From Octopus sinensis (lineage: Eukaryota), in NCBI RefSeq assembly GCF_006345805.1, contig NC_043005.1:69936001-70000000 (forward strand): a stretch of DNA of 64,000 nt, in the 5' to 3' direction. The notes under the pieces are model-generated. The model searched no databases and was not told the DNA's origin. It saw only the letters and a program-made list of their open reading frames with translations. The position numbers and the translations under genes are program-made. Of the stretch, positions 1-64,000 are shown one piece after another (the stretch's first letter is position 1; the number at the start of each line of letters is the position of its first letter).

Positions 1-257
1 CTAGGCTTCATATTTTCCATGTGTTCTCTCACTTAAACAATACTAATCAATAAGCACACGCATACACAATCATACATATATGCATGTACGTGTACTCATA
101 TTTGTTTCTATGTCGACATGGTGAGGATCTGTAAATTTTCTACTGAACGTTGAATAATTTTGCGGGGAATTGGTTGTCGTAGTGCATATAAAGTTATATA
201 GTGTGTAAATAATGGGCTGAAGACTGTTTTTGCTCAGTAAAATTTGAAATCTGTCTA

Positions 258-330
258 TGGGACTTGGGATTCGAAATCACGTCTCCAGCAGACACGACAG
301 GCGTATTACCATTGTACCAATGCAAACCTT
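258..330 (-). mobile_element. tRNA-derived head (Pol III A/B boxes) of a SINE-like repeat
   Basis: Minus strand reads TGGTACAATGG (A box) ... GATTTCGAATCC (B-box-like) at tRNA spacing; no intact cloverleaf. Confidence 0.5.
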
Positions 331-459
331 TGAATTTCAGAGTGAAAATCATTCATTCATTATGATATACTACGATGTAATTTGGAAAGTATTGGTGATT
401 TACCATAACATTTCTGTAAATCACAGATATATATATATATATATATATATTGTATCCAT

Positions 460-770
460 CTATTTTCTCAAGCCGCTAAGTTACGAGGGCAGAAACAAAC
501 ATTCACGGGTTGTAAAGCGGTGGTGGTGGTGAGTTTCACCAAACACAGATACAAAGACACACAAGCAGTCATTATTACAGGCAAGCACACACACGAGAGC
601 GCGCACGCGCACACGTATTCACGACGAGCTTCTGTCAGGTTACTGTAACCGTATATATTAACAAAACTTTGGTTGACCAAGGGTTACGGCAGAACACACT
701 CGATCAAGATTCTACGAATTAGGACTGACTTTCGAAGTATCGTGTATCAGAAGCAAAGTAATTACTAAAC
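460..770 (-). mobile_element. Degenerate octopus-type SINE (family A, internal CA/TA microsatellite)
   Basis: CCGCTAAGTTACG...AAACACAGATACAAAGACAC...ACGACGAGCTTCT matches the better copies at 9585-9960 and 20081-20245. Confidence 0.55.
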
Positions 771-1614
771 TCTCACGCTAATTATAATGGCCATTACAAT
801 TTTGCAGAAGAAATTATTTCATGTATATTTAACAAATAAAATTATTAGATATTCTTAAGCTTCATTCGAATAGTATTAAGCTCACAGTATAGGAACAGAA
901 TTTGATGCAAGTAATACGCTCTAATAGTAATTTTTTTTTGTAAGAATGAATGAAACCAAGTACATTAATGAAAATATTCTCTGGTGTATATAAAATAAAT
1001 CCGGATGTAATGTATACATTCGATATTCTATCTGATCATTTCACTGGATTATGTTTATGTTCTAATGAGATTCTTTTGCAAAACTCATAATGTTATACAA
1101 CACAAAAGAGTTGAAGATGCTTCTAATACTGATGCCATTACACTTTCTCTTTTTTAAATTCATGCAGTCCATTCACACCCTTTTTATTCATACTATCATA
1201 TTACAAAGTTTTTCAGAAATTCTTCTGTGGTTTCATATTTCGACATGTGCGTGTAATTTAAAAGCTGAATTTCATTGTTAATGCATCAGCAGAAATGTGA
1301 GATACCTACATATTATCACTGAAATTTCCTTAAGCTAGAAATGTTAATTCTTCAGGAACAATTATAAGGATTATAAACTGAACAATACGCAGACTGTATT
1401 GTTCATAGAGAGTACATTTTAGAAGAACAGAAATATAAGAATTGAAGTAAAACTTAGAGTATGAGTAATTTTTATAAGCTTTGTTGATGGCTCTACTACA
1501 ATATGATACATTTGTTTCCCGTCTTTTAGTTTTATTATTCAAGGGAGAAATTTAGCCTGAACAAGACACACATAAATTATTAACACACACACACACACAA
1601 CTTATTAAAGTTAC

Positions 1615-2190
1615 TAGACGCAATTTAAAACCAAAATGCACAGGTAACAGATCAAAGAGTAAAAGAGAGAGAGAGTTGGTACAATAGTCACTAAATATCA
1701 CTAAGAGTGACAGTCATCAAGAGTATTGCAAGAAAGAGGAATCAAAACAACTCTTAACCACGAACAGATCATTTTCTGTTCAACAGAGCACTGTCTCTTG
1801 ACTGACAAGAGAGTCAACCTCCCCTCAGCAAGCGAGAGCACAAGATCGGCTGGCCGATATCGGATATAATAAATCCGCATCGGTGACGCTACTCCATTGC
1901 CTAGGGTTAAGCTAACTCGAATTGTCAGTTTGTAGACTATACTACAGGAATCAGTGACTGATTCCGTGAAATAGTAAAATAAAACTTATTAATTATTGAA
2001 GTGGCTAGACGCAGAAAGGCACAAATATAATAGTCACTAAAAGTGACTACGGGTGCAAGTAGCACCAGCATTGCTAGAAAAGTTAGGGTCGAAACAACTC
2101 TGTTCGTAGCTAAGAGTTGTTTTCACTCTTATTTCTAGTAATGCTGGTACTGACCTGTGCCCTTAGTAACCCTTTGTGACGACTGTACTT
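1615..2190. repeat. Palindromic non-coding repeat with direct and inverted unit copies (possibly Penelope pseudo-LTR-like)
   Basis: CTAGACGCA...TAGTCACTAA occurs at ~1615-1695 and ~2005-2040; 2051-2101 is an imperfect inverted copy of 2113-2162; AAAACAACTCTTAACCACGAACAGA (~1744-1768) matches the reverse complement of ~2099-2123. Confidence 0.55.
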
Positions 2191-2239
2191 ACACACATAT
2201 GTATATGTATATATATGTATATATATATATATATAATTG

Positions 2240-3804
2240 CAATTTGGTGGACAAGTAGCCCTAAAACCGGTAGAATACAAAACAAATCTGTAAAATTAAT
2301 ATTATTACTTTTACGTTTTTCAAAAATTGCTTTGGCGTCTTCTTTTATCCTTATGTTGCATGTCCGCTTCTCGTTTTAAAAACCATCAGTTCCGTCGGCG
2401 CGTTTGGTGTAAGTCTGCCACTGAACGGATCTCTAGCTCTTTGAATTCTTGATGAAATCGTTCACTATGCTCATCGCATACATCACCCATATTGGGTGGA
2501 AAAACGTCAAGATGAGTATGGAGAAAATTAATTTTTATAGACTTGCTTATAAACTTTCAAAAGATCGTTCACAATTGCAACGTAGTTAATTGAGATTGTC
2601 ATTTCCCCAAACAATTTTTACAATTTAAACAAACTTTTCCGAAGAGTTTTCTCTACTGGTCTTAATTTTCCTTCTAAATAACCATCACAAAATAGTGTGC
2701 GGATATCTAATCCATTAAAAACACTGGCTTTGATCTTGGCTTCACTCTTGGTAGAAATACATTTTTTCATTGAGGTATTTGAATCCTTCACGTCTTCATT
2801 CATGACCTTAACAAAATTGTGATACTTTGTATACCACTTTTACAACCCTAGAAGGAAACCAATAATATTCAAGTCCTCGCGTATATTCCACTTGTGCTCA
2901 CGCTATTCAATCAAGAGCAACCTTTTATCTATTGATTCATAAGTTTCCTTTAATCTTATAGCATGTACAAGTGGTATTGAAGGAGCCCAGTAGTCCTGAC
3001 TTTTCTTTTGTTAAACTCAACTCTCTAAATAAATCCCTTAACTCGTCTTTTTGAAGACCCTTGTTCATCACAGTGATCTGCTCTGTCCCTCGGGACCTTT
3101 TCCATTTAAGTAGATGCAGTACTTTCTTCCATTAGACTATGTTTGACAAAAGAAGAGGGAGGTCCTGTAACTGGAATATTTTCAGCAGCATGAGCAAATG
3201 GATTTACATCTGGATAAATAATCTTGGATTTGTTCACCTTAGAGAATTTTAGTTAAGCAGAAATAACAATCGGTATGGTGGTTTGTTGGTTCGCGCATTA
3301 TTACTGGTACTGCAGAGGGCATACTTTCTGTTTATCATTTCCATTCAGCCATTGTAGTAGTGCTGCGTAGCAGTTTTTGCAACAGACATGAGGCACCTAC
3401 TGTTTTAACAGGACTAGCAGTTATCAAGAAAAGGGAGTCCGATTGACTTACCATAACCTAATATCAATAGACAACTGTGAGGAGATCTTTACTATCATTA
3501 CACCGATAACAAAGTAAAATACATCCTCATCTTATGTGGTAATTTAACAGGTAGCCTACATTTCCCTCTATCAGCACATATTTTCCTTTCAGTGATGAGT
3601 ATGTGAATGAAAATCAAGAGCAAACAGCCTACTACGTGTCAATATTATCAATTGGTTGAGAAATCTGATGCTGTGAATAAATAACAAAACTACACGTGGT
3701 GTCTGAAAACTGATATCAGATTCATATTCAGCACCCTAGATTGTTCTAACTCAGCTGAAAGAGTTTAAATAGCACAACAAAACGTTTTTTGTTGCTGCCC
3801 AATG
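2240..3804 (-). mobile_element. Chapaev3-type (CMC) DNA transposon, decayed transposase
   Basis: Minus-strand motifs MPSAVPVIMREPTNHHTDCYFC, SEAKIKASVFNGLDIR and HTHLDVFPPNMGDVCDEHSERFHQE are typical of Chapaev3 transposases; terminus CATTGGGCAGCAACAAAAAA at 3804 resembles the CAC-type end. Stops, frameshifts and deletions present. Confidence 0.8.
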
Positions 3805-6454
3805 TTATCAGACATATGCATGTACATATTTGTCTCTTTCCCTGTATGTATGAATATTTATGTATATTTATATTTGTATATATTTATCTTTCTGTCTCTC
3901 TCTCTATTTCTCTCTGTTTCTCACTCTCTCTCTCCACACACACACACATGCGTACGTGATAACATGAGTTTGTATGCATATATATATATATATATATATA
4001 TACGTAAGTGTTATGCATGTATATATGTGTTAATGCATATAAATTTATTGGTATATTTTTCTAATGATAATGCTTATTATTTCTAACATGCTGTTAGGTT
4101 GAGACGTTTATGTAACGTTTGCTAATATCCGCTTGAAGTTTACAGAGGGTAATTCTGCAAAAATTGTGTAGTATTAAGCTAGAAGTTTTGAAATATTTGT
4201 CCTCAATTTAACTCTCAGTTTCAGTGGAAACAAGTTATTGAATAGTTAGACTATTGTCTACTTGTCGTGTGTATTTCTTTTGCTTTTCTGTGTGCATGTC
4301 CGTTTTGATATTCTATGTATATTGCACCCGCAATTAAGTTCCATATATACTAGCTGAACTTCAGTCTAATAGATCACTATGTAATTTGTCTCAATATCTC
4401 TTTTCCTCTCTATCTTTCTTTGTATCTTCCGTAAGTAATCACTATCATCTTCATTTTTCTTTTCCTTTTGTAGCAGACACATTCTATGCGTATAAATGAG
4501 ACATATTGACATATATGTCCAACGATGTATGCATGTGACTGACAGATATATTTCGAATTGTTTCAGTAGACAATATAGCTTTTCTTTTCCCATTGTTATC
4601 TGTATTCATTTATGATTGCACTATTCTCTATAATAACGCATATTTAACAAAAGATAATGGCTTATGCACAAACTTGGAAATCATCGATATAACAAGAAAA
4701 GTTACAATACATTCTACGTACGTCTTTGCATTTTATCATGAAAACTGCGAAAGAAATAGTGTACTACTTAACTGCACTTGGTATTTGTAGCTATCTCTTT
4801 ATAGACCTCATGAATAGAAATATTATTAAAATCATGTATTTTTTAAATATTTTCCCCTTATACATCTTTCAAATTATTTTTGACGAATCTACTTGTATAT
4901 TAACGCGATTCCAGGAGATAGAAAAGAACACCTGGTATGGTTCTTCAATGGCCTATTTCCAAATATCTTAGTTCTCTACTACATGGTTACGAACCAGGAG
5001 GTAATAGAGTCAACAAGGAACTTTCTATATTGTCTCTAAAAGTATTAGACGACGGAGCAGACAGTCCGCTATTTTCAATACCCTATGTTAAAAAGTAACC
5101 CTACCCGTTACATGATGTAATCTCAAAAACATGTGACGATCTAGGATTCAGCGATTCTCACGTAGATCAACTATTGATCTTCAATAAAGTAAATACATTT
5201 GATAATCATACAACCCCCTCATCTATTTCGTCTTATTCACTACTTATTATATATTTTTATATATCTAAGTGCACTAATATTGGATTGGGAGAATTGATTG
5301 CTGGTGGATTTCAACTGCTGACCCTTTCATTCTTGGACTTGACCATTTCCATCATTTAAAACAATGATTTCGATGAATCCGTTAAAGAATGAAGTGGCAA
5401 TCGATAAGTAAATTAGATTCCGTTGCATATACTAACCTACTATGCTGTTTCCCATGCTTTGAAACAAAAACACAACCAAAGGAAGAAACATATTTAATTT
5501 TTCACCCAAAATATTAAACTGTAATATCTTTTTATCGTAAGCAGTACACACGGCTTACTGTATCTGAAGAAAAGTTAATCATATTTGTGTGGGCAGCTGT
5601 TGATTGTTGCTTATAAATATGAAATCATCATCATTTATGAAATAACAATTACTGATGACAACAACTATTTCTAACTGAAGGTTATCAATTAACAAAACAT
5701 TGATATGAAATTAACGACAACAAAATATTTTAGCCTATGAATTTTGGCACGTTTTAAATAGCGACCAGTTATGAATATTCTTCACCATCCTGTCATTAAC
5801 ATATCCTTAACTAAACCTTGTGACAATAATGTTTTGAATATTTTATTTTCGTATTTTCATATTTTCATGTTCATGATATTTTAAATCAGGATTTAAAAAA
5901 AAAACTTATGAAGAAAATTAAAAATATGATTTGTAATCCCGTTTTTTGCTGTCACAGATTTGCCTCAAATATCTTTTTATAGCAATATCATTATTGCACA
6001 CGTAATTTATTAAAATCGTAAAGATAACTTCGAAAGTAACATTGATGCTCTAAATATAGTCCTTAACTAATCTCAAGATAAATGTAAATATCATGGTCGA
6101 TTGAGTATAAAAACTACTAGGCGAAAACGTGGTTTATATTGTGAGCACTGTTGTGTGATTTTGTTTTTAAACCAAGAATCTCGTTTATCAGTTTCTGATT
6201 CCGTCTAGCTGTAAAAAATTAATTACTGCATGCCTGTATGATCCAGAGATTCCCTTCGTGACTACAGTTTCAGGTTCAATTTCATTGAGAGTTAATTTTT
6301 GCAGGGCACCTTTACACTAAACTTGTACCCATCAATGTTTTGTGTGGGAAATTTCGTGGACGCACACACATATATATGAATACATATATAGATATGTATA
6401 TAAATATGCAGTTGGATGACTGCAGTATAATGACCGAAAGAAGTATATGTATGT

Positions 6455-6457
6455 GTG

Positions 6458-6555
<98 letters not shown>

Positions 6556-6575
6556 CGTGTGTGTATATATATATA
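6455..6575. repeat. (AT)n/(GT)n compound microsatellite
   Basis: Seen directly. Confidence 0.95.
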
Positions 6576-7239
6576 ATATGACCAAATTAAATGACTGTAT
6601 ATTCAATAAATTATATGGACTCATTCTATCATATGTACATCCTTGTTTATGAATGAAATATCTATATATATATACATGTCCAGATGCATTCCAGAAAGTA
6701 TATATTTTTTGAATGTACATGTGGATGATATTAAACCATAATTATGTCAAGCAAGATATTCGTATGTATATATGTGTATATCTATGTATATACATGTTAT
6801 CCATACCGATTTCCTGTATAGCGTACATGTGTATATGTATGGAGATGTGTATGCAGAATGTTTCTATTTGAATGTATGTGTATAGGCATGTCTATGTGTA
6901 TATGTTTATATATATATGTTCGTGAGGTTCATTTTTGAAAAAAAGTATCTAGGTATTTTTAGATAAAGAAAACGACATTATCACTATACTGTCTATGGAT
7001 TATTGTCGTTTATTTAATACGTAAATAAAATAAAAACCTATATGAAGTATTCATCAATCTCACATGCTTGCACTAGCTTCCTATTTACTTAAAACCATTA
7101 TAGAAATGACAGATGGCGGTTATCAAACCCACAAGCATATGCATCACCTCCGATGCATCACCACCTTAACTGAAAAGGTGAATTAGAATGACGTAATTCG
7201 TTTGCAAACAAATCCCGAATATAGTATAAATGCCTGGTA

Positions 7240-7310
7240 CGTTGGAAAAAATCCTTCGTCATTAAACTAGATATGGCGAATGCCTAGTCAGTACCCTTCA
7301 CTTATTGGTA
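7240..7310 (+). pseudogene. Small reverse transcriptase remnant (RLE-LINE-like motif)
   Basis: Translates FVIKLDMANA*SVP, resembling the WLDLANAYGSVPH motif; flanks too decayed to extend. Confidence 0.3.
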
Positions 7311-8116
7311 AGACTTAAGTCATATTTTTGGCAGAACATTCATCCAGTTTGCAGTAGAATATCCACTCATAAGAGAATATGTCTTCAAACAAGTGTTTGA
7401 AATTATATTTCTACCCATTACGACCAACAAGCTAGCATCAGAATATTGGGATATTCAGTCCAAATATTGGTCGGTGACTTGTACATTCAGCGTTTCTTTA
7501 TTATACTGCTTACACATGCAGTCACATACACGCACCCACATAAACACAAGAACGCACACGCAACCACATACACACACACACACATGTAACCGCATACACA
7601 AAACCATACACACTCATATGTGTATATACGCTTTCTTCAATCACAATAGCCAGTCATGTAAAATGAACTGGTTAACTTGAAATATTTACAAAGAGAATTT
7701 TGTAACCAACTGTAAAACACCGTAACGGCGATTACCAGCATTCGTTAAAATTTAGTATTGCCGCAGGAATTAAGAGAGAAAAAAATAAATCTATGAGACA
7801 TTTTATAGTTATTTTAGTAGATTTCTTTTATTTTAACCTTTACATTCTGCATATTTTTTTTCGTCATTTATAAAGAAAGTTTTCGTTATTTATTTTTTTT
7901 CATTACTTTTGTTTTTCAGTCTTGCTTTTATCTTTTAAAGTTGGCATTCCATTTCAAAAGATTTCTACTGATATTACTCGACAAAATTGAAAAATTCTAT
8001 TCCACATTTATATAACCTAAGTTATTTAATGATTGCCCCTTTTCCCTTGCATTTTTCAATTTTTTTCTGTTCTCTTTCTTCCTTATTTTCTCGCTTCAAT
8101 CTGCACATGTCTCGCT

Positions 8117-8357
8117 CTCTTCTTCTTCTTCTTCTTCTACTTCTTCTTCTTCTTCTCCTTCTTCTTCTTCTTCTTCTTCTTCTTTTTCTTCTTCTTCTTC
8201 TTCTTCTTCTTCGTCTTCTTCTTCTTCTTCTTCTTCTTCTTCTTCTTCCACTTCTTCTTCCTCTTCTTCTTCTTCCTCTTCTCCTTCTCCTTCTTCTTCT
8301 TCTTCTTCTCCTACTTCTTCTCCTTCTGCTTCTTTCCCTTCTTCTTCTTCCTCTTCT

Positions 8358-8389
<32 letters not shown>

Positions 8390-8432
8390 TTCTTCTTCTC
8401 CTTCTTCTTCTCCTTCTCCTTCTTCTTCTTTT
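8117..8432. repeat. Long (TTC)n/(GAA)n microsatellite followed by a pyrimidine-rich tract to ~9000
   Basis: About 315 bp of TTC units with TCC/TAC variants; source of the poly-E/L/F ORFs. Confidence 0.97.
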
Positions 8433-9534
8433 CTCTCTGTCTCTCTCTCACAATAATTCACATTAACATATCTGCATTTCTTCTCCCTCGTGTTGCTACT
8501 GTCTTTCTGCTCCAGTTTATCTCCTTTCAACGCGCTTCTATTTATATTTAATGCTCTAGTGTTCCCTTTCCCTCACACATTTTCATTTTATCCCGCCTTC
8601 CGTCATCTCTGTCACACTTGTATTCCTATCTCACACACATCATTCTATAAACACTCTCTTTATATGCTTCTCTCTTCTCCTCGTAATACATCTCCCTTTA
8701 TCTATTTCCCATGCCTCTATCTATCTCCCCTTTTCACTCCTCAACGTTTCATTCTCGATTCACTCCCCTATTCTTATTATATTCCTTATAATTCTTCTCC
8801 CTCTCTCGCTTCTTTCATTATCTTTTTATATTTCTCAACCCATATATTTCTTTTCTCTCTTCCCTATCCTTCCTTCCTTATTTTCTCTTTTCTTCTGGAG
8901 GCTAGCCTTTCACACACGCATACAACTTCTCTCTCTCTCTCTCTCGCTACCTCTTACTCTCCTCGCGCCATGTCATCCCCTTTCTTCTATTTTTGAATAC
9001 TGTATTTCACCCCTTCCACAGCCCATTACTTCCACTCTCACTGGAAATGAAATAATTCAAAATCAATGATATTGGCTGATAGAATGAAGATTAAAAATAG
9101 TTTGCAGGAAATTCTTTTCTTTAACAGACTAAAGCAATTTTCCATTTCTCATTGTTCGCTACTTTTTTCTTTTACATTCTCATCGTAGTTTCCTCTTTTC
9201 CACCTTTCCATTATTTCCTCTTTTAGATTTTATTTTTGTTCTTCTTCCTCTTGCTGTTGCTGTCTGTCATATATGGATTTATACGATTTTGCTTGTTTTA
9301 TGTTTGTATTTATTGTTCCATTTTTTGATTTATTTCTATATTTTTTATATTATGGGTGATGATCTACCTATTGTACTATTGTATGCGGAGGTTCAATAGA
9401 TCCTGTAGCTGACAGCATACCAATTGTTCTGTATATATCCGCAGCTGTTTATCTGGTTCCCACTAAAGAAAGCTGACCTCAGGAATACTGTTGAATGTTG
9501 CCAATGTAGGTATTCTAAACATGGAATTTGAAAC

Positions 9535-9573
<39 letters not shown>

Positions 9574-9584
9574 CATTTATTCGT

Positions 9585-9958
9585 TTATTCTTTTACTTGT
9601 TACCGTCATTTGACTGTGATCATGCTGGAGCACCGCCTTATAGAATTTTTGTAGTGGAAGAAATCGACTCCCTGACTTATTCTTAGTAAACCTAATTCTT
9701 ATTCCATAACACTCTTCTGCCGAACCGATAACTTACGAGGACGTAAATACACCAGCATCGATTTTCAACCGATGGTGAATGGAAAAGCCCACAAACAAAG
9801 ACACAACCATAAATATATACATATATATAAAACGGGCTTCTTTCAGTTTCCGTATACTAAATCCACTCATGATTCTTTGATCGGTCTGAGACTCTTGCAC
9901 AAGATGCAACGCAGTGGGGCTGAACCTTGAACGAAGTTGTTGGGAAGCAAGCTTTTTA

Positions 9959-9960
<2 letters not shown>
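9585..9960 (-). mobile_element. Octopus-type tRNA-derived SINE (family A), near full length
   Basis: Body CATGCTGGAGCACCGCC...GCCGAACCG.TAA.TTACG...ACGGGCTTCTTTCAGTTTCCGT...GCAGTGGGGCTGAACC shared with 15832-16290 and 20081-20245; B-box-like GGTTCAGCCCC on the minus strand. Confidence 0.8.
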
Positions 9961-10000
<40 letters not shown>

Positions 10001-10091
10001 TATATATATTATATATATATATATATATAAACATAAGAGCAAAATTCGCTGCAGTAAAATATGTTCATTGTGATGGTACATAACGAATAAG

Positions 10092-10324
10092 TCGGCGAGC
10101 TGGCAGAATCGTTAGCACGCCGGGCGGAATGCTTAGCAGTATTTCGTCTGTCGCTACGTTCTGAGTTCAAATTCCGCCGGGGTCGACTTTGCCTTTCAGC
10201 CTTTCGGGGTCGATTAAATAATTACCAGTTACGCACTGGGGTAGATATAATCGACTTAATCTCTTTGTCTGTCCTTGTTTGTCCCTTCTGGGTTTAGCTC
10301 CTTGTGGGTAGTAAAGAAATAGGT
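10092..10324 (+). mobile_element. Octopus-type tRNA-derived SINE (family B), full length
   Basis: GGCGAGCTGGCAGAATCGTTAGC (A-box region), GAGTTCAAATTCC (B box), core GGTCGACTTTGCCTTTCA.CCTTTCGGGGTCGAT; at least 8 related copies in the window. Confidence 0.9.
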
Positions 10325-10417
10325 ACATAACAAATAAATCTTGTCTCAAGTTGTAGTACTCATATTGCCAGTTACCCGGTTTTCATGAGGTATGAGTTAC
10401 TGTAATCATAATATTGC

Positions 10418-10620
10418 AGAGGCGAGTGACATGCTGGTTAAGACGTCGCACTCATAATCGGAAGATTATTGTTTCGATTCCTGGATCGAACGATGCGTTG
10501 TCTTAGCATAAAAAAACTTCACTTTATTGTTTTTCACTGAGCTGCAAAAAATGAGTACTACAAGGGAGCGTTGTTCCCTCCAGGTGGGGAATATGTACTT
10601 GGAGGAATTCAGAAACTCTG
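10418..10620 (+). mobile_element. Degenerate tRNA-headed SINE (family C)
   Basis: tRNA-like head GCTGGTTAAG...GTTTCGATTCC followed by a CACTGAGCTG..AAAAATGAGTAC core; a related inverted fragment at ~10690-10820. Confidence 0.5.
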
Positions 10621-11170
10621 CTTTATGGGGTTCAGAGAATGTTACAGTAAGAAGGGTTAACTAGAACATTCCCTGAACTTGGAACCAGTCTGTCACATGA
10701 CTGAGTGTCAGCTGAGTGGACTGAAGCAGCATAAAATCAAGTATATTGGCCGAGGACAAAACATTCTACACATTCTATAAACCGAAACCACAACCTGGCG
10801 AGAGAATCTACAACACTAGACATCTACCTTCACAGTGGTGCAAAGAACATTCTTTTACATACTTATTAATCTCTACACTTACGAAAGTAGTTTCAGTTTC
10901 AATGCACACAGTGGCGTGTGTACAGAAAGTGGAGAAAACGTCCATATGTTGACCTAGCTATTCAGATTTACAGCTTCAAGTTGATGTCTGGAGGAAGAAT
11001 TCAAAATGGAGAAGAATATTCTTGGGATTGTAACTTATAGAGTTATATGACTTGTCTTAGCGAGCAGTGCAGTGTTTGAATATACAGGTAGAATAATTGC
11101 AAACCTCCAGGCAGAAAAGTTTGCTGTGCACATATTTTAGAGAGGCTGTTCACATTGTTTCGTTTTAGGT

Positions 11171-11509
11171 TAGAGGTTCTCAACAGGTGCTGATATAGCT
11201 ACTGAAGGTACGTATAAGAATTTAGGGGATCCACGCAATAGAATAAAACATTGGGGATCCATAATGGTATTTTAATGGACCCTGAAAAATGTTTGTCTTT
11301 AGATGTATGTATTGGTATGTATTACCAGAAACACCTAGGTTTTTTTCTCTAACACACTCAAGTTAGTCAAGTTAATGTGTGAAAAAGAAAGTGATTTTGA
11401 AAGAAGTTTCTATAAAACTGGTTTTCAAACATCGAATAGCTATCATATTCCACAAGACAGAAATAATAATCAAAGGGACCCATAGATAAATAATGGTTTA
11501 GAACCCCCT
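11171..11509. mobile_element. hAT (Charlie-like) MITE
   Basis: Imperfect terminal inverted repeats TAGAGGTTCTCAAC / GGTTTAGAACCCCCT, subterminal GGGGATCCA repeats, no coding capacity. Confidence 0.6.
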
Positions 11510-11569
11510 TTTTTGTGTGTTCACCAGACAGAATTGTTAAAGTTGGATAATTGTTAGTAAGATTTGTTT

Positions 11570-11700
11570 TGACTGTTAGATTATCCGTTCAAATTCCGCC
11601 GAGCTTAGCTATGTCTTTCATCCCGCTTGGATCGATAAAATAAACTAGCAATCAATTACTCTAGTCAATGCTTGTCCTCGCCCTCTCAAAATTTTCCTAT
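11570..11700 (+). mobile_element. Family B SINE fragment
   Basis: GTTCAAATTCCGCCGAG...CTTTCATCC...TCGATAAAATAA. Confidence 0.6.
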
Positions 11701-12927
11701 GTTGAAATACAACATAAACCGAAACAAGTTCAAAGTTACAAGATCTCAAAATCTTGTGTCAGATGTTGCACTGCGGAGGTCAGAATTTAATATATACTGG
11801 GAATGACTAAAAGAAAGTAACAAACAAATATACCAATAAGATTATCAATAAGTATTGCAATATCAAGATATCTTAAATGTCTATTTCTCTAAAAAGAAGT
11901 TATTTCATCTATGAAATTCCCTCAGATGTCCAAGCTAGAATACCAATTAAATGAATAAGGTCAGTGATAATAGCAAACACATATAATCAATGTGAGACTA
12001 GACTGCAGAGATATATATTTATGTGTGAATATGTATGCCGGTATGTGTAAGAGGGAGAACAGACACACAAACATACATAGAAACACACACACAAATGCGT
12101 GCACGCACGCACACATGCGAAATAAGTGGAGGTTATATATGTATGTGTGTATGGGTGTCTGAGTCAATTGCGTTTCTGTTGTCAATAGAAAAGTACATTA
12201 AAGTCAGTGAACTCACTTAGTTTAGAAATGTCAAGGAGTCAAGCAAGCATGAAATTCACTCAAGTGGCAATATTGTAGAACATGGAGGTTAGGCTTTGAT
12301 GTTAATACGAATAACGACTTCTATAGCATCAACGCAATTGAGCGATGTGCTCGCTTGTAACATACGTGTAAGCATTTCTGTAAATGATTTGACATATACA
12401 CAGTTTTCATTTCAACAAGTAGTATCACCTATACTCCTCCACACACGCCCATATAGTGAACGAATGCGTATTAAAATATGGACACACACACACATAAACA
12501 TACGCACACACACACACATATATATAGATATATATATGTATATATTTATATACACATATATGTGTGTGTGTTTGTGTGTATATGTGTCTATGTATATATA
12601 CATATATATAAATATATATATACATGTATGCACGCACACACATATATATATAGAGAGAGAGAGAGATAGATAGATAGATATAGATGTATGTGGGTATCCT
12701 GGGAGATATGTTTTACTGCAGATGTATATTAAGGTGCGTATAATGTTAAAAATCATCAATCTTTTCAGATATTTTAATGTTGATGCATTTTGCAAAATCT
12801 GTTTCAAACTTGAAGTAACTTTACGGTGATAAGCTATTCATTATGTAATGTTTTTCTACTACACAGAATATATTATAAATAGAATATATTATACATTTTT
12901 AAAATTACAAAAATACAGCTCTTCATG

Positions 12928-15136
12928 TCAGTGAATGCAGACAACATTGGGGTGTTCTTGGCAAACAAGGATATTACAATTCTTACATATAGTACAAGCC
13001 ATCCTGTCTTTTCGGGGGCCACAAAATGAACATTTCCCATTTTTTCTTTGGCTGAGGAATCTCAAACGAGCTTGAAGAAAGATCGTCTTCTTTTCGGCTT
13101 TGAGAAATGATAGCGGAACTCGAAGATTTTTTTTGATGTTCTTGTTTAGCATTAACTCCAGCAAGTCCCTTTTCTAACTGAATTAGTCACCATCTTTTTT
13201 TATTCTTGAAACTTTGCAAGTGAAACTGTTTTGTAACGTTGAAAACATTCACTGCACCTATATCAATCATGTTGTAGAATATAACCATGGGTCATCTTCA
13301 AGTCATTCGTTTGCAAGTATGTGTCCTTAGCATCTTATCTAGGTATCTACTTCTCCTTTTGTTTTGTTGTAACATGTAATAACTTCAGTTTTTTTTTCAT
13401 CACTATTTTAATCAAATGAAGGCTGAGGGTGCATAGTACTCATAAGTGTGACTTCCTAAATTTTTCCCTGGGACAATACGATAGGATCATAGAATCCTTT
13501 TAAAATCCAAATATTGCGCTGTTGATTTCTCTTTCTTTTCCATTTGTGAAAGCACTTGGAATTTCTACTCTGTTCTTTCTAATTGTTCGAACTAAAGTAG
13601 TTTTCTTGCTAAGCAGCTTTCGAGTCAATTCTGGAATTGCAAAAAAATTACCACAAGGTATATTGCGACCAGTATTTTCAAGTTCTTTTACTAGGTCTTC
13701 AACAACTCTTGAACCTTGATTTGTCTCTTTCGTTTTTACTGGGACTTTTCCAGTGTAGATTTGCATTTTCCAAGTATAAGACGTTTCACTGTCACATTTT
13801 ACCCAAATTTTAATTCCATATTAAACTGGTTTTGAAGGAATACGTACGCGGAATGGGCAGCGCCCTCTGAATAAAACTAGTTGTTCAAGTATCATGCATG
13901 AACTTGGAACATATCCATAATGAAAATTCTGATCCACATTTCAAAACCTTCTCTTATGGGCTCCAATTTATCATCACTTCGTTTTTTTTTCTTCTTCTTG
14001 CACTTGCATCCCCTAAACACAATACTTGTAAAATCTGTTGAAATCTTCCCCGGCTCATAATTTTGCCGAATATTGGTCATCTTCTTGACTGCATAATTGT
14101 GTGACATTTTCATGTTTAGATTTATAAACACCTATACGAATAATCACTTCAATAAATGTCTGTAGTTCCTAGTGAATAATTTCCTTCCATTTATCTTTGT
14201 AAACAACCGGATCTTCAAAATTTGTCCATTTATGAATTGTTTCAAGAATATTCTGGCGCATGAAGATAGTAAGACATGTTTCAATGCTATCACAAGACCT
14301 TTTAATAAAACAGGATGGTCCACATTCTTGGCGCACAATCTGGCATGGTAAGGTCTTACTGCTGCCTGAGTAAGAAGAGTACATTGCTAAACTTCTTGTC
14401 TTCTCTAGAACCATATTGCTCATTCATAATTGGGTGGTTTGAGTATCTTCATCATATGATGACACAGAATCTAAACTGTCCAGCACGCAATCACTTTCAT
14501 CATCATCCTCACAGCAATACAAGGAATCATTACTATCTTCTTCCCATTCTTCATATAATTCCAATAACCTATTTCAATATTTGGTCTTCACTCAAGTTTT
14601 CACGTCTAGGTATATTGGAAAGCACCACTGAACTATATGAAACTTAATAGTAGACTAATGGCAGATATTTCTCTCTCCTGAAGGCTGATGCAGTATATTG
14701 CAAGATTTGCTTCATCACATACAAATATTGCATCACCCTATTACCAAGCAGATTTAAGGTGATGTAATACCACACAAATTTACAGAAATATTTTCATAAT
14801 GCAGCAAATAAATTGAATACAGTTTTTATCTATTTTATATTTGATAAATATCTAGGAAAATAATAATTGATACTGATTTTATTCCGTTTAGAATGACAAC
14901 AGTATTGTCTGAATTTAATTCGAGGGTGCAATGAGCCCATACGGTAATTTATGTATAAAGTGAAATTTTCTAGCTTTTATAAACATACGGAAAATTTCCC
15001 ATTAGACTAATAAAAGAGAGCCAAGAAAAAATAAGTCACGAGAAATCAACTGAATCGAATAACATAAAGAGCAGGAAAACGCAACTGAAGAAAATAACAA
15101 TGGTTCCATTCGACCCATTAGTAGGCAGAAGGTTAA
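12928..15136 (-). mobile_element. piggyBac (PGBD4-like) transposon with pseudogenised transposase
   Basis: Minus strand: EQLVLFRGRCPFRVRIPSKPV*YGIKIWVKCDSETSYTWKMQIYTGK, TGRNIPCGNFF, YNKTKGEVD and C-terminal Cys-rich CSFC...CTICKNC...CQEH; 5' end TTAA|CCTTCTGCCTACTAATGGGTCG at 15136-15111. The other terminus was not found. Confidence 0.92.
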
Positions 15137-15831
15137 AAAAGAAATTATCTCGACAGTATAGAAAATTAGATTAAACCTCTTTTCTACAAAAGTAAAACAT
15201 TGAATAATATATTTAGTAATTTTTTTAATTCAATCAACCTTTGCAAACATATTGGCAACCAAATTAAAGTATTATAATTCGGTAGCTAATACACATGGGC
15301 AACGTGACATACAAATAAGAAAACAAGCGATATTAAACAACGTGGTAAAAAATGTAGCGTACTCCAGACATATCTCAACTTCCATGACGGGCACGATGTA
15401 TAAGATTAACCTCCTGCCTAATCTTTTGCGTTGCGAGTATATATATAGAATGGTTACTAGGCAATATTTAAACGCAGAAGCGATACCCTAATCGCAAGAC
15501 AGGTCTTTTTATTGAAACAAATTCCTTAGGATAGTGAAATAACCGGACAAGGGATTAGAGTCGTCGAATGAAGTGGAAGTTAGAGAATCGAGCGAAACAA
15601 GAATATCAGCGTGCACATTTTTTATTTGGAGTGTAATAGTTAAAGCCAGCACGTACCTATAATAATCTATTCGTGTTTAGGAAAGACAACAATGTATGTG
15701 TACATGAAGGAGAAGAATTAACTGAAAATGCTTTATGGAGCTTAGTGTTTTGTACTGGGACAACCATATGAACGAAAGTCAAAACGACGTTGATGACAGT
15801 GATATTGTTGACGGTGATAAATATCACCATA

Positions 15832-16042
15832 TTTGTTTTATTTCTGTAATAGCTTCGATCATTAGCCAGCGGCCATGCGAGAGCACCACTTTCAAGTGTT
15901 TTAGTCGAATAAATTGACTTCAGCAATTTTCTTTCAAAAGCCTAATACTTATACTAACATTATCTTTTTGCCGAATCGCTAAGTTACTGGGACACACACT
16001 ATCCAGGACCTGATATCAAGCCGTGGCAGAATGAGGCAAACA

Positions 16043-16089
<47 letters not shown>

Positions 16090-16290
16090 ACGCACACGCA
16101 CATACACACACACACAAACATACACACATTCATACATAAACACTGACACATATATATACATATGTACATACATATATACATACATGTACGAAAAGTTTCT
16201 TTCAGTTTCCGTTTACTATAGCCCGGAGCTATAGCAGAAGACACTCTCGTTATATATCGTACAGTGGTATTGAAACCGGAAATTATTTGG
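15832..16290 (-). mobile_element. Family A SINE with expanded internal (CA)n
   Basis: GCGGCCATGC.AGAGCACCAC...TTTTTGCCGAATCGCTAAGTTAC...TTCTTTCAGTTTCCGT...GCTATAGCAGAAGACAC. Confidence 0.75.
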
Positions 16291-16596
16291 CTGAGAGTCA
16301 AAATAATAACAATAATAGTTGTAATAACAACAGATGCCACATGAAATGTGTGTTATTGCATTTCGTCTGTAACAAATGCTAAGTAGAATACAGGAATTAT
16401 ACAGTATTTCAGAGGAAGAGCGAAATGAGTACGGACAGTTAGTGACAAGAACTTAACTGTAATGGACCAATGCAGTTCTTGAGATCTCGGGCTAACAGAT
16501 GATTAAGTGTGTGAGCGTAACATGCGTGTAAGTAGGTGTGCGTGTTCGTGTGTGTTTGTGTGTGTATGTGTTTATTATCTCTGATGTATGTATCTA

Positions 16597-16605
16597 TCAA
16601 TATAT

Positions 16606-16666
<61 letters not shown>

Positions 16667-16685
16667 TATATATAATATATATATA

Positions 16686-16736
<51 letters not shown>

Positions 16737-16769
16737 TATATGCATATACATATATATATATACATATAC

Positions 16770-16812
<43 letters not shown>

Positions 16813-16815
16813 CAT
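16597..16815. repeat. (AT)n/(GT)n microsatellite
   Basis: Seen directly. Confidence 0.95.
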
Positions 16816-16962
16816 GTTTATGTTTCTCTTTTTGTCTTCTGCAATTTCATTTTGGGATCTTCTATATATAATGAATAATTTTCCTTCGTCCTGCTATTTT
16901 TCTCTCTGCAAAATGGAAAGTTGCATTAAGGAACAGTCATTTTAACGATTTTTTTTTTCTCT

Positions 16963-17063
16963 ATCACCCGAAAAGATACGTCTGCACCACCGGATACTCC
17001 TGAACCAGTCTTTGTGTGTCCCACAATAGGAGTCGATTCTAGATGTGTCGAAACAATTGTGAT
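16963..17063 (+). ncRNA. Degenerate type I hammerhead-like motif (probably Penelope-derived)
   Basis: ATCAC-CCGAAAA(cf. CUGANGA)-GATACGTCTG...TAGATGTGTC (10-bp helix II with G-U)-GAAA-CAA-TT-GTGAT (helix I). Confidence 0.45.
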
Positions 17064-17130
17064 TAATAATATATTCTCGTATATTCCATCTTCTGTCTTT
17101 CATTAGTTATATATATATATATATATATAT

Positions 17131-17177
<47 letters not shown>

Positions 17178-18024
17178 TATATAGATAGATAGATAGATAC
17201 GTATATGTATATATATATATATATATATTCATTTATATATGCATACGCATGTATATTATATATAATTATCTATATCAACGCATCCCCCCCATATATATAT
17301 ATATATATGTATGTATGCATGTATGCATGTATGTATGTATAATAGGGTTGGTGTATCTGATATGCTGGTGTTTTTGTTGCTAATGACAATGAATTACATT
17401 TCATATCTATAAAATTCCATACCATTACAGTGAGAAAATTCCATTCTGATATATGATATCAGGAATATAAGCAGCCTTGGACAAACATTACCAATTCAGT
17501 TTAATAACTCACGTTACAGAAATGAATAACACATGGCTCCACTGTCATTTAATGGAGCGTATTATCATCTTATTTGATGAATGATATATTAGACTGGTAT
17601 ACAAGGTCACTGCAGTAAATACAGATAAATATATATGCTTTTAGCCCTCTTTTATTCAGTTTCAAATTAAATTTTCAGCAATACTGAACGATTTATATTT
17701 TTGCGTTTAATAAAATAACGCGGCAGTCATATCATATGTTTAATTAAATTTCAAATCAGGACGAAATGTTATACCTTTGCGAAAGAAAAACTTTCTGTGT
17801 CAAAACATCAGGCAAAAATACTTGCGACTAGTTATCTAAAAGCTTGTTGCGGTTGGCTTAGGCTTTTTATCATGCGCACCAACCGTGCAACTTAAACAAT
17901 AACTTCTAACCAAATATATATAATAGTGATATATCAAAGAAAAGTCCGTCTGGTTTGCACCGTATGTGTGTGTGGGTGTGTGTGTGTGCGTTCTTATGTC
18001 TGTATGTATATTGCTTTCAAATCT

Positions 18025-18445
18025 TGGCACAAGGCCAGCAATTTTGGAGAGCGGATAAATTGATTATATCAACCCCGGTGTTTCACCGGTATATATCTTA
18101 TTGACCCCCACGAAGGGATGGAAAAATAGTCGACGAAAAGTGAAATTTGAACACATAATGCAGAAAGGAACGAAATGCTGCTAAGCATTTCACCCGACAT
18201 GCTAACGATTCTTATTTCTTTACTATCCATAAGGGGCTACACACAGAGCGGACAAACAAGGACAGACAATGGGATTAAGTCAATTATATCGACCCCAGTG
18301 CGTAACTGGTACTTATTTAATTGACCCCGAAAGGATGAAAGGTGAAGTCGACCTCGGCGGAATTTGAACTCAGAACGGAACGGCAGACGAAATACCGCTA
18401 CGCCTTTCGCCCGGCGTGCTAACGATTCTACCAACTCGTGGCCTA
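18025..18445 (-). mobile_element. Two tandem family B SINEs (older 18025-18211, younger 18212-18445)
   Basis: Two copies of CCCCGAAAGGATGAAA...GTCGAC...GAATTTGAAC...GCTAACGATTCT. Confidence 0.85.
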
Positions 18446-19574
18446 CATGGTTTTTAAACTGAAGTAAATAAAAGTGACAGTTCTAAAGGGCCATCATTTT
18501 ATTATATTTATGGACTAGGATGGACAGAGAGCTGTCAATAGTAGCGGTTACAATGCATTACTGGGACGTGCTTTTCTACAGTTTCATTCATATAGCGCAG
18601 CGGTAAATTTAGTTTTGAAGTTCCACGTAATTAGAAGTCATGAACATAAAAGAATACATACTCAAAATAGATGTTGCATTTTCTGTTGTAGGAATTATAT
18701 TAGTTGACGATTCCTGATTTGCCATGAATAATAGTTTTCCGATATTTCATAGATACTGCCATCATTCTCTAATTGAACTTTGTATGACCTACTTTGTACC
18801 ATTTAATATATTATTTAGTGTATTGATTTATTACCCTCGCATACATCCACTAATTCATAGATAATAAACACACTTATTGTATTTATTTTATCGATTTTAG
18901 AAGGATGAAAGGTTTACTTAAGTCTAGCACTTTTTTTTTACATATGAACACAGAGGGAACGATACTAATTGCTTAAAGTAGATAGTTCACAGCTCTAGTA
19001 TATCTGTCAACACCCCGTCCATGTCAAAAAATGTTGCAGCAATTACTTACGATAATGTAGATAGGATAATGATTATAATGTATAAATTATAAGTGAGTGC
19101 CTTATTTTGCTAAAACGTTTTCCGTTTTCTGTTCTAATATTCCTTCAACAAAATTTAGTCCTCCAGGAACAAGTGTTATTCTTTTGTTATTTCAAGCAAT
19201 ATGGAATACGGTTATAATACTGCCTTCAATTGTAATTTGCATTGACCCCCATGAATACCTTATAAACTTCAAACTAAAAATGGATTTGAGGTGGCCATTG
19301 AAATTAGATTATAATCGAAATAATAAATGCCATAGGGTTTTGTATCTAATGCTTTATGCATCTGGCAATCGGAAGCGATTGATTCAGTAGTGTAAATAAT
19401 GTCGCTACCAAAATTGCTATATGTCATAATAAGAATTCGTAACTGAATTATTTATTACATAAACATATTAATTAATCTCATATGAGAAATTAATTCAATA
19501 CAAGGACTAAATACAGCAGGCAGATTTCATCCTCCGTAAGTACAATGATTTATATGCATTAACACATGAGTTTT

Positions 19575-19747
19575 ATAACTGTTTACTCAACCTTCTAGAA
19601 ATATCTACTTAAAGTAGACACGAGCATTCCAAGAAGAAGGGATATATAGGATAATGTCATTTGCATGACATTTGGCGTGGTCATGTTTGAAACGCCGTTG
19701 ATGGTAGACAGGTTCAATCAGTGATGAGCCTGAATAAATAACAAGGA
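19575..19747 (+). repeat. Degenerate interspersed repeat (cephalopod SINE/LINE 3'-tail-like)
   Basis: CTAGAAATA...GGATAATGT...GGTCATGTTTGAAACGCC...CTGAATAAATAACAA resembles a common octopus repeat tail (from recall); weaker copy near 5080-5150. Confidence 0.35.
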
Positions 19748-20014
19748 CTATGGATATTAATTGAATACTTTTCATACAAAAATGTGATTGAAAATCTTCA
19801 TTTAAACATTGCTAGATGATTGACTATGCAGTTAGTAATTAAATTTATCACCCAAGTCCTTTTCCTTTCATTCGGTGGCCAAAGCACCACATTACATATA
19901 TATCATCCCAGTTACTTGTAATAGGATTCTGGTAGTCATAGATATCCTGAAGACCGTTATTCCTTCCTACCTACTTACCTACCTACATACATGCATACAT
20001 ACACACAAATATAT

Positions 20015-20080
<66 letters not shown>

Positions 20081-20081
<1 letters not shown>

Positions 20082-20245
20082 GACGGGCTTCTTTCAGTTT
20101 CCGTCTACAAAATCCACTCACAAGGTTTTGGCCGGCCCGAGGCTATAGTAGAAGACACTTGCCAAAAGTGCCACTTAGCGGAACTGAACCTGGAACCATG
20201 TGGTTCCTAAGCAAGCTAATTACCACACAGCCACTCCTACGCCTA
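20081..20245 (-). mobile_element. Family A SINE 5' part (tRNA head)
   Basis: Minus strand GGCGTAGGAGTGGCTGTGTGGTAATTAGCTTGC...GGTTCAGTTCC carries A and B boxes. Confidence 0.85.
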
Positions 20246-20874
20246 CGTACAGTTAATTCATACTTTATAATATTTCTAAATCTCTCGTTTCTTACACAAA
20301 ATAACGTTCATAATTTCTTTTTCTTGATTTTGGTAACCACTTCATCTGTATTAAAATTCGTCAGCGCAGCATAGCTCGATACACAAATAAGGCTAAATTC
20401 AACATTATAAAAGGTTTAATAATAAATTAGATAAGATAGAAGATAAAACATAATTCATAGTTACAAAAACATTTTTCATATTTTTCTCTCCTTAACTGTT
20501 TAGTAGCAAAGAGAAACTGGTGAAAATTCATAAATGACGATAAAATATTTCCAGGGCAATACTGTCTTGCAAACATTTCTTTATGTAGCCACAATTCATG
20601 TTTCTGCTGTGAACAAATTTCATGGGACCGTTTGAATATATTCTTCTCCGCTTAAGGTAAAGAATTCTAGCTTATATTTTTTGTTATGTTATCCATTGTG
20701 ATGAGTAAGAAATTATATTTTTCATGTTTATCTTGCCTAGGCTTTTCCTGCCTATTTCTGCAGATCATCTTAGACATATAGCAGAAAATTAAAAGGGATA
20801 GATTCTTTTCTTGGGTAGATAAATTTGAAGTTGTGTGTTTATTTTTTTAAATATCTCTCTCTCACTCTCTCTCC

Positions 20875-20947
<73 letters not shown>

Positions 20948-21075
20948 ATATACATATATACATATACATACATATATATATACATACATATACATATATA
21001 TGTATGTATATATATATGTATATATATACGTATTTAGATATATATATATATACCTATTTAGATACATACATATAA

Positions 21076-21107
<32 letters not shown>

Positions 21108-21299
21108 GAGGAGATAAATAGATAGATAAATAGATAAATAGACTGATAGACAAAATGATACAAAGATGAATGGATACACACATAAATTGAAATGTTTATG
21201 CATATAAAAATGGTAGAGATTTACAAATAAAGGCAGATATCTTGTAAGCACACTGTAGGTCTCTTAATTTGACCAAGTGTGTCATTGAAGACATGTCCA

Positions 21300-23000
21300 T
21301 GAAATGCGAATAGAATTTAAATCGGTAGTTGTACTTCTAGTCAGATTAGTAAATCCAAAGTTCGCATAGGAGAAATTCGAACAATTCCAAAATATATAAA
21401 ATGCCATTCAACCGAATGAAGAATAACACATTTTATGTACAGGATTACACCATACAAAAGCTGAGATGCATTTCTATTATATAAGCATCCATGGCTATAA
21501 TAAATCAATGGAACAACAGAGAAACCTGTTCTTATTAAATCCACTTTAATATCAGATATATCTAAACATTTATGCTAACGTAACTTTCTCAAGGCAACCC
21601 TCTCGCGTAGCGATCAAAAGAGAACTGACATTTTAACATCAATAGAGGGAACCAAATAAAACAAGAAGAGCGATGGCAGTGAGATAGAAAACCAAGATGA
21701 AATATTATTTGTTAAGAAAGATCACTTCAGTGGGTATTGAAGAAATAAATAAAACAAAGGGTTACTAAGTAAATCTAGATATCTAGATTTTTCGGTCATC
21801 AATAAATGAAAATTAAAAGATCACTGATTACAGATAAAGTGCCACAGACTAATGCTTATGAATTTTATATAGAAGTATATGATGATATAGGAAAGTAACT
21901 TGGGTATATCACATTGCAAGTAAAATGACATGCTCCCAATGAAAAAATACTAATGAATTCACTTTCAATATTAAGAAGGCTAAGATCTGTTGTTGGCATT
22001 CAGGAAGAAATATTGAAGGACGATAAAGTAAAGAGACAAATCGAAGATGTGCAAGTAAAGTATCAGAATATTACTTTAATAGTAGAATATAAAAAAAACC
22101 CACTAGGGTAAAATGAGGGGGTGCAATTTATTAGAAATGCAAAAAAATTAAGATTACAGACGCATTTCCTTTATTTAAAGGATAAATGCAGTTTGCTAGA
22201 GAAATATTTTAAGGTTATTTTTGTCCATACGTAAGGGAGCAAATCATCGTTACGTTGAGTTTAGAATTTACTAAAATTAATTTTGATGTATTTTAAACGT
22301 TCTCATGACAAAGCTCACATTTAAAATTACTGGTGGAGCATTACTGACAAGGACTCAATATTGTAATTTTATATCCTTGTCTTTAAATTCTCCTCACATT
22401 GCCTTAGTTTAGTACAATTAATTTCTCCTGAGTTTAAATGGGGAATGACGATTATATAACATTGATATGAAGTCTGTGGTACCTGATCATAAATCGAATA
22501 AAACCTAAGGTCTATAGGTAACAATTCTAGCCTGCTTAAAAATAACCTTCTCTATAATTAGAAATATCTCTCTCCGTATCTCAAGAGTCGCTGATAAAAT
22601 AGTAAAAATAGTACTTGCTATATCCCTAATCTTAACATTAATAAAATATACTGTAAGGATGTGAAAATGTATCTAATTAGCTTGGAACTGCAGGAATAAA
22701 AGCTTAAACTTTGGAATATACAACCATATAAGTCTTGAGGAAACAGATCCTATCTTTGATATTGAGATATAATATTAACTGCAATATAACTAATACATAA
22801 GTATACCGGCATAAATTCGAGTGGAAAGCAGCAAGTGGTAGAGTGAAACGTAACAATAGGATACTATCGACTTATATAACAAAAAGGGAGTATTAATTCT
22901 GAGCATCGCAAAGATATGGTCGACATTAGTGCTAATAAAAATAATCATGAGTGCTTAAAGATAAATAAAAATGATCATAGTGATTCTCACAAGTGCACCA
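21300..23000 (+). pseudogene. Heavily decayed RLE-type (Dong/R4-like) LINE reverse transcriptase
   Basis: Ordered remnants: YIEVYDDI (~21866, cf. DYKKAYDS), LYNIDMKS (~22452, cf. LYMDDMKL), LNINKIYCKDVKM (~22631, cf. LNIVKIFSKDIKM). Many stops; boundaries approximate. Confidence 0.4.
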
Positions 23001-24148
23001 GTAAATGCTTGCAAAAAGAATTATGAATATGTTAGTAATTATGGGAATGGTAATATTAAGATTAACATCAACGTGGCTAAAATAAGGGCAAAATCAAAGC
23101 ATAATATCTGGGATAAGTAAACTCATATCTCAAATACCTACAAATATTTCTGAAAATTTTTTCGCAGCACTTCATAGTTAATTCCCATCATATCGTTAAT
23201 ATGGAATAGTATTTAATCGTCATACAATTAAATGTACATATTCATGCAACAGGATTTTGAGCGAAATTATTGTATCACATGAAAAAAATGAGACAGTACG
23301 GCAACTTGAATTTAGTAAATCATAATACGAATGTTAAGGTGAATTGTGCGAATAGCTATATTGACAATTACCTTGAAGTCAGTAGTATTCATGGAGATGG
23401 TAATGATAATACAGTTAACAACAGCAAAGCAATAACAGGGTCGACGACGACGACAACGACAAGGGCGCGGGCGACGACGACGATGATAATGATGACGACT
23501 ATGTTAAGGATGTTAAAAATAATAGTATTATAAAATTTAGGCATTCACTGCTAGTCTAGGGAACGAAATAAAAATAATTTTGACACTTCAAAATTCAAAT
23601 GTATCGACTTGCATCGGAGAAATTCTGAATGCTCTCGTATATCAACTAATAACATTGATAATAACCCAGGTAATAATCTGGTTTTAACGTTTAGCTCTAA
23701 TAATTGGTTAGCACCATTCTTAATCGTAATTACAACAAAGGCAGTAATAAACGCCTTTAATATTATAGAATCTAACTAAAAATCCGGTAACAGCTGGAGA
23801 TACTGTGCCACGGATTTTAAATATATTCATATCGTCATCTTTGTTTAAATTAAGGAGAAATATTAAACGTACTAATTTAGTGAATCCATCTGGAATTTGA
23901 AAAACCAGAATATTAATTATAATAATGATATATGAAACTAATAGGCGAATGAATAATTTGTTTAAAGAAATTATGTTTCGATGCCAGATTACGATGGTAA
24001 TCTAATATATATAAATGCCTTAACTGTTACAAGTTCCATGGGATACCTGTATTATATAAATTCTATGATGAGAGATTCATTACCTTCCAGCCTTGAGATG
24101 ATATTCCAAATCCCCTCAATATCTTGTTAGTAATCCCCATATATATAT

Positions 24149-25030
24149 ATAAGGGTAGGACGAAATAATAGAAACATCTTAAAATGTGTAACAGATATAT
24201 TTTAATATGGGGTAGGAATGCTTTTTGCAGTAATTACAGCTTGAATTCTGCAGTGTATGGACTCGTGTACAAACCTTGAATTGTTTCAAAAGGAATTTTT
24301 GTCCATTCTCCATCTAAAACAATCTTCAGTTCTTGTAATGATGATGATGGAGTATATCGAATTCTTGTTTTTCAAAAAAGTTACCATACATGTTCTATAA
24401 TATCGAGATCCTGGGAATGTGGTGGTCAGATAAGATGTTCAACTTCACTAGAATGCTCCTCGTGCTATTCATTAAAAATTTATCTATGCGAATTGGTGCA
24501 ATATCATCCTCAAATACTGCATTACCCTCCGGAAACAGTTCTGCAACCATAGGATGAATTTGATCGGATAACATGCTAAAATAGCCTTGATAGGTAATCC
24601 TGCCAGGATGGAAACCATTGAGCCAGCGGATTTCCAATATATTGCTCCTCAGGTCATCACAAATCGTCCTCCATGAATAACAGTTGGAAGAAGGCAGTCT
24701 GGGTCAGATGATGCTTTTGGCACGTATACTCAGCCGATGGTTGGAAATAAGGTAACGGATGACTCGAATCAGAAAATAATATTCTTTCAGTGCTCCAGGG
24801 ACCAATTCTGTAGCTTTTTACTGTATCTAAACGCTTTGCAACGTTTGTTTTGGAAAATAGTGGATTTCTGATCGCAGACTTCCAGTGAAATACGTCTTAG
24901 TGCAGTTCCTGGCGAACATATTTTGTGGAAATTGGGTTCCCGAGGTGTCATTAAGCTCTGTAGTAATTTTGTGATCCTTTCTAGCAATTCGGATAAGAGT
25001 CCGACGACCCCTATGTGATGACCAGCAATG
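24149..25030 (-). mobile_element. Tc1-like (DD34E-type) transposon, decayed
   Basis: Minus strand RGRRTLIRIARKDHK (HTH), IFSD..SSVTLFPTIG*VYV, FPEGNAVFEDDIAPI, PPHSQDLDIIE; terminus after a TA run, AGGGTAGGACGAAATAATAGAAAC, at ~24151. Confidence 0.85.
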
Positions 25031-25816
25031 CAACATGTAAGGCAGTATATAATAGTTTTGTGAATGTATTGTGCATTGTGTAGCAGATAATAGGACACAA
25101 TTTTCTACTGTGTTCCCACCAAACAACAAATGTTAGTAAAGTGCCCATGTAGGAAAAAAGTAAATTCCATACGGCGGAGGGTCGTACCCAAAGCATGGAT
25201 GTCGAAGTAGTTAAAAATGATGCATGGGTTCAATTTCATGACACTCTCTTGAGATGTTTTTGTTGGTAAGGTTCTTCCATGATATATGTGATTTAAGGTC
25301 TTATCATACCTGAACACGGCAGTGGTAGAGAGTGTGAGGAGATAAATATTAGTAAAAAATATATTCCATGATAATGTGCTGTTGTATTGCCGTACAAAAT
25401 AGAGATGTTTATTTGCATCATGTAAATGGTGTCATATTTTGTTTGGTGAAACGTATAATTGCAACAAACACACTACATCTTATCTCACGTCTTGGAAATT
25501 CCAGTAATATATTCAGCAGGTGATCTATCACCCACGATTTTCGAAACAAAACAGTGTTGCATTGCTCTAAATTCTTATTTGAATAGCTACATACTTTCGT
25601 TGTAGTATTATTTTTCGTGTGACGTCAAAGAATAAGTTAACGAAATCTTCAAACAAAATAGCATAGACATATTAGACCCATATAGATACCGTGACTGGGA
25701 TAACTAGATGGAGATAGACGTAAGGATAATTTCGAAAGTAATATAACACAAATCTAATGGCTCAGTCTGAAAATATCTTTAGGTTTATCTAATAATAGAA
25801 AAATATATAGAATCTC

Positions 25817-25985
<169 letters not shown>

Positions 25986-26484
25986 ATACATGCATACAAT
26001 GAAAACAGGGAAAGTGAGAATTGGAAAAAAAGAAATATATCAATAACATTATAAATATATCTGACTAGATTATTCTTTTCAGTACTTTCTTCTCATTATC
26101 TCTCTAGTCGATAATTAGTATCGAATTCCTTATCAGTAACAGCAACAATCTCCTTCACATCTCGTTGCTTTCTCTATTACAAATCCCCTATTTCATACAT
26201 TTATCATCGTCTCGTCAACAGCATCTCCATCAAAACACTGAACACTCAACCATCGTAGTGGTGGCAGCAACGATCAGGTTCCAACTCTTACTCTCATTAC
26301 ACTTATATCCGCTCCTTCCACCCCTCGCCCTCTTTATTCTCATCATCGACATCGTCATCAGTAACTTCCTCGTCGTCAGCACAAACAACACTCCTTCTAC
26401 CATCCACTTGCTCATCAACCACCTTCACCGGTACCATCAGCAACGCTATAACCATCACACATCTTCCACCATCATGGGCCCACC

Positions 26485-26518
<34 letters not shown>

Positions 26519-27254
26519 TCATGGCCGACATCATTATCAATTTTACACTATTTATTAGTTTAACACCAACTTACTATCTTGCAGTATATTTCAACTAATT
26601 AAATTTCTCTCGAGAGATTTCTGCAGCAAAGAAAATGCCTTTCTTTTTTACTGCTTTCTCGATATGTATTTATATGATTGGAAACAGGAAAGGCATACAT
26701 ATACAAACATTGAAACGCACACACACACACACACACACGCACACACACACACGCACACACACACACGCACGCACACGCACACAAACACACACGTACACAC
26801 TCTATCACACATTCACAACTATATATATATAACTTGAAAATATCCAAATCTTTTACTCGTGACCGTTCGGCCGTTCATCAAACAATTGAGGTAATATACA
26901 TACATACACATACATTGTATATATATATGTGTGTGTGGGTGTGTGTGTGTGCGTGTTCACGTGTGTGCGTGTTCGCGTGTGCGTGTTCGCGTGTGCATGT
27001 TCGCGTGTGCATGTTCGCGTGTGCGTGTATGCGTATGTATATATATATATATATATATTTTTTTTTCTATGGATGTATTTTCTTGTGACTTCAAGATGTC
27101 GATGATGTAGATATATATCATTAGTATGACATTGTAGAGTATGCGTGAAATATCGGTTGTAGCTAGTGTGAACATAAAAGGAACAGAATATTGCGGCTGG
27201 ATATGGCCGGTTTACATGCTAAAGAGTTAAAAATCGATGTGGTAGGCATAACAC

Positions 27255-27585
27255 TGGACGTATAGCAAAAGTCTCAGAGAAGGCCAGCAGAATATTAGAG
27301 ATTACTTTCTCTGTACGACATCGGAATATAGCAGCAAAATTGAAAGCTGAACTAAACCACTACCTTGCGAAAACTGTCAAGGTTTACTTCTCGTCTTGAG
27401 CTTCTAAAACCCTGAACAATATGGGAAATATGTTACTACTGAACTTCACACTTCGCACAACAGTGGGAAAGGATCACTAGCCTGCTACAAGTAGCTTGTG
27501 TGAAAATGGAGCAATATAAGTTTTTCACACATTTCCCAACGTAAAGGACGCATTTAACTGGAAACAGCCCAAAGAAGCAGTCAAA
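27255..27585 (+). mobile_element. Tc1-like transposase N-terminal fragment
   Basis: KVSEKASRILEITFSVRHRNIAAKLKAELNHYLAKTV parallels the HTH region of the 24.1-25.0 kb element. Confidence 0.55.
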
Positions 27586-27643
27586 GTGTCCCAGGAAATA
27601 ATCCCGGTTTCCCGGGATAGTAAAACTTATTTAGTAGAAAATA

Positions 27644-27861
27644 CTCTCTTCTACTCTAGGCACACGGCCCGAAATTTTTTGGGAGGTAGGTCTAGTCGAT
27701 TAGATTGACCCCTGTACGCAACTGGTATTTAATTTGTTGACCCCGAAAGGATGAAAAGGCAAGTCGAACTCGGCGGAATTTCAACTAAGAACGCAAAGAC
27801 AGACGAAACACCGCTCGGCATTACGCTTGGCGTGTTAACTTTCCTGTCAGCTCGCCACCTA
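27644..27861 (-). mobile_element. Family B SINE with 15-bp target-site duplication
   Basis: SINE body flanked by ATTTAGTAGAAAATA at 27629-27643 and 27862-27876. Confidence 0.9.
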
Positions 27862-27935
27862 ATTTAGTAGAAAATATTAAAATATAAAAAGAGATGAACG
27901 CTCGAGTTGTTGTTAATCTCTGTATATTATGAACT

Positions 27936-28019
27936 CCTCTACATACGTTTCGACAGGTGCATTCCAAAATGTCTGGCGGAATAAATAATGGGCACCAGTG
28001 CACCAATCTATTCAGGAGG
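27936..28019 (-). ncRNA. Type I hammerhead ribozyme motif (G8U variant)
   Basis: Minus: CCTC-CTGAATA-GATTGGTGCA...TGCACCTGTC-GAAAC-GTAT-GTA-GAGG; helices I, II and III all form. Confidence 0.65.
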
Positions 28020-28380
28020 TTTATGATAACAAGCTCATCAAATAAGCATGTTAACCCAGAAAGAAAGTCCTACAAAATGTAAAGTATTCATAATTATATG
28101 GAAACAGGCGTTCACACTCAAACATGTGGCGTATCAATATAAACATTATATCAATATAAACATTATATACATACAAAAACACAAACGTATACTAACACAT
28201 ACATAAACACTCATCAAAATACAAAAACTTACACATATATACATATATATATATACACACTTTTTAAATTCTACATAAAACGTTATATATATGTGTGTGT
28301 AAGTGTGTGTGTGGTGTGTGTGTGTGTGTGTATGTGAATAAATAAATGGAGTTTAACGCAGGTATAAATCAAATATTTTT

Positions 28381-28466
28381 ACTTTCGACACATGTTTCGA
28401 AAAGTGCACTGATACTATTCAAAAGAATAAACGGTATATACAATGCAATCTTTTCTTCAGGAAAGT
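28381..28466 (-). ncRNA. Type I hammerhead ribozyme motif, catalytic core intact
   Basis: Minus: ACTTTC-CTGAAGA-AAAGATTGCATTG...CAGTGCACTTTTC-GAAAC-ATGT-GTC-GAAAGT; 11 of 13 helix II pairs form; GUC cleavage triplet. Confidence 0.75.
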
Positions 28467-28522
28467 GAAAAAAAGAAACTCGTCAATTAGACGTTTTAGG
28501 AAAAGATGATGGATTAAATGAC

Positions 28523-28612
28523 TTACTTTCCTGAAGGGAAGATTTCATTGTTTATACTATTTATTCTTTCGAATAATATCAGTGGAATTTTCGAAACATG
28601 TATCGAAAGTAA
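28523..28612 (+). ncRNA. Type I hammerhead ribozyme motif (inverted partner copy, A9G)
   Basis: TTACTTTC-CTGAAGG-GAAGATTTCATTG...CAGTGGAATTTTC (13 of 13 pairs including G-U)-GAAAC-ATGT-ATC-GAAAGTAA. Confidence 0.7.
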
Positions 28613-30241
28613 AAATATTTGATTTATATCTGCTTTAAACTCCATTTATTTATTCATATTATACAAATATTCCACTTAAACACGAAGTTTCTGCCTTTAT
28701 AAACAAGGAGTTACAATCTCTTTACTTATGAGATTTTTTGCTACCCTGGTAACTATTTATTTATTTTTTCCGTGTTAATTGTTAACAAGGTAAAAATACA
28801 CTCATCTATATATATATATATATATATATATGCATACACACACACCTATATATATAAAAAATATTTAATATTTCTACTAAATATGTCTCACTATCCCGAG
28901 ATTATTTCCTGGGACATTTAAGCAACATTTAGCTATATTGTATTTGTTCCCTTAGATTTCTCCTATTAATTGTAAACTCTCATTACACCAGGCTTTATTT
29001 GAATGAACCTGCAAATGGAGATCTTTAATGTCAATGCCTCTTTCAAGGACATACCTATTCTTCCAAGAAACGTATGTCTGAAACAGCACACCATTAAGAC
29101 CAATTCCTTCATTAATCAGAATAGATGACAAGCTTTCTGTTTGGATAATAAGGATATCGAAACATCATCAAACCATTGTAATTCGGGGTTTAGGAAAGTT
29201 TTCAAATAAAAAAAACAACCCTCCCACTAACCAAGCTTAAAAATACTTTGAAGGATACCTCTGAACTATAGCAAAGAATGTGAAGTTCCATAGCATTGTG
29301 ATTAATCTATATTTTGTATCTTTTCATTTGTCTTGCTCGCTTACTTTGTGGCGTTTGCTAAATTTTCTTGAGAACATTCCATTCCTAGTGGTAAGACCAT
29401 AGCGGATCTCCTTCTAGCATAATGGATATCCACTTACAGGTCATTCCACTTATATATATATCATACGTTATATAAATCTATTAATGAGTATGTTTTTCTT
29501 TTATATAATTTCAATTATGCTTTAGACGAAATTCTTATGATGTATTTTAAAAATACGTATTGTCCAAATAGATATATATTGGAATATTTTATTTTACTTT
29601 ATGAAGTATGTTAAGTTTTATATTCTCTCGGGTTTTGAAAACACATCATATACTATTGAAATCTTCAAATTTATTCAGAGAGATATTCACCATATTCTGT
29701 AACAGAGGTGTTTGAATTCTATTTGTAACAAATTACTTCAGATTATTTCCTAGAGACTGAATCTCTTATTGACTCACATTGTATATAATCATCTTATGTG
29801 TGCACTGCTAATTAACTAGGGCCAATTTCGCCTCAAGGATGAGCTTAATTTCATCGCGAATTTCTCAGCATTATTGCAGCGTTAATAAATTTATAATTGG
29901 CAATATAGTTATCCCCTACTGCGATGTAATCTAATCATAAACAAATATTCTCGCTATCCAAACATTTATTACAATGTGTTTGTATTGGAGCAAACGGGAA
30001 ATCGGAAGAAACTAAAAAATTGCAATGCCTCTATCCTGGGATTCAATGTGGTTACAGTTTCCTCTGTCGGATTCGTCCATTGAATACAAAAACTCTTGTC
30101 ATGCAAAGGGAAAGAGGGGAATGTTCAGAAGACAAATGTGATTTTCTCGTAGTCTCCATCTCGTTAATCAACAGTTCACTTTTTGTGGAACAACTAAGGT
30201 ATTGCCCAATTTTATAAGAAATTTTTCAGTTAATACATTAA

Positions 30242-30642
30242 TCTTTATATATAAATGTGAGATTGTGTGAGAGTCTGTCTCCTACGATTTAGATTCCTAA
30301 CTACTCCCACATTTTGCGGTGCAGTTTAACCAAAACCGGGTATCTTATAGTCGTGATTCATATCGAGCCCTTCTGGGTATTATCGCGCGTCTACGATGAG
30401 TCTACGATTAAAAAAAAAATTACCATGGTTTTTTTCCATGTTAATGCATTTTTTCGCTATTATATAAGGGAGGTAACTCTCTAAAAATGTCTAAGATGAG
30501 TCAACGATTTAAAAAAAAAATTACCATAATTTTTTTCCATTTTTAATGCATTGTTTTTGCTATTTTTTGGCTATAACTCTCTAAAAATGCTTATATAGTT
30601 ATTTCCCTTACAAACCCGAGCAACGCCGGGCGATACTGCTAG
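30242..30642 (+). mobile_element. Non-autonomous Helitron
   Basis: 5' TC, 3' CTAG, inserted between A and T with no TSD; subterminal hairpin CCCG-AGCAACGC-CGGG (30615-30630); internal ~100-bp direct duplication. Confidence 0.88.
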
Positions 30643-31065
30643 TAATAAATATGAAGGAAATGTTTAGTTGAAACTATATTCTTGTATGGATTTTTAGGTT
30701 TTGCTCAATCAACTGCGACCATGTTTAGGCAAAAATTGAAGGTTTTTCACAGATACTATTGTTATGTCGCACGTTCGGATAACCTCTGCTCAACTCTCGA
30801 CTCTAATCTTCTCCTTGTATATCTACGTATGGGGCTAGTCTACTTCATCGCCTGGGGGCGTCGACACAACAACTATTAATATGTTTCGGGACATGACATT
30901 TTATAGGAAATCTTATTTATCAGCATCAGCATAAAAACAAAATAGAAACACACAAGGAGACGAACATACAACTTCAAACATATATATATGTACGCAGGTA
31001 ACTACAGCCATACAAACATATATGTATATACGTTGATATATGTATGTGTGTGTGTATGTATATGC

Positions 31066-31156
<91 letters not shown>

Positions 31157-31559
31157 GTGTGTGTGTGGGCGCGCGTATGTGTGTGTAATGTGTGCCTGTT
31201 TATGTGCGCATGTATGTAAGTGTGTTTAAGTGTATACATACGTAACGCATTCATTCTTTATCTTGAAAACAGGTGGAAGAAAATGCAGAAACGTAACAAT
31301 TAATCAAAGAAGGTAAAACTGAAGCGAGTGAATGAATCTAGGTAAGAGTCGACTGTCACAACAACCAATATGAATACACTTACATGACTTACTCCTAACC
31401 AATCTAACCAGAAGATTAGACTGGTGCGTATCTCGTGTCAGAAGATAATAATTTAAGTTCTATAAATGCTTGTGTATGTATGCCTGTGCATATGCACTAT
31501 GAATATTGAAACACACAGTCGTAAGCATATAATTACAGACACACACACATATATAGTTT

Positions 31560-31596
<37 letters not shown>

Positions 31597-33426
31597 AATG
31601 ACTTATTGTAATCCCATAATCAATGTAATATGATGATGGTCAGTTAAGAATAACGTAGGAAGCAAGGAATTATATGAGTGGTTTTGACTATTGGATGTAC
31701 TTAATATTATTAAACATTTTCTCACCTCAGAGGATATGAAACGTTCAGTAATCCATAAAATATAGCAAATGTACCAAAATATATACGCCAGAGATACAAC
31801 AATGTAGCTCAAGATTTCTCCAAGTCTCTGACCTCTCGTCTCTCAAAATGTTGAAGAATGCAATCTCAATCTCTTCATTTACAGTTACAGCTATTTTCCA
31901 TTAATCAAATTTGATCTATAAATCTTCTAAGAACTTTGCTGATGGAACATACTCAAAATTTACTTCCATTTATTTCTTCTTTCGAATTTCAAATACTTCC
32001 CCCGCTTCTGTAACTCATCATAATTTCAACAACTCGTTTGTTGAAATATATTACCAATATGACATTTGTTTAAACTGTAGATGTACCGTCGAAATTTTTT
32101 CAAATAATTCTGATATATTTTATGGCTTGGTTTTACAAAAATACTTTTCCAGGAATCCCGGTTTGTTTTGTCGGATAGATCGGCGTGAAATGAACTTACG
32201 AGCGTTTGTTTTGCTGAGAAATAGGTGTTTTTGCTTCATAAAACTTAATGAAACATCGCGTAGGGTTTGGATGTAGTATCTCAATAGATTATCGACTCCA
32301 TTGTGTAAAATATAAATTTTGTGTATTTTAAAATATAAGTTTCTCGTTCTTAGTTCTCTCTACGAATTCATTCATATAATCATAAATGAAAGAGATGGCA
32401 TTCAATGAGTAATAATATGAATAACGACGAAAGTAGCGACTATTAAACTTTCAATTTTTTCCGTTATATGTTTATATATAATGCCCAAACATTTACCATT
32501 CTCTGAGTAATGAGATGAATTGACTGAAATTGGCGAGATTGTCAACCATACAACTTTATATATACGTATGTATTTATGCATATATGTGTGTATATTTGTA
32601 TGTATGTATGCATGTATGTGTAGATGGATGGATGTGTCTATCTATCTATCTATCTATCTATCCATCTATCAATCTATCTATCCACTAATATTTGTCGTTT
32701 TTCAATGAGCAGTATAATGCTCCCCTGAATCCGGGTATATGGCAAGTGTCTGGCTGTGAATTGCACGTAATTTTGTGGGTAGAAATTCTAACCATTGGAA
32801 TTGGTTTCCTCCTTTCTGATTGAACCATCGATGTATGCTCTATCGGAGATCAGAATGATCAGTTTACTTGACTTACACGCTATGTATGCATTGAATATAA
32901 TCTACAATGCATCATCGGTAAAGCGCTTTATTTCTACGCTTATAATAGCACACATCATTGATTGCTAACATTCCATCCCAAGTACATTCTCTCCGGCATA
33001 TTATCTTTATGCAAGCCCTTCATTGGTTATTTGATTCAATGAAAACGAAACAAGCATATCTTCAACATGGAACATCAATATCACTCACTTTCTCATAAAA
33101 ATGTAAAGCTGGCACCTCTAAGCCTCAATAACAATGCAATAATTGAAAGAGCGAAAAGTACATCACAATGATTTTCGGGCGCCCTCAAAATGAAAAGTAT
33201 TGTAACCTTTTAAGCCACCAAATATTTCCGTACCGTAGGTGACTCAAAATAAAATGCTATATTCTCACTTTGGACATCATAAGTGCTACAGAGAAACATC
33301 TGTCAATGCATAGAAATGCAACACCCTTAATCGTGTACCTTGAATTTGTGCAGAAATATGGTCGGAATTCATGTGGTCATCTCAGTTTACCTGCTCTATC
33401 ACTAATAAGAAATGTCGTTCTCTTTT

Positions 33427-33509
33427 TTAATATATATATATATAATATATACATACACACATACACACACATATATATATATAATATATATATATATATA
33501 TTATATATA

Positions 33510-33543
<34 letters not shown>

Positions 33544-33660
33544 CATATATATACATATATGCATACATATATACATATATATATAAATAAATATATATAT
33601 ATATAATATATACATACACACATACACACACACATATATATATATATTATATATTATATA

Positions 33661-33691
<31 letters not shown>

Positions 33692-33738
33692 CATATATAT
33701 ACATATATGCATACATATATACATATATATATAAATAA

Positions 33739-33791
<53 letters not shown>

Positions 33792-33812
33792 ATATATATA
33801 TATATATATACA
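33427..33812. repeat. Compound (AT)n/(AC)n microsatellite with an internal duplicated block
   Basis: CATATATGCATACATATATACATATATATATAAATAAAT occurs twice (~33554 and ~33702). Confidence 0.85.
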
Positions 33813-33859
33813 TACCAACATCTAAGGCGCACAAAGCGCCCCTTCTATCAGTTTTCACC

Positions 33860-35162
33860 AATAACTTAACAGCTATCATGCTCCTTATCAAAACCTTAAC
33901 CAAATTCGTTCCTTTCCAGGACATTGAATTTAGACATTCGATTACTGCATATTTTTTATTCTGAAACCGCTGACTTGGAATTGTTGAAGGTGAAGGACAG
34001 CTGCATTGTTCTCCACAGCCCTGAAGAACACAAGTGCAAGGTATCAGTTTCTCCCCAAAGACAAAACAAGACGATAATAAATGCAATTGATTTGCATGTA
34101 TGCGCGCGTGTGTAGGCGCGACCGTGTTTCTGTACACGCGGAGAAAGTTGTGAGGTCGTGGACAGTTAAATGTTACTCGTTTCTGGATATGGATGCTAAA
34201 CGTGGTAATGCACTGCGTAAGATGTTTTAGTGTTTCCAATCGACAAAGTTCACTTATTTAATCCCCAAATATATATTTTACAGAAAACTGCTTGTTGCCA
34301 ACAAGTAGTTATCTTCTTTGATCGACCTACAGAAATGGTCGACGGCATACGACGTAGTCAAGCACTGACATCACCAGTTCAAATGCGGTCGGACACCGGT
34401 GAAAACTGCATCTAATCCTGGACGACCACATGAAGACAAGTGTAGGGTCTGGGGAAAAAAATAATTCACGATTTTTTGCACATGCGTAAGTTGTCTGTAT
34501 TATGGATTCCCCGGATGCTCTCACCATTTCAGTAGTAGTAACGAGTCGATTGGTCCCACGATCTTTTGGCAATGTACCAAGAAAACAAGGTGTACTTTTT
34601 CGGAAGAATTATCACACATGAATAAACATGGGACCATCACTATGATCATGTCGAAGCAATGGAAGCATGATAATTCAACACCTCCAAAGAAGGCTCGTGT
34701 CCAACCCTTGGTAGGCAAGGTGATGCTCACAGTCTTTTGGGACCAACGCGAATATTCTGTCAAAGGAAACCACAGTCAACAGGACATATTATGCTTCTCT
34801 GCTACAGTAATTGCAGAACGCCATCAAACCGGAAGGTGTGGTATGCGGACGAAAGTAGTTCTCAATGTGCATGTTTCCAATATGAAACCACACTCATGCG
34901 GCTATAAAACGCTTACTACCCGACCTTACACCATCTGCCTTTTCTGATGATGATGAGCTCATTTCCGTGGTAAAGTCTTGGCTCCAGATGTTACCCACCT
35001 ACATCTACAGACAACTATCTTCACAGCTGCATAATTCGACGGTAGAAGTGTGCCACAATCTGTGCGGCTATGAAGAAGAGGTTTAATAAGTATGCCAAGT
35101 TTCATTTATCCCAGTCCTGGTGAAGTGGGTCAGGGGAAATTTTTAATGAACATCTCCCCGTA
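33860..35162 (+). mobile_element. mariner transposon, decayed and internally deleted
   Basis: AYDVVKH*HHQFKCGRT, SVGS...IIHDFLHMRKLSVLWIPRML (cf. WVPR), SKQWKH...PPKKARVQP..GKVMLTVFWD; 3' terminus GGGGAAATTTTTAATGAACATCTCCCCG|TA. 5' boundary approximate. Confidence 0.85.
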
Positions 35163-36863
35163 CATTGTAAATGCAAGCACACAGATAGACTCGGTTCCAA
35201 GCATGTGTATTTATATATGTATATGTGTGTGTGTGTGTGTCTGTCTGTCTGTGTCTGTGTCTGTGCTCCATAGTATATACATAAAAGTTAGTATTAATTT
35301 TATTTATACCAGTTAAACTATGCCTGTATCTGTTTGAATATTTATGATTATCAGTGGGTGAAAGTTTACACTGATATAGTACTTGGTGTGTCATCAAATT
35401 TTTTATTCCTCAGTTCCTTTAATTTTTCACCTTTCTGCATTGTGCATCCTGTTTTGAAAGTCCCCCTTAACAAAAAAATGTCAGAATTGAAGGATTTATA
35501 TCGTACATTACGCCATCTTTGTTTGTAGCCTGATTTATTTCTCATACCAAATCTACAATTACACTCGTCTACTAACTAAATTTCAATGAATCAAAAGCAG
35601 CTGAAAAGAGCCACAATAAATACATTAAGTTCGGAATGAATTGTTTCTACTACACGAGTCTTTGCATTTGGAGCGTGTATATTTTCGTTTGTTCAGCTAA
35701 AGATAGCAGTAAGAAATCCGTCATATCTCACATGGACATGGAACAAAATACAGTGTAACGTAAACGAAAACTTTGATTAAAACCGATGTGCGTTTTATCC
35801 AAAGCCTGAAATATATCAAAACAATTACGAACGTTATAAATATATTGGATCTAATTTCCTGCCACAATTTTTATTACTATTTTAGTCTCGATCAAAACAG
35901 TTTAAGATTGATATAATAAAGATTCGATAGTAATGACATTTTTAGCAGAACCAATTCAGACCAACAATGGCAAGATAAACAGAAAGCAATATTGTCTTAG
36001 AAATCCCTAAAATACAATTATGCTACTTAATCGGTTTGGATCACGTTTACTGACATGGCTTAGAAGATTTTCCTTCGTTATATTGCGGATGGGGCAAAAT
36101 AGGTAATATGTAATTCCATATTACTTTTTACATTATATATTTTTTACATTCCCTATAATGTTTTATATCCGTAGAACCCTTTACATTACAAGTATTGCTT
36201 TACCTTTGTGAGTAAAAATTGAACAGCATACTTATTATTAACATTGAAGCAGTTTGTGACATAGCTAACCGTTATTTTTTTTTAGAAAAGTTTACTTAAG
36301 TCTAAACCGATATAATTGAGGCTGCCAATATAATATCTGGATAATTACTGGTGTTAAACAATCAAACTTCTTTTCCTTCTTGAATTCCAAGTAATTTTGT
36401 TTCCACACTTATGTCTAATTTCATAATTACCAATTTTCAAAAATTGACGTCTACAGTACATAAAATGAATAATGACTTCAAAACTTCATTCTCTTTTCCT
36501 GCATGGTGCGTAAATATATCAGGGAGAGATTCATTGCAGCAAACTGTGGAGACGTTATTGAGAATATTCATGTTGAGCTTCAAGGTTTAGCGAAATTGTT
36601 TTAGTTTAATATCGTGGGTTATTCTCCACGACCCTCTTCCATTTGTCCAAAACAATTACAATTTTTGCTGCAGTTTAGATTTTTTTGATATCTAAGGATG
36701 GATAGTGACGTGTATGAATAACTTTTTTTTTAAACTGCAATTCTGGACAACTAAAGAAGGAACTTCGATTTTATTAGTCTTACTCAATTTGCCCCATCAC
36801 ATTATTAGAGGTGCAATATTAAGTAAATTTTTACCCGATAATGATATTAATAATGATAATGAC

Positions 36864-36915
<52 letters not shown>
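36864..36915. repeat. (AGT)n microsatellite
   Basis: Seen directly. Confidence 0.95.
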
Positions 36916-36969
36916 AATATTGATTACATAAATGCATATATATATATGTCTGAATGCATATGTGATATG

Positions 36970-37038
<69 letters not shown>

Positions 37039-38433
37039 TGTATGTGTGTATATATGAATATATAAGTATGGCTGATTGAATATATGTACGTTTGTACCCT
37101 ACGTTAATTTTCTCTTTCACAAACTTGATAATATGCACAGTATATTACGCCTTAATCTCATCCTGTATCAGACAGTCGCTAAACATTATTGCATTTGTTA
37201 CATTAAAGGGAATCTAAATAATAAATAAAGACCATGAAAATTCCCCTTCTAAATCTGAGAGCCTGACACAATATTTCTACTTTCTCATTGATGATCCCTA
37301 CACACTGTATTAGGTTATCAGAAGATAATTCACGAATCTACTGCGCTTATAGAATTACGGTATAGCCTCCATTATAACGTTTCTCCAAGAAATGATACTT
37401 TCATTGGGATAAAATGTTTTTCTGTTTTAAAACACTGAGAAATATTTCAATATACTAGACATCAAAATGAAATTAGTGTCTCAAATCAATAACTGTCAAT
37501 TAATGTGATTATTCGGCTAATGCAGACTTCATTTTTTGCATTTAGAGATCAAACATACAACCTTAGTTCTTGAATAACTGAATGAAATATATCAACACCA
37601 TATAAGAACTCTGAATATATGAGGCAGCTAAAAAGGTAAGTTAGTGATTAAGTATCTAAAATGGAAAGCATCTATAAGTCTATTTATACTGTTACACTTA
37701 CAGAAGTCTATAAAGTAATCGCACGAAATTATACCTCGAAAATGAAAGACATTTAAGATGCTGAAGCTAATGTATTGATGATACTTAGCCAGATAAATAC
37801 CGTAACAACACAACTGTAATTCAAAGCTTAAGACGCTTAAGCAAATAACTTATTAACAAGATTAGAAACTATACTGATTTCACACACTGTTGACAGATAT
37901 TGTGTGTCCGTTAAGGTTTAACAGTCATTAGGAACTTCTGAAGAATAGTTCAAATTATTTGTTAACAAAAAAATGTTCAACTTTCTATTGATCTAAATCT
38001 TAAGCTAAATATATACGTTTAGCACTATTGAAATCTTATATAAACAAGAAGCTGATATTATATAGCAAGTAAAATGCAGATGATTTTTAACATGAACATT
38101 CATAGAATCAGATACGACGGAAATAAAGTAAAATGTGTTTACAATAGAAGGGATTATGAATATAGATTAGAAAATGCTAATTTGACAACAATAGCTTCAC
38201 GTCTATGATGGCAAAAAATGTTCCGAAACGTTAACGTTAAAAATTAACCCTATAATTACATTAGTTTTTATTGTCGATCTTTTTACGTTTCTATAACTTC
38301 TATTTACATGCAAGACACAAATTATGTCTTTTGAGAAATTGCGGCGAAAAATATTGTAATAATAGGTCAAAAATGGATTGCTTGTCTCGTTAAGACTTGA
38401 GAGAATCATTACACTAATAATAACTAACGTAGG

Positions 38434-38677
38434 CACTGGTCAATTATTAGTTCTTTGTTGCTAGTCTATCGGTTAAATATCTAACCTTTCATTAACGACA
38501 TGCCTCCTCTCTTGAAGGTCTGATTTGAAGACTAAAGGCAAGCTTTGAAGAGAGGATGCATGTCAACAATGAAGTCGTGAATAGCGACGAAAGGACACAT
38601 TACAAATAGATGGATTAGTTAGTTGGTTAATTATTTAACCATTTGACTAGCAATAAGGAAATGATACTGAGCCAGTG
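38434..38677. repeat. ~245-bp imperfect palindrome (MITE- or Penelope-like fold-back)
   Basis: CACTGG...TTGCTAGTC...GGTTAAATA.CTAACC pairs with GGTTAATTATTTAACC...GACTAGCAA...CCAGTG; inner arms GACATGCCTCCTCTCTTGAAG / CTTTGAAGAGAGGATGCATGTC. Confidence 0.75.
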
Positions 38678-38880
38678 TGTGTTTGTTTGTTTGTTTGTGC
38701 GTGTGTGTGTGTGTGTGTGTGCCCTTTTGTTTTGAAACGGTCAGTTTTCGCTCATCGTTGATCGGCCGCATTAGAGACAGGAATTCAACTAGACAATAGA
38801 ACACATTTTTCAGCCTATTTCTCTATGCATTCATACTCACACACATGCATTCACACACACGTATATATGCATACATAAAT

Positions 38881-38924
<44 letters not shown>

Positions 38925-39112
38925 CTACATGCATACATACATAAATACACACACACATCTACATACATACATACACACACACACATCTACATGCATACAT
39001 ACATACATGCTTTTTATTTTCTTTGTCACTTCCCTGGCACCTTGCTGCTCTTGGAGACGGTACTTAAACTACCGAGAATAAAACTTTTTCTCTGTTTATT
39101 TCTTTTTAACGC

Positions 39113-39170
<58 letters not shown>

Positions 39171-39379
39171 CACGTACAAACTCACAAACGCACATATATA
39201 TATACATACATACAGACATATTTTTAAAAACTTTTCTTTGTCGTTTCACTAGCACCATCCTGTTTTAGCGGACTGGTATAGTGACAAAACCTTTTTCTCA
39301 GTCTATTTCGTTTTATCGGCCCTGTCTGCATGGCAAAATACAAAAAGAAAAATATTGAGAGAATGAAAAATTTAAGTTG

Positions 39380-39452
39380 ACCAGAGGGGCCCCTCAGTTA
39401 TTAGGGGCCCTGACGCTTAAGCTTCATTACTTTTGTAGTAGATCCACCACTG
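39380..39452. mobile_element. hAT-type MITE terminus fragment
   Basis: GGGGCCCC...GGGGCCC subterminal motifs ending AGATCCACCACTG (cf. CAGTGGCGGAT-type TIR). Confidence 0.4.
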
Positions 39453-40365
39453 CTGACAGCATGAAAAAGACCATCTTTTCCTTCCTACATGATATATTGT
39501 AAAGTGGGTGAGACTTTCTAATAGTAACTACACTGTAGAAATTCTGTATTTAAAAGATGAAATATTTCGTTCTTTCTTAGCATTCTTGATTATTCCATTA
39601 TATATCATAATGTCAAATTAATAAGTTTTAAAATCAAATTAAGCCAGATTATACGTAATTTTCTGGAAGTCACAGTCATGTATAAGGGAAAGTGTGTAAG
39701 TTTGGCTGCATATTATATAAACCCCGAAAGATAAATGCAAATTCTATCCCCGTGGGATTTGAACTCAAGATGTAGTAGGATCTAATCGCAAACTGTGTTG
39801 CAAACAGCCCATTCTGTACATGTGTTCAAATGAAAGAAAAGTGATATGGGAATTGTGAATCACTATTGAACATATTGCTGAATGGAATAAGAATAATAAT
39901 AGAAATCTATAGAACGTGCGTTATCTCTATATGTGCTATTGTGTCCGTGTGTTCACTGTTAGCACGTAACAATAAAGAAACCGTATATATTTGTCTTTGT
40001 TGCTTTAACAAACTACACAGACTTTATACACTTGTTATTGATAAGAATTGATGCAATTGTTATCGAGAGGAAAAAAATATATATAAGAAAATACAAGACA
40101 GGCTTAATGAAATTGCAATACGGAAAGCAAAAATCACCGGAAAATTACTTTTGAAGTTTATGATTACAAGAAGATAGTCTAATTGGAAGATTTGGCTTCA
40201 TAGCTTTCATCTAAACTGTTACATGTTTAGTAATCAATTAGACTTTCTAGTTATCTATTATTTTCCTACTTCTTGCTTTGTTTGTCAAAAGCATGAAGAT
40301 AAAAGATATGCTGATACAGTCAGGCGCATACATGAACACATACGCATTCGTATCCACACAGACAG

Positions 40366-40397
<32 letters not shown>

Positions 40398-40929
40398 TAA
40401 TATACACACAATTAAGTGTATATGACACATTCAAAGACGTAGTCGTACATTAGTAGAGACCTTTCACCACCAGCAAAATACAAACACATATCTTTCACAT
40501 GTGGCGTTACGAATTTTTTTCGTATGTGCATGTATGAGTGTAAAGTTGCATACAAATATACACATCTGCACATACTTGTATATAAATATTTTGTTTGGTG
40601 TGAGTGTGTATGACTGCATGTTTGTGTGTGTATGTGTTGCGTGCACGTACTTCCATTGCGTGCATTTGTGTGTTTTGATTTGGAGGCATAAAATATCTCC
40701 GCATTAAAGGACACATTAATCCTGAATGAAATTAAAACATGCTGCCTGGAAGCAAATAAAGATTGTTAGTACATGATATAATATTAAATAATAACAAGTT
40801 AATTTTAGGACCCTCTCTAAAAGTAAACTAACACAAAGTCATGGAATTAAAATATAGTTAATTTAGATATGTTCGAGAACCCTCTCTAGTTACTGTCGTG
40901 AAGCAGGAATTGTGATATTTGAAGTATAT

Positions 40930-41460
40930 CCAGGCCATGCATAATTTTTTTGGTACCATTTACAGTTCTTCATTATAACCTTGTCTATCCTTGGTGCTCT
41001 TGACTCCTTGTTGGTATCCCTTTTATAGCACTGACAGAAGATTATTTCCGCAGGGAACGTATATATTTACCCTGGGGGTACCTGTGAATACTTTCCATAG
41101 GAGGTAAAGACAAGCAATGGGTCGGTAATTGCCAACCTCAATACCCTTTCACCGATCCTTCATTAGCAATACTGTTCTTCCCTCAACCATCCACTCCGGA
41201 TCTGTACCGCTCTGTAGGCAATTGTATAATTGCAACGCAATTCTCTATGTATTGACCTAAACACTTGAGCCAGTAGCTTTGAGTTCCGTCTGCTCCGGCC
41301 GCTTTCCAGTTAGGCAGTTTTGACATCATCCGTTATGCGCATATGGTCCTGTTGTGAAAACTGTCGTGATGGAGTTCGGATCTCACGGAATGAATCTACT
41401 CAGCATTGTGGTGGTGCAAATCTTCTTGCCCCTCGATGTTATTCAAACGTTGGTGGGTTT
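40930..41460 (-). mobile_element. Dong/R4-like LINE reverse transcriptase fragment
   Basis: Minus: KLPNWKAAGADGTQSYWLK, PEWMVEGRTVLLMKD, GNYRPIACLYLLWKVFTG. Confidence 0.85.
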
Positions 41461-41514
41461 CTCTGCGGTTCGTGCCCATAGCACATCTTGCCTCTCTCTA
41501 GCCCCTCTTAAAGT

Positions 41515-41709
41515 AACGGGCTGGTAGAATCATTAGCACACCAAACAAAATGCTGAGCGGTATTTAGTCTGTCTCAAATTTCGCCGAGGTTGACTTTGCC
41601 ATTCATTCTTTTGGTGCCGATAAAATAAGTACCATTACGTACTAGGGTCGACAGAATAGAATATCCCCCTACCCTTAAATTTCAAGCGTTGTGCCTATTT
41701 TAGTGAAAG

Positions 41710-41763
<54 letters not shown>

Positions 41764-41790
41764 GTTATTGCTGTTGTTGTTATTATTGCT
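41515..41790 (+). mobile_element. Family B SINE with (TTA)n tail
   Basis: GCTGGTAGAATCATTAGCAC...CAAATTTCGCCGAGGTTGACTTTGCC...GATAAAATAAGTACC followed by (ATT)n. Confidence 0.8.
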
Positions 41791-42675
41791 ATTGTTATTT
41801 GTTTCCATCTCCCCGTTTTGCGTGCTATGCTGGTTCATTCTGATAGAATGCACATCTCGTGAGCTTAGGTAACCTGCACCTATCTTAAAATCCTCACAGT
41901 AGCTAATAAACTAGTTTCCTGCATAACAGTGGAGTTTATGTTACAATCAAAATGTTCTTCGAATTTTTGGCAATTTCCTATTTACTGTATTCATCGCGCA
42001 GATGACAAGCAGTATTATCTTTATAATCTTACATTCCCAGAAGCGGGAAAAACTCGCATCCCGAATCATTTTACTTACCATGCTTTTCCAGTTCTTTCTC
42101 TTTTACTCTGGTATATACAGCATTATACATTGACGAGGTGTCCTGCCGAAGTGTTACATGACCTTATCTGTCCGCAGTTTACAATACAACAAGATCTTTG
42201 TATTCTTCATTCACCAGAACTTCTATCTAATATGTATGTATATATCTGTATGTATGCGTACATATATGCTCATATATGCCAATTTTCTCTATAGATGTAC
42301 AGGTATAACAACGGATACATTCTACATCAAGTCAATTATTAGCAGACGACGTACAAAACATACCATTAATAATTTTGATACTACAGCCGCTACTACTGTG
42401 GCTGTAATTTACGGCGATGAAGATATGATGATGATGATACGATAATGAAGATATTGGTAAGGATGAAAAGTATGACGATCATGATATTGATAGAGGCGAT
42501 GACATATTATGCAAGCGTTATCTTAGCGACGGAAACCGATGCGACGCTGTCTGTACCTAGCTGACAGCGCATAAAATTTATGCTGATTATTTTAAATATG
42601 ATTGCTGCCACTAATTGCAAATGTCTAAGTGTCAGTTGGACACCCATGCTTGGAGAGAAGATATACATATATAAG

Positions 42676-42747
<72 letters not shown>

Positions 42748-43249
42748 GGGACGTATGCATGTACATATACATACATACACACACATACATACATATATAT
42801 GCATGCATATATACACGCGCGACCACGCACACACTCATGAACACGTTTATTATTATATATATATATATATATACCCACAAATTTTTTATACAGCAGATGG
42901 CTTGCGTACATATGTACCCATTTATATATTTACGAGTGTATGAGTGCAAACGTATAAATAGGTGCTATGAACGTAAGACTGCTCTTGTATAAATCTGTGT
43001 GTATGCATGTGGCTCTATGTATATTATGCCTTACGTGTGCACGTGAGTGTGTGAGTGTGTGCCTGCGCGTGCTTTGACTGACACACATATTATTATTATT
43101 ATCATAGCTACTAGTATAAAATTGAGCGAGGCAAATGTCAATAGGTGACGATGTACATTACAGTTAAAAGACTGGAGGTTATATTGAAGAGGAAAACAAG
43201 ACTGTTCAGAGGTGCGAGGGAAGCAACTGGTGCTGTAAAGTGCTTTACG

Positions 43250-44215
43250 ATACTTAGGAGATTGCACAGAATACTGATGAGAAGTGGATACGAGTCTCGT
43301 TGGTCGCTGATAAGTTCTTTAAGGAGGAACCATTGAAAACACTCGGCTTAACAATGTTCATAAAAAATACATAGAAAATAGACAAAAAAGCCATACGACG
43401 ACGATGAGAAAGTGAAACCAATTTAGAAGGTAGATTAGGACCAATAGCATTACAGATGCAGTGTTGAATGGGGTTAAACAATCCACAGCAGCACATGCCT
43501 ATATGTGACAAGGGCGAATGGTGGACTTAAAAAGAAAAGGAACATTCTCAGGAGTGAGATAACTCCTAGAACGAAGGAGTGAGTCTACCATCTTTGCAGC
43601 CGATTTGGCAAGAGATTCAGTGTAAATCCTCCAAGAAAAATCATCACAGAAACTCACTCCTAGGAGACGGCGAGAACGACTGTCAGGTAAGTCAATACCA
43701 TCCATTGTAACCAATGGCAGCAAAGAATGTCTGAAACAATTAATTGAAAGGAGTTTAGTTTTCGATGAATTGAACGTTACAAGCCATCTACTCCACTCAA
43801 CAATAGTTTAAAGATCATTCTCAAGGTAAGCTGCAACCTCAACTTTATCAAACAAGTTGTCAGATTTGTCCAAACAAGAGTACAAAGTAGAGTAATCAGC
43901 ATAGTTTACTAGCTGACAAATGATACGACCAGGCAGACCAATGTTAATAAAGAAGAAAAAGAGTCGGGCCCAGGATAGATCCTTAAGGAACCCCGGCATT
44001 ATTAGAATAACTAGATGAAGTTTGGCCAACAAGAACAACCTTGATCCTACGTTTATAAAGGAAAGAGGAGATGATGTTCAGCATGGAAATTAACACACCA
44101 AAGGATTGGAGCTTCCATAGAAGTCCAACATGCCAAACCCTATAAAATACTTTAGAGATATCAAGAACAACTGCCCTAGCTTGACCAGATACATTCAACA
44201 CACTCGGATACACGC
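43250..44215 (-). mobile_element. CR1/Jockey-group LINE reverse transcriptase, 3' half, decayed
   Basis: AVVLDISKVFYRVWH, AGVP*GSILGP, YADYSTLY, RLLGVSF...W, FKSTIRP motifs in correct order on the minus strand. Confidence 0.88.
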
Positions 44216-46148
44216 TGGTCTACATGGTTTTTGATGTTTAGGAAACACACATCATTCCTATACCAAAGCGGTCTCCTGAATCCAAATTTTTATAACCTAA
44301 GTTTGAAGGGAATTAACCGGAAAAATTGACAAACGTTCTCTATCCTAATCTTGCCTCTGCAATTAGACCGGTTCCACATAATGAAGAGCTTCTTTTTCTT
44401 GTCAACGTCTTGCCTCAGATAATTTTACCTTCAACCAAAGAAGATTTAGCACCCGAAGATGACACAAGTGATCAATACTTTTCAGACTTTACCTCAGCTA
44501 TTCTCTCAGGTGAGCTTGATGATCTAGTTTGTTTCTTGAAACGCCACCACACCAAATAATAATAATAATAATTCTGCCGAACCGTTGGTTTCCCGACTAT
44601 AAGAGAAGAATCTTCTAGAGAATGGTGTCCGTATATCCTTTTATGGGAGTCGGCATGAAGATTTCCTTTCTTTCTTTACAAAAGACGAAGAGCTAGTTTA
44701 CTGCATATATGTCAGTGGGCTTCTTAATAAACTTAGCATTGAGGCGTACAAACCAGGGTAATGGCGTCTATCTCGCGATAGGCTACACTAGTAAGCGCCC
44801 TAACTATTGATCACTCGTATATGTATATCGTGAAATGAAAAAACTCGATTGAGATTAACGACGAACGTAGAGTTTTAACAGAATCGAAATTAGTGAATGA
44901 TTTAAATGGGAATTTGGGTATGACTTCGCCTTTGTGACCTTGGACAATTAAAGACACTGGAAGACAAAAGGCTAGAAAGGAGTTGGTGGTGCGTTTCAAT
45001 GGTTAAGATGAGCGGTAGTGACATTGCGTAGCTACATAAATTAGAATGTAACTGGTTTGGAAACCGGATATAAATATTTTCTCGTGTTGCTTTTCATTGC
45101 GGTATGTACATGTGCATTTTGAGCATAGTGTGAGGAAGCGTAGTGGTTTTGGTTAGCCAGGATGTTGCGACCTGGTAAGCAGTGTGAAAACGTATAAGTA
45201 AGAATGAGAGGTGGTTGAAGAGACTGTGTGTGTGATCCTATTCATTAAACAGACTATATATGGTAATACAGAGACTATATATGGCAATACGGAAATTGTA
45301 ATTTTAATGAGTGCAAGTACATAGACAATGCATGTAGCGTTATAATACAACTACAATACAACTACAAGGACTTACAACGTTTAATCTTCATTTCGAAAAC
45401 TGATTCAGCCATCCTACCTACACAGTCCAACTGGTTTTATTTAATCTACAGTTATGGACCTCCTCAAGCACGTACGAAGATATTTTCTCAGCCTTGTAGG
45501 ATAACACTTGCTAACATCACACAAATATAAGCCTCTTAGTGTATCAACTGAGAATCGTATATTATATCCAGAACGCCATAGATTCCCTTCCCCTCGCGAA
45601 CTTATAACTCCTCAACTTAAAGTGCATTCGGCTTGCATTGAAATAATTTCCATAACACACAGACTATTTTCATAAGCATCATTTTCATATATGTATTCAC
45701 TGATTTCAAAACAAGAATTACCTCCTCCTTATATTATTTAATGGTTATTGACAATATTACAAAGTATTACAGAAATTTAGACGGTTCTATTTCTTAAATA
45801 AAAGTTGAAATTTTGCAGATAGTGTATCAGATAGCGGTATGACGCAGTCCGAATATCACCGAATGCAATATCTCTCAGATTGTATACTGATGCCCAATTT
45901 AGGTCGACTAATCAACAAATCTACATAGTCATCCAATACGACGTATTACAGTCAAATGCGCACTTGGTTTCCTCGTCTTTGGACAGACAAGCTTGGGTTT
46001 TATTTAATGCATTAATGTAGCCATACAAAAGCAAAAACATTTCCGATACACTGAGATGTCTCCAGCAATGAAAAAATGGTTAGTGTTTCTGCTGAAACAA
46101 AGATTTCGCGTCTCGCATCACTAAGGAAAATATAATGACTAAACAGCA

Positions 46149-46150
<2 letters not shown>

Positions 46151-46197
<47 letters not shown>

Positions 46198-46224
46198 TCA
46201 TACATACATACGTATGTGTATGTG

Positions 46225-46280
<56 letters not shown>

Positions 46281-46316
46281 CATATAAATACACACAGATA
46301 TATATATATAAATATG

Positions 46317-46347
<31 letters not shown>

Positions 46348-46356
46348 GTATATATG

Positions 46357-46424
<68 letters not shown>

Positions 46425-46433
46425 TATACATAT

Positions 46434-46464
<31 letters not shown>

Positions 46465-46570
46465 CATATATATATAATATATATATACATATATATATAT
46501 ATGTATGCATATACATATACATATACACACATATGAACAAAGACTTGCAGACACATACACACATGCATAT
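46151..46570. repeat. (TATC)n plus compound (AT)n/(AC)n microsatellite
   Basis: Seen directly. Confidence 0.95.
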
Positions 46571-46915
46571 ATATGTATATTGTAAACATCACTAAACCAA
46601 CATATCTCTAAAAAAGTGAAAAGCAATAAATATCGTAAATTCACGGAACAATGCCTATATCAAAGAGAGGAAGATTAGAGTGGAGACTTGCAATAGAATG
46701 TTCATAATGGCATGTTTTAGACAAAAGGTATTTAATGATAAGATCAGGAGTTATATAAAACATATATAAGTAGATAAGGAAAAAAGAATAGCAATAAAGT
46801 ATCTCTTACTTCCTTTGCTGCAATTAAAATGTATTAAAATATAAATAAACAAATTTAGACTAAAGTATAAATACAGTATCTAATACACACACACACACCA
46901 CACACACACACACAC

Positions 46916-47001
<86 letters not shown>

Positions 47002-47149
47002 GGAAGAGAACAAAAACACATATACAATGGAATATTGAAGAAAAGGAGGTGAATTCCGGGATAATACTATGTTTTAGAATTGCACTATGGCAACCTAGAA
47101 GTCATAATCTTTGGTTAAATTTATGAAGTTTGATTGTGATATAGTTATA

Positions 47150-47420
47150 AGTAATTATAAAACGTCATTTTTGATTTGTGTCAAGATATATGACACAGGC
47201 ATGAAATGATATGGAAATTAAGAAGGTTGTGTTACCATTCAATGTGTGTAATCACAGAAGCTCAGGAGTTACTTTTCCCAGCATTGCGTTGCTCATTAAA
47301 TAAGGAGCCAACAAGGAGACACCGGTACAGTACAGTGGAATAAATGATGTAGAAATAATCTTAACAGAAGCATGGTAAAATAGAGTAGACCGCTCGTTAG
47401 CTGACACCACAACTATTGAT
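47150..47420 (+). pseudogene. Very decayed LINE reverse transcriptase remnant
   Basis: Ordered faint motifs FLICVKIYD (cf. FVDLxKAYD), GA-QQGDT (cf. GVRQGD), LADT (cf. FADD). Confidence 0.3.
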
Positions 47421-49499
47421 GCTTGATTTATACCACGTAGAGAATGTCCTGTCAGACTAGAAGAATACTAGTGGTGTTTCTACACTAAAAAGCATAAGGC
47501 GATCTCATGCGAGCATTATTGGTGTATTTGACTAGAGGATGTATTCAGGAATAATTTTGCAACTCACTTAGACAATAGACAGTTTGGGAATGTCGCAAAG
47601 AGGAACAAGCATCTGAGCTATGGTATTTTGTCTTCGTCATTATTACAGGAAATGTATCAAACATTGCAAGGAACGTAGTCTAGTAATTGTTAATTTTACG
47701 GAAGCATTCGACTCTGGTAGCCACTCGACAATTCGTTATTAACTTAAACTTGCTTGGGTGTAAGAAATAATGTATAGGGAGTGTGTTGTATATAATGGTT
47801 TATAATATTATGCAGTGCAAAATCAAATCTGTACAATTTTATATGTCAGAGGGAATGAAGTTGGCTTGCAAATTTCATTTTCGTGTATATATCGGCAATG
47901 CCTGAAAAGCTATTTTCTTGAAGGTGTCTACATGCATAGAAAATTCTTTGATAAATTTTTCATGCTTTACTCTTAAATATAATACAATATGGAATATGTT
48001 AATATTAGAGTAATTGTTGTGTTGATAACGCTTTTTTCTCTGTCGGGCGATTAACTCGCACTACACGTATCTGCTTTCAGGTAAATAATTGATGCTAATA
48101 TTAATATTTAAAAGGGTTCATCATGACGTTACAAATTTTATTTCCCAGAAGAGGTTCGAATATTATCTTCGAGCAGAAAGGGGAAAACAAAAAAAAAACT
48201 ACGCTGTATCAATGCTGAACTCATTGGCGTCCGTTAGCCTTCATCATATCTCTGGAACCAGACTGACATCCTGTAAGTATTATATGTGTGAGAGAAGAGA
48301 GAGGAAGTAGCACGGATCACTATAGCCACCTATAATAACTGGACAGGTCGAAATTTCCCAGACCGGTATCCTGGCAATAATAAACATGAGAAATATACAT
48401 CTCAATACTATTGTGGAAAGAGATATGAATAATTCTCTATTAGTCACGCACTGACCGAATCAAGTTGCATACACTATTATCATCAAAGACGAAAGACAGA
48501 CAATTTGGGACAAGCAAATAATAATGTGCACAGTGGTAGTACAGTAGTAGTGATATTCTAGATGAAATGGCACACATGACTGCAGCATGAGAAAAGCTAA
48601 CACGGGATTCGTATAGGAGGGAGAACAATTGCGTAACTGCAAGCTGGAATCCAATTGTAAAATGTTCCGTGCAATTCCTATTACCATTGCGGTTTTACAG
48701 ATCTGAAGAATCGAGACGTCAGAGCAAATAGATTGCATTCATACTCAACCACCAGAGACAAGTGTTGCAAAATAAGGTCAGGGACATACGCATCCAAAAG
48801 TCAATCAAGTAAACAATATTGTTGTAATGAAAACAACAAGGGAACGTAATGGTGGATATTGGACAGGCTACCGTGCCTCTTCTTAAGCCCATTATCATCC
48901 CTATAGAGTAATTAACATAATAAAGGTATTTGGCAACTTATCCATACGGAAGAGAAAGCAGTGAAATCATTAGCGCATATAGACATTTTTCTCAATCATG
49001 TACATCTCGAAAGTAAGAAAGGAAATTAGCAATTTTAAAATCTGTGAAATGCTTACGTGATTCCCTTTTATTGAAAACAATGGGAGAAGGATATTGATAT
49101 ATTGCGTCATAAGCTTTGACCGAATGCGTGTGCTCCTAACACATATAGTGATAAATTTATGTATAATTTACTACTTAAAATTATACTTTTGTTATAAGAC
49201 GATTTAAAGCGTGGGAAGTGGTCCTTACATTCGCAGAAGAGATTGTGTGACTCATTCAATGGATTTTAAGTTGATCTGCAAGAAAAATAGGCGAGTAAAC
49301 CGTGATTGCAATTCCAGAGATTAACTGTAGAATTTTAGTAACTCCACGAGTAAAGGTAGGATATATAGGTAGGTCTTTTTAGACATGGAATTACCGCAAA
49401 AGAAAAAGAATAAAGATGGTCGCCTATTTATTCATTTTCGAACATTTTTGGCGAATTATACATTCTTAAGAAGATGACTTGCATTTCTTTCAGTTGCTC

Positions 49500-50105
49500 T
49501 TATTGCTCTGGATGTACTGCTGTAGCCGAACCGAAACCTTTTCTCTCACAAAAGGAACTTGATGTAGTTGTATGCACAAAATATTTGCCACCAAATGCCT
49601 CGAGGCATGATTGTAAATTTGATAATAGTCTTTGATGCATAGAAGAGGTATTGACAGACTCGGACCAACACCTTAATATATACTCTTCCCTGGTGACTTC
49701 AACCTCCCAAATTTTAAATGATCTGAAGAGCACATTCTTTCTGGGATGTCAGTGTATGAACAAAAGCAAGTAGAACTTTTACTTGAACTTTCTAATTTGC
49801 AGTTGATGGAAGCAATTATACTCCAGCAAACCAGGGGTAATATCTTGGATTCCTGCTTTACAAATAGCAGAATTTTCAGACCACAACGTTGTAGAACTAA
49901 CAATGTATGATCCTAGGCAAACTGCTGGCGTCTACCCATCAGAAGGACTCGAGCCATATCCAACTAGAATTTCAATAATACTAAATGAAAATCAATCTTT
50001 ATAGAACGCAGATCAAAGGTTGATCACCAGTTGAGTAGGCAACTGAAGGAAACGGACACGCTTGGAAATTGAAAACAAAATCAAACTTTTCCACGAAAAT
50101 GAAAG

Positions 50106-50162
<57 letters not shown>

Positions 50163-50880
50163 GCTGTGCAAAGTATAAAAACAAACCATAAAGTTTTCTA
50201 TAAATTAGCAAAGCAATCAATCGCGGTAAATTCAAAATAGGTTCGTTTTCCCAAGGGATCGACTCACTGATCACGGACCCGAAAAGGATGACTGAAGTGC
50301 TCAATGAATAATTTAAAAGTGTCTTCACCTTTATCTCGTCCCATGGGGATAAAAAAAAGCCTGTTGAATTCTTTAACATTACTCCTCTGCAGGCAAAGGT
50401 GGCAAACATCGATTACATCGGCTTTGAAGAGGTAGATGAAACAGCAGTCATAGACGAAATGAGCTGAAGCTCAGCGATTCAGGCAGATGGTTTCCAAGCT
50501 CTAGTCCTGGAGTTACGTATGCAGGATTTAGCCAATCTTTTTCAGATACTTTCCCAGTATTTCCTTAGAGGTGCTAAACAACCTAAAAAGTTAAAAGTAG
50601 TCATTATCTACCTTATCCATTAAAGAATGGGCGGGGCATAGATTATAAAATTCAAGCCAATCCTTCTTCACATATTGATAGACATGGAATGAGTGGTCAG
50701 AGGAAGAAAATCTGATAATATTCCTCAAAGAAAATAACTTCATGGACTTTGTCTAGGAAGAAGTTGCCTCTCACAGCTCTTCTGGCTCTATCACTGGGTT
50801 TTGAAGAATTTTCATGACCATTTAGATTTTCATATTATGTCGCCTGATTTGGCAAAGATGATATGAAACACCACAAACCT
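49500..50880 (+). mobile_element. CR1-like LINE ORF2 fragment (APE endonuclease plus RT N-terminus), interrupted by (AG)n at ~50109-50160
   Basis: KYLPPNA (YRPP), FPGDFNLPNF, QTRGNILDSCFTN, TDPKRMTEVLNE*FKSVF, HGLCLGRSCLSQL. Confidence 0.85.
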
Positions 50881-51138
50881 GAAGAAATCAGCTAACAAAA
50901 AATATGTAAAAGTACAAAATCTAGGCGGTGCTAGAACCAGACCACAGCCGTAAGGCTAAAACAAACAGAATGATAAAGTATTCTCCCTTTCTTTCTATTT
51001 CTCTGTCGGTATGTTTGTCTGTCTTCTCCCTCTCTCTCAGTCACTCGAGACACACACACACACACATAGATATATTTAAGGCATACATATGTATAACTAT
51101 ATACATATATACACACACACACACACACATACACACAC

Positions 51139-51173
<35 letters not shown>

Positions 51174-51335
51174 ATGTTTAAAGATCAAGGAAAGAAACGC
51201 TGCATTAAATGTAGTTCTTTAGAAGATACAACCATATATGTATTATGTGAAAGCGTTTTTCTACATATGTACTCATATATAAGGGTATGTGAAACCATCT
51301 ATTGACATATAAGTATATATATGTATATATATATA

Positions 51336-51393
<58 letters not shown>

Positions 51394-51461
51394 ACATACG
51401 CATATACGCATGTACACATATGTGTGTGCGTGTCTGCGTGAGAGAGAGTATGTAGCTATAC

Positions 51462-51527
<66 letters not shown>

Positions 51528-51783
51528 ATACGTGTGCCTGCATGCATATATGGACGCCTTTTGTTGTTTCTGATACAATAATAAATTATATCCACATTTG
51601 ATGCGATTGCTCCTTTCCGTTTCCCGTTCTCCCTCTGTCTTTCGAATATCTGTCCGTTTTCTTTTGTTCCTTCGTTTCTCTACATTCCACTCTCACTTCT
51701 ACAATATCAAATCTCTGTCACCACTTTATCTCGCTCATCATAGAGAAGCTTTGTATATATACAATCACACAAGCATTCACTGA

Positions 51784-51786
<3 letters not shown>

Positions 51787-51821
<35 letters not shown>

Positions 51822-51897
51822 TATATATATATAATATATATTATATATTATATATATATATATATATAATATATATATATTATATATATATATATAT

Positions 51898-51956
<59 letters not shown>

Positions 51957-52281
51957 ATATGTACATATATATATATATATAATATATATTATATTATATA
52001 TATATATTATATATATATATTATTTGTATAACTTTGCTTTGATGTGTCAAATTCCTGGAAGTTGAAACGAACCAACCAACTGTTCAAAATTCATTGCATC
52101 ATTTGCCAGAAAAACCTTTGTGCAAATATTTCGAATTTATAACTTAATGATGAGATGAAAGTAGTTGTGTAAATTGTGAATTTCCTCATCACACAATTTG
52201 CTTTTACTCATACGCAATTTCATGCAACTCAAGGAGAATTGCATAGCGTTGATATACATACCTACGACACAAATAGACACA

Positions 52282-52330
<49 letters not shown>

Positions 52331-52393
52331 TACATATATATATATACTCACATGTGCATATATGTTGCATACTAAAATTTATATATATATATT

Positions 52394-52445
<52 letters not shown>

Positions 52446-52458
52446 TATACATACATAT

Positions 52459-52492
<34 letters not shown>

Positions 52493-52727
52493 CGTATAAA
52501 TATATTTATATCTATATACACATACATATATATATAAATACACGCACATATATATGTAAATTGTATGTCTGTATTTAGGTGTCTATTTTCATATATATAT
52601 ATATATATATGTATGTATATACAAACATATATACCTGTGTATATATATATATATATATGAATATACAGGTATATATACGTATATATGTATGTGTATACAA
52701 ACATATATCCATATATATAAACCTGTA

Positions 52728-52811
<84 letters not shown>

Positions 52812-52830
52812 TCATACACACATACACACG
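51787..52830. repeat. Cluster of long compound (AT)n microsatellites
   Basis: Seen directly; source of many YI/IY-repeat ORFs. Confidence 0.95.
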
Positions 52831-53784
52831 CACATAAATATACGCGTATATTCAGAGAGGCATCTAAGGTACATTGAATTTAAATGGTGGAAATAGTATG
52901 CAATTATATAATATACGTATATACAACATATTGTATTTTAATATGAACCCATATACACATGTATATTTACATATGTATGTATATGAATAAAAATAAACAA
53001 TTACATATATATCTATATATATGCATACATATGTTTACATTCATACACTCATACATGCATGCATACATACACATATACATACCTACATACACAATGATAG
53101 CTTTGGTGACAAGAAGTGAAGCCTATTTTGTTATCATTTTTATTTTTGAAATTGTGAGAACCTATTTTTTTATTTTAATACAAATGTTTGACGCAATCGC
53201 TATCGTAACTAGTAGCTATTGCAGTGTTTGTGTGGGTGGATGAGCTTTTGATAATGCAATTGTTTTTGCAATGTGTAGTGGTTTAGACTGCTTCGGTTGT
53301 GGTTTGTTACAGTTAGCTTTGTGTATCGTCATGGGTGTCCAGGATGAACCCCTCTATATGGAAATATATAAACATTTCTTAACTCCAGCAAACTATATGA
53401 GGGTTACTTCGGAAGGGCGAATATTGTTTGGATAAAGTAACTGATTCTTACTTTACATCAAATGCTTTTTTTTTTCAGTATTTTCTTGTTGGTATTAATT
53501 GATGTCTGCATAATGCGCATACATATAGTTGTTTACTCATCAATTCAATTAATTTCACGATTGAATATTATTATCATACGAATGAGCTTTTGAAAGGAGT
53601 TGTGTAATGATATGAATAACCATGATATCACATATTTTATTTCTATATTTAATTACAATGTCCAAGTAATATTTCACGCTAGCAATGTCTTTCTCATGCA
53701 AATATTAAGTGCATCATAGTTAGACACACTTGAAGTATGTATACTACTCTATTATTCACAATTTTAAGGTGGAAGGCTGACAGA

Positions 53785-53965
53785 AATGTTAAGCTTAGTG
53801 GCATTTCGCCCATCTTTATGATGAGAGTTCAAATTCCACAGTGGTCGAATTTTCCTTCCCTCATTTTGTGGTCGATAAAGTAAGTAACATTTGAGCACTG
53901 TTAGCCGATGTATTCGACTTACTCCTTCCAAAAGAATTGCTGGCCTGGTGCCATAATTGGAAACC
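53785..53965 (+). mobile_element. Family B SINE, degenerate
   Basis: GAGTTCAAATTCCAC...GTCGATAAAGTAAGTA...TGCTGGCCTGGTGCCA. Confidence 0.7.
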
Positions 53966-54494
53966 AATAGTATTAACATGGTTATCAGTTTCCGTATTTT
54001 TGTAGCATTTTGAGAGCAACCTTTTACCAGTAATACATACACTGGTTACTCTTCACTCATTGTATTATTATTAGTAAACTAGTTAACTATTTTTAACAAT
54101 TAAGTAATTGATCAGAATCAGTTAAACTAAATAGAATGCCGATGTATTCGCTTTAGTATGTGTTTATATATAACACATAATCTAAACTGCTTCTTAAGAA
54201 TAATTTACAAATAATATCGTATTTATTATGATAAAATATTTCAATTTGTTAGTAACCTAGTGTTTTAGTGTTGAGCTTATTTGTACTCAATATACGACGC
54301 ATTGCTATTCATAAATCACCTGTCAATATTCATTGAGTTATATTTATTGGATAAAGTTAGGTTTCAAGCAGAAAATTCGTTGTTAAAGAGAGAATTCGTT
54401 GAAATTATATCTTCCAATAGGAAAGCTTTTTTTCCAGATATTTTCCTTAAACCTCGGAATTATTTTTATAGCTAATTACTCCGGATATAATTTT

Positions 54495-54660
54495 TTCGGC
54501 ATTCCTTTCAATTTTACGTTCTGAGTTGATGTTCTGCCAATGTGGACTTTCTTTCTACTCTTTGGCGTCGATAAAATAATTACCTGTTGAGTTCTGCGGT
54601 CGACGAAAACGACATGTTCCGTCACCTCGACATCGCCACCTTTTGCCAGAATTACAAAGA
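54495..54660 (+). mobile_element. Family B SINE, degenerate
   Basis: TTACGTTCTGAGTTG...GGCGTCGATAAAATAATTACC. Confidence 0.6.
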
Positions 54661-56221
54661 ATTATATTAGTGGCTAATTATTTTAGAATCTATAATTAGA
54701 GAGCATTCGATGTGTTTCTGGTAATTAATGCATGTCACGTTCTAAATAACTATCTTCTATTGTTGGCAAATATGGCATTCTGCAACAATAACTGTTCATC
54801 GCATTCATAAGGATGTTTGCTGTGTGTCTACAAGTATAGTTTTAGCGAGCACATTATGATTCTCCGTTGTTTGTGAATTTGATCTTTTCTCCATCTAAGA
54901 TTGATGATTGCTAAATTCCAATAGACTCTTCTAGCACACACAGTAAGGTGTTAAGTTCTGCTATTTTGTTAAATATTTTAGTTTAAAGTCCGGTACATTC
55001 TACCTTAACAAGCTTTCTAGATCTTGTTTATTATATCATAACTCGATTACTGCAATTTTGAACAATTCTAGAATCCTCCTCATTGTTATTCTAGAATTTC
55101 GCTGGATGAGTTTTTGAATGTTCAATCGTCGCAGTCTGAATGTTATCCAGGCGTATTCCTCCATATTCCTTCTGCTCGAATAATCTATAAGTTATTCACC
55201 ACATAACATATAATGCTTTCTTCGGTAGAATTAATTAGATAAATGAAATAATAAATGTGCCTTATGCGAGAAAACGACAAAACGGATGTAATGCGTTTTT
55301 TCAAAGGAACACTTTGTTAGGTCTGGCCTGCAAGAAAATTACAACTTATCAGCTATAATTTATGTTGTTGCTAGTGATGTTCATGCGCTGCTACCATATA
55401 TTGACATTAGCTACTTTTTACCAAGATTTCTTTTTGATGACAGGTGAATTATTTTAGTTCAAAAGAGCGTTCCTGATTTACATATCGATGGATCCTATGC
55501 AATTTAGCATGTACGAATGTCCTTAGGATACACTTTTACTTACGACAGCCTCATTAAAATCACATTATGTATCTGATGTTTCTTTATTTGCTCTTTTCGG
55601 GAGTTTGGTTTTCTGTATTTTCCTTGCCGATCTAATTAAGGACTGCGTGTTATATTTTATATCTTTTTCATTATTATTTTGTTTTCCTGAGAATATTTGA
55701 TCCAGTTTAAGTTTTTCTATAAGAACAAATTGGAGCAATTATCAATTCTTCTGATTACCTACTGCGGTGGATAGCTAGATTACCTTATTAAATTTGAAGA
55801 TATTGATGAATGCATCTACTAACAGTGTACTGACGAATGATGCGATGTATGAATATTGTAAGCTTAACAGTCCGTTTTATATTTATAAATATTTCGCATG
55901 ATGCTGGAAAGTACATTGATTTCAACTTTACATCTATCTCTCTTTTAATTACAATAAATACCTGAGCGTGTGATTTGGGCGTTTTTACATTAGATAGATT
56001 TTATTTACTTATTTTCATGTTTCAATTTTTCTGGTTACACAGCAGATTTTGTTTTCCAATTTTCGCTTCCTTTTAAAATTTGTTTATTTTATTTTTTTTT
56101 TCATTATACATTGTTTTCTCCTATGTACCGCATCTCGATGTCCGTAATATTTCTCTTCTAAAACATGGCCTTGTAGTTTCGAGGAATTAATATATTAATG
56201 TTGATTATGTATCAATATCCT

Positions 56222-56302
56222 GGATACCGTCGGGCATATGGTGTAGTGGTTAAGAGCGCAGGCTACTAACCCCAAGATTTCGAGTTCGAGGCCAGGCAGC
56301 GA

Positions 56303-56363
<61 letters not shown>

Positions 56364-56630
56364 GATAATAATAATTATAATAATAACAACAATAACAACA
56401 ACAATAATAATAATAACAACAACAACAACAAGAATAATAACAACAACAACAACAAAATACCTTAGGAATGAGCACCCAGGTTCGAAATTTCACCAAGACA
56501 CCTGATGAATGCTGGAGTGCATATGAGCTGAAACGTTGTGTTAACAACAAAGAAGATGAGTACAACTACCTGTCAAATGTAAATAATGTAAATAATGTAC
56601 ATAATTCCTCATCTCTTAAATATAGAACTG
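56222..56630 (+). mobile_element. tRNA-headed element with internal (AAT/AAC)n and a minimal hammerhead (SINE/retrozyme-like)
   Basis: A box TGGTGTAGTGG, anticodon-like loop CTACTAA, B box GAGTTCGAGGCC; microsatellite ~56307-56455; second GGTTCGAAATT; hammerhead GACAC-CTGATGA...GAAACGTT-GTGTT at 56497-56542. Confidence 0.75.
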
Positions 56631-56699
56631 TATATATTGTTGTTGTGGCTAAAGGAGTACACTCGAAGAATTTCTCAATTCGTAATCTATATGATCTCT

Positions 56700-59100
56700 A
56701 TAGCTAAATATATAACTTTGTATTACGATTAAATATCATGCTGGATTATTCTACAACTCCCAAGAGAATTTCTCACAGCAAGACGTAATTTCTTAATGAT
56801 ATAATGAAGTTTGTGTGTTTCAGCCCTCCTCCAAAACATCTTTTCCTTGAAACAACATTATTCTATTCTGAATTATGCTGCACCTATTAGAAATAAACGA
56901 GTAAGAGGAATGGTTTTAAACGTCTTCGTATTTTGCATAATCATACAGTGAAGAAGAATTAATGCAATACGAGCACCCAAACTTTCAATTCGTAGTCAAA
57001 CCTCCTTCTAACATTTGAGGCTGGAAGCATTCTATTTCTATAACAAATCTATAACATTACACAACAAATGTGCAGCAGTCTAGAAGTTAAATGTAGGCAC
57101 CAGAATCAAAGATTTTTGTTAGATTTGAAGATGTTCGTTAACTTTGTTTCTAAAAGAAGAACATGGAATCATTGGTTTAGAGTTGTATTTGATCAATGAG
57201 TTGAAAATGCACCTCGTTAAGTTTTAATAAGAAGAAATGTCATAATCATTCGCCAAAGTTCAAAGACTGCCAAATAATATTTGAAGTTTCCAAGAAAAAT
57301 GTTAATGTTCTTACTTTGATCCTTTGATCTCATGACTCATTTCTCTGGATAAAATTCAATTGAATATTTGAAGAAAGTTCTTTGCTGTGATTTTATATTC
57401 TTGTTAGTGCGGTGACTGTGTGAGTGTGGGTGACAAACAGAAATATTCATAAAATTTACAAATAGTAAATTAATTCTACCGTTCGATAATTTATCTCATT
57501 CTATATCTTTCACAACAGGTCCTCCTCTGTGAATTTATTGCTAAACTCTCAGACACATTTGAAGATGCAAATATTCAAATATACACAAATATTATAAATC
57601 TTAGTCCGCCAGAACAAGGTCAAACTTTAGATCAGTATTTTGAATTTTGAATAATTTGAAGAAATTTTGACCGCATTATTGTTCTTCAGCTTTATTAACT
57701 AATGACATGATTGGTTGGTTTCATTTCGTGTCTTATGGGATTGCTTAAAGGTTAGCATACACATGAACTATTTCAAGTAAAATGTGTTGATGAATGGGCT
57801 ATTCGTGGTGATAATTTGTTTAAACAAAGAATATCAATGAGTAAAAATATAGTGTCTTAAAGCTTTATATTTCAGTATAGTATTCAATTTTTCACAGTTG
57901 TTAGAAGACACATATATTTGGCAAACGGATATTTCTTAATATATCGTGATTCAACAATTACAATGTGCATTTGAAATATATATATATATATACAGACGCA
58001 TTTTAGAATTAGCTGAAATACTTTGTGTTTGATAAATAGTGAAAGAGACAGACTGATGTGTTATAATAAGCAGAGCGCGCTGTGGACAGTTAGAAAATGT
58101 TTTTCAACATCATGTGTACTCATTGAATGCTCTTCGCAAATATTATACACATCGATATTAAAATTTAACTGTTTCAGGCTGGTATTTTGATTTAATTTTC
58201 CCGAGTACTTTTCTCATGATTTCGTTGATATTTTGCTCATAATTTCTATATAGCAAAGAATACTTTTCGACATGGCTTCGAACGTTGGCGGATGTCTGTA
58301 ACTTAGTATCCTGATGAGGTCAAAACAGTGAGTTGGAAGATCAACTGACGATAGTCTAAGTGTTTCTTCCTGGTTTTATACAAGTCCTTTTAACAAGTTT
58401 CTCTGAAACAAAATATAATATCTAATACAGCCCGATATATGTGTAAGGTTGTACGTTTTATGAAAATTGCTATTTTCATCTAACAGTGTTTCTCCTTCGC
58501 ATATTGAGTTAATATATTCATATTTCTTATTAGCACAAAACTGATTTCAGGCCGCACTTTGTACATGTAATATTCTTTTCGTGACAGCAAAACCGAAATC
58601 AACATCAATTTCAATATCAGAAAAAATGATAATGCTGCAGATACATATTGAAACAATGTTGAAACCACGTCTACAATTATGAAAGGTTAAATTGACAATT
58701 TGAAGTGAAAACAAACTGAGGTTTACAGCATGATGTGAACATGTAGATCAACCGATTCTGTTACAGAAGCATTTTCCTGAAATGTGTGTCTGAGTTTCTG
58801 ATACGGACATATGTAGGAATTATATCATGGCTGCTTTGATCGTTGTATTTAGTAAAACAGCATGGGTGACTACACGTTGGTTTGCTTGTTGATTTGCAAT
58901 ATGGAACGTTTCAGGCAACACGAAATTGCTGCTAAGAAACAATGCATAATAAAGTTAATTATGATAAAACTGGAAAGATATTGGAAGGCTTCAACACACA
59001 AACAACAACTAACTGAAAATCTGAAGTCAGGTAGAATTTATCAAACACAACCGGTTTTCCTCTTAATGTGTTTCGAAATTTTTGCTCGTCAATTATTTAC
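56700..59100 (+). pseudogene. Possible ancient L1/Tx1-like LINE remnant
   Basis: Near 57650-57830: NLKK-FDRI (cf. DxxKAFDRI), GFISCLMGLLK, VLMNG in RT order; otherwise stop-riddled. Boundaries uncertain. Confidence 0.3.
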
Positions 59101-59870
59101 AGCCTTTAGTATCTGGTTACATTCTCATTCCACTAAATAGTTAACTTCATTACTAACAAAATAGCAACGCACGAAGTATTCTGCTGTTTTTTTTTTTTTA
59201 CCTTTTATACGTTAAAGTTTCTTTCTTTGTGTTTTTTTTTCCACTCCCAACCACTGAAGTTACTATGTTTTAGTTCTCTGAAAATTAAATACAGAATAAA
59301 ATTTGTTTAGCTTGACTGGAAACCAGTTCTCGCATCCTTAATGAGCGAACTGGAATCGAGGAAATGGAATATTCTACTTTACACCTGTCATACCATTTTA
59401 ATTGGATACTAAGACAGCTGAGTTAATTATACTTCTAGTTAGAAATGTCAAAATATTTTCATTTATTATATATTTTTCAGTTGTTGACCTTTTACATCTG
59501 CTTAGCCCCTACTTTAAAAGTATTGTAGAAATAATTTTTTAATGCTATTATAATACTGCAATAAATCATATTGATTTTTTTTAAACTCTGGAAAAAAGCC
59601 ACTGTTTATAGTCTTCGAACATAGTCAAATGAATTGATGTCAGTACATTGCTATCAATATTCTATAGACTGAAAGAATTAACAGCAGTGCTAATCCGTAT
59701 AAATTTCATATAACGTGAGATATCTAAATAGAGCAACGGCTGTCTATAATTTTACTATTCACCACTATTCTGCTATAAATATTTTGTTAATTTTTGGAAC
59801 AATACATTTTTCTCTTTACCTGGGTATTTTGTGCTCAATATTAGATATATTTCCCTGAAATAAGTTATGA

Positions 59871-59911
<41 letters not shown>

Positions 59912-60329
59912 AATACATTAACAGACGCAAATACACAGACCCCTACAGACGTATATATATATACATACATAGATACATACATACATATATATATTATATA
60001 TATATATTAATAAAAGTGTAAAATTAATTAATTAACCATTTAATTAATTAATAATTAAAATTTTTTACCTACAGAAAAAATATGCATATATTTCTTAACA
60101 ATCCACAAATTAAAATTTTGTTTCAAAATATCAAAATATTTTAAAATTCTCCTAATGCTATGAATTTTTCAGCTTTAACACTAGAGGAATATTTAATATT
60201 CTTTAAGCAATGGTCGGTCAGAGTTGTATATATAATATACATTCATTTCCGTATGTATTTTGTAGGTTGATACTAATAATTTCCTTCAATTTTTCTGTTA
60301 CACTTTTGCAACAGAATCCGTTCGCATAC

Positions 60330-61000
60330 TTCCATAGCATTTCATAAATGTTTGATTTAAACGAGTATCATCTTAACATTCTCCAGTATATCTCAAATGA
60401 GTTCTAGCTCAAGATTTATTGACCATAATCTTACGTGTACCATCTAGCAGAGTTTTACGCTCCAATTTTAATTCGCCGTATCCTTCTTTCTAAACTGCTC
60501 TTTCATGTTTGTGTCATTTATCTTATCCAGTTCTGCTATACGTAAGTAATTATATTCTTGATATATCTACTTGATTCATGAATTCCGACCTGGTAATTGC
60601 ATCACATTATTTCGCACCATCTTTCTTCCCTTATTTATTAAAGCTCCACGCTTTTTAATCACAAATCGATCCTAATATCTTTACTCATTCCAGATCATCT
60701 TTGTGGTAACGTATCTGTTTGATCTTCCTTCTTTATGAATAGTTTCAAGTCATCCATAAACAGGTGATTTATTTTATGCTTCTTTATTAATAATATAACA
60801 ATTCTCTTACTTGTATTTCTAGCAATGTTAAAATATCCTTACGTGTCAAACAAAGCAAATGATACAAGCCATCAAGCTGATGGCTTCTGCCAGGCTGATA
60901 AAATATTGCTCATCTCTTCAGTACAATAGCTTTCATTTGTTTTTCGTTTCTTATAACTTCTGTTGTATGCGTCATATCTACACTGCATAATGTAGAAATA
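60330..61000 (-). mobile_element. Decayed Dong/R4-like LINE RT fragment
   Basis: Minus: KINHLFMDDLK (catalytic YxDD-equivalent) and YNYLRIAELDKI (cf. YKYLGI). Confidence 0.7.
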
Positions 61001-61059
61001 ACTACCACTGCCATATATATTATCAAAACGGCAAAGTATCATCCTTATAATTAATACTA

Positions 61060-61137
61060 TTGATGTTGTTGTTATTGTGTTTATTATTACAATTGTTGTT
61101 GTTAATATTATAATCCTCATTTTTATTATTATTATTA

Positions 61138-61192
<55 letters not shown>

Positions 61193-61196
61193 GATA

Positions 61197-61235
<39 letters not shown>

Positions 61236-61542
61236 ATTATTATTATTATTATTATTGTTGTTGTTGCTGTTGTCATTATTATTATTATTACTATTGTTGC
61301 TGTTGTTGTTGTTGTCATTATTATTATTATTAATATTATTATTATTATCATTATTATTATTAGTATTGTTGTTGTTGTTCTTGTTGTTGTCATTTTTATT
61401 ATTTTCAATATTTTTATTATTATTATCATTATTATTTTTAGTATTATTATTATTATTATTATTGTTGTTGTTGTCATTATTATCATTATTATTAGTAGTA
61501 GTATTAGTTTTATTGTTGTTGTTGTTGTTGTTGTTATTATTA
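61060..61542. repeat. Compound (ATT)n/(GTT)n trinucleotide array
   Basis: ~480 bp seen directly. Confidence 0.95.
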
Positions 61543-61546
61543 TAAA

Positions 61547-61755
61547 GGCGGTGAACTGGCAGAATCGTTTGGAAGCCGGGTGAAATGCTTAGCGGTATTT
61601 CGCCCGTCGCTACGTCATCAGTTCAAATTCCGCCGAGCTCAAATTTGCCTTTCATCCTTTCGAATTCGATAAATTAAGTACCTGTCGAGTACTGCGGTTG
61701 ATGTAATTGACTGTCCCCTGCCCATGAAATACAACCCGTGTGCCTATAGTAGAAA
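61547..61755 (+). mobile_element. Family B SINE, full length
   Basis: GGCGGTGAACTGGCAGAATCGTT...GTTCAAATTCCGCCGAG...TTTGCCTTTCATCCTTTCG...TGTGCCTATAGTAGAAA. Confidence 0.88.
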
Positions 61756-61779
61756 TGATAATTATTTTATTATTATTAA

Positions 61780-62815
61780 TATTAATATTCCTTCGTAACA
61801 CAGTGTAGGTAAAAATGCACCGGAGACTTTAGACACCTGTCAAGTCATAAGAGCCTCAGACATATAATATCTTCATTAAGATATGCACTGTTCCCAATAA
61901 GGCTGCTTTTTGCAACACATCAATCTTTCATGGGATTTCCAGTTACCTTAAGAAGTTTTGAAGTTTCAATGGGATTGAGCCCACCGCTCCGTTAACCTCT
62001 GCTATCATTATTACATTACCCTCTCACATCCCATAGATTCTTGCCATTTCCAATTTGGAGTATTTAGTGATTTGGTATGGCTACATCGATGGTCTGACAG
62101 TATTTGTTTCTCTTATTCAATATCACAATATCCGGCCGACGTTGTTCGATTACGCGATCCGTCTGAAAATAATATTTGCCCTGAAGGGGCTTTTCTTGCC
62201 AACGGTTTATCATGATCCGTTGGTCTTCTAGTTTTAGTTTGGATTTCCGTTGTTTTACAGCTTTTGTTGTTGCTTCTTCTTCTTCATAATTGTTGGTTAC
62301 TATGACTTCTTTTTTTATATTTGTCAGCTTCCTTAAATACTGAAAACAGATTTTTGTTTTGTGGCTATTTGTATTAGTTTTTCTTGCTTCTGAAGTAGGT
62401 ATTCCTGAATTTCTATGCAGGTTATTTTGTAATAGCTTTCTTGCTGTATAAGGTCACTACCACCGTCAATATGTTGTCTGTATTATATATAGACTTTCTA
62501 TGTCAGAATTGTTTGGGGGCATGCTAATTCTTATCATTAATTTTGCACTCCTGTCCATTTTGATTAGTTCATTTAGAGTCCAGTTAAGAATTTTGTAGCT
62601 GTAGCTTAAAACTCGGACAGTTAAGGTTTTGAAACCTATTATCTTGATTTTTGCACTGAGCTCTGTTTTCCGCATTAATCCTATTCTTTTATTGTAATCC
62701 CTTTTCATCCCCCCTTTCATTTGTGTGTTTAATCGTATCTTGTTCATTGATTCCTAAATATTTGTATCTCTGGCTTTGGTCTCATTCTGTTATTTCATTT
62801 GCTTTATCCTATTAC
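61780..62815 (-). mobile_element. Older Dong/R4-like LINE fragments (thumb region joined to an RLE 3' end)
   Basis: Minus: TELSAKIKIIGFKTLTVRVLSYSYKILNW, KRWQEKPLQGKY, FQTDRVIEQRRPDIVI...IDVAIP, DVLQKAALLGTVHIL; 62220-62460 is homologous to 63780-64000. Confidence 0.85.
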
Positions 62816-62819
62816 TTTT

Positions 62820-64000
62820 ATCATCATCATCATCATCATTATTATTATTATTATTATTATTATTCAGTAGTTTTATTTTTATAGCGTGCTTTCACTTCAC
62901 TACCGAGCGCAGCTCTGTGTGCCTTGGGTATGTGCTGTGATTTGTTGTGATGCTCTGATGGTTATTGTATGGAAAGTGTTCTGCGTAGGATGTGCAGTGC
63001 CTAGTAGTGCAATTTTCTGTATGTTATATGTGTTTGTAAGTCCTGGTGTTTTTGTTATGTATTTGTCTGAATATTTATTTATCATGCCTAATGCACCTAC
63101 TATGATAGGAATTGTTTCTGTTTTCAGGTTCCACATTCTAGTTAACTCTATTTCCAGGTCTTTGTATTTTGAGAGTTTCTCCATTTCTTTTAGAGACACG
63201 TTGTCATCTGCCGGTATTGATACATCAATTAGAAAGCATTTTTTTTCTTCATGATCTCTGACAACTATATCTGGTCTGTTGGCCTTAATTTCTCTGTCTG
63301 TGTGTATCGGCATATCCCAGAGTATGGTTGCTTTCTCGTTTTCTGTGACCTTTTCTGGTGTGTGCTTATACCATCTTTTTTCTGTTGTTATTCTATAATG
63401 TTGGCATAGCTTCCAATGTATGTAGGTTCCAACTCTATCATGTCTGTGAATATATTCCTTCTTAGCCAGGACTGGGCAGCTAGAGATAATATGATTTATT
63501 GTTTCTTGTCCATCTCCACATATTCTGCAGTTAATTGTAATATTTCGTTTCATTACATGTTTTTGGTAATTTCTGGTGGGGAGGCTTTGGTCTTGTGGTG
63601 CAATTAAAAATCCCTCTGTTTCTGCTTTGAGTCGTGAGCTTCTCAACCATTGCTGGGATTTTTCTTTGTCTATTTCTTTTGCGTTTAGTTTAGTGCAGTA
63701 TTTACCATGAAGGGGCTTTTCTTGCCATCGTTTTATCATGGATCGTTGCTGTTCTATTTTTAGTTTGGATTTCATTTGTTTTATAGCTTTTGTTGTTTCT
63801 TCATCATCTTCTTCTTCTTCTTTGTGTTTATTAGGTGGTATGATTTCTTGTTTGTATTTGTCAGCTTCCTTAAATACTGAGAACAGTTTTTTGTTTTGCT
63901 CGTGTTTTGCTGCTATCTGGATCAGTTTTCCTTCCTTCTGAAGTAGGTATTTTTGCAGTCATATGGTGGTTATTTTATAGTAGTTTTCCAGCTGTATAAG
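62820..64000 (-). mobile_element. Dong/R4-clade non-LTR retrotransposon 3' end (CCHC zinc knuckle plus restriction-like endonuclease), continues beyond the window
   Basis: ORF 62900-63775: CRICGDGQETINHIISSC, RHD, RPDIVV...LIDVSIP, KLSKY, IIVGALG, QKIALLGTAH; 3' end abuts (TAA)n/(TGA)n at ~62820-62863. Confidence 0.93.

What the first reader, a model, noticed from the sequence alone, without database searches (positions are those of the whole stretch)
27587..28916. Nested cluster of three type I hammerhead ribozymes inside inverted repeats
Seen: three motifs with hammerhead topology (helix I - CUGANGA - long helix II - GAAAC - 4-nt loop - GUH - helix I) at 27936-28019 (-), 28381-28466 (-) and 28523-28612 (+). 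The whole block is bracketed by inverted copies of TGTCCCAGGAAATAAT...GATAGT...ATTTAGTAGAAA (27587-27643 and 28862-28916). Established: Penelope-like retroelements and metazoan retrozymes carry type I hammerheads with a very short helix III in pseudo-LTRs that often occur inverted. Inference: two different non-coding Penelope/retrozyme families, plus a SINE, are nested here. I found no RT or GIY-YIG ORF, so they would be mobilised in trans.
Basis: partly seen in the sequence, partly recalled or inferred. Interest (0 to 1): 0.75.

Follow-up and report, generated by a model that had tools for sequence, protein, structure and literature searches.

The report
Nested Penelope retrotransposon ends with hammerheads
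The three hammerhead-shaped RNA motifs are real but each carries a damaging change, and they are the cut-short, back-to-back ends of two protein-coding Penelope-like jumping-gene families, likely nested one inside the other, not non-coding ribozyme elements; the layout is known, though the younger family's nuclease lacks the cysteine motif thought to aim such elements at TA repeats.

Summary
The motifs and outer inverted arms are at the stated places, but only HH2 has CUGANGA; HH1 is G8U, HH3 is A9G plus a broken 15.2-16.2 pair, HH2 has lost G10.1-C11.1. HH2+HH3 are a head-to-head pair of 5'-truncated pLTRs of a young family (A) whose full copies read pLTR - RT+GIY-YIG ORF - pLTR. A SINE with a 15-bp target duplication interrupts B. 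So 'non-coding, mobilised in trans' is wrong; the layout is the published Penelope inverted-pLTR-plus-tail structure, closest to the Hydra clade. Deviations: 55-57 nt helix II arm; 151-nt tail (published 30-40), with one long and one short end in 20 of 21 inverted pairs; family A lacks the CxCx5C linker (36 of 36 copies; four Cys in 35 of 35 aligned homologs) yet 72 of 80 3' ends abut (TA)n. Cleavage untested. This scan noted the same reading, and the linker loss, before on other DNA.

The parts
27584..27643 (-).
   Evidence: matches uninterrupted copy L032 positions 370-419, 79%
27646..27860 (-). SINE inserted in the B tail; 15-bp target-site duplication at 27629-27643 and 27862-27876
   Evidence: TSD found twice, 3 more copies in the window at 71-82%; tRNA-like A/B boxes read by eye, ARAGORN 0 genes; family name not tested
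27859..28257 (-). Family B pLTR, left 5'-truncated copy (3' UTR, hammerhead, short end near 27886, start of tail)
   Evidence: 85.5% over 400 nt to L032; 46 matches at 69-87% in the genome
27936..28019 (-). HH1, family B hammerhead, 57-nt helix II arm, predicted cut after 27940; G8U in the core
28258..28330 (.). TA/TG microsatellite, left flank of the family A insertion
   Evidence: sequence
28332..28515 (-). Family A pLTR, 5'-truncated, short 3' end (reference 2514-2699)
   Evidence: 88% to natural copy L062
28381..28466 (-). HH2, family A hammerhead, 55-nt arm, predicted cut after 28387; core intact, G10.1A
28516..28524 (.). 9-nt junction between the head-to-head family A copies
28525..28809 (+). 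Family A pLTR, 5'-truncated, long 3' end with the ~150-nt tail (reference 2564-2848), then (TA)n
   Evidence: 89% to L062
28523..28612 (+). HH3, family A hammerhead, predicted cut after 28604; A9G and G16.2A
28864..28979 (+).
   Evidence: 86% to L032 363-479
28980..29300 (+). 5' leader and decayed start of the PLE ORF (stops, frameshift); the rest of the ORF is not found
   Evidence: tblastn 48%, E 6e-13; 9 related ORF starts elsewhere at 67-78%

Best explanation
The block holds truncated, head-to-head ends of two related endonuclease-bearing Penelope-like retrotransposon families and a SINE, likely laid down in three events: an old family B insertion (inverted pLTR copy, then tail, leader and ORF start), a SINE into its tail, and a younger family A inverted pair into the TA-rich centre. 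Each family encodes its own reverse transcriptase and GIY-YIG nuclease (shown for A; decayed ORFs for B). The protein would nick TA-rich DNA and start reverse transcription at two fixed internal sites of its RNA, 50 and 201 nt downstream of the hammerhead cut site in family A, one for each DNA strand; early termination would give two copies whose 5' ends meet, one with and one without the 151-nt tail. The hammerhead lies upstream of both start sites and is copied passively. At family level it is likely a weak, dimer- or protein-dependent ribozyme (2-bp helix III, self-complementary loop); insertion likely uses uncut or re-ligated RNA. The three window copies are likely dead.
For: Full elements: L061 (TA)n-pLTR-ORF-pLTR-(TA)n and L062 inverted copy-pLTR-ORF-pLTR; ORF has RIRW, DKT, YRDD, a GIY-YIG-type YQC..YIG and CLLC-E-N-CKH; model pLDDT 75, top fold matches are reverse transcriptases incl. 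telomerases. 80 distinct family A 3' ends: 39 short, 38 long, 3 other; 72 of 80 have (TA)4 within 20 nt vs 7% of window positions; 21 head-to-head pairs: 20 long+short, 1 long+near-short, 0 alike; the window pair follows the rule. 5' ends of ORF-joined upstream pLTRs: 27 of 30 loci have one, 24 distinct, 17 begin upstream of the cut site, 7 downstream, 0 within 5 nt of it. Hammerhead intact in 27 of 35 copies chosen by nuclease similarity and 12 of 23 chosen by ORF start, U4C allowed. Family B: 88.9% of cells paired vs 30-42% for slid partners, two compensatory pairs between subfamilies (helix I CG 10/UA 15; helix II GC 11/AU 14). Loop III self-duplex -6 to -7 kcal/mol. The layout is described in PMC8557442 and PMC3846280, two-site internal initiation and dispensable hammerhead cleavage in PMC11167929.
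Against: No cleavage or expression data. B covariation is about two events between two subfamilies; 327 of 500 shuffles reach the same number of two-sided pairs. Only 11 of 33 solitary 5' ends abut (TA)4 (background 10%), so part of the 3' TA could be expansion from the element's own TA-ended 3' end. The loci are the best-scoring 30 per search, not a random sample. The two B halves cannot be proved to be one event: the right element's 3' part is gone and the left ends mid-tail. No target duplication is visible for A or B. Pfam gives no RT or GIY-YIG hit for the family A protein itself.
Confidence: 0.9

Rival explanations
1. The family assignments hold, but the two family B halves are independent insertions into one microsatellite, so the outer inverted repeat is a coincidence of a TA hotspot rather than one inverted insertion.
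For: Arms only 77% alike in their overlap; the left copy ends 57 nt into the tail, at neither standard end; TA tracts attract repeated insertions.
Against: Head-to-head orientation with an inverted copy upstream of tail-leader-ORF is seen in L062, L075 and several of L108-L137; each arm is 79-86% to L032, so 77% between arms fits equal age.
Confidence: 0.2
2. Non-autonomous, non-coding retrozymes: short hammerhead units amplified through circular RNA and mobilised in trans.
For: ORF-less short copies dominate: 1353 candidates for the hammerhead vs 122 for the ORF start (not copy numbers); bioRxiv 10.64898/2026.07.22.740005 derives retrozymes from pLTRs.
Against: 5' ends are scattered through the ORF as in ordinary truncation; the nuclease region is about as abundant (1152 candidates); no tandem hammerhead arrays in the loci aligned; ORF start in the window.
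Confidence: 0.04
3. The cluster is a host-co-opted RNA device (three ribozymes cutting a host transcript).
For: Three motifs within 700 nt on both strands.
Against: 0 of 3 window copies are intact; a read-through transcript of the A pair is predicted to form an inter-arm hairpin of -162 to -169 kcal/mol that pairs the motifs away; copies are more decayed than the family average (88-89% vs mostly 92-97%).
Confidence: 0.02

Closest known systems
Hydra clade of C-terminal EN+ Penelope-like elements, incl. Hydra-1_Obim of Octopus bimaculoides (Craig et al. 2021, PMC8557442; section 11, passages and supplementary tables S1/S2 seen)
   Same: Short (<3 kb) single-ORF unit, RW(K) and DKT motifs, no CCHH, CxxC and CxH around the conserved E and N, (TA)n flanks, type I hammerhead near the 3' end.
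   Different: Family A has none of the four linker cysteines and RWL for RWK; helix II arm 55-57 nt vs 3-7 bp stems with 3-10 nt loops in the published Hydra table; hammerhead sequence unlike the listed Hydra-1_Obim motif (by eye).
Inverted pLTR plus optional tail of EN+ PLEs (PMC8557442 Fig. 2 legend; Arkhipova et al. 2013, PMC3846280, passages seen)
   Same: Inverted 5'-truncated copy next to the upstream pLTR; tail on one end only.
   Different: Tail 151 nt (A) and about 115 nt (B) vs 30-40 nt; the tail ends before the ORF start rather than inside the ORF.
Poseidon PAc of Anolis (Frangieh et al. 2024, PMC11167929; parts 1-2 of 4 read)
   Same: Two internal RT start sites define the tail; AT-rich targets; hammerhead cleavage not needed for insertion in vitro.
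   Different: PAc's sites are adjacent and inside the ORF and not homologous to the target; here they are 151 nt apart in the UTR and each ends in 3-4 nt of TA that could pair with (TA)n.
PLE minimal hammerheads (Cervera and de la Pena 2014, PMC4209133; parts 1-2 of 4 read)
   Same: Type I, short palindromic helix III, G10.1-C11.1, pairs on opposite strands 100-700 bp apart, low predicted monomer activity.
   Different: Helix II arm far longer than the 7-8 bp reported; missed by Rfam models.
Non-LTR retrozymes (bioRxiv 10.64898/2026.07.22.740005; part 1 of 5 read)
   Same: Type I hammerhead related to pLTRs.
   Different: Retrozymes are ORF-less tandem arrays; these are ends of ORF-bearing elements.

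Membership tests
EN+ Penelope-like element | Single ORF with RT and C-terminal GIY-YIG nuclease | tested here: met
   Family A: L061 1870-4221, 785 codons with 2 stops; RT fold matches; nuclease by motif and by alignment to homologs, of which 1 of 36 has a Pfam GIY-YIG hit. Family B: decayed ORFs only.
EN+ Penelope-like element | pLTRs from partial tandems, inverted 5'-truncated copy, tail at one end | tested here: met
   L061, L062; 21 pairs
EN+ Penelope-like element | Hammerhead motif in the pLTR | tested here: met
   (family level)
Hydra clade | RWK and DKT motifs | tested here: met
   RIRWL (K to L) and DKT in family A; RWQ and DKT in B-type ORFs
Hydra clade | No CCHH; CxxC and CxH beside conserved E and N | tested here: met
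   CLLC-NSE...VN...CKH in L011, L017, L025, L062; L061 has one C to Y, so the regex on it failed
Hydra clade | CxCx5C linker before the nuclease | tested here: not met
   Family A: 0 of 36 translated copies vs four Cys in 35 of 35 aligned homologs and 99 of 100 by regex. Family A is therefore filed as Hydra-like, not as a strict member.
Hydra clade | CxCx5C linker in family B | tested here: inconclusive
   L075 (B2-linked) keeps 3 of 4 Cys; L043 keeps 4 but its link to B is only same-strand adjacency
Hydra clade | Insertion into (TA)n | tested here: met
   72 of 80 3' ends; 11 of 33 solitary 5' ends
Hydra clade | Phylogenetic placement with published Hydra families | not tested
Type I hammerhead ribozyme | C3-G8, A9, G10.1-C11.1, GAA, A15.1-U16.1, H17 intact | tested here: not met
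   0 of 3 window copies; met in 27 of 35 family A copies
Type I hammerhead ribozyme | Self-cleavage | not testable with these tools
   needs in vitro assay
Non-LTR retrozyme | ORF-less tandem units each with a hammerhead | tested here: not met

The most novel reading that the evidence does not exclude
Family A is a recently active Penelope-like element that lost the whole cysteine linker yet still lands in (TA)n, because its two RT start sites, 151 nt apart, each end in TA and pair with the nicked target; every inverted insertion uses both sites once, one per strand. Targeting would then be RNA-guided microhomology, not zinc-finger reading, and the family would be a natural test of the linker hypothesis.
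Probability: 0.3. Interest if true: 0.55.

Novelty: new variant of a known kind. Interest (0 to 1): 0.27.

Why it matters
The locus itself is ordinary decayed repeat DNA. The family data bear on two open points in Penelope biology: the proposed role of the cysteine linker in (TA)n targeting (PMC8557442 calls the Hydra data support for it; family A is a counter-example) and how inverted insertions form (the near-strict long+short rule and the absence of ends at the cut site favour two-site priming on uncut RNA). Long-arm hammerheads like these are missed by Rfam, so ribozyme counts in cephalopods are likely too low.

Tried and rejected
Rfam: no hammerhead match. Pfam and PDB sequence search on the single family A protein: nothing meaningful; the alignment profile reached a retron RT at E 0.009. 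Expression: no RNA holder listed; the four runs laid were contigs only, no ends could be read, and the ORF-to-pLTR joint is also genomic, so nothing is concluded on transcription or circles. A genome-wide pattern count of intact cores was not possible, so no copy number of intact ribozymes is given. A regex count of cores returned nothing through a scripting error and was replaced by alignment. A stricter arm descriptor found only HH3. Idea that upstream pLTRs start at the ribozyme cut: rejected, 0 of 24. My first label, Neptune clade, was dropped after reading the Hydra definition. An apparent RT remnant left of 27584 seen by eye was not supported by tblastn. A bulged tail hairpin shared by A and B, suggested by earlier notes, was not evident from single-sequence folds; only a short shared motif was seen. 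Five rows with large deletions were left out of alignment A1 (29 of 34). Literature: searches 'Penelope+hammerhead', 'Nematis+Neptune+Penelope', 'octopus+Penelope+hammerhead' gave no paper on these families; Repbase/Dfam could not be checked. SINE family name: search listing only, not resolved.

Full report
Setting. The window is G000:C9:69936001-70000000 of a 2.72-Gb animal genome; the nearest named proteins of the element come from Octopus and Argonauta, so it is likely an octopus.

Observation. The three motifs lie where stated. One loosened descriptor returns exactly them in the window and 1 hit in 100 dinucleotide shuffles. Against their families each has a defect: HH1 G8U (shared by 2 of 29 B copies), HH2 G10.1A, HH3 A9G and G16.2A. 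G8 changes abolish cleavage in the Anolis element (PMC11167929) and G10.1-C11.1 is highly conserved (PMC4209133). Rfam has no hammerhead match. The outer arms are 77% alike.

Family A (HH2, HH3). HH2 gives 1353 first-look candidates, best copies 94-96%; the nuclease region gives 1152, best copies 99% alike; the ORF start 122. These are not copy numbers. L061 reads (TA)n-pLTR-ORF-pLTR-(TA)n, and L062 adds an inverted upstream copy. The ORF is 785 codons with two stops in L061. Its model (pLDDT 75, 36-row alignment) matches reverse transcriptases including telomerases. Pfam has no useful hit on it. On natural copy L062 the unit is 2848 nt, the predicted cut follows 2647, and 3' ends fall at 2697 or 2848. 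Of 80 distinct ends, 39 are short, 38 long, 3 other; 72 have (TA)4 within 20 nt against 7% of window positions; of 21 head-to-head pairs 20 are long+short, 1 long+near-short, none alike. The window pair is 2514-2699 on minus and 2564-2848 on plus with a 9-nt junction. The hammerhead is intact in 27 of 35 nuclease-selected and 12 of 23 ORF-start-selected copies when U4C is allowed.

Family B (HH1, outer arms). 46 matches at 69-87% apart from the window itself at 100% fall into two subfamilies. Against uninterrupted copy L032, 27859-28257 is the pLTR body, 27584-27641 continues it into the tail, and 28864-28979 is the whole tail of about 115 nt. Between the left pieces is a SINE, 27646-27860, with a 15-bp duplication of B sequence. 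The right tail runs into a leader and a decayed ORF start, 29012-29242, 48% to the family A protein, E 6e-13; B-type pLTR or tail precedes related ORF starts on the same strand in 4 of 9 other loci (L069, L070, L074, L075), L077 has only an inverted B pLTR, L073 an A-like one. In 29 B hammerheads 88.9% of cells pair (30-42% when slid), with two compensatory pairs; these are about two events, and the pair-count control is not exceeded.

Order of events (inferred). B is oldest; the SINE duplicates B sequence, so it came later; A is younger by divergence and sits in the microsatellite between the B halves. Whether the B halves are one event cannot be shown here.

Mechanism. Shown: two fixed 3' ends, one of each per inverted pair, TA at 3' flanks, scattered 5' ends. 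All standard 3' ends lie 50 or 201 nt past the cut site, and 17 of 24 distinct upstream pLTRs extend 5' of it, none starting within 5 nt. Inferred: the template is uncut or re-ligated RNA; each target strand primes at one internal site, as PMC11167929 showed in vitro for a Poseidon element with adjacent sites. The 2-bp helix III with a self-complementary loop (-6 to -7 kcal/mol) fits dimer-dependent, weak cleavage as in PMC4209133. In the window a read-through RNA would fold arm on arm. Cleavage and expression are untested.

Comparison. Motifs match the Hydra clade (PMC8557442 section 11), which already lists an octopus family, Hydra-1_Obim, with a short-armed hammerhead and the linker (supplement). 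Family A fails one defining feature: 36 of 36 translated copies lack the cysteine linker, whereas all four cysteines are present in 35 of 35 aligned homologs and 99 of 100 homologs with a readable nuclease start (120 examined). Older octopus relatives keep three or four. It is filed as a Hydra-like EN+ PLE variant. Caveat on targeting: only 11 of 33 solitary 5' ends abut TA (background 10%). Tails of 151 and about 115 nt exceed the 30-40 nt in print; helix II arms of 55-57 nt exceed the published Hydra motifs. Hammerhead numbering and the A/B-box reading of the SINE are from my own knowledge. Supplements of the bioRxiv preprint were not seen; it covers four invertebrates that I did not check.

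Earlier notes of this scan reached the same reading in this and other genomes, and one noted the linker loss; they are unreviewed and I had reached these points before reading them (notes 27, 47).

Verdict. Real motifs, wrong on 'non-coding, in trans'; a known layout with three modest family-level deviations. Interest 0.27.

Noticed in passing
window 23131-23304 (+): Another decayed PLE ORF fragment (16 of 40 homolog queries hit, best E 1.6e-6).
   Followed up: partly
window 10094-10256, 18278-18423, 61546-61754: Three more copies of the same SINE, 71-82%.
   Followed up: partly
window about 30240-30645: A ~400-nt repeat with internal 100-nt duplication and a short GC hairpin before a CTAGT-like end, also seen beside TA tracts in L004 and interrupting family A in L016; resembles a non-autonomous Helitron-type element (recalled, not tested).
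   Followed up: no
window 28739-28751 and 28932-28942; L032, L069-L075 tails: A short GCTACC-TG-TAA-like motif is shared by the otherwise different A and B tails, about 50-70 nt before the long end; a candidate protein-binding or start signal.
   Followed up: partly
family A loci L079-L137: Core variants segregate within the young family: U4C in 14 of 35 and 11 of 23 copies; C11.1U with H17=A in 7 of 23.
   Followed up: partly
L073:950-1500: An older element with an A-like hammerhead followed by an A-like and then a B-like tail before its ORF, a possible chimera or intermediate.
   Followed up: no
L135, L093: Inverted partners that consist of the tail alone (reference 2697-2848 and 2708-2848), like the tail-only start of the window's right B copy.
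   Followed up: partly
L066:8742-9500 (-): A different PLE with a CX4CxxC linker and CxxC before YIG (Neptune-like by motif) next to a family A copy.
   Followed up: no
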